From Spirochaetia bacterium (GTDB taxonomy: Bacteria > Spirochaetota > Spirochaetia > DSM-16054 > Sediminispirochaetaceae): a stretch of DNA of 64,000 nucleotides. The notes below the pieces were generated by a model. The model was not told the DNA's origin. It ran no database searches and saw nothing but the letters and a program-made list of their open reading frames with translations. This document shows positions 1 to 64,000 of the stretch, one piece after another (the stretch's first letter is position 1; each line of letters starts with the position of its first letter). The translations under genes and the position numbers were made by a program. Location of the stretch: assembly GCA_034520965.1 (NCBI GenBank), contig JAXHMY010000003.1:64001-128000 (forward strand), in the 5' to 3' direction.

Positions 1-888
1 ACGGCACACAAGTATGAACCGGAGCTCAATCCGCTGTTCGACGATTTCGCCGAGTACTACCGAACCGCGATCATTCCGGCCCGAGCCTACCGGCCTAAGG
101 ATAAGGCTCTTGTCGAGAATGCCGTGAAGCTGGCCTACCAGCGGATCTTCGCTCCGTTGTACGAAAGACAGTTTTACTCCCTCGATGAGCTCAACCAAGC
201 CATCAGGGAGCAGCTTGAGAAGCACAATAACCGAAAGCTGACGAAACTGCAAATCTCCCGCAGGCAATTATTTGAAGAAATCGAGCAAAAAGAACTCAAA
301 ACCCTTCCATCAAGTCCCTATCCGCTCAAATACTTCGAGCATCGAACAGTCGCCCCCGACTATCATGTGCTCCTGTCAGAAGATAAGCACTACTACAGCG
401 CTCCGTGGCGCTTCAAAGGCGCGAAGGTACGGCTGATCTTCGATGAGCGAAATGTGGCCATTTATGCCGACGGTCAGCGGGTTGCACAGCACCGCAGAGA
501 TACTCGAAGAGGAGGCTACACCACTGTAGAGGCACATATGCCGACCCACCATCAGTTCTATGCCTCCTGGTCTGCCGAAAAGTTTACCCAGTGGGCTCAG
601 AGCATCGGAGAGGAGACCAATCTGGTCATCTCCCACCTCCTGCAGTCCAAGCGGCACAAAGAGCAGGCTTACAAATCTTGTGTCGGCATCCTCTCGATGG
701 CGACCAAGTACTCGGCCGAGGAGCTGAACATTGCCTGCCGCAAAGCCTGGAACTACAACCGTATCAGCTATCGGGATGTAAAGGGCTACCTCGAAGACCT
801 GCGACTCCAGCGAAAACTCAACCGCGAAGACAAACAGATGAAAATGTTTGCCCATGAGAACCTCAGAGACAGTGCAATTTACCAATAG
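1..888 (+). CDS. istA: IS21 transposase IstA (5'-truncated by window)
   Basis: Frame is open from base 1 (...IIPARAYRPKDKALVENAV..., the IS21 DDE-region signature); C-terminal YYSAPWRF motif. Confidence 0.9.
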   Translation, partial: TAHKYEPELNPLFDDFAEYYRTAIIPARAYRPKDKALVENAVKLAYQRIFAPLYERQFYSLDELNQAIREQLEKHNNRKLTKLQISRRQLFEEIEQKELKTLPSSPYPLKYFEHRTVAPDYHVLLSEDKHYYSAPWRFKGAKVRLIFDERNVAIYADGQRVAQHRRDTRRGGYTTVEAHMPTHHQFYASWSAEKFTQWAQSIGEETNLVISHLLQSKRHKEQAYKSCVGILSMATKYSAEELNIACRKAWNYNRISYRDVKGYLEDLRLQRKLNREDKQMKMFAHENLRDSAIYQ

Positions 889-900
889 GAGATAAAGAAT

Positions 901-1641
901 ATGAACAACACACAGGCGACAATCAACAAGATGAGCAGCATGAGGCTTCACGGTATGGCAGGTGCCTATCGTAGCCTGCTGGAGTCCGGTCGGAATATGA
1001 ATCTCACCGTAGATGAGGCGATTTCCTACCTCATTGATGCCGAGTGGGACGAGAAACAGGACCGTCGGCTTACCCGGCTACTTCAAGCCGCTCGGTTCCG
1101 CTACCAGGCTTCGATTGAGGATATCGATTTCTCTCTCGAGAGAAATATAGATAAGACTACCCTGCTGCGATTAGCCGACTGCTCCTGGATCTCCCGGGGG
1201 CAGGATATCATCATAACAGGAGCGACCGGAGTGGGAAAAAGCTTCGTTGGTACGGCTCTCGGCTTCCAAGCCTGCCATCATGGACACCCGGTAAAGTATT
1301 ACTCTGCGGCCCGCCTCTTCCGTGAAATGGAGGAGGCAAAAAACGATGGAACGTATCTTAAACAGATAAACCGCATCATGAAGTGTGCGGTCCTCATCCT
1401 TGATGACTTCGGCCTTGAGATGCTCAGCGATACCGCACGGCTTGCTCTGCTTGAGATTCTCGAGGACCGCCATCGCAGAAAATCTACTATCGTCATATCA
1501 CAGCTGCCGGTTTCCGCCTGGCACCAGATCATCGGTGAGGCGACTATAGCCGACGCGATTATGGACCGCATGGCTTTCAATTCTCACAGAATTGAGCTAA
1601 AAGGCGACTCGGTGAGGAGGAAAATGTATGGAATAGATTGA
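901..1641 (+). CDS. istB: IS21 helper AAA+ ATPase IstB
   Basis: Walker A GATGVGKS, Walker B LILDDFG, ADAIMDR and IELKGDSVR motifs; directly follows istA. Confidence 0.95.
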   Translation: MNNTQATINKMSSMRLHGMAGAYRSLLESGRNMNLTVDEAISYLIDAEWDEKQDRRLTRLLQAARFRYQASIEDIDFSLERNIDKTTLLRLADCSWISRGQDIIITGATGVGKSFVGTALGFQACHHGHPVKYYSAARLFREMEEAKNDGTYLKQINRIMKCAVLILDDFGLEMLSDTARLALLEILEDRHRRKSTIVISQLPVSAWHQIIGEATIADAIMDRMAFNSHRIELKGDSVRRKMYGID

Positions 1642-1695
1642 CTCAAAACGGACACCTGTGGATACTTGGTTCGAGGGTTTTTTTTACCTAAATTA

Positions 1696-1743
1696 CTGTC
1701 CGTTTATTTCCGGAATAGCTGTCCGGTTTCACCGGAATACACA
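1696..1743. repeat. IS21 right end with two tandem transposase-binding-like repeats
   Basis: ctgtccgtttatttccggaatag followed by ctgtccggtttcaccggaatac, ending in ...CA; abrupt switch to AT-rich DNA afterwards. Confidence 0.75.
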
Positions 1744-1805
1744 AAATGAAATTATATTTTATATATGCTTTTTGCATCCGATCAATTAGATTATTTATTA
1801 GGTTA

Positions 1806-2555
1806 TTAACCACGAATGTTTTTCTTATACCTGCAATTTGGATAATTTGAACAACCATAAAATTTACCATATGGTCCATTTCTAACTAATAAATTTCCTC
1901 CACATCTAGGACAAACTAATGATCTTTCTTTTTGTATTCTTTCATAATTATTCTTATGTATCTGCTGCACATGTTCTTTTCTAGTATCTTTATCCAGGAT
2001 ATTTAATTTCGAAAGTTGATCTGAAATTATTTTTACTTCACTAATAGATAAGTTTCGTCTTATGCTTTTTCTTGCAATAATTTGAAAAAGTTCATTATCA
2101 TAAACAACTGGAACTTGAGAAGTTACGTTTTTTAATTCTCCACTACCAACAAAAACGATAATAGGATGATACGTTATATGTCTGAAATTCGAAAGAACTT
2201 CTTTTAATGCATATATATGGGACCAATTTTGTTTAATAGGATTCCTAAATTTATCTCTACTTTTATAGAAAGTTTGAGTCCAATATTCTGAATTCTCATT
2301 TCCATGTATCCAACCACTATAGTTCTTGGTTTCAATAACAAATATACCATATGTTGAAATAACAATATGATCTATTTGGCTACTTCCTTTACTTGTTCTT
2401 ATAAAAATATTATTCAGAACTTTGTATTCTTTATCATCTAGTTTGTTTAATTGCCCTGCTATCCTTGATTCGCCTATGTGGCCCTTAATTTTTGGTTTAT
2501 TTATCTTGAAAATGAATATCAAGATAATTGCGATTAAAAATAAAACTATATTCAT
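1806..2555 (-). CDS. NERD nuclease-related domain protein with C-terminal topoisomerase C4 zinc ribbon (cassette 12)
   Basis: N-terminal hydrophobic helix, QIDHIVIS..GIFVIETKNYSG, NPIKQN, and C-terminal CPRCGG...FYGCSNYPNC. Confidence 0.88.
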   Translation of the reverse strand: MNIVLFLIAIILIFIFKINKPKIKGHIGESRIAGQLNKLDDKEYKVLNNIFIRTSKGSSQIDHIVISTYGIFVIETKNYSGWIHGNENSEYWTQTFYKSRDKFRNPIKQNWSHIYALKEVLSNFRHITYHPIIVFVGSGELKNVTSQVPVVYDNELFQIIARKSIRRNLSISEVKIISDQLSKLNILDKDTRKEHVQQIHKNNYERIQKERSLVCPRCGGNLLVRNGPYGKFYGCSNYPNCRYKKNIRG

Positions 2556-2687
2556 AATATGTTTACTCTTTTACTTTTAATTTGCAATAATTTCACACAA
2601 CATCCTGTAGATAATGAATTTATTATGTTATTTCTAATGCATCAATTATTTACCAATAAACGGTATAATTAAATTATACATTGAGCT

Positions 2688-2822
2688 ACATAACGTTCAC
2701 TTGAGTTGCCTGGCGCTGTTATGATTTAGCCCACTCACTTTAACCATTGTAACTCCTGTTTTTCAATTCAACAATTTCTTTGCTATATTCACCGCCAGGT
2801 CAACTCCAAGTGGTTGTTATGT
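2688..2822 (-). repeat. attC site (belongs to TA cassette 11)
   Basis: 135 bp; ACATAAC...GTTATGT core sites, arms acttgagttgcctggcg / cgccagg(t)caact(c)caagt with two unpaired bases. Confidence 0.95.
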
Positions 2823-2842
2823 TCTATCATTTGTCATTTTTA

Positions 2843-3166
2843 TTATCTTATATTTCTTCTCATAAGAATATCTTCAATATTTCTTCTCCCATCAATGATA
2901 GCCATAACATACACAATATTATGATCTTCTTTATACATTATTCTCCAAGGACTTACTATTAGTTCTCTATATTTTATAATATTCTGTTCATATAATTCGG
3001 GGATTATTCTTCCGCTCTTCGGGAATTCATTTAATTCTATGGTAACATTTTTTATTTTATCATATTGTTCTATTGCATTATTTATTGAATTTATAGAAAT
3101 ATATTCTATGATATCATCAAGATCTTTTACTGCTGTTTCCGTCCACACTACTTTAATTTTTTTCAA
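2843..3166 (-). CDS. RelE/ParE-family toxin (cassette 11)
   Basis: VVWTETAVKDLDDIIEYI...L.EFPKSGRIIPEL...YRELIVSPWRIMY...DGRR pattern; downstream of an antitoxin. Confidence 0.9.
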   Translation of the reverse strand: MKKIKVVWTETAVKDLDDIIEYISINSINNAIEQYDKIKNVTIELNEFPKSGRIIPELYEQNIIKYRELIVSPWRIMYKEDHNIVYVMAIIDGRRNIEDILMRRNIR

Positions 3167-3184
3167 TAATATATCCTAATTCTA

Positions 3185-3475
3185 TTAATTGTTCTTTTTC
3201 TTTAATTCTTTTATTTTATTATCAAATTCGTTAAACAACTTATCTTGATCTATTACTTTTTCTTTTTCGATATCATTTTCACTCTGAGACATTATTTTTA
3301 ATATTCCAATACTGTTGATCATGGATTGATATGTTTCTGTGTCTAATAGTACAGCTTTTGCTTCTCCATTTTGTGTTATGATCATGGGGTGATGGGTATC
3401 GTTTACTCGCTTTAACATCTCAGCAGCGTTTGTTTTTATGTAGGATATTGGTTTTATATCGTCTTTTATGTTCAT
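3185..3475 (-). CDS. Phd/YefM-family antitoxin (cassette 11)
   Basis: IKPISYIK.NAAEML..V...HHPMIITQNGEAKAVLLD signature. Confidence 0.9.
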   Translation of the reverse strand: MNIKDDIKPISYIKTNAAEMLKRVNDTHHPMIITQNGEAKAVLLDTETYQSMINSIGILKIMSQSENDIEKEKVIDQDKLFNEFDNKIKELKKKNN

Positions 3476-3486
3476 AATGAACCTCC

Positions 3487-3524
3487 AGTACTTATATAGT
3501 ACTTAATTAAGACTTATTAGTCAA
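3487..3524 (-). promoter_or_regulatory. TA cassette promoter with palindromic operator
   Basis: TTGACT-17 bp-TACTAT on minus (3519-3524, 3496-3501), overlapped by AGTACT-N5-AGTACT; same in the copy near 7054-7091. Confidence 0.7.
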
Positions 3525-3540
3525 TCTATATTTTGATGGA

Positions 3541-3675
3541 ACATAACGTTCACTTGAGTTGCCTGGCGGTGTTACGCAATAGCCCACTCTCTTTAACCAT
3601 TGTAACTCCAGTTCTCCAAATCAACAATCTCTTTCTCAATTTCATCGCCAGGACAACTCCAAGTGGTTGTTATAT
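3541..3675 (-). repeat. attC site (cassette 10)
   Basis: Same 135-bp repeat family. Confidence 0.95.
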
Positions 3676-3680
3676 AGCAT

Positions 3681-4166
3681 TTAATTCAATTCCAGTATTT
3701 CAATCTTTATATGTTCGATCATTTTATTTATATTCTTATAATATTCTTTTAAACTTACAAAACCAATGGTTGAATCATTACCATGAGCTATTCTGTGTCT
3801 TTGACCAATAATTGAATTAATAGATGCTTTTACTTCATCATAGTTATCTATTTCCGATAATTTAACCACCCAATCATCATTAAACTTTTTAAATAAAGTT
3901 TCAATTTTCTCAGTTTTTGCATTAGTAAATGTTTTTAAATTATTATGAATATAATTTTTAATATAGTCATGAGATTTTTCTTCAGAATATTTTAATAATA
4001 ATAAGTAAATTGATTTTTCTAAATAACCGGAAATTAGCACACAAAGATATTTTGTGAGGTGAGATACTAGTTCAAAATCATAATTATCGTTTTCATTTAA
4101 ATAATCAATTTTTTCAAAAATATTTTCTATCTTTCTTTTTGATTTTTCAATTTCTATATTCGTCAT
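3681..4166 (-). CDS. HEPN-domain protein (RiboL-PSP/MAE_28990-like putative RNase) (cassette 10)
   Basis: YLCVLISGYLEKS helix and RHRIAHG (R-x4-H HEPN motif); overlaps the end of the DUF262 gene. Confidence 0.82.
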   Translation of the reverse strand: MTNIEIEKSKRKIENIFEKIDYLNENDNYDFELVSHLTKYLCVLISGYLEKSIYLLLLKYSEEKSHDYIKNYIHNNLKTFTNAKTEKIETLFKKFNDDWVVKLSEIDNYDEVKASINSIIGQRHRIAHGNDSTIGFVSLKEYYKNINKMIEHIKIEILELN

Positions 4167-5240
4167 TTATTTTCTCTATTGCAATATCAATTCTACTAAT
4201 TACACTCTCTTTATGATGAGTTTTACCTGTAAAAATTGAATTTTCGAATTTTTTATTTTTATGCATTTCTTTCACTACTTGATAAATATTTTTTTTATTA
4301 TTATCTATAATTTTAACATTTTTACTTATACCGACAAAAATAGAATCTAAAATTGCTATATTTAGAGCATTGCCTTTTGGCCTAAAAAATTGTAGACCAA
4401 TATCATTACAAATGTAATTGAGAGTTGTAGTAAAAGTTTCTTTTACCTCATCTTTATCAATATTATCTAAATTTTTATTAGTTGACATGAACTCATTTAA
4501 AAGAATTTCATGTTGCCTTTATAACTTTTATAATCGTAATGCAATGCTATTAATCTTAAAATTATTTCTTCGTCTTTTTTTCTTTTAGGATTTATACTAA
4601 AATTTTCCTGCCAAAGGTTCAAATCTTTAAGTTCTTTTAACAATTCTTGAAGCTCACCTTGATAAATAGCTGTTCTTATTTCTTGTGGATATAAATTCAT
4701 ACCTCCTGAATTTAGTCTCTCAAATATAAGAAATATACTTTCATTATTTTTATCCTTCGGATCCTCTGGTTTAACTATTGTGGCGTGTAGTATCGTATCA
4801 TCAACTTTATTTTTTAGTTCTTGTGGTAATGTCTCATAAGTTAGATTCAAATAGTCTGAGTGCACATCTATAAGCTTAAAATTTCTATCTTTATATTTAC
4901 CTACATAAAAAGCATACAAAGCATTAATCCTCTGTTGTCCATCAATTACTAACAAATTATTAGTTCCCTCTTGAACAGAAAGAAAAATACCTGGGATCGG
5001 TATACCTAAGAGAATTGATTCAATGAATTTTGAGCATTGTTTAGAAGACCATACTAGATTTCTTTGAAAATCTGGTACTACAATACTATTATTTTTAAAT
5101 CTTCTTACTAATCCATTAACATCGAAGTCAATTCCATAGCTTGTTAATGAATACGAGAACGGAACGGATTCATCCGAATCACTTTCATCAATAATTTGTT
5201 CATTAATTTCTTTTTCGTATTCATAATCTTCATAATCCAT
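4147..5240 (-). CDS. DUF262/GmrS-like (ParB-fold) protein, split by a 1-nt frameshift near 4498 (cassette 10)
   Basis: FQR, DGQQR and IFERLN motifs; adding one T to the run at about 4498-4502 gives continuous KFFLNEFMSTNK. Confidence 0.85.
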
Positions 5241-5283
5241 ACTTTACTCCAAATAAATATTCTTCTTTAGCAATCATGCTGCT

Positions 5284-5418
5284 ATATAACGTTCACTTGA
5301 GTTGCCTGGCGCTGTTACGCAATAGCCCACTCTCTTTAACCATTGTAACCCGAGTTTCGCAATACAACAACTTCTTTGCCAAATAGTCCGCCAGGTCAAC
5401 TCCAAGTGGTTGTTATGT
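5284..5418 (-). repeat. attC site (cassette 9)
   Basis: Same repeat family; internal sequence identical to 13098-13232. Confidence 0.95.
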
Positions 5419-5421
5419 TCA

Positions 5422-6120
5422 TTACATTTTACTTTTTATCCATATCCCTGTATATTCTGGTACAACTGCACTTTTACTCTCTAATACTTTATCTTTCATT
5501 TCTTCTCCAAAGAAAAAACTTATTATTTGGGCAGCTTCTCTATAGTCATTGAATTTATAATCAGTTTTAACAATAGTTTTTACAAACGCATATTCTTCTT
5601 CAAGCAAGCTATAGAATTCTATTAAATCAGTATTATTTATTTCCGGATCTTTCACATTTGTACCAAGAGTTTCAATTAATATTTTCACACTATTATCAGT
5701 GGTTATCTGATTTATGTTATTTAACAGCTTTACAGTAGTACTCTGAATATCATTATTGTTTTCAACTATAGTGTGTCCAAAACTCCATCCTTCAATAAAT
5801 ATATGTGCTTTATTTTTTACCAAAGGCAAATTCTCATTTTCACCAACATTCAAAACTATTTTATCTGAATATTTTTTTAAGTTTTTTTTACATCTATTTA
5901 GCATATGAGCTTCCCGATCAAACCCATAGAGCTTCTCTATTTTGTCAATATATATTTTGGAGAGACGTCCCGTACCGATACCTGCCTCATATACGATCTT
6001 TTTATCCCATTCTATTTTATTTAATAGCTCTTCAGTCAAGTTGTTTTGATAATCTTCAGCGGTTACCAACTTGTCGTATTCGGTAGCATACTTTTTATAT
6101 ATTTCACTCATTTTCGGCAA
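5422..6120 (-). CDS. Class I SAM-dependent methyltransferase (cassette 9)
   Basis: Motif I VYEAGIGTGRLS, acidic motif II YGFDRE, ENLPL. Confidence 0.8.
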   Translation of the reverse strand: MPKMSEIYKKYATEYDKLVTAEDYQNNLTEELLNKIEWDKKIVYEAGIGTGRLSKIYIDKIEKLYGFDREAHMLNRCKKNLKKYSDKIVLNVGENENLPLVKNKAHIFIEGWSFGHTIVENNNDIQSTTVKLLNNINQITTDNSVKILIETLGTNVKDPEINNTDLIEFYSLLEEEYAFVKTIVKTDYKFNDYREAAQIISFFFGEEMKDKVLESKSAVVPEYTGIWIKSKM

Positions 6121-6254
6121 AACAATTTTCCCTTCCTCATTTTGTTAATCTAAAACTCACAATAACTTTTGAGATTAAAATAGTATTATAAATAATTTTT
6201 ATCTTACATGCCCACTAAGTTTAACCAACTTCAGCATCGATAGTAATTTCATGA

Positions 6255-6389
6255 ACATAACGTTCACTTGAGTTGCCTGGCGCTGTTATGATTTAGCCCA
6301 CTCACTTTAACCATTATAACCCCAGTTCGCCAAATCAACAAATTCTTTGCCATATTCACCGCCAGGACAACTCCAAGTGGTTGTTATGT
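6255..6389 (-). repeat. attC site (cassette 8)
   Basis: Same repeat family. Confidence 0.95.
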
Positions 6390-6409
6390 TCTATCATTTG
6401 TCATTTTTA

Positions 6410-6733
6410 TTATCTTATATTTCTTCTCATAAGAATATCTTCAATATTTCTTCTCCCATCAATGATAGCCATAACATACACAATATTATGATCTTCTTTA
6501 TACATTATTCTCCAAGGACTTACTATTAGTTCTCTATATTTTATAATATTCTGTTCATATAATTCGGGGATTATTCTTCCGCTCTTCGGGAATTCATTTA
6601 ATTCTATGGTAACATTTTTTATTTTATCATATTGTTCTATTGCATTATTTATTGAATTTATAGAAATATATTCTATGATATCATCAAGATCTTTTCCTGC
6701 TGTTTCCGTCCACACTACTTTAATTTTTTTCAA
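6410..6733 (-). CDS. RelE/ParE-family toxin, second copy (cassette 8)
   Basis: One amino-acid difference from 2843-3166. Confidence 0.9.
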   Translation of the reverse strand: MKKIKVVWTETAGKDLDDIIEYISINSINNAIEQYDKIKNVTIELNEFPKSGRIIPELYEQNIIKYRELIVSPWRIMYKEDHNIVYVMAIIDGRRNIEDILMRRNIR

Positions 6734-6751
6734 TAATATATCCTAATTCTA

Positions 6752-7042
6752 TTAATTGTTCTTTTTCTTTAATTCTTTTATTTTATTATCAAATTCGTTA
6801 AACAACTTATCTTGATCTATTACTTTTTCTTTTTCGATATCATTTTCACTCTGAGACATTATTTTTAATATTCCAATACTGTTGATCATGGATTGATATG
6901 TTTCTGTGTCTAATAGTACAGCTTTTGCTTCTCCATTTTGTGTTATGATCATGGGGTGATGGGTATCGTTTACTCGCTTTAACATCTCAGCAGCGTTTGT
7001 TTTTATGTAGGATATTGGTTTTATATCGTCTTTTATGTTCAT
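6752..7042 (-). CDS. Phd/YefM-family antitoxin, second copy (cassette 8)
   Basis: Protein identical to 3185-3475. Confidence 0.9.
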   Translation of the reverse strand: MNIKDDIKPISYIKTNAAEMLKRVNDTHHPMIITQNGEAKAVLLDTETYQSMINSIGILKIMSQSENDIEKEKVIDQDKLFNEFDNKIKELKKKNN

Positions 7043-7107
7043 AATAAACCTCCAGTACTTATATAGTACTTTATTAAGACTTATTAGTCAATCTATATTT
7101 TGATGGA

Positions 7108-7242
7108 ACATAACGTTCACTTGAGATGCTTGGCGCTAACAGTATATAGCCCACTCACTTTAACCATTGTAACTCTACATTTCCAATTCAAAAATCTCTT
7201 TGCCATATTCACCGCCAGGTCAACTCCAAGTGGTTGTTATGT
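7108..7242 (-). repeat. attC site (cassette 7), most divergent arm
   Basis: Same family, but the left arm reads ttgagatgcttggcg (two mismatches in the stem). Confidence 0.93.
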
Positions 7243-7250
7243 GCACCTCA

Positions 7251-8336
7251 TTATTTCTTTAATAATTCATACAACTCTCTATTAACATAGATTGTTTCTT
7301 TCCAAGATTTATATGATTCTAATATTCCTATTTCTTCTAACTGCTTAAGATATTTACTAGCAGTTCTTCTTTCAGCAATATTCTCATTTACTAAAAACTC
7401 AATTTTTGTGTACGGCTGTACAAATAATAATTCAATTAGTTCCTTGGAGTAAGTTGTTTTTGGCAGTTTTTCTTTACATAATTCTATAGTCTTATTCATT
7501 AGATTCATTATTGAAGAAATTATCTGCAATGTATCTTTTGAAGTTTCTTCTACTGCTCTTAGCATAAATAAAATCCATTTTTCCCATGCATTATCAGTTC
7601 TTACTTTTTGCAATAAATTGTAATATTGTCCCTTGTTTTTTATTATATAATCACTTAAATAGAGTATGGGGGTATCAATTAAATTCTTTTGTACCAGATA
7701 TAAAACATTTATTATTCTTCCTGTTCTGCCATTGCCGTCATAGAATGGATGTATCGATTCAAACTGGTAGTGTATAATAGCCATTTTAATAAGAGAATCA
7801 ATTGCGCTGTCTTTATTCATATAGCTTTCTAAGTTAGAAAGTAAATTCAATATTGTTTTCTCATTATCCGGTGGTGTGTATATCACCTCACCTGTTTGAT
7901 CATTCATCAAACTTGTTCCAGGCAGTTTCCTAATGCCAGCATTATTTTTTTCTAAATCTTTTTGTATATTTAAGATCGTGTTTATACTCAGCCCACCTTT
8001 TTTGCTAAGTTCGTTATAACCGGTCCATATTGCTGATCGATAATTTAATACTTCTTTTGTTGCTGTATCGATTTTTCTTTCACTTTCTGCTAGCGCTTTA
8101 TATATTTCATCCTGAGTAGTAATTATATTTTCGATTTCAGAGCTTGTTCTTGCTTCCTTCAATACTATGGAATTAAGTAATATGGTTTCATTTGGTAACA
8201 GAGAACAATAACCTTTTAACCTGGCAAGCTCTCTATTTGCTTTTATTGCTTGGTTCAGAATTTTCTTTGTTTCAATATCAACCTTTGGAGGAAGATGAGG
8301 CAGATCGTTGTATGGTTCATTTTTATTAATGCTCAT
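7251..8336 (-). CDS. Fic-family AMP transferase, SoFic-like (cassette 7)
   Basis: HPFYDGNGRTGR Fic motif, N-terminal inhibitory SSEIEN motif, C-terminal wHTH-like RRTASKYLKQLEEIGIL; probable start is ATG at 8336 (MSINKN). Confidence 0.92.
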   Translation of the reverse strand: MSINKNEPYNDLPHLPPKVDIETKKILNQAIKANRELARLKGYCSLLPNETILLNSIVLKEARTSSEIENIITTQDEIYKALAESERKIDTATKEVLNYRSAIWTGYNELSKKGGLSINTILNIQKDLEKNNAGIRKLPGTSLMNDQTGEVIYTPPDNEKTILNLLSNLESYMNKDSAIDSLIKMAIIHYQFESIHPFYDGNGRTGRIINVLYLVQKNLIDTPILYLSDYIIKNKGQYYNLLQKVRTDNAWEKWILFMLRAVEETSKDTLQIISSIMNLMNKTIELCKEKLPKTTYSKELIELLFVQPYTKIEFLVNENIAERRTASKYLKQLEEIGILESYKSWKETIYVNRELYELLKK

Positions 8337-8339
8337 TTC

Positions 8340-8388
8340 ATGTACATTATAACACATTCTTTGCTCATTACAAGCTTTTCATGTACAT
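8340..8388 (-). promoter_or_regulatory. Fic cassette promoter flanked by two ATGTACAT palindromes
   Basis: TTGTAA-16 bp-TATAAT with extended -10 TGn; ATGTACATGAAA occurs twice (8340-8347 and 8381-8388 cores); conserved in the copy at 11284-11332. Confidence 0.7.
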
Positions 8389-8395
8389 ATCGTGC

Positions 8396-8530
8396 ACATA
8401 ACGTTCACTTGAGTTGCCTGGCGCTGTTACGCCTTAGCCCACTCACTTTAACCATTGTAACTCCAGTACTCAAATTAAACAACTTCTTTGCCAAATAGAC
8501 CGCCAGGTCAACTCCAAGTGGTTGTTATAT
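8396..8530 (-). repeat. attC site (cassette 6)
   Basis: Same repeat family. Confidence 0.95.
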
Positions 8531-8592
8531 GCCCGATACAGACAAAAATTATAAGAGAAGAGCAAGAAGAGTAAGGAAAAAAAGTGGTTGAT

Positions 8593-10014
8593 TTATTGGC
8601 CTAATCGGTTATCGATAATACGAACATAATAATCCATTGGATCTTTTCCTACCCACGCATCTGAAAAATCAGTATTATCAACATATCCATAAAAAGAGTG
8701 GATACCAGCATTATTATATCCGCTATATGAATTATTTAAAATTTCACCTAAAAATTGATCACTACTATATGTCAATAGCTCTGATTTTTCACTATCTTCA
8801 TTATATGCGTCAATTATCCGATTAAACGTAGAATCAGCTCCTTGGAAATCTTTTATCAATTCAGATTTTACACTAACATGTATTAACTCATGAAAAAGAG
8901 TCGCCATTGTGATTTCTGCTATTTCCTCACCTTGATATGATTCTAAAATATCTAATGTGCGAGGGAAAAAAGAAATTCGAGGCGGATTATTTGTTGCAGG
9001 ATAATATTGAGTAACTGCTGCCCAATTTCTAGAAGAATATACTAAATTTATTCTCCAATAATGATCATCACCAGGTGCTAAGATGTCATCGTAGATTACG
9101 GGAAGTCGGTGTTTCAATATTTCAAAAGATGAGACAATCTGTTCAACAAATTCCTCTCCCATAGAATCATCGACTAATTCCCCGTCATAACTGATGAAGA
9201 TATTATCATCATAGCGAAATACACGTTCAAAAGAGCGGACTTCATCGACTGGATTACCAACATAGTATGTGAATGGACTTGTCGAAAATGTATCTTCACC
9301 ATAGAATTCAGAGAACAACTCTTCAGCTTGTTCTTTTGTCAACTCAGTTGCATTCTGCATTGCCAAGTCTCCAATTTCCATATTACGAATATACCCCATA
9401 TGATTTTTGATGATGAGTTCGAGCTGTTGATCAACTGTCAATGAATCATCACCAGTTATCATCTCACGATATTCTGTATCAAGTTCTCTGTATGGTGTTT
9501 CTTCGTAATAGTTACGAAATTCTGGCCTTAACCAATCCAATCGAGTACGATATAAAGTAACACGAGGAATCACACCACGATCTTCATCTTCTACTCGTTC
9601 AAAGTACTCTTGACCATCAGCACTCCACGACCCAAAGATTTGCATAGGAGGATTCACTTCATAGCCACCAATGGTTTTACCATTCAAATCCTCTTGTGTA
9701 AACATCCCGGCATATCCTTTATACCAACTATCTGTAAAATAATACTCAGGATTAACCAGTTCAAACAGACCATCCTCCCCTATACAAGAATCAGGAAGGT
9801 CATCTAGTGCATCTGCAATCCGTTCATCAGAATAAGGGTGACCAGAAAGGAATTGTGACGCTTCTTGTGTCGCCTCTTCACTTGAAACTGTGGTAGATTG
9901 CTCACTTTGCTGCTGTTGCGTGGGATCTGTCATCCCTTGTGCAGACGGAGCAGTTGTACAACTGGTTGAAATAACTAGTGTAATTATGATGGTAATACTG
10001 CCTAATTTTTGCAT
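8593..10014 (-). CDS. Acidic lipoprotein with HExxH motif (putative zinc metallopeptidase) (cassette 6)
   Basis: Signal peptide ending ISTSC, Q/S/T-rich linker, TLFHELIH followed about 50 aa later by E (SELLTY). Confidence 0.6.
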   Translation of the reverse strand: MQKLGSITIIITLVISTSCTTAPSAQGMTDPTQQQQSEQSTTVSSEEATQEASQFLSGHPYSDERIADALDDLPDSCIGEDGLFELVNPEYYFTDSWYKGYAGMFTQEDLNGKTIGGYEVNPPMQIFGSWSADGQEYFERVEDEDRGVIPRVTLYRTRLDWLRPEFRNYYEETPYRELDTEYREMITGDDSLTVDQQLELIIKNHMGYIRNMEIGDLAMQNATELTKEQAEELFSEFYGEDTFSTSPFTYYVGNPVDEVRSFERVFRYDDNIFISYDGELVDDSMGEEFVEQIVSSFEILKHRLPVIYDDILAPGDDHYWRINLVYSSRNWAAVTQYYPATNNPPRISFFPRTLDILESYQGEEIAEITMATLFHELIHVSVKSELIKDFQGADSTFNRIIDAYNEDSEKSELLTYSSDQFLGEILNNSYSGYNNAGIHSFYGYVDNTDFSDAWVGKDPMDYYVRIIDNRLGQ

Positions 10015-10051
10015 TTTTTTTATACCTCATATTTTTTATTCTCATTCGTGC

Positions 10052-10186
10052 ATATAACGTTCACTTGAGTTGCCTGGCGCTGTTACGCCATAATCTACTC
10101 TCTTTAACCATTGTAACTCCAGTTATCCAATTCAACAAACACTTTGCCATATTCATCGCCAGGTCAACTCCAAGTGGTTGTTATGT
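10052..10186 (-). repeat. attC site (cassette 5)
   Basis: Same repeat family. Confidence 0.95.
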
Positions 10187-10194
10187 GCACCACA

Positions 10195-11280
10195 TCATTT
10201 CTTTAATAATTCATACAAATCTCTATTAACATAGATTGTTTCTTTCCAAGATTTATATGATTCTAATATTTCTATTTCTTCTAACTGCTTTAGATATTTA
10301 CTAGCAGTTCTTCTTTCAGCAATATTCTCATTTACTAAAAACTCAATTTTTGTGTACGGCTGTACAAATAATAATTCAATGAGTTCCTTAGAGTAAGTTG
10401 TTTTTGGCAGTTTTTCTTTACATAATTCTATAGTCTTATTCATTAGATTCATTATTGAAGAAATTATCTGCAATGTATCTTTTGAAGTTTCTTCTACTGC
10501 TCTTAGCATAAATAAAATCCATTTTTCCCATTCATTATCAGTTCTTACTTTTTGCAATAAATTGTAATATTGTCCCTTGTTTTTTATTATATAATCACTT
10601 AAATAGAGTATGGGGGTATCAATTAAATTCTTTTGTACCAGATATAAAACATTTATTATTCTTCCTGTTCTGCCATTGCCGTCATAGAATGGATGTATCG
10701 ATTCAAACTGGTAGTGTATAATAGCCATTTTAATAAGAGAATCAATTTCGCTATCTTTATTCATATAGCTTTCTAAGTTAGAAAGTAAATCTAATATTGT
10801 TTTCTCATTATCCGGTGGTGTGTATATCACCTCACCTGTTTGATCATTCATCAAACTTGTTCCAGGCAGTTTCCTTATGCCAGCATTATTTCCTTCTAGG
10901 TCTTTTTGTATATTTAAGATCGTGTTTATACTCAGCCCACCTTTTTTGCTAAGTTCGTTATAACCGGTCCATATTGCTGATCGATAATTTAATACTTCTT
11001 TTGTTGCTGTATCGATTTTTCTTTCACTTTCTGCTAGCGCTTTATATATTTCATCCTGAGTAGTAATTATATTTTCAATTTCAGAGCTTGTTCTTGCTTC
11101 CTTCAATACTATGGAATTAAGTAATATGGTTTCATTTGGTAACAGAGAACAATAACCTTTTAACCTGGCAAGCTCTTTATTTGCCTTTATTGCTTGGTTC
11201 AGAATTTTCTTTGTTTCAATATCAACCTTTGGAGGAAGATGAGGCAGTCCGTTGTTTGGTTCATTTTTATTAATACTCAT
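10195..11280 (-). CDS. Fic-family protein, SoFic-like, second copy (cassette 5)
   Basis: About 9 amino-acid differences from 7251-8336; same motifs. Confidence 0.92.
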   Translation of the reverse strand: MSINKNEPNNGLPHLPPKVDIETKKILNQAIKANKELARLKGYCSLLPNETILLNSIVLKEARTSSEIENIITTQDEIYKALAESERKIDTATKEVLNYRSAIWTGYNELSKKGGLSINTILNIQKDLEGNNAGIRKLPGTSLMNDQTGEVIYTPPDNEKTILDLLSNLESYMNKDSEIDSLIKMAIIHYQFESIHPFYDGNGRTGRIINVLYLVQKNLIDTPILYLSDYIIKNKGQYYNLLQKVRTDNEWEKWILFMLRAVEETSKDTLQIISSIMNLMNKTIELCKEKLPKTTYSKELIELLFVQPYTKIEFLVNENIAERRTASKYLKQLEEIEILESYKSWKETIYVNRDLYELLKK

Positions 11281-11339
11281 TTCATGTACATTATAACACA
11301 TTCTTTGCTCATTACAAGCTTTTCATGTACATATCGTGC

Positions 11340-11474
11340 ACATAACGTTCACTTGAGTTGCCTGGCGCTGTTACGCTTTAGCCTACTCTCTTTAACCATT
11401 GTAACTCCAGTTTTCTAAATCAACAATCTCTTTCTCAATTTCATCGCCAGGACAACTCCAAGTGGTTGTTATAC
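11340..11474 (-). repeat. attC site (cassette 4)
   Basis: Same repeat family. Confidence 0.95.
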
Positions 11475-12055
11475 ACGCTGCATTCATATTTCATCATATC
11501 CTAGATTGTGTTATTGCAACTATAGTTCATATCTTTATTCTTTTTTTCTCACGCATGCACTAATTTTTTTACTCTTTGAATATTCTTATCTTATTTAAGT
11601 ACCTAGTATTTTTTGTTCTATTTACATTTGATAGCTCGTTCATCTTTTTTTTAAGGAATCTTATTCCAGAATCATAACATATCTAAAACTACCAATTATA
11701 CTTTGCCAATTTTATACTTACTCCGAAAACGAAGCTTTTTACTATTACATTTTCACCCGATCTATTACAATTTTAAACATTGTTCCAATTGCATCCATTT
11801 TTTTTATCAGAACTATACTTACGCACCTTATTAGTTATCTTTATCTGATCAATATTACTTCGACATTGTAATTTGTATTTTATATTCTCACATTACATCA
11901 ATTAGATATTTATTATGATATTCATTTAAGCAGTTCTATCATATTTTATCTATTCATTTTTTCTCTTCTATCAATCAATTCGTTTTTTACTTTATAAATG
12001 TTTTTCTATTTCTTTTTTGATACTATTTTATTTACATAGTTCTAAATTGGCAGCG
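11475..12055. other. Gene-less integron cassette body (cassette 4)
   Basis: About 580 bp between two attC with matching ends (gttatacacgctgc / gcagcggtataac); no ORF of 60 aa or more in the six-frame track. Confidence 0.8.
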
Positions 12056-12190
12056 GTATAACGTTCACTTGAGTTGCCTGGCGCTGTTACGCTATAACTC
12101 ATAATCTTTAACCAGTGTACACCCGGTATCTCAAATCAACAAATACTTTTACCTATTTACCGCCAGGACAACTCCAAGTGGTTGTTATGG
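12056..12190 (-). repeat. attC site (cassette 3), most divergent loop
   Basis: Same arms; loop differs at many positions but has the same length. Confidence 0.95.
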
Positions 12191-13087
12191 AGCAATTTTA
12201 TCATAAATTGCTTTGAAAGCTTTTTTATCTTTATTTAATTCATTAGTTAGTTGCTTTGGATCTAAAATATACTTTTTCTTATGCTGAACTACTCGTTTTT
12301 CAGTATTATGGAGCATCTCAATAATATTATCCCTACAGTTTTTTTGTAAACCGTAGTATTCAAACAACTCGATTATTTTTTCATTAATCTCAATCGTCTC
12401 TTTGGTGATCTCTGGATAAAAACATGAGCTAATACTACTGTTTGGTTCAATATTGTATTGATAGTATTTTGAAGATAGAAATTTAATAGAGTGGGTGACT
12501 TTAAAAATGTTCAGATTGAAAAGCAGATCTTCCCCATATGAAAAACTCTCATCGAATCTTATTTTTTTAGTAACAGTATTCAGGTAAATCTTATTCCAGA
12601 TAGGATTGAAAATATATCTATTGAAATTTTGCTTTAATTCTTTTTCTAGCAATTGTTGAGTTGAGCAACTCATGTTTTGGAAATTTACTTCCTCAATATT
12701 ATTATCGGGGCTCATTTTTTTTGTGAAGCCTAAAATGTAAACATCTGTCTCATCGTTGATAGTTCTAACTATCGAATTAAATTCTCCAGCATCAATTTGA
12801 TCATCGGAATCTATAAAAATTATCCATTTTTTTGATGCGCTCTGAAGACCGATATTCCGTGCTGCTGAAACTCCTTGTTTTACAATTTTTTTATATTTTA
12901 TTCGTTGATCTCTTTTAATTTCACTACGAATAATATTTGATTCGGATTCATTTGACCCATCGTCTATTAATAGAAACTCTATATCGGGGATATCGATTCC
13001 ATTTATTGAATTTAAACACCGTAAGACTTTTTCGGATCGATTAAAGAAAGGAATAATGCATGATATGCTCATTTTTCTTCTTTCCAT
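12185..13087 (-). CDS. Family 2 glycosyltransferase (cassette 3)
   Basis: ISCIIPFFN, LLIDDGS, GVSAARNIGL, FIDSDD, GEDLLF; probable start ATG 13087 behind GGAG. The longer ORF-track start runs through an attC. Confidence 0.9.
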   Translation of the reverse strand: MERRKMSISCIIPFFNRSEKVLRCLNSINGIDIPDIEFLLIDDGSNESESNIIRSEIKRDQRIKYKKIVKQGVSAARNIGLQSASKKWIIFIDSDDQIDAGEFNSIVRTINDETDVYILGFTKKMSPDNNIEEVNFQNMSCSTQQLLEKELKQNFNRYIFNPIWNKIYLNTVTKKIRFDESFSYGEDLLFNLNIFKVTHSIKFLSSKYYQYNIEPNSSISSCFYPEITKETIEINEKIIELFEYYGLQKNCRDNIIEMLHNTEKRVVQHKKKYILDPKQLTNELNKDKKAFKAIYDKIAP

Positions 13088-13097
13088 GTTAAAGTCT

Positions 13098-13232
13098 CCA
13101 TAACGTTCACTTGAGTTGCCTGGCGCTGTTACGCAATAGCCCACTCTCTTTAACCATTGTAACCCGAGTTTCGCAATACAACAACTTCTTTGCCAAATAG
13201 TCCGCCAGGTCAACTCCAAGTGGTTGTTATGT
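13098..13232 (-). repeat. attC site (cassette 2)
   Basis: Same repeat family. Confidence 0.95.
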
Positions 13233-13235
13233 TCA

Positions 13236-13938
13236 TTACATTTTACTTTTTATCCATATCCCTGTATATTCTGGTACAACTGCACTTTTACTCTCTAATA
13301 CTTTATCTTTCATTTCTTCTCCAAAGAAAAAACTTATTATTTGGGCAGCTTCTCTATAGTCATTGAATTTATAATCAGTTTTAACAATAGTTTTTACAAA
13401 CGCATATTCTTCTTCAAGCAAGCTATGAGAATTCTATTAAATCAGTATTATTTATTTCCGGATCTTTCACATTTGTACCAAGAGTTTCAATTAAATATTT
13501 TCACACTATTATCAGTGGTTATCTGATTTATGTTATTTAACAGCTTTAACAGTAGTACTCTGAATATCATTATTGTTTTCAACTATAGTGTGTCCAAAAC
13601 TCCATCCTTCAATAAATATATGTGCTTTATTTTTTACCAAAGGCAAATTCTCATTTTCACCAACATTCAAAACTATTTTATCTGAATATTTTTTTAAGTT
13701 TTTTTTACATCTATTTAGCAATATGAGCTTCCCGATCAAACCCATAGAGCTTCTCTATTTTGTCAATATATATTTTGGAGAGACGTCCCGTACCGATACC
13801 TGCCTCATATACGATCTTTTTATCCCATTCTATTTTATTTAATAGCTCTTCAGTCAAGTTGTTTTGATAATCTTCAGCGGTTACCAACTTGTCGTATTCG
13901 GTAGCATACTTTTTATATATTTCACTCATTTTCGGCAA
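13236..13938 (-). pseudogene. Second copy of SAM methyltransferase, broken by several 1-nt insertions (cassette 2; may be consensus error)
   Basis: Matches 5422-6120 except about five single-base insertions. Confidence 0.8.
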
Positions 13939-14072
13939 AACAATTTTCCCTTCCTCATTTTGTTAATCTAAAACTCACAATAACTTTTGAGATTAAAATA
14001 GTATTATAAATAATTTTTATCTTACATGCCCACTAAGTTTAACCAACTTCAGCATCGATAGTAATTTCATGA

Positions 14073-14208
14073 ACATAACGTTCACTTGAGTTGCCTGGCG
14101 CTGTTACTGCAATAGTCCACTCTCTTTAACCATTGTAACTCCAGTTTTCCGAATCAAAAATCTCTTCTCCAATTTCATCGCCAGGACAACTCCAAGTGGT
14201 TGTTATGT
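14073..14208 (-). repeat. attC site (cassette 1)
   Basis: Same family, 136 bp (one extra base). Confidence 0.95.
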
Positions 14209-14212
14209 TTAA

Positions 14213-15026
14213 TCAGTTATCTAATTTTAATAATTTATTAGCATACTCAGATCCATGGTTTTCACACCAATATGTTTTCATGTAATACGCATTATTAAAA
14301 TCGAAGTTTTTATTATCTTTCAATGATAATGATTGCCATATATCTTTTTTCTCACCAGTATAGGTACCGTTTTCACACCCACAAGACTTAAGTGCATAAT
14401 CAGATTTTAATTCTTTATAATATCTATCTGAAACCATTAACTGTCCCTTTTCTGTCAAACTCGCTAATTTTGCAGCCATATTCACTGGCTTACCTGCCCA
14501 TACTTCATTTCTTCTATCTGATCTATTATTCCTTTTGCCTTAAACCTATTTTTTTTACTAATACAGTCTTTTTATCTATTCCTATATGTACACCTAAATC
14601 CAATTTACTTCTTTGCTTATATAAAGGAATAAAAGATTTTTCTACAAATGTTTTTACAGTAACAGCGGATACAAGCGATCTATAAATTTCATTTTTATTA
14701 AATAATGCAAAAACGCCATCACCCTGCACTTCGACATATGAAGCATCATAAAAATGAAAAATTTTTATTATTGTACCTGTAAATAATTCATATGCACTGG
14801 CAGTGCTCGAATCATATTTTTGTTCTGCAGAAAGTCTTGTTGAACCAATCATATCCGTATATACACATATTACATCATTTATCTTGAGCCATTTATTTCC
14901 TTCTTTTGGAATATTATTTGTGTCTGGAATGCTGTCAATTATATCAATATTATTTTTCTGATTAAACAGTTCTATTTGTTCGTTTATTTTATCTAAAATA
15001 CCTTTCGGTAGTTGTTTTTCATCCAT
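14213..15026 (-). CDS. Class III nucleotide cyclase, Pycsar PycC-like, split by frameshift near 14530 (cassette 1)
   Basis: VYTDMIGSTRLS, VQGDGVFALF and VHIGID; the shifted frame continues NRSDRRNEVWAGKPVNMAAKLAS. Confidence 0.85.
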
Positions 15027-15036
15027 ACTAATATCC

Positions 15037-15536
15037 CTATAACAAAATTGTTAAAAAAGTTAATATCAAACCAATTGTAAATATGCTAATTGCAATATTA
15101 AATGCTCTAAATTTTTCTAAAACAATATTTGATAGTGTATAAATCTGCTTTGCTATATCTTTTTCTTCTTTATTTAATTCTTCATTATTAAAATACTCCC
15201 TCTGTATTATTTCAATAAATTCATCCTTAGTTTGTATGCAAGCTATATCTGAAAAAAGAAATAAATTTGGATTTGATACAATTTTTCTGCGTCTTGCATA
15301 GATCTGTTTTGTTTTAGGTATCATACTTAACAGACTAATCAATAGTGATAATATTAATAATATAATACTTATAAAAAATATTAAGCTATCATTGTTGTAT
15401 AATAATCTCTGGCTTTTCAGAAACCCAATTAATGCAATTACAAAACCTATTAGTATTGTGTTTTTACTTTCTGCATATTTAATTAAATTTTGCAAATTCT
15501 CAAAATTTCGCTCATTAATTTACTTATCTTGTCCAT
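15037..15536 (-). CDS. Pycsar transmembrane effector (PycTM/DUF5706-like), 5' frameshift near 15508 (cassette 1)
   Basis: IKYAESKN + two hydrophobic helices, NLFLFSDIA, DIAKQIYTLSNIVLEKF + C-terminal hydrophobic helix; GGAG-N7-ATG at 15536. Confidence 0.8.
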
Positions 15537-15549
15537 TATCATGCTCCAG

Positions 15550-15610
15550 GATTAAACATAACATCTTAAATTCCTGGTGTGCTGTGGCGAAGTGCTGCTA
15601 TTGGCCGGTG
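15550..15610 (-). other. attI recombination site (core GTTATGT at 15562-15556; outer boundary approximate)
   Basis: gattaaacataac (15550-15562) is the exact complement of gttatgtttaatc at the end of the first attC, but is not followed by attC arms. Confidence 0.85.
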
Positions 15611-15674
15611 GGGTGATATGCTGGATAAATTTAGCTTAAGGCGGCTTTGAAGCACACATTCGTTCATCCTTGTA

Positions 15675-15703
15675 ATAGTAAGTGGAAACCAGGCAAAGTG
15701 CAA
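15675..15703 (-). promoter_or_regulatory. Candidate cassette promoter Pc
   Basis: TTGCAC-17 bp-TACTAT on minus, between the intI start and attI, pointing into the array. Confidence 0.65.
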
Positions 15704-15715
15704 GGAGGAATTTAG

Positions 15716-16998
15716 ATGCTTAAAGGTGAAATCCAGTTCAGGGAGTATCTATATAAAGTAGCGCATATCCGACAGTGCGAAGTGCCCTATTATATTCAAT
15801 GGGTAAAGAATTTTAAAAACTATTTTCCTGAAGATGTGTATAACAGAAGCACTATCTTGGAACAGTATAAAGGCATAATAGTCTATCGCCTTTATGGGTG
15901 GCAAGTGCAACAGGCTCTTTCTGCTGTAAAGCATTATTGGTACTTTTTGGACAGCCGCTCTTCAGATATGCTTAAACAAGCAGCACCAGAGCAACCGACT
16001 GCTTCCAACGGCGTTGACAAGGCGGAAATGGCGGTGATGGAGGAGGCGCGCCGCATGTTAAGGCTCACCCACCGCTCTTATAAGACCGAACGTTCTTACA
16101 TGGGCTGGATACGGCGGTTCATAGTTTTTATAAAGAAAAATCGCTTTCAATTTGAAAAAGAACGCATAGACCAGGCCGATCTAAAGAGTTTTCTTACCTA
16201 TCTGGCAGTTGAAAAGCAGGTTGCCTCCTCAACCCAGCAGCAGGCATACAATGCCTTGTTGTTTCTTTTTCGCCATGTACTTGGAAAGACTGTAGAGGGT
16301 CTGAACGAAACCATCCGCGCATTCAAACCCAAACGCCTGCCGGTAGTTCTCAGTGAGACCGAAGTTTCCGGTTTGATTCGCCTGCTGCCTTCTCCGTATG
16401 ATTTAATGGCAATGATAATTTATGGTGGTGGGCTTAGACTTTCAGAGTGTATAAGTGTTCGTGTTCATGATCTCGATTTTGATAATGAACGAATCAGTGT
16501 TCATGGCGGCAAGGGCGATAAAGACAGAATCACTCTTTTTCCAAAGGCCGTTCATTCAGCACTGCAAGGTCATCTTAAGGAGGTACGAAAGCTCTACGAA
16601 GAGGACCGTCGTTTGAAGCAACCCGGGTGCCCCTCCCCCAGGCTCTGCAGCGTAAGTATCAATCAGCCTCTTTCGATTGGGGCTGGTTTTGGGTCTTTCC
16701 CTCGCCGCGTCTCAGTATCGATCCACGCAGCGGCGACACTTACCGCATGCACTTGTACCCATCTACCCTCCAAAAGCACTTTAAACAGGGCGTTCGTAAG
16801 TTAAAACTGACAAAGAATGCTACGGTTCATTCCTTGCGGCACAGTTTTGCAACCCACTTAATCGAAGCAGGGTACGATATACGAACAGTGCAGGAGCTAC
16901 TCGGTCACTCAAATATTAACACAACCATGATCTACACCCACGTGGCGGTGAAAAACAAGTTGGGGGTTATCAGTCCCTTAAGCAAACTCGAGTTGTAA
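15716..16998 (+). CDS. intI: Integron integrase (about 427 aa if the 1-nt frameshift near 16627 is corrected)
   Basis: [53 protein letters not shown], integron-specific insert ALQRKY...WGWFWVFPS...[26 protein letters not shown]. Confidence 0.96.
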
Positions 16999-17007
16999 GT
17001 GCTGTTA

Positions 17008-19038
17008 TCAGCCCAGCCACTTGGACAGTATTTTTTTGTAGGCTCTGGTGTTTTTCAGCTCATCCAGGGCCCGGGAAAATTGGCTGATGTAAGCGGGGTC
17101 GGTTTGGGTGCTGAAGACCATGTAGATGTCGCCGGAGATGTCCTTCATTTCGAGCACCGGTTCAAACTGCGTGGCGTCGTAGCCCTTGGCCTGGATGTGC
17201 CGGGTGGCCTGGGAGGCAGTCAGGGCAATCAGGTCTACCTTTTCCGCCAGCAGTGATGCGAAGTTTTCCCCCTGCTCTTCCACCGGAAAAAGGCCGTCTC
17301 CGGCTTCCAATCCCCGGTCGCGGAAGTAGTGGTGCTCAAAATTGTCCTCCACAACCCCAATACGGTAGCTCAGTGCATCTTTCATAGATGAAGGATTTAC
17401 ATCAACCCGGCCGCCTTTACGGTACAGGTTCATCTTGTCGGTAAACAGCGGGCCAACCCAGTGGAAAAGCTCTTCCCGGTCGGCGGTGCGCAACATCGAA
17501 TACAGCAGAATGTTCGGCTCGCGCAGGGCAATATGGTAGGCCACAGTCCAGGTCATAAACTCGATGGGCCAGTGGATGTCCAAGCGCTCCAGTAGCGCCT
17601 GCAGTATTTCCGTCGATATGCCGGTGGCTCCGTTTTTACCCATATAGTTATAGGGCGGCATTTGCTCGGCAATGATGAGCGGGGCGGTTTTGTACTGCTC
17701 GATCTCTTTTTTAAGCCCCGCCAGATTGTCCTTGTTGGTGTTTTGAAGAGCAGCAAGGCCTTCTATGGTTGAGGATACGGTTTCGATTTCAGAGGTGATG
17801 CTGTGCACTTGGTCGAGGTTGTTCTGCGAGAGTTGTGACAAGCCCGTCATAAATTCTTCAACACTGTTCATACGGCCGTTCATTTCTTCTGATGAGGATT
17901 GCACGTCCTGGCTGATATCCTTCAGTTCGGTAAGGGATGTGGTAATTTCGTTGCTGCTGGTGGCCATTTCGCTCATGCCGTTCATCATCTCGCCCATGCT
18001 TTGGGAAAACTCTTGAATTTTAGTAAGAATGTCGTGGATAGAGTCACCGGTTTTTTCTGCAATGGTGGACATGGTTTCAATGTTTGTGGATATACCCTGC
18101 AGCTCATTTGTAATAGAACTGGAGTTTTCTCCGGTGGTTTCTGAAAGCCGTCGGATTTCATCGGCAACGACTGCAAAGCCCTTCCCCGCCTCACCCGCAT
18201 GGGCAGCTTCAATGGCGGCGTTCATAGACAGAATATTGGTGTTTTCAGAGAGGCTTTTGATTACTTCGGTCATTTCATACATTACCGAGGTAGATTGTGC
18301 AATTTTGCGGGTTCCCTCCAGGGTACTGTCCATGTTCTCTTTTCCCTGCTCCGACAGCTGCACCAGATGTTCGATTGTTCCGCTGTTGCTCTGCATGTTT
18401 TCGGTTATATTTTGAATGGTGGCATGGGTTTCTTCCACTGCGGCGGAGGATTGGGCAACCGCGGAGGACTGAGAGGTAATAAGCTGAACCACATTGTCCA
18501 GATGGCTATTAATGCCGCGGACATCCTCATTCGAACGGGAGAGACTTTCGTTGAGGGTGCTAAACTCCTTCTGCAAGCCCTGCATGGTCTCTGAAATATG
18601 TCGAACAAACAAGTTGATCTCTTCAGATTTCTTCGTTAATTCCTGCCCAATGTTAGTGCCGAATTTTTCAATATTCCGCATCCGCAGCAGCAGAATATTG
18701 AAATGGTTGATAAACTCGTTGTAAGCCCTAAAAAGGTCGCCAATGTCATCCCGGCGCTTTGAGGGTACGGTAATATTCAGATCACCCTCTCCGCTGGTCA
18801 ACGCGTGTATTTGAGCGGTTAAATTCCGAATTGGAAGCAGTACCTTTCGATGCAACATCCACAGGCAAAGCGCTATAAATAAAATTACGGATATTCCATA
18901 TATTCCAAACGATCGTACCGCATCCCCTATAGAATAGTTTTCCGAGATAAGGCTATGCAATAGGGTGCCGGCGGCTATCATTCCCAGGCCGATAATTCCG
19001 CACAGTATTGCAAACCACAAGGTCAATGATCGTCTCAT
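17008..19038 (-). CDS. Methyl-accepting chemotaxis protein with C-terminal family-3 solute-binding domain
   Basis: Two N-terminal TM helices, [38 protein letters not shown], then PPYNY...GISTEIL...RTADRE. Confidence 0.9.
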
Positions 19039-19229
19039 ATATGTCTCTCCTGTATGTGCTTATTACAGGATACAGTATATTTGTAAAATGTAAATAAATA
19101 TTTTGTAATATCTAATAAGTATATTTAGTCCACATTTAAGCTTAATTCGGTTTACTGCAGTGGCACCCCGACGGCGGCGCGTAACGTCGTCCCGATGCAG
19201 AGCCTGCACATACACGCATTACGGAGTTT

Positions 19230-19625
19230 CTAGGGTTCCGCCGGAATAAAATCTATGGTCGCTGAATAGCTTATTGTTTCCTGTACCCGCCATGAATCAT
19301 CTTGGGCTTTCAGGGGAAACTGCATCTGCAGACTGGTCTCTTTGTTTGAAAACTCTACTAGCACGGTAGCACTGCGCCCGTTTATCTGCACAGTTTTGAT
19401 ATCGTAAGTAGAGAATTGTCCAATATGATCGTACAACTGCTCCCTTTGCTGCTGCGGCAGTTCGTCAAAAAAGGGGGCCGCCCGTCGAATTGATTCGGCA
19501 TCCCCGGCATAAAGGCCATCAACAAACTGCTGAACCACATTTTCGGCTGCAGAGCGTCCGGGTGAGGCACAGGAAAAAACAAGCAGAAAAGTGATGATTG
19601 ATAGGCTAATATTTTTTGTGTTCAT
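19230..19625 (-). CDS. Hypothetical lipoprotein (NTF2-like fold possible)
   Basis: Signal peptide with LVFSC lipobox. Confidence 0.6.
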   Translation of the reverse strand: MNTKNISLSIITFLLVFSCASPGRSAAENVVQQFVDGLYAGDAESIRRAAPFFDELPQQQREQLYDHIGQFSTYDIKTVQINGRSATVLVEFSNKETSLQMQFPLKAQDDSWRVQETISYSATIDFIPAEP

Positions 19626-19648
19626 AAAATCAACATAAACTCATAATC

Positions 19649-19673
19649 ACCGCAGGGAAAAACTCCCTGCGGT
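19649..19673. terminator. Stem-loop after the 19681-20070 gene
   Basis: accgcaggga-aaaac-tccctgcggt. Confidence 0.55.
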
Positions 19674-19680
19674 TTCAAGC

Positions 19681-20070
19681 TTAGTCCTGGTATTTGACTA
19701 CCGTTCCTTCAATCTTCGCATGTGCCGGAGCATACACGCCCCAGGTAAGCCCATTTAACAGCAGATCCACAAAGGTAGCTTCATATTTTACGGTCACATT
19801 TACCGCCGCATCGCCGGAGTATTTGTTAATTTCCCGGCGTACGGCATCGTAAATCGGATTGTCCATTGCAGTAGAGGTTGCGTTTACAAAGTTCGCACCT
19901 CCGGAGCTACCGAGAAACTCATTTACCATTACGCTTGTTTTAAATTCACCCACCGTCTGGTAGGAAGGCATATCTTCATTCATCTGGATGCCGGAGAGCT
20001 GGAAGGTTGTACATGAAGCCGCAAACAGCACCATCAGTACTACACCGGTTATAAGAACAGCTTTTTTCAT
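19681..20070 (-). CDS. Small spirochaete lipoprotein
   Basis: Signal peptide with FAASC lipobox; GDAAVNV motif. Confidence 0.65.
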   Translation of the reverse strand: MKKAVLITGVVLMVLFAASCTTFQLSGIQMNEDMPSYQTVGEFKTSVMVNEFLGSSGGANFVNATSTAMDNPIYDAVRREINKYSGDAAVNVTVKYEATFVDLLLNGLTWGVYAPAHAKIEGTVVKYQD

Positions 20071-20491
20071 CTTAAATCCCCCTGGTAAAAAACATTGATG
20101 CTTAGAGCTTAGATAGTAAAAAGTGCATTGTCAATGTTTCCAGCTGAAAATTTTATGTCATTTGCAGCCCAAGCGGATTTAAGTGCTCACACCGACGATA
20201 TTGCTCAGGATTAAGAGTGATCAATATTGATGTATAGCGTGCAAATTGCAAAACAAAAATTACAATTTCAGGAATTCTGATTTTGGAAGTCATAAGACTT
20301 CCAAAATGAGAATACCTACAACATCTTTAAGATAAACTACTTACCTTAAACAAAATGTAAGCATTCGCAATTTCAAAATTTTCCAAAAATTTTCAAATTG
20401 CGAATTGCTGTTACAATTTGCATTTTAACTTATTAAGAACTATACTTTTAAATAAGAAATATAAGAGCTACTGCTCTTGAAAGGAAGTAAT

Positions 20492-21226
20492 ATGAATATA
20501 ACAGCTGTATTAAAGGATAGTTTCGATTTAATGAAAAGAAACTGGGTCCTATTCGTGCCATTTTTGGGGGCCTTCGTGCTGATGGCCCTTATCTCACTGA
20601 TTTCCGTGGGAACACTGGTTCCCTTCGGCGACTTTCAATCGATGGGGCAAGTTTCACAAGAGGAGGCAATCGGTTTTGCCGGAACTTCCCTTTTAGTTGT
20701 CTTTATTACGATGCTGCTGTCCGGTATTATCGGTCTCTTAGCCCATGGCATGACAATCACCATGATTGACGATGCCTTAAAAACGGAAAAAGCATCTCTG
20801 AAGGGAGGTTGGTCTAAAACCCTTCACAGTATTGTGCCGCTTTTAATTGCCTCAGTTCTCGTAGGTGCAATTGTTAGTATCGGGTTTATACTCCTGGTAC
20901 TTCCCGGTATCATTGCAATCTTTTTCCTGATGTTCAGCGTAGTAGCAGTTATCAGCGATCAAACTAATGGTTTTTCAGCACTTGGCCATAGTGCTCGAAC
21001 AGTTTTTCGGAATTTCAAAACCACAGTTGTGCTGTTTTTAATTCTGATTGCATTGGGAGTGCTCTTTGGCATTGTCTCGATTATCCTGGGGCTCATCCCC
21101 ATTCTGGGTGTAATCCTGGGTATCATCGCGTCCGCCGTATTCGGAGTATATACAACCATCTTTTTGGTAATTAGCTACAACAACCTTGAATCAAATCCGG
21201 CTACCCAGCCCGACGCTACAGTGTAA
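20492..21226 (+). CDS. Multi-pass membrane protein
   Basis: About 6 hydrophobic helices, GFILLVLPGII and SALGHS motifs. Confidence 0.7.
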   Translation: MNITAVLKDSFDLMKRNWVLFVPFLGAFVLMALISLISVGTLVPFGDFQSMGQVSQEEAIGFAGTSLLVVFITMLLSGIIGLLAHGMTITMIDDALKTEKASLKGGWSKTLHSIVPLLIASVLVGAIVSIGFILLVLPGIIAIFFLMFSVVAVISDQTNGFSALGHSARTVFRNFKTTVVLFLILIALGVLFGIVSIILGLIPILGVILGIIASAVFGVYTTIFLVISYNNLESNPATQPDATV

Positions 21227-21234
21227 GCCTATTT

Positions 21235-21993
21235 TTAAGATGTGGCGCTGTTGTTTTCGTTTCGGCGGTCTGAAAAGAAATCAGCCACTACCGGATGCGT
21301 AGAGAGCAGTGCCTCGTCGAAACTCCCTTCAAAAGCAATCTGCCCCTGGTCTAGAAAAATAATATGGTCTGCTAATCGGCCGATACTGGCAACATCGTGG
21401 CTCACGATAATAACTGTCATATTCAGTTTATCCCGTAAACTCGCAATCAGAGCATCCAGCCGCTTACTTGTAATGGGGTCTAAGCCAGATGTAGGTTCAT
21501 CACAAAACAGCAGTTCAGGATCCATGGCGATTGCCCGGGATAGGGCAGCCCGCTTTTGCATGCCCCCCGACAGCTCGGCCGGACGGCTGTCGATGGACCC
21601 ACCGATTCCCAAAAGCTCAAGCTTCCGCTGAATATTGAGCCGGATCAATTCCGGCGGCAGATTGCTGTGCTGCTCCAGAGGAACCGCTGCATTTTCGAGG
21701 ATGGTATTCGACCCCATGAGGGCGTTATTCTGAAACAACATACCAATGCGGGTGCGCAATTCGCGCAGCTCCTCCTCACTTGCAGTGGACAGATCAGTTC
21801 CAGCAACTACTACCTGCCCGCTAAGCGGTGTATAAAGGCCCAAAAGGTGTTTTAGCAGGGTGGTTTTTCCGCAGCCGCTGGGGCCGATTATGGCGGTTAC
21901 GGTTTCCGGCAGTATCTTTAGGGAAATCCCCTTTAATACCTGTTTCTCACCAAAGGCAGCGTATAGATTATCAACCCGGATAATCGGTTGCAT
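21235..21993 (-). CDS. mlaF: MlaF-type ABC ATP-binding protein
   Basis: GPSGCGKT, ELSGGMQKR, LFCDEPTSGLDP; real start probably ATG 21993 after AGGAG. The ORF-track extension overlaps mlaE. Confidence 0.9.
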   Translation of the reverse strand: MQPIIRVDNLYAAFGEKQVLKGISLKILPETVTAIIGPSGCGKTTLLKHLLGLYTPLSGQVVVAGTDLSTASEEELRELRTRIGMLFQNNALMGSNTILENAAVPLEQHSNLPPELIRLNIQRKLELLGIGGSIDSRPAELSGGMQKRAALSRAIAMDPELLFCDEPTSGLDPITSKRLDALIASLRDKLNMTVIIVSHDVASIGRLADHIIFLDQGQIAFEGSFDEALLSTHPVVADFFSDRRNENNSATS

Positions 21994-22016
21994 TTCAAAG
22001 CTCCTCATATAAGCCC

Positions 22017-23117
22017 TCATATAAGCACGGTCAAACTGAACAGAGCGTCCAGGACAATCACCGTAATAATCGAATACACTACCGCCATTGTAGTAGCTCG
22101 GCCAACCTCTTCCGCCCCGCCGGAGACTGAAAATCCGAAGTGACTGCCTATTACTACAATCACCCACCCAAAAAAGACACTCTTGGTCAGGCTCTTTATA
22201 ATGTCGGTAACCCCAACCGCGCTGGAGGCTCTGGCGATAAAAATTTCCGGGGCAATGTCCAGGCTGCTTGCCCCTACCAGCATTCCACCGCCGATTCCCA
22301 GATATATGGAAAAGGCTACCAATAAAGGTATAGTCAAGGTAATTGCTATAAACTTTGGTACCACCACATAACGAATCGGGTCGATTCCCATTACCTGCAG
22401 AGCCTCGATCTCTTCCGAGACTTTCATTGTTGCCAGCTCCGAGGCAATGGCGGAGCCGCTGCGGCCCGCAATCATGATGGCGGTCATCATAGGTCCCATT
22501 TCGCTCACCATGGATATCGCCATAAGGTTTGCAACGTAGACATTGGCCCCAAAGGCCTTTAACTGTATGGCCGACTGCAGCGCCAAAATAACCCCTAAAA
22601 TTATGGACAAGAGGGCTACCAGCGGCAGGGACTGTACACCGATTACCCAACACTGTTCGAGAACCGAGTTTTTTCTTCTCTGGGCGGATTTAAAGATACC
22701 CACTACCGACCAAAAGAATATTTCCGCGGTTAACACCGCCAGGCGTCCGGCTTCGGCCACCCCGTTTGTAAGCTCTTCGCCAAGCTTCTCAAAAAAAGAG
22801 GGGCTTCCCGGCAAATTCACCGGCGCAGCAGCAGGTGGGTGAATCAAAAACTCCTCGAGCAGTTTTTTTGTCTCGTCAGGGCATTCTTCATACAATACTT
22901 CCGGTTCACCCTCGCTGTTCTCGAGAATCCATTCTAAAAAAGCTATTCCGCTGGTATCGATTTGAGAAATGCCGTTTACATCCAAACTTTGAAACTTTGG
23001 AGTTCCTTTCCGGCGATAGCGTACAAACAGATTTGCAGCACTGTCTTTTGTTAAGGAACCTTCTATGTGCAAGCTCTGTCCAGTCAGCTGCGCTGTTACT
23101 ACCCCTTGTTTATCCAT
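22017..23117 (-). CDS. mlaE: MlaE-family permease with N-terminal STAS domain
   Basis: IDTSGIAFL (STAS), EMGPMMTAIMIAGRSGSAIASELATMKVSEEIEAL, GGAEEVGRATT. Confidence 0.92.
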   Translation of the reverse strand: MDKQGVVTAQLTGQSLHIEGSLTKDSAANLFVRYRRKGTPKFQSLDVNGISQIDTSGIAFLEWILENSEGEPEVLYEECPDETKKLLEEFLIHPPAAAPVNLPGSPSFFEKLGEELTNGVAEAGRLAVLTAEIFFWSVVGIFKSAQRRKNSVLEQCWVIGVQSLPLVALLSIILGVILALQSAIQLKAFGANVYVANLMAISMVSEMGPMMTAIMIAGRSGSAIASELATMKVSEEIEALQVMGIDPIRYVVVPKFIAITLTIPLLVAFSIYLGIGGGMLVGASSLDIAPEIFIARASSAVGVTDIIKSLTKSVFFGWVIVVIGSHFGFSVSGGAEEVGRATTMAVVYSIITVIVLDALFSLTVLI

Positions 23118-23118
23118 G

Positions 23119-25246
23119 CTAAAAGCTCATTCTATAGATCGTTGAAAAGCGTAGATACAGCCCGTGATCGGAAGCAATATAATCTCTCCCTCCCGATGAA
23201 TTTGTGGCATTGTACAGGCTAGCCCGATAATCTAAGGTTACATTTCTGAACAATGAAAGCTGTAGATCGTGTATCCATTTTAAGTCAACCTCGGCCAAAT
23301 CTTCAAAGGGGGCATACACATCCAAGCGGGACGAATAACTTATGTTGTTTAGTGCCTGAGTGCTAAATTGCAATGCCGCCTCTAGTCCGGTTGTATAAGT
23401 ATCATCCTGTTGCTGAAAAACCACTGAATCGGAGTTCTCTTCGTCACGCTCAAAAGAGTCGCCGTAAAGGTTCTGCCGCAACCCGATACCAAAACGCAAA
23501 CTCGATTCTAGCCAGGGCTCCTCTACCAGTTTTATATTCAGTCCGCCACCCTCCTGAAAATAGATGGGAATAAACGGCTCGGTGAGTTTCACCGATTCAA
23601 CTCCGCTTTCCTTCTGCAGCTCGTTCCCGGCGGAATCCTGTTTTTCGTAGGCAAAGGGGTCTGCCTCTCTGTAATAAGCGGCGAGTATATGACTGCGCAT
23701 ATCCAGATTCAGATACAGACCGAAGTTTAACAGTACATCCATCACCAGAGTACTGCCCAGCTCTAGCGAATCGCGGGTTACTTCAAAGACCCCGGTTTCA
23801 CTGCGACTGGCTCCCAGCTCCAGCAGGTTATGCACCGATACATCAAAGCGCTCGTACTCATAGCGCAGACGGTTTTGCAAAAATCCGTTAAAATTAAAGC
23901 CCGCATTATAGCTATCGAAGCTTTCTCCGTTATCCAATGTTCCTGCGATATTGCCGGCGATACTGGATGCTAATACCCAGTTCTGTTGTTCGTCGAGGTA
24001 AAGGGGTTCCTTAATTACCCCACCGCCCACGACTTTATACCGTTCACTCCCCTCAATCTTTTCGGGTCATTATTGTGAGAATGTTCCCTTTGCCCTTTTC
24101 GACATAGACTGCTGAAAAGTCTCGGTTTGTAGTAAAGGGTTCGTTATTCAAAGTAATTTTGTACCGCCCGGTAGGAAGAATCCAGAAGTTTCTCTCCCAT
24201 TCACTCATTCCTTCAGCCGAGTAGTCAGATCCGTAGGAGTTCCCCGTCTCGGCATCAAAAATTTGATATGAAAGCTCTACAGGGCGACCATCGGGAGTGA
24301 TAATCTCAACCTGGACCCCCCCGTAGTCCGGTTCAACTATGGTCCGATACCCCGGTTTAACTACAACCGACCTCTGCAACTTGAGCTGACTAGGTCCGGA
24401 ACCATAGCGGATTGTATAGCGTCCAGGTTCCAGTTCGACCGGAGTTCCAAAGCGTCCCCACTCCGGTTCGAGTCCCTTACCAATAATGCGATACAGAGGT
24501 TGTTCACGATCGCTGAACACCCCCGGCAGCAGCAACTGCCCGCGGGCGGTATCCTGCACTTCTATACCTTCAAATTGGCTTTCCTGTAACTCTGCGAATC
24601 CTGCGGACCCCGTAGACCGTCCAAAATGCGACGATACTTCAACGGCAAATTGATTGGTATAAGCAAGTATGGCTTCATTCACAACCTGCACAAAGGAGTC
24701 CAGGTTGTTGTCGTATACCTCGATGCGCCGTTCAATCTCTGTAGTCACTACACTGCTGCCGTCCATTGTCCGTAAATCGAAACGCATATTCAACAGCGCA
24801 GTGGAGCTGCCTTCCCCGTGCAGGAATTCTATTGTGGTGACCGTTGGAATCAGCTCGTAGTCGGGCCGGCTGTAGGGAAAATCTTGTCGAATAATTCTGA
24901 ACAATTCATAGGCTTTAAGGCGAGCTGTAATAAGTTCGGACACCTTCTCTTCCAGGTCATTTGCCCACAGGTGGTTTTCCAGGTAGGATATCCGCGGTCC
25001 GAAATGGCGCATCACGATTTGGTTCCGTTTATAAGTCCTAGAAATAGAGGCGGGCTGAACCCATACACTGGCATCAATGGGCTCACTCTGAATAAGCTCG
25101 GGTTGTTCACTGTTCGGGTCGTACTGCATTGTATAGTAGTATTTTTCCTGCGGTGGAGAAGACACGCAGCCCGTCAGTCCGCTTAACAGCAGGAAGAGTA
25201 TAGTAAGAAAAACGCCGAACTCTACTAATTTTCGCACCATTATCAC
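23119..25246 (-). CDS. PqiC-like auxiliary lipoprotein probably fused to a C-terminal outer-membrane beta-barrel (two ORFs joined by a 1-nt frameshift near 24064)
   Basis: LTGC lipobox, YY...QIVMR...HLWA PqiC-like pattern; removing one C gives MTEKIEGSERYKVVGGGVIK; C-terminal alternating beta-strands ending in F. Confidence 0.65.
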
Positions 25247-25251
25247 CCGCC

Positions 25252-26304
25252 TTAGAAATCAATTAGACGTGATGGATCTTCACTGATTATCCGTGAAAAT
25301 TCATTCAGATTCTTTAAAGCTTCATTCAGAGTTTTGATTGCGTCAACTATATCCCGACTGCTTTTCAGCACCGTCATATCTATCAACTGCGAAGTTCTGT
25401 CCGTCTGTTTTAAGATGCCCTTAATTTCCGTTAAGATATTGCCGGTTTCCGCCAGCATCTGCTGAGTAGCCTCACCCTTCATCATTTCGGTAAACTCCGC
25501 TATATTTCCGGTTATTTGGTCAATTCTCTCGGGCCTCATAACTTCCCGCATATCGTCTACCATCTGTTGTGCCGATTCAGTAACTTCAACCGCGTTGTTG
25601 AGGATGGTGTCGATCTGTTCGCCCTCGATTTTTTCTCGGAGAACCTCTGCGCTGCGGCGGATGTCCGCGCCGGCACTGCGCAGATCCGAACTTATCACTT
25701 CGGTATGTGCGATTACATTGCTCAGTTTGTCTCTATTTTGTTCGATAAAGTAGTCGGTGTTCGCCAGAATATCGCTCACCGCCTGTTGATTGGCGGAACT
25801 TGCAAAACTGTTCAGGTTATTCAACAGCAGTTCCACCTTGTCGGCGATAATCTGGGCCTCTCCGGTAATATCGGCTATGGCGGAACTGCCTGTTTCGATA
25901 AAACCTCCCGGCTCCAGATCTTCTGCACGGTTGGTTCCTCCCGTCAATTCAATCTGCTTAAGCCCAGTAATACCCATCATCACCAGGTTGGCCTTCATAT
26001 CTTCCTTGATGGGAGTGTCCTTATCAACACTGATGGTCACTATCACGTGGCCGATATCTTCCGAACTCACTTCTATGCTTTTGACCTCGCCGATATTTAT
26101 GCCGTTGTATTTCACATTTCCGCCTACCTCTAATCCGTTCACCGAGGTATCTTCAAAGCGGATAAAGTAGATTTTCTTTTCTTGAAAAAGAGTCCGGCCG
26201 AAGGAAATAAAGAAAAGCGCGGCAATGAGAAAGGCGCCGATAAAAAAGAACACCCCCACTCTTACCTTTTGTTCTCGGGTTATCATACCTACTGTATAAA
26301 ACAC
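25252..26304 (-). CDS. mlaD: MCE/MlaD-family protein with long helical C-terminus
   Basis: TM anchor, SVNGLEVGGNVKYNGINIGEV, GITGLKQIEL, C-terminal DPSRLI. Confidence 0.9.
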   Translation of the reverse strand: MFYTVGMITREQKVRVGVFFFIGAFLIAALFFISFGRTLFQEKKIYFIRFEDTSVNGLEVGGNVKYNGINIGEVKSIEVSSEDIGHVIVTISVDKDTPIKEDMKANLVMMGITGLKQIELTGGTNRAEDLEPGGFIETGSSAIADITGEAQIIADKVELLLNNLNSFASSANQQAVSDILANTDYFIEQNRDKLSNVIAHTEVISSDLRSAGADIRRSAEVLREKIEGEQIDTILNNAVEVTESAQQMVDDMREVMRPERIDQITGNIAEFTEMMKGEATQQMLAETGNILTEIKGILKQTDRTSQLIDMTVLKSSRDIVDAIKTLNEALKNLNEFSRIISEDPSRLIDF

Positions 26305-26512
26305 TTTTGGCTATGTAGCAAGAGTAAAATTGCTAATCCCACCGTTCCTCAGCCTGTGCACCGCCTGCTCAAAGGCCGGTACCATCTTGCCGGGCCTGTC
26401 CACGGTCCTTTACCAGTATATGACTTGCTTTCCATTCCATGGCTTATTGCCTCCTCTCATGAGTATCTCATAGCATTTCAACCAGCAAGGCGTTTCAAAA
26501 ATCGAGGCGGGC

Positions 26513-27085
26513 CTACACAAGCAGGTCGGATACCGTCCGTTTAGGCACATGGTGAACCTGTTTCTCGTCTCTATAATATTTTATATCATCCTTATTTGCA
26601 GCATCTTCAAGTTTCACATCTTCCACCGGTGAACCCAAGGCCATGACAAAGAGAATCTCGTATCTGTCATCCACCCCAATTACGCTAGCCCATTCCTTGC
26701 GGTTTATTGACGCAAAAATACAGCCTCCGTAGCCTTTTTCCACCGCGCTCAGCATTATTGTCTGCATCGCAATGCCCGCATCAGTCTTAGAAGCAACATC
26801 CTTCACCTCAGTATCGCGCAACACAGTCACGTAGGCCGTGGGTCGCTCTCCCTCTTCAGGACCATCCCAGTCGGTCAAATACCCGGCCCATTTCAGCAGG
26901 GGAAAAAGTTTATCCGCTTCCGCTTTTTGGGCAGTCACATGATACCGCAATGGCTGTAAATTGGCACCACTAGGACTACGGCGTGCAGCTTCAATCCACC
27001 CTTTCAGCTCCTGCTCCGGGATCTGCACGCTCTGGTCGAATCTACGGTAACTTCTGCTCTTAGTCACTAAATCAATAACTTTCAT
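26513..27085 (-). CDS. Nitroreductase-family protein
   Basis: RSYRRF, SPSGANLQPL, DAGIAMQTIMLSA, HHVPKR. Confidence 0.9.
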   Translation of the reverse strand: MKVIDLVTKSRSYRRFDQSVQIPEQELKGWIEAARRSPSGANLQPLRYHVTAQKAEADKLFPLLKWAGYLTDWDGPEEGERPTAYVTVLRDTEVKDVASKTDAGIAMQTIMLSAVEKGYGGCIFASINRKEWASVIGVDDRYEILFVMALGSPVEDVKLEDAANKDDIKYYRDEKQVHHVPKRTVSDLLV

Positions 27086-27173
27086 ACTCGCCCTCCATTT
27101 AGCTTAATTGCTGTTTCGATAAAATACTTTAGCACACAGGCACTCTATTTCCAAGACCGAATGCGGTCATCAC

Positions 27174-27210
27174 AAAAAAAGGGGGCTGTCTGAGAGTACT
27201 CAGACAGCCC
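27174..27210 (-). terminator. Rho-independent terminator
   Basis: gggctgtctgag-agta-ctcagacagccc with a U-tract on the minus strand. Confidence 0.85.
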
Positions 27211-27250
27211 TGAAAATATTCGTGAGAAAGCCAGTACGATGTAGTCTTTC

Positions 27251-28102
27251 TTACTTGGCTTCCTGCAATGCTTCTTCAGCTAAACCAAAAAGCTCTTTAA
27301 CGTGAATCGATACTCCTGAGATCGAGTCAACATGTCCATCTTCATCAAGATATTCAATCTTGCTCGGATCCTGTATCTCAAGCAGATAGGCTTCGGCCTT
27401 ATCAACCTGTTTCCACCACTGCGACTGAGCGCCGCCGTTTTCAACCATGCCGTACTTCCCCTCTTTGGAGTACTCGTACTTGTGCATATCACCCTCTTCC
27501 GGGTAAGCATTCCAGTGAGCAGCAACAATATAGCCGCCGATTACCGTCAAATCAACGTAGTCTTTCCAGCCGTGGCTGAACTCATCCAGCTCGGCATTGT
27601 AAGCTCCGTCTTCGTACATTCCGCGTCCGGAGGGGCCTTCGGCAAGTGCTTCTTCAGCAAGACCCAGAAACTCGTTGATATGAATCGAGACACCGGAAAT
27701 AGAATCTGTATATCCGTCTTCGTCATACTCGATAACAGTTGGATCCTGAGTTTCCAGCAGGGTCTCTTCTACTTTCTCCGCCTGTTCAAACCAGTATGCT
27801 TGAGCATCACCGTGCTCAACCATTCCGTACTCGCCTGCCTTTGATTGAGTTTTCTTGGAAGTACCGGCGTCTCTATGAGCACCATCCCAGGTAGCTTCCA
27901 CGATTTCTCCGTCTTCAACCTTCAGGAGTGCGATGTACTTCCAGCCGGTTTTTTCACTGAACCCGTCTTCCTGGGCAAAGTAAAAACCGTCTTCGTAGCT
28001 TGTCGGTGCTTCTGAGGGAGCAGCTTCCTGTTGCCCCTCTGCAAATGCAAATGCTGTCATCAACAGCAGCGCGATTACTGTAAAAGCAGTAATTCTTTTC
28101 AT
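27251..28102 (-). CDS. Exported protein with two tandem FMN-binding (flavinylation) domains
   Basis: Signal peptide; internal duplication YEDG.Y.A...GWK...YGMV...W..Q...E...DSISGVS twice. Confidence 0.82.
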   Translation of the reverse strand: MKRITAFTVIALLLMTAFAFAEGQQEAAPSEAPTSYEDGFYFAQEDGFSEKTGWKYIALLKVEDGEIVEATWDGAHRDAGTSKKTQSKAGEYGMVEHGDAQAYWFEQAEKVEETLLETQDPTVIEYDEDGYTDSISGVSIHINEFLGLAEEALAEGPSGRGMYEDGAYNAELDEFSHGWKDYVDLTVIGGYIVAAHWNAYPEEGDMHKYEYSKEGKYGMVENGGAQSQWWKQVDKAEAYLLEIQDPSKIEYLDEDGHVDSISGVSIHVKELFGLAEEALQEAK

Positions 28103-28136
28103 AAATACCTTCCTTATTCCTTAGTTATTCGATAAT

Positions 28137-28238
28137 ATTATATAAATAGTAATATAATTATGTCAACTATATTTGATAAAAAAATATTCACAAAAAGTAA
28201 TATATTAAATTGACACAAGTTAATAAGTTTTTTATGAT
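28137..28238. promoter_or_regulatory. Divergent sigma70 promoters
   Basis: Minus: TTGACA(28166-28161)-18-TATAAT; plus: TTGACA(28210-28215)-17-TATGAT. Confidence 0.7.
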
Positions 28239-28321
28239 TATAATTGTAAGATATTATACATTTTTGAAATTGTGGCTGATTTAATGTGAATACAATAACA
28301 TAAATTAAGCAAGGAGTTTTT

Positions 28322-30301
28322 ATGTCAAAGAAAAAGATTGTTGTGCTTGGAGGCGGTTACGGGGGTATCGCTGCTACAAAGAAGCTTTACAAGAAATACA
28401 AAAAGAACCCTAACGTAGAGATTACCCTGATCGACCGTAATCCCTACCATACCCTCATGACCGAACTTCACGAGGTAGCCGGTTCGAGGGTAGAAGCGGA
28501 TTCTGTTCAGGTAAGTTTTCAGCGGATTTTCGGGGGTACGAATGTGAAGCTCATCACCGATACCATTAAAGATATCGATTTTGATAATAACACCCTAAAA
28601 TCCGATCTTCGCAGTTACAGCTACGACTATCTAGTCATAGGCGCAGGAGGCGAACCGGAGTTTTTTGATATTCCGGGGGTACAGGAAAACTCCTTCACTA
28701 TCTGGTCCTTTGACGATGCGATACGACTGCGTAATCAGATAGAGGACCGCTTCATGGAAGCAGCCCGTGAGCCTGACGAAGCTAAACGGCGGCGTATTCT
28801 TACCTTTGTTGTAGCCGGTGCCGGGTTTACCGGTGTAGAACTGGCCGGGGAGATCCTCGAACGTAAGAAGACCCTTTGCCGCGAGTATCACCTCAAAGAG
28901 CATGAGGTGCGGGTACTCATTGTAGAGGCCCTGGATACTATCCTGCCGATACTGCCGGCCAAGATGCAAAACAAGGCCGAACGCTATCTGCGTAAAAAGG
29001 GTGCCGAGATAATGACCGAGGCTCCCGTAGTCGGGGCTGAAGAGGGAACCGTAAAACTTTCAGACGACCGCAGTATTGAAACCGACACCTTTATCTGGAC
29101 ATGTGGTATTCACGGCTCGGAGTTTACCGCCCGTATACCACTTACCAAGGGACAAACCGCCAAAGGAGAGTGTTCCTACGCATCTTCCGAGGGTATTCAC
29201 GGTATGGCCGGATGCCGACTGGAAGATGAGGAACGTTATATCGTTGGGGAACGCGGCCGGATTCTGGTTGATGAAGAGATGAAGTCGGTAGACCACGCAA
29301 ATGTATACCTGGTCGGTGATATCATCTGGTACCTTGATAACGAGAAGGTAGTACCCCAAATTGTCGAAACTGCACTGCAGACCGGAGAGGTTGCAGGAGA
29401 AAATATCATTGCCGATATTGAGCAGAAGGAACCCAAGAAGTTCAAACCCAACTATCATGGTTTTATGGTCAGCATTGGCGGACGCTACGGAGTAGCCCAC
29501 GTTGTAGGAATGTCAATGTCGGGTATGTTCGCTATGGCAATGAAGCACATGATAAACCTGCACTACTTGTTCGGCATTGCCGGTGTAAATGCAGTCTGGC
29601 GCTATCTGCAGCATGAGTTTTTTACTATTAAAGAGCGCCGTTCATTTATCGGCGGACATTTAGCCGCCAAGGTACCTATTTACTGGACTGTTCCTCTGCG
29701 ACTGTTTTTAGGTGGAAAGTGGCTCTACGAAGGTATTAAGCACATCGGCGATGGTTGGCTTAACCCCGGAGACGGCGGCCTGGCCGAAGTCTGGACCGGA
29801 GCTATCAAGCTTCCTGGGGTAGTGTTTGAAGATGCAGCTTCCTCCGCCACCGGAGCTGATGCCGGATCCGCTGCTACCGGAGCCGCGGCAGAAGGAGCCG
29901 CAGAGGGTGCCGCAGAGTACGGCGAACCACTTATGGAAGCCCTTGGAATATACACCTGGTTTGCAGAGAACGTGCTCAGCGCTTCTCCATTGCTGGCCTT
30001 CCTCCTTCAATCGGCGGTGGTTCTGGGACAAGTTGCGATTGGCTTAGCCCTGATCGGTGGACTGCTTACTTTCCCCGCAGCGATTGTCTCCATCGGGTTT
30101 AGTATCATGTTTATTTTCTCCGGCTGGGGAAACCCCGAACTGCTATGGTACATTATGGTGTCCATCGTGATGTTGGGCGGTGCCGGTCGCGGATTCGGAC
30201 TGGATCACTGGGTAATGCCCTGGTTGAAACATCAGTGGAACGGCACTAAGCTGGCCCAAAAGACCCATCTTTATGATGGCGAGCCGGTAATTAAAGAGTA
30301 A
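28322..30301 (+). CDS. Type II NADH dehydrogenase with C-terminal DoxD/DoxX-like membrane domain
   Basis: VVLGGGYGG, VAGAGFTGVELAGE, YLVGD; C-terminal LRLFLGGKWLYEG...GAGRGFGLD. Confidence 0.88.
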   Translation: MSKKKIVVLGGGYGGIAATKKLYKKYKKNPNVEITLIDRNPYHTLMTELHEVAGSRVEADSVQVSFQRIFGGTNVKLITDTIKDIDFDNNTLKSDLRSYSYDYLVIGAGGEPEFFDIPGVQENSFTIWSFDDAIRLRNQIEDRFMEAAREPDEAKRRRILTFVVAGAGFTGVELAGEILERKKTLCREYHLKEHEVRVLIVEALDTILPILPAKMQNKAERYLRKKGAEIMTEAPVVGAEEGTVKLSDDRSIETDTFIWTCGIHGSEFTARIPLTKGQTAKGECSYASSEGIHGMAGCRLEDEERYIVGERGRILVDEEMKSVDHANVYLVGDIIWYLDNEKVVPQIVETALQTGEVAGENIIADIEQKEPKKFKPNYHGFMVSIGGRYGVAHVVGMSMSGMFAMAMKHMINLHYLFGIAGVNAVWRYLQHEFFTIKERRSFIGGHLAAKVPIYWTVPLRLFLGGKWLYEGIKHIGDGWLNPGDGGLAEVWTGAIKLPGVVFEDAASSATGADAGSAATGAAAEGAAEGAAEYGEPLMEALGIYTWFAENVLSASPLLAFLLQSAVVLGQVAIGLALIGGLLTFPAAIVSIGFSIMFIFSGWGNPELLWYIMVSIVMLGGAGRGFGLDHWVMPWLKHQWNGTKLAQKTHLYDGEPVIKE

Positions 30302-30423
30302 CTCTGTACCGGCCATCTCAGCTCAGCAGCGGGTATTTCCAACTCTATATTCCTATAGCTTCTATAGTAGTATTCATATAGTGGAAATACCCGTCCTGCA
30401 GAGCTTACAATAAAGGACCCCGA

Positions 30424-31416
30424 ATGGTTGATACCCTGTATCAAGATATATCTATAAATGAAGATCTTCGACAGGTGCAGTCGATAATCCGCGCTCAACT
30501 GAACTCCAGCACACCCTTTATACAGGAGGCGCTTACCGAGTTAGTTGAAAACAACGGTAAAATGCTGCGGCCGGCTTTGCTTATACTCGCCGCGCGCTTT
30601 CCCTCTGAAGGAACCGGTTCTGGAGGTGGTTCTGTAGATAAAAGTTCAACCTACCGCTTAGCGGCCGCTGTGGAACTGCTGCATATGGCAACTCTGGTTC
30701 ATGACGACATTATCGATAAGGCGCCTACTCGACGGGGGATCCCCACATTGCATACGCGCTTCGATCCTCGAACAGCTGTGTTATTAGGCGATTTTCTATT
30801 TACCCGCAGTTTTCAAATAGCCTCGCAAGACACCGACATCGAAACCGGCCGTTATATAGCTGGTATTGTAAACTCGATCTGCGAAAGTGAAATACGACAG
30901 CACAATACTTTTACTTTTTACACCACCAGTTTCAAAGAGTATCACCGTCGAATTATGGGCAAAACCGCCGCTCTCTTTGCTCTTTCAGCCTATGTTGGTG
31001 CCCATACAAATGGTGTAGATGAACGGAACAGTAACCGACTTAAAAAAATAGGATATAATCTTGGCGCCGGCTTTCAAATAATCGATGATATCCTCGATTT
31101 TGCTGATCAATCCGAGCGTACCGGGAAAACTACCGGCACAGATATTCGAGAAGGAATTGTAAACCTTCCTTTGCTGTATGCACTTCAACAGGATGACGGC
31201 TCACTGGAAAAGCAGCTCTCCCGCCGACCGAAAAACGGTCGCCGGTTAAAGCAGATTATTACACACACCAAAGAACTGAACGGAATTGAACGAGCCCGGG
31301 CAGTTGCCCAGGCCTATACCCACAAAGCACTCTTTTCAATACAGCAACTACCCGAGGGCGAAGCTCGCGGGTCCTTAGAACAGTTTACCACTTTTCTTCT
31401 TCAACGAAATTACTAA
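30424..31416 (+). CDS. Polyprenyl diphosphate synthase
   Basis: GKMLRP, LVHDDIID..RRG, KTAALF, FQIIDDILD. Confidence 0.93.
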   Translation: MVDTLYQDISINEDLRQVQSIIRAQLNSSTPFIQEALTELVENNGKMLRPALLILAARFPSEGTGSGGGSVDKSSTYRLAAAVELLHMATLVHDDIIDKAPTRRGIPTLHTRFDPRTAVLLGDFLFTRSFQIASQDTDIETGRYIAGIVNSICESEIRQHNTFTFYTTSFKEYHRRIMGKTAALFALSAYVGAHTNGVDERNSNRLKKIGYNLGAGFQIIDDILDFADQSERTGKTTGTDIREGIVNLPLLYALQQDDGSLEKQLSRRPKNGRRLKQIITHTKELNGIERARAVAQAYTHKALFSIQQLPEGEARGSLEQFTTFLLQRNY

Positions 31417-31426
31417 ACTGAAATTA

Positions 31427-32590
31427 CTAAACTAACCGCGATTCACTCTTGTCGCAGTTTAGTCTTCGGTTCAGAATGGCTTTAGTCTCTCCACGCTTAA
31501 AATTCTTGTCGGTAAGCTCAAAACTCGTCCGCAGTCCAGAGGTGGTAAAAACCGTATTATCTTCGGTCACTAAAATCGAGTCCACACCGGGGCGCTGTTC
31601 TGTAAACTCTAGGCCCCTTTTCAGCCCGAGGCCGAATACCAATGTTGATAAAGCATCCGCTTCGGTCGCATCGGCTGAAATAATCGATACACTGGCAAGG
31701 TCTTTTTCAATAGGAAAACCGTCTTCAGTATCGAGGATATGGTGATAACGCACTCCATCTTCCAAAAAGTAGCGCTCGTATTTCCCCGAAGTAACTACCG
31801 CCTTATCTACTAGCTCGACAACTCCTAAATAATTACCTCGAGAATCCTCAGGCGATTGAATCCCAATCTTCCATACAGACTCGTTGTGCTTCTGCCCAAA
31901 GGCATAGACATTTCCGCCTAGGTTTACAATTCCGTACTCAACACCTTGCGACTTGAGGTACTCAACCATTAGGTCGGCGGCGTATCCCTTCGCAATCGCC
32001 CCAAGATCAATCCGCATACCCGGACGCTGCAGATATACCTGCGGCCCCTGTACCTGCTTACTATTTTCTACCGAACTCTGACCTCCCGGTATCAGCTCTA
32101 CGTCCTTGTAGTTTACTTTCTGTAAGGCTGCCTCTATCTCCTCAGCTGAAGGGACGCTCTCTTCTCCTGATCCGATATCCCATAAGTTAACTAAAGGACC
32201 AACAGTCAGATCGAAGATTCCCTCCCCTATCTCAGAGAAATCTTTTGCCCGGGCGATAAGTGTGAAGGTCTCCTCCGAGACTACCACCGGCTCCTGTCCG
32301 GCGTTTCTATTAATCTTCGCCACCTCTGAATCTTCAGTATGAGCGCTCATCTTGTCTTCGATCTCCGTGGCGATCTCGAGCGCCGGAGCTAATTTATCCT
32401 TGTACTCGCTTCCGTAAAGCTGTACTGAACAGGTGGTTCCCAGAGCAAAATCGGTCTCTGAAATGCGTTCCGGACTGCTCTGCCGGCAGCTGGAAAAAGC
32501 TAAAATAAAAAGAGCGGAAAGCAGAAGCCCTCCAAGCACTTTTAGTCGAATGAACTTGTGGGTAGTGCTGGATGAATCAAATATTATCAT
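31427..32590 (-). CDS. apbE: FAD:protein FMN transferase (ApbE/Ftp family) lipoprotein
   Basis: ALGT, FDLTVGPLV.LW, IDLGAIAKGYA, TSGKYERYF, YHHILD, ADALST; FSSC lipobox; start approximate. Confidence 0.93.
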   Translation of the reverse strand: MIIFDSSSTTHKFIRLKVLGGLLLSALFILAFSSCRQSSPERISETDFALGTTCSVQLYGSEYKDKLAPALEIATEIEDKMSAHTEDSEVAKINRNAGQEPVVVSEETFTLIARAKDFSEIGEGIFDLTVGPLVNLWDIGSGEESVPSAEEIEAALQKVNYKDVELIPGGQSSVENSKQVQGPQVYLQRPGMRIDLGAIAKGYAADLMVEYLKSQGVEYGIVNLGGNVYAFGQKHNESVWKIGIQSPEDSRGNYLGVVELVDKAVVTSGKYERYFLEDGVRYHHILDTEDGFPIEKDLASVSIISADATEADALSTLVFGLGLKRGLEFTEQRPGVDSILVTEDNTVFTTSGLRTSFELTDKNFKRGETKAILNRRLNCDKSESRLV

Positions 32591-32823
32591 AGTAGACTTT
32601 TCCTCGGGTATATGTATATTAAGCCTTAAAAAAAACACCACACAGAAGGTGTTTTCAAAGGGCTGAACCTGAGTAAAATATACAACAATCAGATTTATTA
32701 TCCAAGAGGAAAGCTACAATCGTGGGCACTCAAGGGTAATTCAAATTTTGAATTCCTGTTTACAAAGAAACTCACTTGACATAATTGCCATTTTTTAGTA
32801 TCTATATTCATACAGTTAGCCCC

Positions 32824-32895
<72 letters not shown>

Positions 32896-32906
32896 CTTTT
32901 TATTTT

Positions 32907-32943
32907 GCCCTAAATACTTAGTTTTAAGCATTTAGGGCTTTTT
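32907..32943 (+). terminator. Terminator after tRNA-Gly
   Basis: gccctaaatactta...taagcatttagggc followed by a T-run. Confidence 0.8.
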
Positions 32944-33016
32944 CATGTGCATTGCTGTTTTTACGCAGAGGCGCTTGTCCTTTTGTTAAGTTTATATTAA
33001 ATTGCCATGAGAAATT

Positions 33017-34684
33017 ATGGTATTACAACTTTTTGAATTGATCGGCAGTTTGGGTCTGTTTTTATACGGCATGCGCACCATGAGCGACGGCATTCAGAAG
33101 GCTGCCGGCGATAAGTTGCAATCTATTTTGGGCTTTATGACAGGCAACCGTTTTGCAGGTGTAGTAACCGGCTTTGGGATGACAGCCATAGTGCAGTCTT
33201 CATCCGCCACCACCGTGATGGTCGTTAGTTTCGTAAATGCAGGGCTGCTTTCATTAGTTCAGGCCATCGGCGTCATTATGGGTGCGAATATCGGCACCAC
33301 TGTAACCGGATGGATAGTGGCAATCCTTGGCTTTAAGTTCGATATTTCGGCAATCGCTTTACCGGCCATTGGTATTGGCCTCCCACTAATATTCTGGAAA
33401 AGAATCAAGAAAAGCGAATGGGGTGAAACCCTCGTCGGGTTCGGACTCCTGTTCCTAGGCCTCTCCTTTTTAAAAGCATCCGTACCTGAAATCGATGCTC
33501 ATCCCGAATCCTTTCAATTTGTGGTGAACCTCACCGGTTACGGGCTGCTGTCACGTTTTCTGTTTATATTAATCGGGGCCGGTTTAACGGTATTACTGCA
33601 GTCTTCCAGTGCCTCAATGGCCATTACCCTGACCATGGCATTTTCCGGCTGGATTGATTTTCCAAACGCAGCCGCTATGGTATTGGGTGAAAACATTGGA
33701 ACCACCATTACTGCCATGATCGCATCGTTAGGAACTGATGTGCATGCCCGGCGTGCCGCCCTGGCCCATTTAATGTTTAATATACTCGGGATTATCTGGA
33801 TTCAAATACTGTTCTTTCCAATCATCGCTTTAGTTGATAGCTTAGTTCCCGGCTCTATAGACTCAAAAGCCGGCATCACCGCTCATTTGGCAATGTTTCA
33901 TACTACTTTCAATGTTATTAATACTCTGTTTTTTATCAATTTTGTAAATTGGCTCGAGCGCATAGTTAAGCTGCTTATACCACTTCCACCCGCGGAAAAA
34001 GCTCAACCCCATGAGTATCACTTAGAATATATCTCCTATTCCATGCAGGACACACCGGAGCTCAATCTATTAACCGCCAAAGCAGAAATTTTAAAAATGG
34101 CCAAAATAACCGAGCAGATGTACTCCTCCTTCGTATATGTGTTTAATAACCCCACTAAAAAGTTAAAGGATGAAGTTGAGGAGCTCGCCTCTAAAGAGGA
34201 GCTTACCGACCGCATGCAGGAAGAGTTATCACGTTTTCTTGCACACCTGTCAATGGAAAACCTTAAGGCCAGCAGTGCGGAGAATGTAAATCACCTTATG
34301 CGAATCGTACACGAGCTTGAAAGCATAGGCGACAGCTGCTTTAATCTGCTTATTTTATCAAAACGCAGATATGACAAGGAACTTTTTATTCCGGATTCCG
34401 GGCTTGACGGGCTGCGCCCTTATTTAGAAACGGTCCACAGCTACCTTGGTTTCATCATTAAGCATATGAATAAACACCTGAGCTCGCAAGAAATGGAACA
34501 GGCAATTGCTCTGGAGAACCAGGTAGACGGCTATCGCAATACTCTGCAAAAAGCAGCCCGTCACAGAATAAAAGAGGGCTCGGATGTAAAAGCGGAACTT
34601 CTTTACATGGACATGGTTCGACATATAGAGAAAATCGGAGACCATCTACTTAACATCGCCCAGGCCTTGCGAGAAATTCGCTAA
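33017..34684 (+). CDS. Na+/phosphate cotransporter with PhoU-like C-terminal domain
   Basis: QSSSATTVM, GANIGTT, second QSSSAS/GENIGTT repeat, LESIGD and IEKIGDH. Confidence 0.93.
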   Translation: MVLQLFELIGSLGLFLYGMRTMSDGIQKAAGDKLQSILGFMTGNRFAGVVTGFGMTAIVQSSSATTVMVVSFVNAGLLSLVQAIGVIMGANIGTTVTGWIVAILGFKFDISAIALPAIGIGLPLIFWKRIKKSEWGETLVGFGLLFLGLSFLKASVPEIDAHPESFQFVVNLTGYGLLSRFLFILIGAGLTVLLQSSSASMAITLTMAFSGWIDFPNAAAMVLGENIGTTITAMIASLGTDVHARRAALAHLMFNILGIIWIQILFFPIIALVDSLVPGSIDSKAGITAHLAMFHTTFNVINTLFFINFVNWLERIVKLLIPLPPAEKAQPHEYHLEYISYSMQDTPELNLLTAKAEILKMAKITEQMYSSFVYVFNNPTKKLKDEVEELASKEELTDRMQEELSRFLAHLSMENLKASSAENVNHLMRIVHELESIGDSCFNLLILSKRRYDKELFIPDSGLDGLRPYLETVHSYLGFIIKHMNKHLSSQEMEQAIALENQVDGYRNTLQKAARHRIKEGSDVKAELLYMDMVRHIEKIGDHLLNIAQALREIR

Positions 34685-34718
34685 GCCCTCAGCCTTTGGT
34701 ACACATGTCCTTTCACTT

Positions 34719-35564
34719 TTAAGGCGATCCGAAATGTCTTATCGGAAAAGGCTTTGTATCTGATCCTGCGTACAGGGTTATATGCTGGAAGGGTATTTCG
34801 ATTCCTGCCCTTTCGAAGCTGTGTTTTATATCTTCAAAGACGCTGTTTTTTACATTTACATAGTCACTTTTTTCAAACCATACGGCAAATAGTATTTCAA
34901 TCCCCGAAGCTCCAAACTCTTTATACAGAAAAAAAGGTTCAGGCTCGTCTAGACATAATGGATTGGCTTGAGCTGCGTTCAACAACAGCTGCTTTACTCT
35001 TGGCAAGCTCTCTTTATAGGCAACCTGTATCTTAAAATCCATTCTCCGGATAGGAAAGCGGGTAATATTTGTTATTTCGGTAGATATTAGCGAATCATTC
35101 GGTATTCGTATGAGAGTATTATCAAAGGTTCTCAGCTTAATCGACAGCAGATCGAGGGAGTGGACCACCCCCGTTTTAGTCCCAATACTAATTACGTCGC
35201 CTACCTCAAAGGTTTTATCCGACATCAAGAAAAACCCGCTGATAATATTACCTAAACTCTTCTGCGATGCAATACCGACTGCAATTCCAACTACTCCGGC
35301 GGCTCCCAGCAGAGCCGATAAACGTAATCCGAGCTCACTTAAAACCAGCAGAGTAATCAAGGCCCATCCGCCGTAGGTTACAATTTTATGAAAAATGGCC
35401 TTAGCCTGTTCGGATGCATTCCTGGTTAGTGTGCGGCGGACAAAAAAATTCACTACCCTCACAAGCAGAAAACCTACCACTACTACAAGTACAATTTGGA
35501 GAGCTTCATGCAGAACCGCAGCAGTAAAATAGCGCGAAAAGAAATCGTTTTCAAATAAATCCAT
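34719..35564 (-). CDS. Small-conductance mechanosensitive channel (MscS family)
   Basis: LLGAAGVVGIAVGIASQ, FEVGDVI, IRIPN, GIEIPF. Confidence 0.92.
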   Translation of the reverse strand: MDLFENDFFSRYFTAAVLHEALQIVLVVVVGFLLVRVVNFFVRRTLTRNASEQAKAIFHKIVTYGGWALITLLVLSELGLRLSALLGAAGVVGIAVGIASQKSLGNIISGFFLMSDKTFEVGDVISIGTKTGVVHSLDLLSIKLRTFDNTLIRIPNDSLISTEITNITRFPIRRMDFKIQVAYKESLPRVKQLLLNAAQANPLCLDEPEPFFLYKEFGASGIEILFAVWFEKSDYVNVKNSVFEDIKHSFERAGIEIPFQHITLYAGSDTKPFPIRHFGSP

Positions 35565-35576
35565 TATCGGCTGCTC

Positions 35577-36299
35577 CTACATATCCGTCAGTGATTTAAT
35601 AAAAGAAAAGCTTTTCTTCAGCAGACTTTTGGTAGGATGTTCCCGAGGCCCCTTGAGTTTTGTAAGTCCGCTGCTCCACTTGGGTCCGCGAGCCGAGTAT
35701 TTGACCTGGCTTATTTTATCCACCCCGATAAATTTTACATATACTTCGTTGGTATACAATGAATGGCCGTCTGAGAAAAGAGAAAGATGCTCTACATGGA
35801 CCGCCATACGCTGAAAATCGAGGAGTAAATTAGAAGCATTATGAATATTCAAGGTACATACAGCCGAATGAGGCGACAGCGCAACCGCAGGGCGGCTCTC
35901 CAGTAAATCACGCTCCAGGGCATAACACAATTCTCCATTCTGCATTTCACCAAACCACGTCGATGAAAGGACTTCGCTGGGAAGTTCACAAAGCTTATTC
36001 TGTTCCTCCCCGTGGCCCGAATAGAAGAGCAGCCATACGGGAATAAAAAAGAGTAACTGCGTTTTACACCCAGGCTGAATATGGCGTCTCACCTGCGGCT
36101 TTAAGACTAAAGGCCGGTTAGGCATGGCCGGCAGTATGGTAATTTCCTGGATAGATCCGCCGGCATACCAATCCCATTCAATACTGCTATCAGAGGCTTC
36201 CTGCTCAGCAGACAGTTCAACCCATTCGCAGATTTATTCCTTGTGCGCGCAAGCGCGGCGCGGCGATTCCGGCTTCGCCTTTATTCCTGTTTTACCCAT
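35577..36299 (-). CDS. DUF432-like hypothetical protein (5' part frameshifted)
   Basis: PAMPNRPLVLKP, LSSTWFG...GELCY pattern, next to mscS; start approximate. Confidence 0.5.
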
Positions 36300-36325
36300 A
36301 ACTGCAATGTTCTACGATGCGCCGG

Positions 36326-37819
36326 TCATCCCATGTCCTGAATCAGTCTGCAGTACCGTTGCTGCTCTTTTATGCGCTTTTTGCCAGCGCGTGCTGCTTC
36401 CACGTTTATTTGTTTATTAAAGGCAACTCCAGCACTAAGCGAGCTCCCGGCAGAACCTTCGGTTCTTCAAAATCGCTTTTGCCCACCGTGTCTTCAGCGC
36501 CTCTATCATAGCTGCGTTAATCGCAAAACAAAACCACGCTGTAGGTTGCCGCCGGTCCTGCTGTATGCGATAAAAGCGCTCAAATCTTCACGTTCTTCGA
36601 CGGTTGTTACACGCACCTGCTACCGGGACGCTTTATGTGCATTCGTATGCCAAAAGTTTGTGGTATGACCCCATCCTGGGTCTGTTGTTTTACTGCATTC
36701 TTCAGTACATTAGTTATAACCTGTCTAAGTTTATCTCTATCAGCGTATACCTCTACAGGCCTCTCAGGAGTTTTAAACTGTAATTCTATATTTTTTGCAG
36801 CAGCCCTAGTTTTGAAGTTTTCTACGACCGAATGCAACAATTCAGCTATGTCTACCACCGAAAAATTATACATAGTCGATGCTGATTCTGCGTGAGATAG
36901 TTCCTGTAGCTCCTGAACTAATCGTTTAAGAAGCAGGGTTTCACCGTAAAGCCCGTTTATTCGTTCCAGATTCAGTGGATACACCCCCTCCAGCATCATT
37001 TCAAGATTTCCCTGAAGGACGCTCACAGGTGTTCGCAATTCATGTGCAGAATCTGCTGGATTTCCTTTCATTGATAGGGCGGCGGATCATTTCGCGCGGC
37101 ATATGACTGGACTGGGATGATGCCCGGGTCATTAGACCTGGTGGTATCGATTGGCAAGCTGTAGCGCCCCACAGCTATTCCCCGGGCAGCTTCAGACAGC
37201 TGATGCAGGGGATACGTAATGTGACGCCGCATCAAAAAAATACCGGCCAGAGGAAAGACAATCCCTACAATAAGTGAGGCCATAAGTATGGAGCGATACA
37301 CATTCATCAGAAAAGCCTGCTGAAATGGGCCGAAAGCCGGTTCAATCATCGACCCCGCGATCGTCCGCCTAAGCGCGTCGGATGGGCTATTGCCTTATCA
37401 AGGGCACGCTAACCAGAGTGTTGCAGGAAGCTCCTGCTCGAAGGTGTGTGCGATAACCCCGCCTTGCGCTCCGGCCAGCAGAACCCTGAATAACGGGCCT
37501 CGTTCGGAACCGCGGGGAAACCGCGAGCCCATCTGCCCCATGTGTCCCATCTGTCCCATTGGGCTCATTCCCGGCTGGGTGTTTCTACCTCGCTGGTCTA
37601 TGCTGTCAAAGGATTTTTTAGGTCTCCGCCTGCATCCATGGAGCCATATCCGCCATCGTAACTTCCAGCTTCCTGCCAATGATACAGCACTTTGATAGAC
37701 ATGGCGGAACAGTTGAGGAAGCCTGGGTATTTATGCTGATTGTACTGCGAAATTCCGGCACTCAAAACGCTGTGGCGCAGCAAGATCAATCCCAGTTTGT
37801 GGGCTAACCTCAACTTCAT
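36326..37819 (-). pseudogene. HAMP sensor histidine kinase in several frameshifted fragments
   Basis: HELRTP H-box, QVITNVLKNAVK N-box, TM/HAMP fragment PLHQLSEAARGIA; ends approximate. Confidence 0.75.
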
Positions 37820-38500
37820 ACCAGCTCCGATTCTGGCCGGTTTATGCCGCCGCTGCCATCGGTTTCAGCGAAAATAAAAATGGGGTTTGAAGAATCAGGC
37901 TCCAGGGCTTTCCGAATATTTTTGATATGCACGTCTATTGTCCGCTCATACCCTTGAAGCATCATGTTATTACGCTTCGGCATCATGCGGGTAAATATTT
38001 TTCCTGGATACTGCGGCGTGCGTGAGATACTGATTGCCACTCCAGTGGTTGTAGAGATGCATCTCCACCGACGCCTACGTTTTTCAATATCCACTTGGAG
38101 CGGACCATGTTTTATCACTTTTTGCGAGTTTCCATCAGAAGCGTTACTCAGAGGCTTTGACCGGCGCAAGACAGTTCTAATCCTGGCGGCTAACTCTTTC
38201 ATGCTGAAGGGCTTTGTAATGTAATCATCTGCCCCTAGCTCAAGGCCTATTAGCTTGTCCTGCTCTTCGGCTCGCGCCGTAAGCAGTATCACTGGTATGT
38301 TAGACTCGGAGCGCACTTTCCTGACTACATCCAGCCCGTCGAGTCCCGGCATCATAACATCGAGCAGCACTAAATCAGGTTCCCGATCAGCAATCTGCAA
38401 GAGCGCAGCTCTTCCATCTGCTGCTGTTTCAACACTAAAACCAACCGCATCAAGGTAGTCGTACACCATGTTCGCAATTTTTTGTTCATCATGGACTATT
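37816..38500 (-). CDS. OmpR-family response regulator (degraded sequence)
   Basis: LVLLDVMMPGLDG, LGADDYITKPF, ERTIDVHIKNIRK; 5' end unclear. Confidence 0.85.
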
Positions 38501-38850
38501 CGTGATGTGTGGTTTTTTTTTTTTTTGCGGTTTTGAATCCGACGCAGTGTTCCTTACCTTAGATCATCAAAGAGGCTGTCGAACTCCTGTGCGCTGTGTG
38601 TCCGGGTTCTGTTTTTGAGGGGTGCTGCGCTTATGAGCCGCAAGTCGAAAGTAGTCGCAAAAATTAGCCCTGTCTTTATCCCGTACTGCTTCGGGAATTG
38701 TTTCGTGGCGGTCGAGTGGCTTCCGGGGGAGTGGAGGAACTCGCAAATTGAGGCGATATTTTCAGATCTTTGCCGCACTGCGGACACGCACGCTGCCGGC
38801 GATCTGACGGGGGGCTGAAATAGCTTCTCCGCAAAAGTTACAATTTCCCA

Positions 38851-39240
38851 TTAGGCAAATATATTTATGTTCCTTCCTCTGTATTCTTCAGGTTGAGGGC
38901 GTTCCCTCGCCCGCTCTTGTTGCTCAGGCGCAGGCTCCCAGGCGTTTCGCTCACGTTCAACACGTTCTTGTTCGCTGGCACGTCCTCTCACCGAGCCTAG
39001 CGTTCCTCGCTGCTCTTTCTGCTTCGCGACGCATTCTTTCCTCTCGCCGCACCTCTGCACGTCGTTGTTCGGCTTGTCGGCTGGCTGCATCGGAGGCCAT
39101 GCGTGCTTGATCATCATCATCGGATCCGCCTCCTGCTTTAACATGTACACGAATCATCCCAGCAGAAGTCCATATTTATGCCATCGTTTGTAGCGTTAAT
39201 TATGCTCGCTTACTTTGCCCCATTATCCTGGTAGTCAATA
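38851..39240 (-). pseudogene. Small charged helical hypothetical protein in frameshifted fragments
   Basis: R/E/A-rich fragments in two frames ending ...EEYRGRNINIFA. Confidence 0.35.
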
Positions 39241-39279
39241 TGGCATCGGCATCCAGGATAAGCAAATCCATAGATCATC

Positions 39280-39755
39280 CAGCTCTTTTCCCGCAAAGTA
39301 GTGATCGACCTCTTCAGGAATTATGCCTCGTTTATCCTTTCGTTTGTTATGCAGTACCGCCACGGCTATTTCTCTTGGTTTATGCTTTAATAGCTCACGA
39401 AGACAATATTCCAGGGTTGCCCTGGATAATTGAGCTCATCAACTAGAAGAATCTTTTTTCCTTCCAGTTTTTGTTCAATCTCATCAATCCATTGGATTTT
39501 CTGCGGGGCATCTTTGGGATTGTTTTCACGATCATAATAAGATATCCCCACCGTATAAACCGGTTTCTCGATAAAAGTTTTAAGGATTCTGGCGGGAATG
39601 AAGCCCCCGGTACCAATTGCAACGATAAGCTGGGGATCATAACCCGAACTCTTTATCTGCTGAGATAAGGATCTCACCGTTTTATGTATGTCATTGTATG
39701 AAAAATAGAGTTTAGCTGGTTCAGCCAGTATCACCCTTATCCATAGGGAGAACAT
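39280..39755 (-). pseudogene. Purine phosphoribosyltransferase, 3' part frameshifted
   Basis: IVAIGTGGFIPARIL and KKILLVDE (PRPP-binding loop), after which the frame breaks; ends approximate. Confidence 0.75.
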
Positions 39756-40908
39756 CTTGGACCAGCTGTGTAATGAACACTTCTAGTGATTTCTGCTTGC
39801 AGTCCCTCTCTTTTAACAAGATCTGAAAGCTGCCGTCGGCAAACTCTACTATCATTGTGGGTAGTCGAATCAGACAGTCAAGATGAATAAGCGCAGGTGC
39901 ATCATTATCATAATTCGAACCTATGGCAATATGGCACGTATTGTAGGCCTTTTCATCCTCCAGCATATGCCCTGTGATCGTACCGGACGGGTTTAGTCCT
40001 ATACCAAGTTCTTCCGGTACACGCTGCTTGTGTCCGCCTCCGGGCCAACTTTCCTGCTCTTCAAACAGCAGAGCCTTCTTTTCACCGTAATCAATTGTGT
40101 GTTTTAAAAGACGGGCCTCTTCTCCACCCTTGACTTCAGTAACCAATCCTTGCTCCACCTGCACCACTACCGGTTCCTTGACTATTCTATCTCCATCGTG
40201 GAGTGATACACTGCCGTCGAAGACAATAACTCCTTCAGAATTTCCAAGTTCCGGGCTGATAAAGGTCTCACCGGCCGGTCAAATTTTCCGCCCGCCCCCT
40301 TGAAGGTCGCGGTTCCGAGTGATCTCCCGCATCGCCGTGCTGGCCTGCTGGCACCCCGATTTCTTGCGTCTGTTCCCCCGGGTGAGGTTATATGTACATA
40401 CTCAGCCCGATCGAGCAGGTCTTTCACCACCTTTACCTCTTTTACCAGACGTTCATAATCGATGGGTACTGTCCGAATAAACATGTCTTCGGTTGCCATG
40501 GGCGACCAAAAGGCCCTGCAACTGCTGTTTTATGCCATGGATGATGAAGACACATGCTCGTGCGACTTTCCCTCATGACTGTAAGGTTTTCGATTCTATC
40601 AGTCGACTTTGCCGAGCTTTTGTGCGCTCATTGAGATAAACACATCCGGCACGGAAGCAATTGCCTGTATCACCGCATCATCAGCAAAATCAAGCTGTGT
40701 CTTGACCGGCTGAACCAGCAGGAGCGGAATACCTCCAACTTCATTGTAACGGCATTGTGAAGGGCCATAGCAATTCGAAGGGTCTCGAGCGGGGGGTTTG
40801 TAACAATAAGCACCCGCTCACCGGGTTTCACATCCAGACACGCTCTGACAGCCACTTCACGGCCGCTTCATGCAATTTGTCTAATTTTTCTACTTGTATT
40901 GTGTCCAT
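39745..40908 (-). pseudogene. M29-like (aminopeptidase T type) metallopeptidase in fragments
   Basis: GERVLIVTNP, VHITSPGGTD, ELGIGLNP, EDEKA..TCHIAIGSN, HLD. Confidence 0.75.
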
Positions 40909-40997
40909 GCCCTATAGTATGAGATCAGAAAGATAGGGTCAATTCAATTACGTCTTGCCAGTTTCGAGCCTGCCCCACAGCGACATGCGAAACTATT

Positions 40998-41788
40998 TTA
41001 CATTATCAAGTTCACGCTGCATCTCTGCCTGTAAGCTACGATAGATAAAGCTTGAAATTCGCTGTTTTGCATCGGTAGAAATAAACCTGTTGAACAGAAC
41101 AACATACATTTTTTGCCCCTGGTCTTCCCGCATACCGACATACTATTCCATCTTACCATGACGATCTGTACCGCAGCTTTAATTGAATTTGAGATAACTC
41201 GGTTTTAGGGGGAAGATCAACACTTTTATTAAAATAAACCGCCATGCCGGCAGAGCTTATGTCCTTAATTGTTCCTTCATACATGGAACCGGCCACTTGT
41301 ACGTTAAATTCCGTGGCTATGCCCTTGGGACAGTATGCACGGACAAACTTCCTTTTTCCCTTTGCCTCATTGGCCATCAGGGTTTTTAGAATTTTTCTAG
41401 TGCTCTCTTTTAGCCCTAATTTCAGCTGGATATACCCACCCGGCACCATCTGGTCCATCAGATATTTCCGGGCCAGTTCCTTATCTTCGTTGTAGGTCAA
41501 ACGCAATTCCGTATTCGGATCCCTTGGTTTGTCTTCATTGTGCAGTAATTTGAGCGTACATGCTTGTCTCCATCCGCTCTCCTTCGGAAACGCTCCATAT
41601 CAATGTTTTATGAACAGTATCGAGTTATTGTATTTCCTAAGCAGCGGCAGGAGTTTACGATGGTCATTGATAAGATATACCTCAAACTCATTCTGAATTA
41701 TGTGAGTTATCAGCTCCTCCTGAATGACACTATGCGGATACAAGAAGAACACCTTTTTACCAAACTGCTCCATCTGAGAATTATTCAT
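40998..41788 (-). pseudogene. PilZ-domain protein, frameshifted
   Basis: KRKFVR...GTIKDISSAGMA (RxxxR, DxSxxG); N-terminal GKKVFFLYP. Confidence 0.7.
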
Positions 41789-41811
41789 CGCTTTTACTCC
41801 ACATACTAAGC

Positions 41812-44075
41812 TTATACAAAATCAGTCTCGTAATTAAAAGTACTCACTGTTTTCTCATTTTTTGAACTGTGGCGATAATCGTAGAACTCATCAAAAGTTT
41901 CTAACTTCGGCAGGCTGAGAACTTCATAGGGGAAAATATAGGTCAAATGGTCTGCTTTCGAATAATGCACATAAAACTTACGCCCCCGCGGGTCGGAAAT
42001 TTCACCCTCTGCATCTACCTTCGCCCGGGTAGCCAATATCGACGGCCTCCCATAACGATACAGCTCAACATCGAAGGGAGAACTCTGCTGTAAGTCTAGT
42101 AATCCTTCGCGATCCAACTCTACCCATGCCTGGACTCGGTTGACTCCCATTCTCTGAAGCTCATAGGCTGTCTGTCCGTTGGTGACCGGCAGAGGAAACC
42201 CAGTTACTATTTTCAAATCTTTATACGTTTTAAAAAGCTCCAGCTGGTATAAGTCGGTTACTCTGAAACGCCGGATGCCTGCCTTAACGGCCTCTTCAAT
42301 TTTTCCGGTTATCATTTCAAGTACCCCTTCAGGACAGAAATGGGGCAGTTCTACCTCCTGGGTCTGTTTTGAATAGGAGTACAGGCTGTCGACTTGAATG
42401 CTGGAGGTTCCGGCTTTTTGTCCACGCTTTGCGGCACAGCTGATTTCTCTTCGTTTCGACTGTGACATGTGCGGTCGTTTTGATAACTCGGCTTTTATGC
42501 GGCTCAACTGCAGGGATTTTACTTCTTCAAAATCAGTCTGCTGAATTCGCGGCTCAATAGAGCTCCAAAATTCACGACGGAGCTTTTTCAAAAGGCTTGG
42601 GGGCATAAACAGCCCCTCTTCGCATTCGACATCCACATTGCTCACGTAAAAGTCGTTCTCGCCGGTAGCTTCAAACACCCGCGCCACCTCTTGTGTGGCA
42701 ATTCCATGCTGCTTGGCATCCTCAGCGTTCTAGAGGGCCGACCACTCGAAGACTTCCTTTCGGTTTCTTTGGCAGAACCGCTCGCCCCTTCATCGACTTG
42801 AACCGATATCAAGTTACGCTGAATTTTAACCTTCAAGCTAAGGTGCGGAACTACCTTATACCAGGTAAAGCTTCAGGATCCGGCCAGTTATTCTTTATGC
42901 TTTGCGAGACTTTGTAGACCTTTGAACCGCGAGGGATCTCACGGTCGAAGGGAAGGTACCTCTCCATTTAAGGCGCTGCGTACTTGAGACCCTCTCTGTT
43001 CAATAGTACGGACGGTAAATCCTGAACTTTCTTCTCCGCCGGGACCCTGAAACCGCAAGCGGTCACCCACATGCAGTTTTCGCTGCAGCTCAAGCTTTAC
43101 GCGTCCCTTGCGAATATCCTGTACGCTGCCGATAAGCAAGCCGCTTACTCCGATAAGCCCCGGTTGCAAAACCGTATCCATATCTTCCTTCGCTGCAAAT
43201 CCGTGGGACCACTTGCGTCCGAAGGAGCCCGACAGTACCTGTTTTGCCTGTCCCAGTACCTTTGTATGCTGATCCTCATCTGCATCAAGTACCATTCTGT
43301 ATGCTTTTACCACGCTCTGTACGTAACTGGGCTTTTTTAGCCGTCCCTCTATTTTTAGTGAGGCGACCCCCATTCTTTTCAGTTCCGGGATAAGATCAAG
43401 GGTATACAAATCCTGAGTAGAAAAATAAAAACCCGCCTGTTTGCCCCCCGCCCCCTCGGCGTAGTACCTGCGCCGGCAAGGCTGTTTACAGCGGCCGCGG
43501 TTTCCGCTCCAGCCGCCGATCCAGGATGAAAAAAGGCATTTGCCCGAGAGGGAGCAACACAAGGCACCGTGTATAAAAACCTCTATTTCTACTGCAGAAC
43601 GGGCTATAATCTGCTCCAGCTCATCCAGCGTAACTTGCCGCTCCAGAATTACCCGCTCAATTCCCATACCGACAGCTGCCGCCACTCCCGCACTGTTGTG
43701 TATACCCATTTGGGTGGAAGCATGCACCGGCATAGAAGGATAGTATTCTCGAAGCATTCCGGCTATCCCTAAATCCTGCACAATTACCCCATCCGGAGAG
43801 AATTGTGACATATGAAACAGCTGCTCCGCCGCCTCTTCAAGTTCATTTTGCTTAAGAAGGGTATTAAAGGTAAGATAAAACTTCTTATTATGCTTTTTTG
43901 CATAGGCTGAGAGTTTTGACATATCCTCAAAACTAAAGTTATCCGCCATTTCTCGGGCGTTATATTTGCCCAGGCCGCAGTATACCGCATCCGCACCGCT
44001 CACGTATGCCGAGAGGGCGGTTTCTAGATTTCCCGCCGGCGCCAGCAGCTCAGGTGTATGTATAAAATTATTCAT
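41812..44075 (-). CDS. Peptidase U32-family protein (RNA hydroxylase type), frameshifted around 42690-42950
   Basis: PELLAPAG, GADAVY.G, HASTQM, HGALC...SGKC...NRGRCKQPCR, SLKIEGR. Confidence 0.85.
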
Positions 44076-44375
44076 TGCTATATAGTGTAAAAGTTTTTCT
44101 ACTTTTTTGCTACAGCCTCAATTGCTGCTACAGCTGTAGAAAAACTGTTACACAGGCAATACACTTGCAGTCAAAATGCTAATTTTGAAAAAACTGTATA
44201 AAAATCCAATTTTTTTCTAAAGGTGGGTAAAGTTTATGCCGGGGGTGTGCCGAAGGTATAAGTGTGGAAGGAGTCACCGCGGAAAGACTTTAAAGCACTT
44301 CTTTCATTCTTTTTTATATATCGGTCATACTTGAGACCGATTTAGAAAAAATTTGCCTCTTAAGGCAAAAAATTG

Positions 44376-44410
44376 AGGGCAAGGATGCCCTTATACACTT
44401 CAAGGAGGAG
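44376..44410 (+). promoter_or_regulatory. CsrA-binding-like sites in first flaB leader
   Basis: agggca-AGGA-tgccct hairpin plus CAAGGAG at the RBS. Confidence 0.7.
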
Positions 44411-44415
44411 ATTGT

Positions 44416-45276
44416 ATGATTATTAATCACAACATGAGCGCAATGTTTGCGCAAAACCAGCTGAAGAATACCAACGGTATGCTCGAAAAGAACATCGAAA
44501 AACTGTCTTCAGGCCTTCGTATTAACCGTGCCGGCGACGATGCATCCGGTTTAGCTGTAAGTGAGAAAATGCGGGCGCAAATCCGTGGTTTGAACCAGGC
44601 TTCCCGAAACGCTGAAAACGGCATCTCTTTTATTCAAACCACAGAAGGCTATCTGCAGGAATCTCAGGACATCATGCATAGAATGCGTGAACTGGCTGTA
44701 CAGTCAGCCAACGGCATCTACAGCGACGAGGACAGAATGATGATCCAGGTAGAAATCAGCCAGCTGGTTGATGAAATCGACCGAATTGCCAGCCATGCCC
44801 AGTTTAACGGTATGAATATGCTGACCGGCCGTTTTGCTGCAGAGAGCGGAGAAAACACCGTAACCGCCTCTATGTGGTTCCACATTGGTGCGAACATGGA
44901 TCAGCGGGAGCAAGTGTACATCGGCACAATGACTTCTGAAGCTCTTGGTGTGCGCCAGATGGGTACCGGCGAAACCATAACAATGGCAAGCCCGGAGGAA
45001 GCCAACCGCTCAATCGGTTCAATTGATTCGGCTCTGAAGTCCATCAACAAGCAGCGTGCGGACCTTGGTGCCTATCAGAATCGACTGGAACATGCAGTCC
45101 GTGGAATTGACGTTGGGGCAGAGAACCTCCAGGCTGCCGAATCACGGATCAGAGACGTTGACATGGCTAGGGAAATGGTGGATTACACAAAGAACCAGAT
45201 TCTCCAACAGGCTGGAAACGCAATGCTCGCCCAGGCTAACACAAAAACACAATCGGTCTTGCAACTATTGGGATAG
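44416..45276 (+). CDS. flaB: Flagellar filament core protein FlaB
   Basis: [54 protein letters not shown]. Confidence 0.97.
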
Positions 45277-45453
45277 CGCGTTATATTTAGACTTGTAGGT
45301 TTATAGTTCTTTGAAAACATACCCTCCTAGTATTGGTATTAAATTAAGGTGATGGGCCGGCCTTTCAGGTCGGCCGCATCTCTTTAACATGTGGGGATCA
45401 GTCCGGAAGGGGCGCAAAAAAGGCCTTCCCTGTTCCTTACGGTTGATATCATG

Positions 45454-45490
45454 AAAGGCAAGGAATGCCTTTACACAGTAATCAAGGAGG
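45454..45490 (+). promoter_or_regulatory. CsrA-binding-like sites in second flaB leader
   Basis: aaaggca-AGGAA-tgccttt hairpin plus CAAGGAG at the RBS. Confidence 0.7.
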
Positions 45491-45495
45491 GTTAT

Positions 45496-46347
45496 ATGAT
45501 TATTAATCACAACATGAGCGCCTTGTACGCAAATCGCCAAGTTGGGCTGGCAAATCAATCCGTAAAAGGTAATATTGAAAAGCTCAGCTCAGGAATGCGG
45601 ATTAATCGGGCATCCGATGATGCATCCGGACTCGCTGTAAGCGAGAAAATGCGAGCGCAGATACGAGGTCTCAACCAGGCTGAACGCAACATTGAAAACG
45701 GAGTTTCCTTCATTCAGACAACAGAGGGATATTTACAAGAATCCCAGGATATTTTACACCGACTACGGGAACTTTCAGTGCAGTCAGCCAATGGTATTTA
45801 CTCCCAGGAAGATCGCATGCAGATTCAGGTTGAGGTCTCTCAGCTTGTAGATGAAATTAATCGGATTGCATCCCACGCACAGTTTAACGGTATGAATATG
45901 CTTACCGGCGGATTTGCAGAGGATACTCAAAGCGGGCAGATAATGCAGTTTCAGGTTGGTGCAAATATGGACCAAAATGAACGCGTATACATTGGAACAA
46001 TGACTGCTCAGGCGCTCGGCCTGCAGGGAGCACAGGGTGAAGAAGGAACTATTTCTATTTCAAACCCTGAAGCAGCGAACATGGCAATCGGCTCAATCGA
46101 CAGTGCCCTACAGCAAGTTTCACGGCAACGTGCCAACCTTGGCGCGTATCAAAACCGTTTTGAAAAAGCTGCTGATGGTGTTGCAATTGCAGCTGAAAAC
46201 CTTACTGCTGCTGAGTCACAGATCCGTGATGTAGACATGGCCTCTGAAATGGTCAACTACATGAAAAACCAGATTCTGACTCAGTCTTCAACAGCGATGC
46301 TCGCACAGGCAAACACACAGACACAATCGGTACTGCAACTACTGTAA
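45496..46347 (+). CDS. flaB: Flagellar filament core protein FlaB (paralog)
   Basis: MIINHNMSA start at 45496 after AAGGAGG; flagellin N- and C-terminal motifs. Confidence 0.97.
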
Positions 46348-46454
46348 GACACCTAGTGTTCAATTAAGCAAAGATGAGATTTCTGGACGTTTTCTCATCT
46401 ACTATTTAGGGGGAGGCCCGGCGCCCCTCCTCCTTCTTTATTTAGGTGGTAATT

Positions 46455-46828
46455 ATGGAACTGCATTTGAATGATGTAGGTGCACAGAACAGGCAGTTTA
46501 CTGCAGCGGCTTTTGAACAGAAGGAGTTTCGAGTTCAAAATGCGCAGAAAGAAGCTCAGCGGAAACAAGCGGCGGCGGCTAAGGCCAAGGAAAAAAGAAA
46601 AGAGACCGTAGATCCCGAAATTTACCTAAAAGATATTCTCACTATCACCAGCATCTTTAACAGAAGGCTCTAGAATCCAGTATAAATAGAGAGTCGAACC
46701 AGGTGATCGTCAAGGTCATTGACGGCGAAACCGATAATGTTATTAAGGAGATTCCCCCGGAAGCACTTCAGCGTCTGCATTCACGTATGCGTGAGAGTAT
46801 CGGACTTCTGATTGATGAAGAGATATAG
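46455..46828 (+). CDS. flaG: Flagellar protein FlaG (local frameshift/stop near 46671)
   Basis: FNRRL, then in another frame SINRESNQVIVKVIDGETDNVIKEIPPE; lies between flaB and fliD. Confidence 0.85.
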
Positions 46829-46862
46829 TCCATATTTTAACCGGGGGATCAGGTAGCGAGAA

Positions 46863-48872
46863 ATGTCTGATATCAGCATCCCCGGGGTATCCAGTAAATA
46901 TAACACCGGTAAAATGATAGATGCCATCATGGAGGCGGAAAAAGTTCCGCTCAACCGGATGGAAAATCGTCAGGAAACCTTTAACCGGCAGAAAAAAGTC
47001 TGGAACGAAGTAAATCGTAAACTCAGTTCATTACAGGAAAACGCCCGGGGTCTCTATAGTTTTGACAACCCCTTTAGGGAGTACGTGGCAAACTCTACTT
47101 CCCCTGAAATAATTTCTGCGAGTGCCGACCGGAATGCCGCAAAGGGTATAGAGAAAATCAGTGTACAACAAGTCGCGTCAAATGATGCATTTCGTTCGCG
47201 CCCTTTAAGCTCAGATTTCAGTATCAACGCCGGCGAATATGCTTTTAAAATCGGAGAACAGGAAGTTGAGTTTTCTTTTGACGGCGGTGATAGTGAGGAC
47301 TTTGTTCGCAGGTTAAACCGCCGCGGGAAAGGGTTAATCGAAGCCCGGCTTATCCGAGACACCCCTGAAACAAATATCTTGCTTATTGAAAGCACCAAGA
47401 CCGGTGCAGACAATCAACTCACCTTCTTAAAGGATTCTCAAGCTATGGGTGAGTCCACAGGCCTGCTGGCCAGAGTCTCTACAGGTGAGCGTAATATTGC
47501 TATCAACTCAGATACTGCATCGAGCATCGAGTCTTCTCGCTTGAGAGGAGAGTTTCAACTGCAGGACGGCAATTTAGTGGTTCCCCCGGGCACTTCAGCA
47601 CAAATTCAAGTAAGTCCTCCGGTACAGCCTGAAAAAAGCCTCCAGCTCGTTCTTGAAGTACAGGTAAGGGAACTTCCTCAAGATGAGTACCAGGTCCCCT
47701 CCCCTCCTCCTGGTCCGCAGCTTCCCGATGCAGGAGGGGTTGAGCTCGAGGGAATCGAGGTTCAGAACGCTCCCGGTGAAGTTGAAACGCCACCCTGGGA
47801 ACCGCCGCCGAAGCCTGAAACAGTTGAAACACTGCAAGTGCTCTCAATAAATGAAGCACATGAGCTTCCCGAGTTGACAGCTACCGAGGAACCCCAGAAA
47901 CTTACCATCCCTCTGTCCGATTTAGGTGCCGCTGTGCGTTCAATTGACATTCGCAACAGAAATACTGGCCGCCGCATTTCTGTAAACCAGGCGCAAATAG
48001 AAAATCCTAAAGCCAGGGGCGAATTTCAACCCCAATTTCCGGTATCCACTGCTCAAAATGCACAGCTAACCGTGAATGGAATACCCATAGAGCGGAATAA
48101 TAATAATATAGACGATGTCATTCCCGGTGTAACCCTTACACCCCAGATGGCTTCCGATAGAACAGTTGAAATAAATGTAGAACCTGACAAAGAAGCTATA
48201 AAGAATGGACTTATCCAGTTTTTAGGCAGTTACAATCAAACCTTGACAGAAGTAAATATTCTTACAAGTAATCGTGAGAGCGTAATTGAGGAAATCGGTT
48301 ATTTTGAAGACGCAGATCGTGAGGCGGCTCGCGAAAAATTAGGCATGTTTTCCGGTGACAGCAGCTTTATGCAACTAAAAAACCGTCTTCAGCGGATTGC
48401 CAGTGCTTCCTATGAGACCTCGGCCGGTCGAGAACTCAGCATGCTGAGCCAGATGGGAATTTCTACCAATGCCTCCGGAGGAGCTGGTTCGGTAAGCCGG
48501 TCAAAATTACGCGGATATTTGGAAGTAGATGAATCTCAATTAGATGAGGCCATCGACCAGCACCTGCCGGCTATCAAAGAACTGTTTGGCCAGGATACCG
48601 ACGGAGATTTAGTAGTTGATTCAGGTATAGCTGTTGAAATCAGCAATTTTGTGAATGCCTACACCCGCAACAATGGTTTAATTGATACTCGTACAAGCAG
48701 TATTGATCGGCAGATCGACGAAACAGAAGATGAAATTAACGATTTTAAACGACGTTTGGAAGATAAAGAGACTGATCTGAAGCGCAAGTACGGCCGTATG
48801 GAGGGTGCTTTAGGAGACCTGGAAGACAGTAGAAGATCTATAGAGGGCTTACAGCAACGTAATTCACAGTAG
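46863..48872 (+). CDS. fliD: Flagellar filament cap protein FliD
   Basis: SIPGVSSKYNT, AQNAQLTVNGIPIER..N.IDDVIPGVTL, C-terminal coiled coil with KYGRME. Confidence 0.93.
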   Translation: MSDISIPGVSSKYNTGKMIDAIMEAEKVPLNRMENRQETFNRQKKVWNEVNRKLSSLQENARGLYSFDNPFREYVANSTSPEIISASADRNAAKGIEKISVQQVASNDAFRSRPLSSDFSINAGEYAFKIGEQEVEFSFDGGDSEDFVRRLNRRGKGLIEARLIRDTPETNILLIESTKTGADNQLTFLKDSQAMGESTGLLARVSTGERNIAINSDTASSIESSRLRGEFQLQDGNLVVPPGTSAQIQVSPPVQPEKSLQLVLEVQVRELPQDEYQVPSPPPGPQLPDAGGVELEGIEVQNAPGEVETPPWEPPPKPETVETLQVLSINEAHELPELTATEEPQKLTIPLSDLGAAVRSIDIRNRNTGRRISVNQAQIENPKARGEFQPQFPVSTAQNAQLTVNGIPIERNNNNIDDVIPGVTLTPQMASDRTVEINVEPDKEAIKNGLIQFLGSYNQTLTEVNILTSNRESVIEEIGYFEDADREAAREKLGMFSGDSSFMQLKNRLQRIASASYETSAGRELSMLSQMGISTNASGGAGSVSRSKLRGYLEVDESQLDEAIDQHLPAIKELFGQDTDGDLVVDSGIAVEISNFVNAYTRNNGLIDTRTSSIDRQIDETEDEINDFKRRLEDKETDLKRKYGRMEGALGDLEDSRRSIEGLQQRNSQ

Positions 48873-48897
48873 CCACTGCACGAAAAAGGAGCTTAAT

Positions 48898-49839
48898 TTG
48901 AGAATCAGCATAAATGAAAAGGCAATTGATTTTTCCCTCGAGAATGAAAAAACTCTTGGCGACGTTATTGATGGTATACATGCATGGCTTGAAGATTCTG
49001 GGTATCAGATTTTCTCAATTGAATATGACGGCACCACAATTGTTCCAAGTGGCGAGGAAGATGAAAAATGGAAACAGCAGCCAATCGACAACATGCAAGA
49101 CCTGGATATTACAGTTCTCTCCGCTACCGAGCAGTATGGTCAGGATCTTCATACCCTATATCAGTACATTTCGCTTCTGCAACGGGCTATAGCATCCGAT
49201 AACCGTGAACTTATCAAGGACCTTAAAAATGAACTCCCGTATATAGTAAACAATATTGACCGAATATTGGGCTCTCAAAATGAATACGGCCAGGTGTTGG
49301 AAAAGCTGGTCGAGGGCTCGGGTATCAAAAATGGAGAAATAAAACCGGCGGTGCAACAACTGCTTTCCTACTTAAACAACCTGTTAATCATACTCCAGTC
49401 GCGCATAAATGAGGTAACTCAACCGCTTACTGAACTCCGTTCTACAGCTGAAGGTTTGAGAACTCTTGTACCTCAATTGATGGACGTCTCAGTATACCTT
49501 CAGACCGGCAAAGATAAAAAGGCAATGAGTTCTATTATTGAGTTTACTGAGATCTCCGAAAAACTTATCCGTTTGTACCGTCTTTTGCAGAACCAGGGAA
49601 TCACCGACCTTTCAAAAACTCAATTTGATGGACAGGACTTTACCACTTTTTACTCTGAATTAAATGAAATATTTCATGAACTGGAGGATGCCTTTAATTC
49701 AAAGGATTCAGTATTAATCGGAGATTTATTAGAATATGAAGTCGCTCCACGCACAGAAAAATTGATGGAGTTTATTTTAACTATAGAGAACAATTTTGAT
49801 ACCAGCGGGACAAAACCACAAAACAAAAGTGAGGGTTGA
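48898..49839 (+). CDS. Hypothetical helical protein downstream of fliD
   Basis: C-terminal AFNSKDSVLIGDLLEYEVAP motif; RBS AGGAG. Confidence 0.65.
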   Translation: MRISINEKAIDFSLENEKTLGDVIDGIHAWLEDSGYQIFSIEYDGTTIVPSGEEDEKWKQQPIDNMQDLDITVLSATEQYGQDLHTLYQYISLLQRAIASDNRELIKDLKNELPYIVNNIDRILGSQNEYGQVLEKLVEGSGIKNGEIKPAVQQLLSYLNNLLIILQSRINEVTQPLTELRSTAEGLRTLVPQLMDVSVYLQTGKDKKAMSSIIEFTEISEKLIRLYRLLQNQGITDLSKTQFDGQDFTTFYSELNEIFHELEDAFNSKDSVLIGDLLEYEVAPRTEKLMEFILTIENNFDTSGTKPQNKSEG

Positions 49840-49842
49840 TAG

Positions 49843-50964
49843 GTGGAGTTATTTATTCTTCAGGTAATGCCGACTTTGCAGGAAGCTGATACGACCTCTA
49901 CCATCATCGCAATCGCGGTATTTGGGATATTTATTTTATTCTTGGTAATCGCTGGTATGCGCGGAAATCAGACAAGTTCCGGTGGAGGCGGCGGAAAGAA
50001 AAAGGCAAAGTTCAATAAGCGTAAGTTTCGACGTTACGCAGCTAATCGAGGTCTCACCCGCCAAGAAGCCCTTACTTTAGAGGACATAATCCGTCGTAAT
50101 AGGGTTTATAGTCCCTACTCCCTACTGAACAATACCCCGGCCTTAGACAGTAACCTTCGTAAAACCCTAAATGAAATTGAGGAAAGCGGCCTTGAAACTA
50201 ATTTGCGAGAGGCCAAAAAGCTCACTCTCTACCGCATAAAACAGAAGATTGAACGTAGTACAAAGGGAGTTAAACCCCCTTCATCTTCACGGCAGCTAAA
50301 GGTAGGTCAGGCCGTGTCTTTGTCGGTAAATAATGTACGCTATCAGACAAAAATTACTTCTAATCTGGAGAAAAGCTTTGGAATCGAAGTTCCTAAGGAT
50401 AAAACCGGTACAGAGATTCGCTGGCGTAAATGGACTAAGACTCAAATATATTTTTGGCGCCCCAACGGGCAAAGCTTTTCTTTCGATACCAAAATAGTTG
50501 GTTACAACGTAATCCGCGGAATATCGAGCGTTTTTTTGCAGCATAGTGAAGCAATTAAGGAGGCTCAGCAGCGACGTTACCGTAGAAAACCGATTGAACG
50601 GCCGGCTTATATCTATCCGATACGCATTATTACTTCAGGCTTTGGTAAAAACAGCACCCGCAAAGCAATAGTGGATAAAAACAGAGGTAATCTGGCCACC
50701 TTAATCGACATATCAGCCGGAGGCTGTGCCATGCGCAGTTCCTATCCGTTAAATCGCGGAGAGCTCTTAAAAGTAGAATTTGAAACAGAAAATCGCCAAA
50801 AGGTAACAGTGTTTGGAAAGGTTATGGGAATGACAAAATCTTATCCAACCGGAGGCATTATGCATATTATGTTTACCAGAGTTTCACGGTCCCATATGAA
50901 CCATATCAACAGCTTTATTTACAGTTTTGAACAAGCCCGGGAGCGTCGTTACCCGCGGTTGTAG
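49843..50964 (+). CDS. Membrane-anchored PilZ-domain (flagellar brake-like) protein
   Basis: TM helix, QRRYRR and DISAGG motifs. Confidence 0.85.
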   Translation: MELFILQVMPTLQEADTTSTIIAIAVFGIFILFLVIAGMRGNQTSSGGGGGKKKAKFNKRKFRRYAANRGLTRQEALTLEDIIRRNRVYSPYSLLNNTPALDSNLRKTLNEIEESGLETNLREAKKLTLYRIKQKIERSTKGVKPPSSSRQLKVGQAVSLSVNNVRYQTKITSNLEKSFGIEVPKDKTGTEIRWRKWTKTQIYFWRPNGQSFSFDTKIVGYNVIRGISSVFLQHSEAIKEAQQRRYRRKPIERPAYIYPIRIITSGFGKNSTRKAIVDKNRGNLATLIDISAGGCAMRSSYPLNRGELLKVEFETENRQKVTVFGKVMGMTKSYPTGGIMHIMFTRVSRSHMNHINSFIYSFEQARERRYPRL

Positions 50965-51058
50965 CTTTTAATTGTGAGGTATCTCATTACACACAACCTT
51001 CATTTTATTGTAGAGCACAGTGTTGACCTGGATTCACTTTTAACCTACATTTCAATAT

Positions 51059-51319
51059 ATGAAAGTGCTTGAAATTAAGGATATTACCAAAAAAAATATT
51101 CCACTCCATTATCGTAATGAGTTCAAGGGTTCTGCGGTGTTTGAATACCTCCCTCAGAAGCAAGAAGAGAGTCCGGTTGAGTTTACTCTAGAGCATTCCG
51201 CCAATGGTGATATCGATATATCCGTAAAAATACTAAAGAAAATCAATTACCCCCTCTTACCGGCAATAAAATCCCTTAAGGCACACATTCGCTATTTAGA
51301 AAAACAAGGTAAACTCTAG
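51059..51319 (+). CDS. Hypothetical protein
   Basis: 86-aa ORF abutting tsaE. Confidence 0.6.
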   Translation: MKVLEIKDITKKNIPLHYRNEFKGSAVFEYLPQKQEESPVEFTLEHSANGDIDISVKILKKINYPLLPAIKSLKAHIRYLEKQGKL

Positions 51320-51321
51320 AA

Positions 51322-51756
51322 ATGCAACAGCTGCACACAGCCTCAGCAGAAGAGACAATCCGTCTGGGCCAAAAAATTGGCATTAAAGTTGCTCCAGGAG
51401 ATATAATTACCCTGCACGGGTCTCTTGGCTGCGGTAAAACAACACTAGTAAAGGGTATCGCCGACTCCCTTGAAATTGATGATGAAATCACCAGCCCCAG
51501 CTACACCTTAATTTCTGAATACGAGGGACGGATTCCTATGTACCATATGGATTTGTATCGAATCGACAGTATAGAGGAGTTCGAACTATTAGGAGCTGAA
51601 GAACTTCTGTATGGAACCGGGGTATCAATAATTGAATGGGCAGAAAAAATTGAACAACTTTTACCCGACACTTGCATCTCGATATCTTTTTACATTGACG
51701 CTGCTGCCGAGCGTGATATAAAAATTGAAGGAATCAAGGAGGTCCTTACGCTTTGA
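51322..51756 (+). CDS. tsaE: tRNA t6A biosynthesis ATPase TsaE
   Basis: GSLGCGKTT, TSPSYTL, HMDLYRI, IIEWAE. Confidence 0.95.
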   Translation: MQQLHTASAEETIRLGQKIGIKVAPGDIITLHGSLGCGKTTLVKGIADSLEIDDEITSPSYTLISEYEGRIPMYHMDLYRIDSIEEFELLGAEELLYGTGVSIIEWAEKIEQLLPDTCISISFYIDAAAERDIKIEGIKEVLTL

Positions 51757-52484
51757 AGGTATTAGCGATTGATACTTCCACCTCCCTTTTAGGTATAGCT
51801 TTGCAGTCTGAAGAACGGTATTTTGAAATCAACCAGGATGTTGGGCTTCACCATTCAGAAAATTTGCTTACTGAGGTACAGTATATACTCAAAAAAAGCG
51901 AAACTCCTGCACATGAACTAGACCTAATAGTGGTTGCAAAGGGCCCCGGCTCATTTACAGGGCTTCGTATTGGAATTTCTACTGCCAAAGGCTTGTCCTT
52001 CGGCCTGGAAGTACCTGTTGTATCTGTTCCTACTCTTGATATGTATGCTTACTGCTGTAAAATGTACACTCATAAGGTCTTATCATTAATGGATGCTCGT
52101 AAAAACCGTGTGTATGCAGCCTTTTACACACACGGCCTCCAGGAAGGAGAAATTCTCGATATCGCTCCGGCAGAACTCATAGATGAATTCAACAGCTTTC
52201 AGGACATTCTACTTACCGGGCCCTATGCAGGTCATATCTTCGAACTATATTCACAGATAAATGCAGCTGAATCCAGCCTTCCTCCAGCATCTGTTACAAA
52301 TAGTAACCGGGTAAGTATCGATCCTCTGTACGCTGCACCTAAAACGTACGCTCTTCTGAAGCTGGGCATCCGCGCCTTTGAACGCAATGGTGCCGATGCT
52401 GAAAACCAGGGCCCTCTCTACATTCGCCCAAGTGAGGCTGAAATGTCTCTTCAAAAAAAGAGGCATACCGACGAAACTCTATGA
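51753..52484 (+). CDS. tsaB: tRNA t6A biosynthesis protein TsaB
   Basis: LAIDTST, GPGSFTGLRIG, DARKNRVY, PLYIR. Confidence 0.95.
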   Translation: MKVLAIDTSTSLLGIALQSEERYFEINQDVGLHHSENLLTEVQYILKKSETPAHELDLIVVAKGPGSFTGLRIGISTAKGLSFGLEVPVVSVPTLDMYAYCCKMYTHKVLSLMDARKNRVYAAFYTHGLQEGEILDIAPAELIDEFNSFQDILLTGPYAGHIFELYSQINAAESSLPPASVTNSNRVSIDPLYAAPKTYALLKLGIRAFERNGADAENQGPLYIRPSEAEMSLQKKRHTDETL

Positions 52485-53617
52485 ACAATAATAATGCCCT
52501 TAATTCCAGCGACCATACTGACTCGTATATGGAAGATATTGAGGAATTAGAATCCCTCGAGGAGTTAGAGAGTACTGAAACCGAGATAACAACTCCTAAA
52601 ACAATGGAGCTTGAAGCCATAGAATCGGGTAAGTTGCTTTCGCATCCTAAAATCCAGCATATTCAGGAGGCAATGAATACTTACACATTTCCCTCTGTGC
52701 TTCTCACATCGAATTTATATATTCTTTATGAAAACTCATCCTACTCTCGTCTTTTCATAAATCCCGACAGACAATTCCCAAGAAATTTGGCCCAGGATTT
52801 TCCCCATGATCTAAGCACTAAACAGAGCGGCAAAGTTTTTACTTCCCTAGGGAGTGCGAAGGAAAACTTCAGTTTCCGAGGCCGTTTACAGGCGATACAT
52901 CGCAGCCGGCTCGACCAGCTTTTCAACGTAAATATTATTCCAATTTTTACCGATTTATCCTCGCAACCGACAGTATACCAGGCCTTTTTTGACAATGTTA
53001 CTAAAGAACAAAAAGACCTGCTGCATAACACATTCCTCAGCCTTCTCGAAGCATCTAAACTTAAAGATAACGACACCGGAAACCATATTCAGAGGGTCGG
53101 TGAATATTCAAAAATCATGTCCCAGCATCTATTTGACCATGGAATTATTTCCGATATAGGCCCTGAGTTTATCCACAATATTCAATTTTTAGCGCAAATG
53201 CATGACGTCGGAAAAATTGGTACGCCCGATGATATTCTAAATAAAGAGGGCCCTTTGGATAAGCGCGAATGGGAAATAATGCAGGAACATACCATTAACG
53301 GCGCTTATATCATGAGTACTTATCCCCACTCAATGGCCAGAGAGATTGCCCTATTTCATCATGAGCACTGGGACGGCACTGGGTATCCTTACAGCATAGC
53401 CGGCGATATGATTCCCCTTTCATCTCGCATTGTTGCGGTTGCCGACGTGTACGATGCTCTGCGCATGCAAAGGAGCTACAAACCTTCCTTTGACCATCGG
53501 AAAGCAACTGCGATTATAACAGACCAAAGAACCACCCATTTTGATCCTACTTTGGTTGACGTATATGTGAAAATTCAGGATGAGTTTGACAGGCTGTATA
53601 CACAGCTCAAAGATTAG
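52481..53617 (+). CDS. HD-GYP c-di-GMP phosphodiesterase with N-terminal PAS-like region
   Basis: TGNHIQRV, HDVGK, HHEHWDGTGYP, ADVYDAL. Confidence 0.92.
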   Translation: MNNNNALNSSDHTDSYMEDIEELESLEELESTETEITTPKTMELEAIESGKLLSHPKIQHIQEAMNTYTFPSVLLTSNLYILYENSSYSRLFINPDRQFPRNLAQDFPHDLSTKQSGKVFTSLGSAKENFSFRGRLQAIHRSRLDQLFNVNIIPIFTDLSSQPTVYQAFFDNVTKEQKDLLHNTFLSLLEASKLKDNDTGNHIQRVGEYSKIMSQHLFDHGIISDIGPEFIHNIQFLAQMHDVGKIGTPDDILNKEGPLDKREWEIMQEHTINGAYIMSTYPHSMAREIALFHHEHWDGTGYPYSIAGDMIPLSSRIVAVADVYDALRMQRSYKPSFDHRKATAIITDQRTTHFDPTLVDVYVKIQDEFDRLYTQLKD

Positions 53618-53619
53618 TT

Positions 53620-53895
53620 TTATTTTTTCTTGTTTTCGACAGAAATTTCGTTCGGGGTATTTACTCGTTCGCCGGTCTGTGAAAGAAGGTCAATTTCCGG
53701 TAGCTGTGTTCCGGTTTTAGCCGCAGCCTGATTCTCTTGCTGAATTGCAGTAAACACTTCTTGCCGGTACACTTTTATATCACGAGGAGCTTTTATACCA
53801 AGTTTTATTTGGTCCCCCTTAATATCTACCACTGAGATCTCTATCTGGTCACCTATCATGATGCTTTCATCTTTTTTGCGGGAAAGTATCAACAT
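53620..53895 (-). CDS. csrA: Carbon storage regulator CsrA
   Basis: [16 protein letters not shown]...[15 protein letters not shown]. Confidence 0.97.
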
Positions 53896-54344
53896 GCCGA
53901 GTTCCTTACCTGTGACAACTCTTCTATTATTTTATGCCGTGTTTTCCAGTTTTCATTTTCTGTTATGCACTGCCGGCCAATATGCAAATCTCTGTTAATT
54001 ATCAGTGGACCCTGAAGGTTAGCGGTCATTTCACGCTGCTCTTCAGGAATAGTGACAATAGTTAAAATTAGCATGCTATCTTTTGAATCCGGGCTAAGCT
54101 GAATTGGTTCAAGGTCTGCGGGCGATACATCAGGTGAATAATCGGGGCGAAAAATTGACGGATCGATAAGTACAAAAGCAATTTCCTGTACTTCCATGGA
54201 CTGGAGCCAATAAAACGGCTGCTGCAAAGCATCTAAAAGTACATAGTTTTTCAAATTTTCGAACCCCAGTAACCCGTAGGGAAAATGGATCTTCTGTCGA
54301 TCATCTACATCAATTAATCCGTACGGTTTTGTATTAACCTTCAT
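53889..54344 (-). CDS. fliW: Flagellar assembly factor FliW
   Basis: [26 protein letters not shown]. Confidence 0.95.
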
Positions 54345-54379
54345 ACTTCATCACCTATCCTTATGGTCTAACTATCTTG

Positions 54380-55625
54380 CTATCTAAGAAAATCAAGCAG
54401 CGTTGGCTGTATAATACGGCCGGCGGCTCCCAAAGCTGCTTTATGAGCCTGTTCAAGTTCTTTCAAATCGGTAATTGCCTTGGTAAAATCAAGGTCCACC
54501 TCTTTAGAGTTTTGCTCCTGAAGTTCCGGCACTTCATGATTAATCCTGCGCAGGGCTACCTGCATTCGCTCATCCTGAGCTCCAAGCTCCGCCATACTCG
54601 ACAGCAATTTGTCCTGCGCCAGGTCAATTCCTTTAAGAGCTGAGCCCCCGATATCAATTGTGTCCCCTGCGTAGAGTCTGTCGCGAAGATGAATAACCAT
54701 ATCAAATAGGGATCCGCCTGAAGAGTTTGCATCCGGTGCGACGTTAAACGGGGGTTTACCAATATCGGTAATTACTCCCAGGTCTTGCAATACGCTCCCT
54801 TCTTCCCCGTCCTGTAAATACAGTTGATGGGGCGAAGTGGTTATTAACGCAAGCGAGTTGTTGACCGGATCGAGACTTGCCTTTACCTGGGCGTTTGAAT
54901 CGTTTATTTTGGCAATAATATTATGGATATTATCACCGGCATTTAATTGAATTTCCTCACCATCTATTTGAATTGAAGTATCGGTGTCTACCACGTAATT
55001 TTGAGCGTTTACTGCAGAGAATATTTGCTGCTGTTCAGCCCACAGCACCTCATTTCCGGAAAAATGCTTTTTCACATAATTCCCCTGTCCAATTTCAACC
55101 ACCGAGGGTTTAATTGAGCCTCGGTATTCTACCTCAGTGACTACCTGGCCGCCCGCCTCCGGTATGGTACCACTCAGCACTCTATAGGGGCTGGTTGATG
55201 TTTTGTCGCCACCGAACATGGTTGTACCATCGGCATTTCTGGCATTGCCTATCTCAATTAATTCGTTCAGTAGTTGATTAATTTCCTGGCCCATGGCCTG
55301 CTTGTCGGACTTTAGTATAGGTATCGTTGGCGCCCTGTACGGCTAATTCTCGCACACGGTGTAAAATACTGTTGGCACTTTTCATGTACCCTTCCGCTAC
55401 CCGGTGCTCGCTTTTAATGCGTTCTGCATTTTTTGCATACCGCTCAAGATGAGTTATCTTCGACATATACCGGGTAGAATGCCCAGCTGCTAAAGGGTCA
55501 TCCCGCAGATTATTTACTCTACTCTGAGTAGCCATCTGGTTATTTAGTTCATACAAGCTTTGATTGCGTTTATTCAGCTGATACTGCATGTCATTAATAC
55601 TCATATTGCTGCTAATTCGTTCCAT
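54380..55625 (-). CDS. flgL: Hook-associated protein FlgL (frameshift near 55305)
   Basis: MERISSN...DDPLAA...RELAVQGANDTY in one fragment; C-terminal IQPTLLDFLR in the other. Confidence 0.92.
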
Positions 55626-55629
55626 CTAA

Positions 55630-57508
55630 CTATACTCCCATCCGGTTAATGATAGTATCCAGCATCTGGTTTACTTGCGAGATATATCGAGAGGCAGCAG
55701 CATACCCGTGCTGAAATTTGATCATCTGTGATAGTTCTTCATCAATGTTTACTCCGGATATTGAATCTTTCAATCCCTTCAGCTCCTGCATAATTTCCTG
55801 CTCTGTTTCGTAGGCCCGATCGGCAGCTTCACCCTTAAGCCCTACCTTAGTAACGGCCTGTGAAAAATAGTCGCTGAAGCCTTTGTACTTGCCAACCATC
55901 ACATCTCCATTACGAAGCTGAGCAATGGCTAAAGCGGCATCTCCGCTCCCGGAATCAGCGACCTCTCCGTTTCGCCCAAATCCGGCGGCGATACTGTCCG
56001 GATCATTTGCAATTGCCGGGTTAAGTTCGGTCCACCCGGCCGGATGTGAGAGCGGTGCAACTGAATAATCAACCCCCTCACCACGAAGTGCGGTTACCGC
56101 ATCCGCCTGTTCCCAATCGTAAGCCCCAGCGGCACCGGTTTCAGTTAAAACTCCGGAATACCCGGCTAAGAACTGTCCAGAATCTTCAATATGACGTATT
56201 ACAAAATCGGGATTTTCCACTTCTGCAGCCGGTGAAGCTTTGAGGTTAAGCCTTCCATTTCTATCTAAACGGGCAACTACTTCGGCTCCAGAGGTATTTA
56301 TGCGGCTTACAAGCTCTTCTACCGTATCTGTTGAATTATAATCAATTTCAACATTCCCTTGAGGCCCCGACAGTGAAACTGTACCCTCTAAACCGATCTG
56401 CTGCTGTGGGTCAAGGCTGTTGCTACCGGTAATCCGAAACAGATACGTAGAATCAAACTCCCCATCCCCGCTTCTATCGTAATTTCCCGACACGTTGTTC
56501 ACAAAAGGCCATTCAGTGAAAAAATCCTGGTTGGTTTGTCCGTTCTTACCGTAGGCATCACGGTGGATACTATTAACCATATCGGTAAAATTAATGGTCA
56601 TCATATCGAGCCCTTGAATTTCCTCTCGAACATCATTATCTCGCAATTCAAGATATCCCGCCAGCTCACCACCACGAGGCAGAAACTCCTCTCCGCTCTC
56701 GCGCCACACCACATCAGAATAGCCTTCGTTTTGTGTATTCGGTTCCGCGGACAGATAATTTGCAACTCGACCCTGCAACAGATGCATCCCGCCGCTGTGA
56801 ATGGTAAACTCATCCGGATCTCGGCCACTGACTGATATATCCACCAATGATGAAAGCCTTGTTACTAAGCCGGTCTCTTTGATCAAGCAGGTCGTTCGGG
56901 TTATCTCCCATCGCTTCTATCTTTACAATTTGCTTGTTGATTTCTGATACTTCGGCGAGGGTGGAATTGATTCTCTGAACGGTACCCTGCACCTCCTGCT
57001 CCAGCATATCTCTAATGTCACGCAACCCTTCATAGCGACGGTGGATGCTATTTATTAAGCTTTTACCACGTTCCAACACAGAATGCCGGGCAGAAGTCTG
57101 TTCCGGATACATGGAAAGCTCCTGCCATGAGTCCCAGAACTGGTCCATCTGAGCCCTCACCGAAATATCTCCCGGCTCGTTATATACCTGCTCCATCATA
57201 AGCACATATTTATCTCGGGTTTTCCAATATCCCTCACCGTTGGCCTGCTTTACAATCCGGCCTTCGAGAATTTCATCGTGGATTCTTTCAATTTTATCGG
57301 CGGTAACCCCCTGGCCTAATTGGCCGGCGGTTTCTTCACGGTTTAATCCCGGCATATAAATCGGGTCAAATGCTTTCATCTCTACACGCTGACGGCTATA
57401 ACCGTCCTTTGCGGCGTTGCCGAGGTTATGCCCGATGGTAGACATTGCTGTAGTGTGGGTAACGAGACTTCGTTTACCCATTTCAATTCCCGCAAAAGTT
57501 GAATTCAT
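55630..57508 (-). CDS. flgK: Hook-associated protein FlgK (frameshift near 56870)
   Basis: STFAGIEMGKRSL...GHNLGNA...GYSRQRV, PNDLLDQRD; C-terminal SGVNIDEE. Confidence 0.93.
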
Positions 57509-57526
57509 TAGGTACCTCCTAACCGC

Positions 57527-58018
57527 TTAGAGCTGATGGTTTACTACCAACGGATCATTATCAGTACTGCGTTTTTTACCCGTTTTTGAATACATTGTTC
57601 CCCGCTTATGCGGAAATATTTCCTGGAGAATATCGTAGATGGTAGTGGAAATACTACGAGTATACGCATCTATCGACCATACTACCCCCTGAAGCTGCAA
57701 AACCTGGCTTTTGAGTTTTCTAAATAGCTCCGACACCTGATCTTGCTCATCCTTCGGCAGCTGAACTACTACAGTGTAAAAACCCGCAGAGGTTTCTGCT
57801 TCCACTTCATTTCGGAGTTTTTCAAATACATGCATCCTCTCTTTTTCAAGAGCCGTCAAGTATCCCGAAAGCTTATCCATCTTCTCCAGTGACTCAGTGA
57901 GCTGTTTCCAGTCATGACGAAAAATACTGGAGCGAATGGTCTCAGCCCGTTCGATGGCAGATGTGAACCCATCGACTTCCTGCTGTAAAATGTGTGATAG
58001 ATGTACCGCCGTTTTCAT
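57527..58018 (-). CDS. flgN: Flagellar export chaperone FlgN
   Basis: Helical 163-aa protein upstream of flgK with C-terminal GTMYSKTG. Confidence 0.75.
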   Translation of the reverse strand: MKTAVHLSHILQQEVDGFTSAIERAETIRSSIFRHDWKQLTESLEKMDKLSGYLTALEKERMHVFEKLRNEVEAETSAGFYTVVVQLPKDEQDQVSELFRKLKSQVLQLQGVVWSIDAYTRSISTTIYDILQEIFPHKRGTMYSKTGKKRSTDNDPLVVNHQL

Positions 58019-58039
58019 CCTTATATACTCCTGTTTCTA

Positions 58040-58066
58040 TCATCGGCCTCGATTATTGAGAGTTTA
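58040..58066 (-). promoter_or_regulatory. Sigma28 (FliA) promoter of flgN-flgK-flgL-fliW-csrA
   Basis: TAAA-N15-GCCGATGA on the minus strand. Confidence 0.85.
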
Positions 58067-58217
58067 ATAAAACTGTAAACACGATCGATTGCTCTGAGAT
58101 GTTCCCTAAGGTCTTACTTTGTACTAAAAATAAGACTTGATTCTAGATAAAAGTTTTCTTATATTAGCAGCACACGAACAAAACACTAAAGTTGTCACTA
58201 TTCTAAGGAGGATACGA

Positions 58218-59153
58218 ATGCAAGTTGATAAGGATCTGATCATAATCGGCGGTGGAGCTGCCGGTCTTAGTGCTGCCCAATATGCAGCCCGGGCCAATCT
58301 GGATGTACTGGTAATTGAGGAGATGGCCGCCGGAGGGCAGTGCCTTATTATCGGAGATTTAGAGAACTACCCAGGATTTCCCGAGCCAATCAATGGCGCT
58401 GAATTTGCTATGCTATTAGAAAACCAAGCCAAGAATTTTGGGGCAGACTTTCTGATAGGAACGGCGAAATCCATTTCTAAAGAGGGTGAAATCTACAGCA
58501 TCGAAACCAGCAAAGGTACATACACCACCTATGCGGTGATACTAACCACCGGTGCGCAGCACCGTAAAATCAACGTTCCCGGAGAAAAAGAGTTTGCCGG
58601 CCGCGGTGTCTCTTACTGCGCCACCTGTGACGGACCTTTTTTCAAGAATAAGAAAATGCTGGTAGTCGGCGGTGGAGATGCTGCCTGTGACGAAGCCGGT
58701 TATCTGGCCAACCTAAGCGATAAGGTCATTATGATCCATCGCCGTGATAAACTCAGGGCACAGCGATCCTTGGCCGAACGAGTAATTAAAAATCCGAATA
58801 TTGAAGTTCGCTACAATACCGAGATTCGTGAGATTAAGGGCGGAATGAAGGTCGAAGGGGTTGTATTGGAAGATAACACCAGCGGCGAAACCTACGAAGA
58901 AGAGATGGATGCAGTCTTTGTATTTATTGGTTCAATTCCCCAAACCTCACTTGTACCTGATGTGAAGAAAGATGAAGCTGGGTATATTGTAACCGATCAG
59001 AATATGGAAACTGAAAAACCCGGTTTATACGCAGCTGGAGATGTGCGTTCATCTCCATTTCGGCAGCTGGTCGTGGCCGCCGGTGAAGGCGCAGTTGCCA
59101 CCCATTGCGCGTCCCAGCGTATCGATGCTATAAAAGGGGAAGCATACGAATAA
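58218..59153 (+). CDS. trxB: Thioredoxin reductase
   Basis: IIGGGAAGL, GVSYCATCDG, GGGDAA, HRRD, AAGDV; ATG after AAGGAGG. Confidence 0.95.
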   Translation: MQVDKDLIIIGGGAAGLSAAQYAARANLDVLVIEEMAAGGQCLIIGDLENYPGFPEPINGAEFAMLLENQAKNFGADFLIGTAKSISKEGEIYSIETSKGTYTTYAVILTTGAQHRKINVPGEKEFAGRGVSYCATCDGPFFKNKKMLVVGGGDAACDEAGYLANLSDKVIMIHRRDKLRAQRSLAERVIKNPNIEVRYNTEIREIKGGMKVEGVVLEDNTSGETYEEEMDAVFVFIGSIPQTSLVPDVKKDEAGYIVTDQNMETEKPGLYAAGDVRSSPFRQLVVAAGEGAVATHCASQRIDAIKGEAYE

Positions 59154-59174
59154 ACTTCTTTTTAGCAGGCGCAG

Positions 59175-60902
59175 ATGGTGCAGAAAGCATCTTTACTAAG
59201 ACATATTTTACTTGCCATTAGTTTCTTTACGATTATAAGCGGGGCCGGCCAATTGTGGTCGGTTCCTCATTTTTTTTCACTCCCCGGTGTTGATACTAGC
59301 AGCACACAGAGCTCCAAAGAACATGCCGACCGGATTCTCGCTTCAATGAGTGATGATGAACTCCTGGGACAGGTGTTCCTACTAGGTTACTTTGGCCGCT
59401 CCCCTTCCACAGAAATTTTAGATTGGATTAAGAACAAGCATATCGGAGGGATTAAAATATTCGGCTGGAATGCGGAGAATCTGCAGGAACTTGCCAAAAG
59501 CGTTGGAATTCTGCAAACCGCCGCAACTGAAAGCAGGCTGAAAATCCCCCTGTTTATAGCAACCGACCAGGAGGGGGGCTGGGTGCGCCATATAAAGGGA
59601 GAGACCTCTATTACCCCCGGGAATCTTGCAATTGGTGCCACAGGGCTTCCCTACGACGCCTATTATACAGGTCTGTACATTGGTAAAGAGCTCAGAGCTT
59701 TGGGCATCAACATGAACTTTGCTCCCACCGTCGATGTCTATGGAGATGCAAACGCCCATGTGATCGGTCCGCGAGCTTTTGCAGAAGACCCGCTAACCAC
59801 TGCTCAACTTGGGGTGGCCTATTATCACGGCATGGAGGACAGCGGAATCGTATGTACGGCCAAACACTTTCCGGGGCATGGAAAGGCCACCGAAGACTCC
59901 CACGGCACGCTTCCGGTAATACAAAGTGACTTTAATGCCCTGTGGGAAGAAGACCTGTTGCCGTACCGCTTTTTATTTCGAGAAGGTTTGCCCGGACTTA
60001 TGAGTGCCCATCTCTCTTTTCCGGAAATCATCGATGCGGAAATCCCGGCCTCTCTATCCCCCTACTTCTTACGCCAGTTAGTACGGGAGGAAATGGGTTT
60101 TGAAGGAATTATAATAACCGATGATATGCGTATGCATGGGGCCCTTCAAAACGGAAACAACATCGCAGATGCGTGTCTCCAGGCTTTAAAGGCCGGTAAC
60201 GACATGATTATGATTTCCCACGATTTTGATATGTATCAACAGACTTGGAACCTTTTGTACAAAGAATTACAAGCAAACCCAAAGTTTAGAACCCAAATTG
60301 AAGATTCCGTACGTAGAGTATTGTTGACAAAGCTCCGCTATTTGAGGGGTCCCGAAGCAGTTCCTCTGAACCCCGACCCGGCAGCAGTTGCCGATTCAAT
60401 TCCCTCGCAAGACAGCCGGGAGTTCTTTTTTAATCAAGCAGGGCGCAGTGTTTCCATTATCAGCGACGGAAATATCCCTCTATCCGGAGAGAACAACAAA
60501 ATACTGTTAGCCGGTCAACTGAATACTTTTCTCTCGGTTGGGCGCAGCTATTACCCGGAAGCCGACACCTACTACTTTCCATACTCACCCTTTTACATAG
60601 CCGACGAACAGCATGTTGCCGAGCTGAAAGCCCGTGCATCCGGCTACGACACCATCATATTTTGCCTTGCCAACCCAAACAGTGCCGATGTTCTTCGCGG
60701 CCTTGAAGAGGTCGATGCCAAAGTGATCGTACTTTCGGTCCTTACTCCGGTATACTTACGCACAATTCCCTGGATAGATACCGGCCTAGCCATTTACGGC
60801 ACCGGGCGCGATTCCTTTACCGCCGGTTTTGCCGCACTTAAAGGTATGATACCCGCTAACGGGAGGGTACCTATCTTTATGCATGGAGAAAAAAGAGAAT
60901 AA
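59175..60902 (+). CDS. GH3 beta-N-acetylhexosaminidase-type hydrolase (exported)
   Basis: DQEGG, NFAPTVD, KHFPGHG...DSH, ITDDMRM. Confidence 0.9.
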   Translation: MVQKASLLRHILLAISFFTIISGAGQLWSVPHFFSLPGVDTSSTQSSKEHADRILASMSDDELLGQVFLLGYFGRSPSTEILDWIKNKHIGGIKIFGWNAENLQELAKSVGILQTAATESRLKIPLFIATDQEGGWVRHIKGETSITPGNLAIGATGLPYDAYYTGLYIGKELRALGINMNFAPTVDVYGDANAHVIGPRAFAEDPLTTAQLGVAYYHGMEDSGIVCTAKHFPGHGKATEDSHGTLPVIQSDFNALWEEDLLPYRFLFREGLPGLMSAHLSFPEIIDAEIPASLSPYFLRQLVREEMGFEGIIITDDMRMHGALQNGNNIADACLQALKAGNDMIMISHDFDMYQQTWNLLYKELQANPKFRTQIEDSVRRVLLTKLRYLRGPEAVPLNPDPAAVADSIPSQDSREFFFNQAGRSVSIISDGNIPLSGENNKILLAGQLNTFLSVGRSYYPEADTYYFPYSPFYIADEQHVAELKARASGYDTIIFCLANPNSADVLRGLEEVDAKVIVLSVLTPVYLRTIPWIDTGLAIYGTGRDSFTAGFAALKGMIPANGRVPIFMHGEKRE

Positions 60903-60904
60903 CC

Positions 60905-61810
60905 GTGATATGGCAGCGGGTCACTCAGGATAATTTTTACGAACTCATCCGATTCATTCTGCCCCATGAATACCTGTGTGTTAATTTTACTTCCAGGCTG
61001 CTGAACAACAAACGCCCGGAACTGCCACCACCCCGGGAAGCGGCCCTTTTTATTGGAAAAGAGGACCCGCCGGATTCTCACGAAGCGATTGGGTCTTCCG
61101 GTACACCCAGCAGGGTTTGTGCGGCGGTGCTGATTACTTCAAAAGGACTTTTAATTCCTGTTCATGAAGAAGGAATAACTCTAACCGCAGACCAGCTGCT
61201 GCCCTTACTCACGCAGATCTACCGTTACGTCCGTAAAATCTACTGCGTGATAGGAATGGAAAATACCGTAAAACAATACGAACCCCATCTTCACCAGGCA
61301 ATAGATACCTATCGTTCCCACTATTTGATGCTTCGACCAAAACAACGCCCTCTTGCACCGCTGTCGATACCGGTAAAAATCCAAATACATCACCTCACTG
61401 AAAAACAAATAAAGCACATATTCCCGCTTGAAAAGGCTTATCAGTATGAAGAGGTAGTGGTGCACCCGGAGCGCTTTAATTCCGCCGCATATATGCTTCA
61501 CTTTCGCAAAGTCGTAAAAAGTCAAAAGGTTCTGTTTGCGAGCCTCAATGGTGTTCCTATCTCCAAAGCAGGAACAAACGCCATCGGCATCAATCATACC
61601 CAGATCGGAGGGGTCTTTACCACACCCGAATACCGGGGACATGGTGTTGCCCGGGCGCTCATGCACCGATTGATTGAAGAGATCCAGGTATCGGACAGAA
61701 CTGCAGTACTGTTTGTCAGAACTAGCAACTCCTCGGCCATTCAACTTTATCGCCGTTTAAATTTTGACATAATAGGTCGTTATCAGATATCCTACACTAG
61801 AGTAGAATAA
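60905..61810 (+). CDS. GNAT-family acetyltransferase
   Basis: QIGGVFTTPEYRGHGVA, N.SAIQLYRRLNF. Confidence 0.88.
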   Translation: MIWQRVTQDNFYELIRFILPHEYLCVNFTSRLLNNKRPELPPPREAALFIGKEDPPDSHEAIGSSGTPSRVCAAVLITSKGLLIPVHEEGITLTADQLLPLLTQIYRYVRKIYCVIGMENTVKQYEPHLHQAIDTYRSHYLMLRPKQRPLAPLSIPVKIQIHHLTEKQIKHIFPLEKAYQYEEVVVHPERFNSAAYMLHFRKVVKSQKVLFASLNGVPISKAGTNAIGINHTQIGGVFTTPEYRGHGVARALMHRLIEEIQVSDRTAVLFVRTSNSSAIQLYRRLNFDIIGRYQISYTRVE

Positions 61811-61821
61811 GCGGGGTAATT

Positions 61822-63282
61822 ATGAAAATTTGTATGATTGCAAGTGAAGCAGTTCCTTTTGCCAAAACCGGTGGATTAGCCGATATTGTAACCTCACTAT
61901 CTAAAAAGTTGTCTCTCCTTGGCCATGATGTGCGAGTGGTAATACCCAGGTATGCATCCATTTCCACAGAAAAACTCACGCCGGCCGCTGCAACTATTTC
62001 AGTCCCCATCCGTTTTACTCAGGAAAAGTGCAAAGTACTGCAAGGCTATTTTCCAAACTCTGAGGTTCCGGTCTATTTTATCGAACATCCAGCCTTCTCA
62101 ACCCGCGTAGGCTATTACGGGGGCAACGGAAGTCATACTTATCGTGACAACCATTACCGCTTTGCCCTTTTAAGCCGGGCGGTATTTCCGCTTTGTCGAA
62201 GCATAAACTGGGTTCCGGACATTCTTCACAGTCACGATTGGCAGGCAGCTTTAGTAAATGCCTACTTGCGGGAGTACGAGTCCGAATCCGAGTTTCAACA
62301 GAGTCGCGGTATTTTTACTATTCACAACATCGGTTATCAAGGCATATTCTCTAAACATGACCTTCACAGCACCCAACTTAGCTGGGAAACCTGCAGCCAA
62401 GAAGTACCGAAAGTCGAAACAGCACTTAACTATATGAAATGTGGTATTCTAAATGCAGATGCAATCACTACGGTCTCGCCGACCTACGCCAAGGAGATAC
62501 AAACTGAAGAGTTCGGCCACGGGATGGAACAACTCCTGCGTGAACGAAGTGCTTCTCTCTATGGCATTTTGAACGGGGTCGATTATGAGGAGTGGGATCC
62601 AAAGACCGATCCTCATCTTCCTAAATTTTATTCAGCCGATGACCTTACTGGAAAAGCGGCCGCAAAAGCGCATTTACAAAAAAAGGTAGGACTTCCGATA
62701 GATGCAGAAGTGCCCTTGATCGGCTTAGTGAGTAGACTTGCCGCTCAGAAAGGCTTTTACGAGCTGTGTGATCCTCATCGGGGAGCATTAAAGCGGATAT
62801 GCCGGGAGATGTCGGTACAAGTAGTTGTGTTAGGTACCGGAGAAGAATGGCTCGAAGAGGAGCTGCTGAATCTCCAGCGCCGGCTTCCGAACTTAAAAGT
62901 AAAAACAACTTTCAGTGATTCCCTAGCCCATCAGATAGAGGCCGGTTCTGATTTTTTTCTTATGCCCAGCCGCTATGAACCCTGCGGCTTGAACCAGATT
63001 TACTCCCTCCGTTACGGCACTATACCGATTGTCCGTGCCACTGGAGGCCTTGCGGACACTGTCGAAAACTACAGCCACGAAACCGGTCAGGGCACCGGCT
63101 TTATGTTCAACGATCTCTCACCGGAGAGTATTTTTCATACCACCGAATGGGCGGTATCTATCTGGTACGAGAAGCCGGAGCATTTTAGGCAGATGCAGAT
63201 CCGTGGAATGAACTCACATTTCTCATGGAAAGATTCCGCAGATCATTATGTGAAGCTATATCAGCGGTTTTTGGACTCTTGA
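61822..63282 (+). CDS. glgA: Glycogen synthase
   Basis: KTGGLAD, HSHDWQ, TIHNIGYQG, PSRYEPCGLNQ, TGGLADTV. Confidence 0.96.
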   Translation: MKICMIASEAVPFAKTGGLADIVTSLSKKLSLLGHDVRVVIPRYASISTEKLTPAAATISVPIRFTQEKCKVLQGYFPNSEVPVYFIEHPAFSTRVGYYGGNGSHTYRDNHYRFALLSRAVFPLCRSINWVPDILHSHDWQAALVNAYLREYESESEFQQSRGIFTIHNIGYQGIFSKHDLHSTQLSWETCSQEVPKVETALNYMKCGILNADAITTVSPTYAKEIQTEEFGHGMEQLLRERSASLYGILNGVDYEEWDPKTDPHLPKFYSADDLTGKAAAKAHLQKKVGLPIDAEVPLIGLVSRLAAQKGFYELCDPHRGALKRICREMSVQVVVLGTGEEWLEEELLNLQRRLPNLKVKTTFSDSLAHQIEAGSDFFLMPSRYEPCGLNQIYSLRYGTIPIVRATGGLADTVENYSHETGQGTGFMFNDLSPESIFHTTEWAVSIWYEKPEHFRQMQIRGMNSHFSWKDSADHYVKLYQRFLDS

Positions 63283-63314
63283 GATTCTTTGAAAATGTAA
63301 ATTTTGAAAGAATC

Positions 63315-64000
63315 TCACATCGCACTTATTTTTCGTTCTAAGCGCCTAAGGCGGTGCTGTAACTCGTTATAATTCACCTTTGACAGCAATGCACGCTGCT
63401 GTAGAAGGGGTTGTATAAGACTCAATGCTGCTTTTGGTTGCTTGTCTATATGCTCAAGGATTTTTGCGGTTTCAATCAGTTGAAAATATCCAGCCCGGAG
63501 AGCCCTCATTTTAGCTAAGACTTCTCTTAATTCCGTCAGGTGACGGCGGCTTTTATAGAAGGAAACCAGAATCCGGCCGGCCGCCTCATTCCCTGCAGAT
63601 AATTCCGCTTCGAAGATTGAAATTGCTCGGGTTTCATTGATTTGAAGCATTAACAATCCAAGGCCCAGCCTGGCCTGACCATCGGGCAAACTCTCCGGAT
63701 TCATTGCTGTTCTTTCAATATGAAAAAGCAGTTGTGCCAAGGATGCTATATCCTGCACATGGTGAGCTACTACGCGTCGCATACAGCCGGCCTCCTGTGT
63801 TCTCAGAAACTCCTGATAACACTCGGGAATAAGCGCCCCCTCAATGTCATCTTCACGATTAATATTGAGCACCAACTCTTCAATTCGCCCCAGATTGCAT
63901 TTCTTTAAAGACTTACCCCAAATTTTACGGGTTGGGTACAGCAAATCAAGCTGACGCGGCATATCGGTGTTGTGGTAGCCGTGAATTCGTAGGCGGTTCA
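63315..64000 (-). CDS. YprB-like RNase H-fold protein with helical C-terminus (5' end outside window)
   Basis: DLLYPTRKIW...CNL..IEE.VL.I.REDDI.G..IP..Y and H..QDI.SL; frame stays open to the window edge. Confidence 0.7.
   Translation of the reverse strand, partial: NRLRIHGYHNTDMPRQLDLLYPTRKIWGKSLKKCNLGRIEELVLNINREDDIEGALIPECYQEFLRTQEAGCMRRVVAHHVQDIASLAQLLFHIERTAMNPESLPDGQARLGLGLLMLQINETRAISIFEAELSAGNEAAGRILVSFYKSRRHLTELREVLAKMRALRAGYFQLIETAKILEHIDKQPKAALSLIQPLLQQRALLSKVNYNELQHRLRRLERKISAM

Follow-up and report, generated by a model that had tools for sequence, protein, structure and literature searches.

The window, the 64,000-nucleotide stretch of DNA analysed here, carries an integron integrase gene, intI (15716-16998, plus strand), which is split in the assembly into two reading frames (break near 16620), both matching TIGR02249. 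We place a probable attI crossover core approximately at 15556-15562 (minus strand), where the following sequence matches the start of a cassette copy at G000:C3:63004, and a candidate Pc (TTTAAA-17-TATAAT; 12.1 bits on the host promoter model described below) lies within intI at 15789-15817 (minus strand). Between 2691 and 14205, eleven minus-strand repeats each follow a gene in an array oriented away from intI. Duplicated cassettes indicate past shuffling; the Phd/RelE cassette, whose Phd antitoxin gene lies at 3185-3475 (minus strand) with a second copy at 6752-7042, has a leader with its own strong promoter-like site of about 15 bits. The array is interrupted by an IS21-like element (124-1641, plus strand; the end of istA, and istB) and extends past it to the left of the window: nhmmer returned 21 full-length matches on G000:C3 (window sites partly re-counted), down to about 40.6 kb, with 10 additional attC left of the window and more copies on C8 and C2.

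The repeats have the hallmarks of attC sites, namely R'' (AAC) and R' (GTT) cores with L'' and L' boxes, and a bottom strand that folds into an imperfect hairpin containing extrahelical bases. An end-to-end stem is formed by the bottom strand in 10 of the 11 (the MFE structure of 7111-7239, where the stem is weakened, differs), and the stem pairs covary over 107 homologues. With lengths of 129 nt in ten sites and 130 nt in one, they resemble the long attC of the sedentary chromosomal integrons (SCI) of Vibrio cholerae (about 120-128 bp) and Treponema succinifaciens (132 bp) in being near-identical, of similar length and arrayed behind intI, as well as in R and L boxes, extrahelical bases and a long terminal loop. 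A search of Rfam with the attC gave no match at E≤1. The repeats in the window are genuine attC of a spirochaete sedentary chromosomal integron, predicted to be recombined by IntI as a folded bottom strand.

In the standard integron model, expression is limited to cassettes near Pc, and the attC loop is free sequence. The original prediction was that each loop instead holds, on the cassette strand, a portable sigma70-like promoter. A recount of the 11 sites confirmed its hexamers and spacing: the -35-like hexamer is TTGTTG in eight, TTTTTG in two and TTGTTT in one; the -10-like hexamer is TACAAT in nine, TATAAT in one and TACACT in one; and all 11 share a spacer of 17. Reading away from intI, the 130-nt attC of the first cassette (14076-14205) has TTTTTG at 14160-14155 and TACAAT at 14137-14132 (predicted +1 at 14125). 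TTGTTG and TACAAT follow at 13184-13179 and 13161-13156 in attC 13101-13229, at 11426-11421 and 11403-11398 in attC 11343-11471, at 10138-10133 and 10115-10110 in attC 10055-10183, at 5370-5365 and 5347-5342 in attC 5287-5415 (identical in sequence to 13101-13229), at 3627-3622 and 3604-3599 in attC 3544-3672, and at 2774-2769 and 2751-2746 in attC 2691-2819 (predicted +1 at 2739). The remaining sites are attC 12059-12187 (TTGTTG 12142-12137, TACACT 12119-12114), attC 8399-8527 (TTGTTT 8482-8477, TACAAT 8459-8454), attC 7111-7239 (TTTTTG 7194-7189, TACAAT 7171-7166) and attC 6258-6386 (TTGTTG 6341-6336, TATAAT 6318-6313). The positions originally given for the boxes at 2774-2769, 2751-2746 and 6318-6313 were correct. 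The fixed spacer within the window is by itself weak evidence, because there is a single indel across all 11 sites.

We assessed conservation in 107 distinct homologous attC, chosen by their arms only, whose loops form 12 clusters 38-65% alike; L037/L043 (one sequence), which has an unrelated loop, was removed from the 108 matches before counting. L056 is a short loop-less variant sharing the arms, and no match to the attC was found in the plasmids searched. On the tree, the six sigma70 key columns underwent 18 parsimony changes versus 73 under the null (p = 4.5 × 10−5; p = 4 × 10−5 against A/T columns only and 8 × 10−4 within the gap-free core, all assuming independent columns). The third position of the -10 box changed 14 times and its neighbours 2 and 0 times, which is the sigma70 pattern. 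TAnnnT is present in 101 homologues and lost in 6, and TTG is present in 92 and missing in 15. The spacer is 17 by alignment in 105 homologues and 16 in the other 2, an alignment-free measure peaks at 17 in 95, and length changed twice in the spacer versus 13 and 16 times in the flanking parts of the loop (binomial p = 0.006). The combination TTG-(16-18)-TAnnnT occurs on the cassette strand in 93/107, on the opposite strand in 5/107 and in shuffled loops in 9.4/107, and the predicted +1 and +2 are A in 96 and G in 101 homologues, respectively. Spacer indels and loss of TAnnnT are therefore not as free as changes at other loop positions; column by column, the key bases and the spacer length are the most constrained features of the loop.

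The same holds for 40 diverged homologues, a set that excludes all G000 sites and both window subfamilies: the six key columns changed 3 times versus 36.5, identity to the window consensus is 99% for the key bases, 55% for the spacer and 44% and 37% for the flanks, and the spacer is 17 in 40/40 while flank lengths vary. Two further islands had been listed as conserved. AAAG is present in 10 of the 11 window sites (the site ending at 14205 has GAAG) and is kept in 69% of the diverged homologues, so that it is mostly a signature of the window subfamily; GGTTAAAG, kept in 49%, is such a signature only, and we rejected it as a component of the conserved signal. Judged by these comparisons, the six key bases and the spacer length are shown to be under purifying selection.

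The arrangement matches the promoter architecture of the host. In 920 host upstream regions TTG-17-TAnnnT was observed 233 times versus 60 expected (other spacers, 0.75-1.5-fold), and the fitted host promoter model, which was seeded with the sigma70 consensus, prefers a spacer of 17 (81%); host-model information correlates with attC conservation (rho = −0.53, p = 0.002). The highest-scoring site falls at the expected register in 77/107 homologues. The window attC score 3.4-7.4 bits, the weak end of host promoters, and most of the diverged attC clusters 7.5-12.7 bits; the better half of host upstream regions has a median of 9.6 bits and a 10th percentile of 6.7, and the 75th percentile of shuffled upstream regions is 6.0 bits. 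A generic promoter scan, which demands 4/6 matches in the -35, carries no information about these sites. We rejected an antisense promoter: the best bottom-strand scores exceed those of shuffles (median 5.4) but are scattered and mostly lack A-11. Some loop positions are conserved beyond the host profile: T at -32 is kept in 104/107 where the host profile favours A (0.60), and A-20 and A-9 are conserved more strongly than the profile would require. By a crude ORF call, the gene starts within 45 nt in 32 of 86 downstream cassettes, which is too short for a promoter of their own; the glycosyltransferase cassette behind attC 13101-13229 starts 16 nt past the crossover and thus has no space for one.

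Related spirochaetes have a second, long-stem attC family, which was not found in the viral contigs searched. In G010 a single array (C1:405-426 kb) contains sites of both families. In 30 of the 32 loops of this second family, which fall into four subtypes 34-47% alike, a -10 box precedes the 3′ stem by 14-15 nt (2 on the other strand, 7.4 in shuffles). An extended TG occurs in 20 of these loops, all of which lack TTG at spacer 17. In one subtype, the 4 sites without TG show TTGTTC or TTTTTC at that spacing, and a subtype of 5 loops has the -10 but lacks both TG and TTG.

The promoter look could be a by-product of ancestry, if attC were copied from a common template with an AT-rich loop. SCI attC are near-identical repeats, according to extracts of PMC8876359, a promoter-like pattern arises in about 9% of shuffled loops, the host-model scores are modest, and starts inside Vibrio attC are judged possibly spurious in passages of PMC11014356. 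Ancestry alone, however, fails to explain the retention of 99% versus 37-55% among diverged sites, the constancy of the spacer beside variable flanks, or the variable third base of the -10; moreover, in the second family four loops with hardly any relation to one another have the -10 at a constant position, and the motif is missing from four unrelated attC loops that the first search pattern had picked up (L021 twice, L023 and L025). We consider this explanation unlikely. About equally improbable, in our judgement, is that RNA polymerase or another protein binds the motif for recombination and not expression, with melting or supercoiling aiding hairpin extrusion, or occupancy damping excision. 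The loop is long and unstructured, and long loops need melting for cruciform extrusion, with up to 4 logs less recombination under replicative conditions (passages of PMC8946536); the additionally conserved T-32, A-20 and A-9, as well as an interrupted TTGT/ACAA inverted repeat, complementary over 4-5 bases in 62/107 homologues, could mark a second binder. The motif, however, always points to the next cassette in both attC families, the repeat is broken without compensation in 35/107, and loop remnants without arms precede gene starts by 78 nt in G009 and by 86 nt in G002 (two cases hand-picked from eight).

Pairing within this TTGT/ACAA repeat would fold the two islands into a small hairpin, making the single-stranded loop more compact for the integrase. 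Yet the folding z-score of the loop is about 0, RNAalifold on 31 representatives found no pairing inside it, and the median pair probability is 0.025. The change that breaks the repeat falls on its central G:C, where two-sided changes number at most one; the stem pairs, in contrast, show strong covariation (CG 75, TA 16 and AT 12, for example). T-12 and T-7 are conserved yet lie outside the repeat. For a conserved loop hairpin (branched VTS), neither compensatory changes nor low folding energy were found in the loop. The small loop hairpin is largely refuted, and we give it very little credence.

The constrained key bases and spacer, the match to host architecture and the strand specificity support the portable promoter originally proposed, and the attC loop is, on this comparative evidence, probably a weak built-in housekeeping (sigma70-type) promoter. 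The terminal loop of about 77 nt would then not be filler but would house TTG-N17(+3)-TAnAAT on the cassette strand. RNA polymerase would start about 7 nt after the -10, at an A 49-50 nt from the attC end, and the transcript would cover the 3′ arm only, pass the crossover point and continue into the next cassette, which would be transcribed at a low level (the window copies look weak to moderate). As had been anticipated, a transcript from the predicted +1 would lack the 5′ arm and fold far less (RNA MFE −7 to −16 vs −32 to −46 kcal/mol). As each attC moves together with its upstream cassette, every cassette would carry a portable promoter serving any cassette that follows it or, once excised as a circle, the cassette itself; expression would therefore depend on the identity of the neighbour as well as on distance from Pc, each cassette presumably setting its neighbour's expression. 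Since the conserved promoter-like signal is aimed at the next cassette, stored cassettes may be weakly switched on and not silent.

We found no description of a promoter built into attC loops in the literature searched: nothing on attC promoters appears in the aacA16 paper, the 224-RNA paper or the main text of the V. cholerae TSS paper, where neither 'attC' nor 'VCR' occurs. Passages of PMC8946536 and PMC13108822 describe distal SCI cassettes as silent and attC as promoterless, in contrast to the conserved promoter layout of the loops here (VCR was compared by description). In Vibrio sp. DAT722, according to extracts of PMC2945992, a sigma70-type hybrid promoter that spans the attC separating cassettes 20 and 21 likewise uses attC sequence to express the next cassette, and its -35 occurs in several attC sites; there, however, the -10 lies in one cassette and the promoter is unique in the array, whereas here both boxes lie in nearly every attC loop. 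The gene-less promoter cassettes of Vibrionaceae and Treponema (PMC11014356, PMC6557892) are also mobile promoters expressing distal cassettes, and mapping placed one start site within an attC; those are dedicated cassettes, with attC starts scattered and possibly spurious, whereas the present motif is a fixed part of the attC of ordinary cassettes. A gene-less promoter cassette was rejected as an explanation here, the motif sitting inside the attC of gene-bearing cassettes. Pc2A and Pc2B of class 2 integrons are cassette promoters in a recombination-site region (attI2; portions of PMC5559693), but at one fixed platform site, versus one per mobile cassette here. In type II-C CRISPR arrays of Neisseria (excerpts of PMC12477760), each repeat of an acquisition array similarly has a promoter for the adjoining unit; that system is unrelated, with short RNA products, Cas1-Cas2 integration and no homology.

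A selected attC promoter, if real, would lend the long, costly loops a purpose, account for the expression of integrase-less arrays and of distal cassettes, which here include defence-like ones, and turn cassette order into a local expression code. We lean, by a small margin of confidence, towards a broader view, in which at least several spirochaete families would share a class of integron whose attC is both recombination hairpin and tuned promoter, kept or re-evolved in unrelated loops (-35 type and extended -10 type). Low-level expression would extend through whole arrays, one cassette at a time, shuffling would bring genes into new combinations with promoters of different strength, and the silent-memory model would be overturned for such arrays.

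The window carries part of a sedentary chromosomal integron, in which the original prediction had placed a sigma70-like promoter motif in every attC loop. Across the 11 attC sites (ten of 129 nt, one of 130 nt) the predicted hexamer counts and constant 17-bp spacer were reproduced exactly, and 10 of the 11 bottom strands fold end to end into the expected stem and leave the loop open. The window alone is weak evidence, because the 11 copies are closely related and contain only one indel among them. The host is a spirochaete, and the same attC occurs in another genome of its class, G019. Further copies lie outside the main array of the host genome, G000 (C8:1332-5190, C2:425971-426099 and C7:187699-187801), several with decayed arms; four of these five copies keep TTG-17-TAnnnT or its one-base variant.

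Homologues were sought with patterns that defined only the arms, not the loop. The metagenome scan matched 81 stretches, possibly a sample, and DNA from 80 was used. Removal of one sequence with an unrelated loop from 108 distinct sequences left 107 (20 from G000), which form 12 clusters with loops 38-65% alike. Column by column, these homologues bore out the expected constraint: the TTG of the -35 and T1, A2 and T6 of the -10 change 5, 1, 8, 1, 2 and 1 times on the tree, the loop median being 11. With columns treated as independent, these 18 changes compare with 73 under the null (p 4.5e-5), and restricting the comparison to A/T columns (p 4e-5) or to the gap-free core (p 8e-4) leaves the result standing. 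At the third -10 base there are 14 changes, and almost none at its neighbours, the variants being TACAAT (72), TAAAAT (19), TACACT (4), TAGAAT (3) and others.

As a control for circularity we took 40 sites, excluding G000 and the window's two subfamilies. Identity to the window consensus is 99% at the six key bases, 55% in the spacer and 44% and 37% in the flanking loop; GGTTAAAG, the island after the -10 that had also been listed as conserved, stands at 49%. The spacer is 17 in all 40 diverged sites, as anticipated, with flank lengths of 18-22 and 25-30, and over the 107 homologues its length changed twice, compared with 13 and 16 times for the flanks (p 0.006). Counting the pattern without alignment gave a peak at spacer 17 on the cassette strand (95 of 107); on the opposite strand no spacer exceeds 15. 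TAnnnT is lost in 6 homologues and TTG is absent in 15.

A short attC with the same arms (L056:989-1075) lacks both boxes along with most of its loop. Two loop remnants, L008:217-277 (G009) and L010:1474-1549 (G002), keep the boxes without recognisable arms, 78 and 86 nt upstream of a gene start, and are possibly domesticated attC promoters; a third, in L018, faces an antisense gene, unlike these two. L027 and L030-L034 are family members from short contigs whose genomes carry the labels Bacteroidales, Eubacteriaceae and Kosmotogaceae, reflecting either cassette spread across phyla or mis-binning.

A second attC family of about 165 nt, with an extended stem, adjoins short-family sites and gave 63 matches, spread over 8 of the 401 genomes of the class; its loci are L134-L163, L004, L045, L110 and L129, with arrays common to both families in G010 and G108. 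Its 32 distinct loops from fetched loci fall into four subtypes, 34-47% alike, and are not clearly related to the short-family loop (best E 0.28). On the cassette strand 30 of them carry TAnA[AC]T, a motif picked after four examples had been inspected, 14-15 nt upstream of the 3' stem, compared with 2 on the other strand and 7.4 in shuffles. Twenty loops have an extended TG and none of these has TTG at spacer 17, whereas four non-TG sites of one subtype have TTGTTC or TTTTTC at 17; such a trade-off between TG and the -35 is typical of sigma70 promoters. The fourth subtype has neither.

In 920 upstream regions of G000, with the array masked and ORF calls crude, TTG-17-TAnnnT was observed 233 times against 60 expected (other spacers, 0.75-1.5x). 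An EM promoter model of these regions, seeded with the sigma70 consensus, returned a TTGACA-like -35, spacer 17 (81%) and TAnnnT, and its information profile follows attC conservation (rho -0.53). Window attC sites score 3.4-7.4 bits on this model, compared with a median of 9.6 for the better half of host regions and a 75th percentile of 6.0 for shuffled regions; the attC promoter, if real, is therefore weak. Most of the diverged attC clusters score 7.5-12.7 bits, the Pc candidate 12 and the toxin-antitoxin cassette's own site about 15.

The same motif could instead serve recombination, helping or damping hairpin extrusion (PMC8946536), and this alternative is live. T-32, A-20 and A-9 are conserved beyond what the host model requires, which may reflect tuning or a second binder. 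Since TTGT is complementary to ACAA, we also tested a hairpin within the loop and rejected it: loops fold no better than shuffles, RNAalifold found no pairing anywhere in the loop, and the central TTGT/ACAA pair is disrupted in 35 of 107 homologues, with both sides changed at most once, in contrast to true stem pairs, which covary. Sequence comparison shows a motif under selection, promoter-shaped and one-directional, within a loop that has no structure of its own; the motif is real, and we think it probable that it acts as a weak built-in promoter.

The low-GC array lies on the minus strand and extends leftward beyond the window, past an IS21-like element; a probable attI is near 15560, and intI spans 15716-16998 (plus strand). 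The assembly has intI in two reading frames, split near 16620 within a run of C's, and single-base shifts also mark other array genes relative to intact copies (13533-13938 relative to 5422-6120, and the first cassette relative to a copy at G000:C3:63004), so that assembly error and real decay are indistinguishable. The first cassette (14526-15495) encodes a membrane protein resembling Pycsar effectors (PF18967), then a 166-aa protein without a family match that by eye looks like a nucleotide cyclase fragment, and is possibly a Pycsar-like defence cassette. Cassette 3681-5240 encodes GmrSD_N (DUF262) and RiboL-PSP-HEPN domains, likely a defence pair; the 589-nt cassette 11471-12059, without any sense ORF of at least 60 aa, is gene-less or broken. 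Each of the two Fic cassettes carries a TTGTAA-16-TG-TATAAT site of its own directly upstream of the likely start (8346-8373, 11290-11317).

In the literature searched, from which most subscription papers were absent, no account of attC loops with a conserved promoter was found, and 'promoter' does not occur in a paper modelling Spirochaetes attC sites. The closest cases are a single promoter spanning an attC junction in Vibrio (PMC2945992), scattered starts within attC judged possibly spurious (PMC11014356) and promoters in attI2 (PMC5559693); the best functional analogue is the type II-C CRISPR array, which has promoters embedded in its repeats (PMC12477760).

The predicted RNA polymerase start is an A lying about 49 nt short of the attC end; 96 of 107 homologues have an A there. 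As the predicted start is inside the loop, the RNA would carry the 3' arm only, fold weakly and escape the full hairpin, which is reported to impede translation of downstream cassettes (PMC8876359). In 32 of 86 next cassettes the leader is within 45 nt, too short for a promoter of their own; the attC promoter would travel with the upstream cassette.
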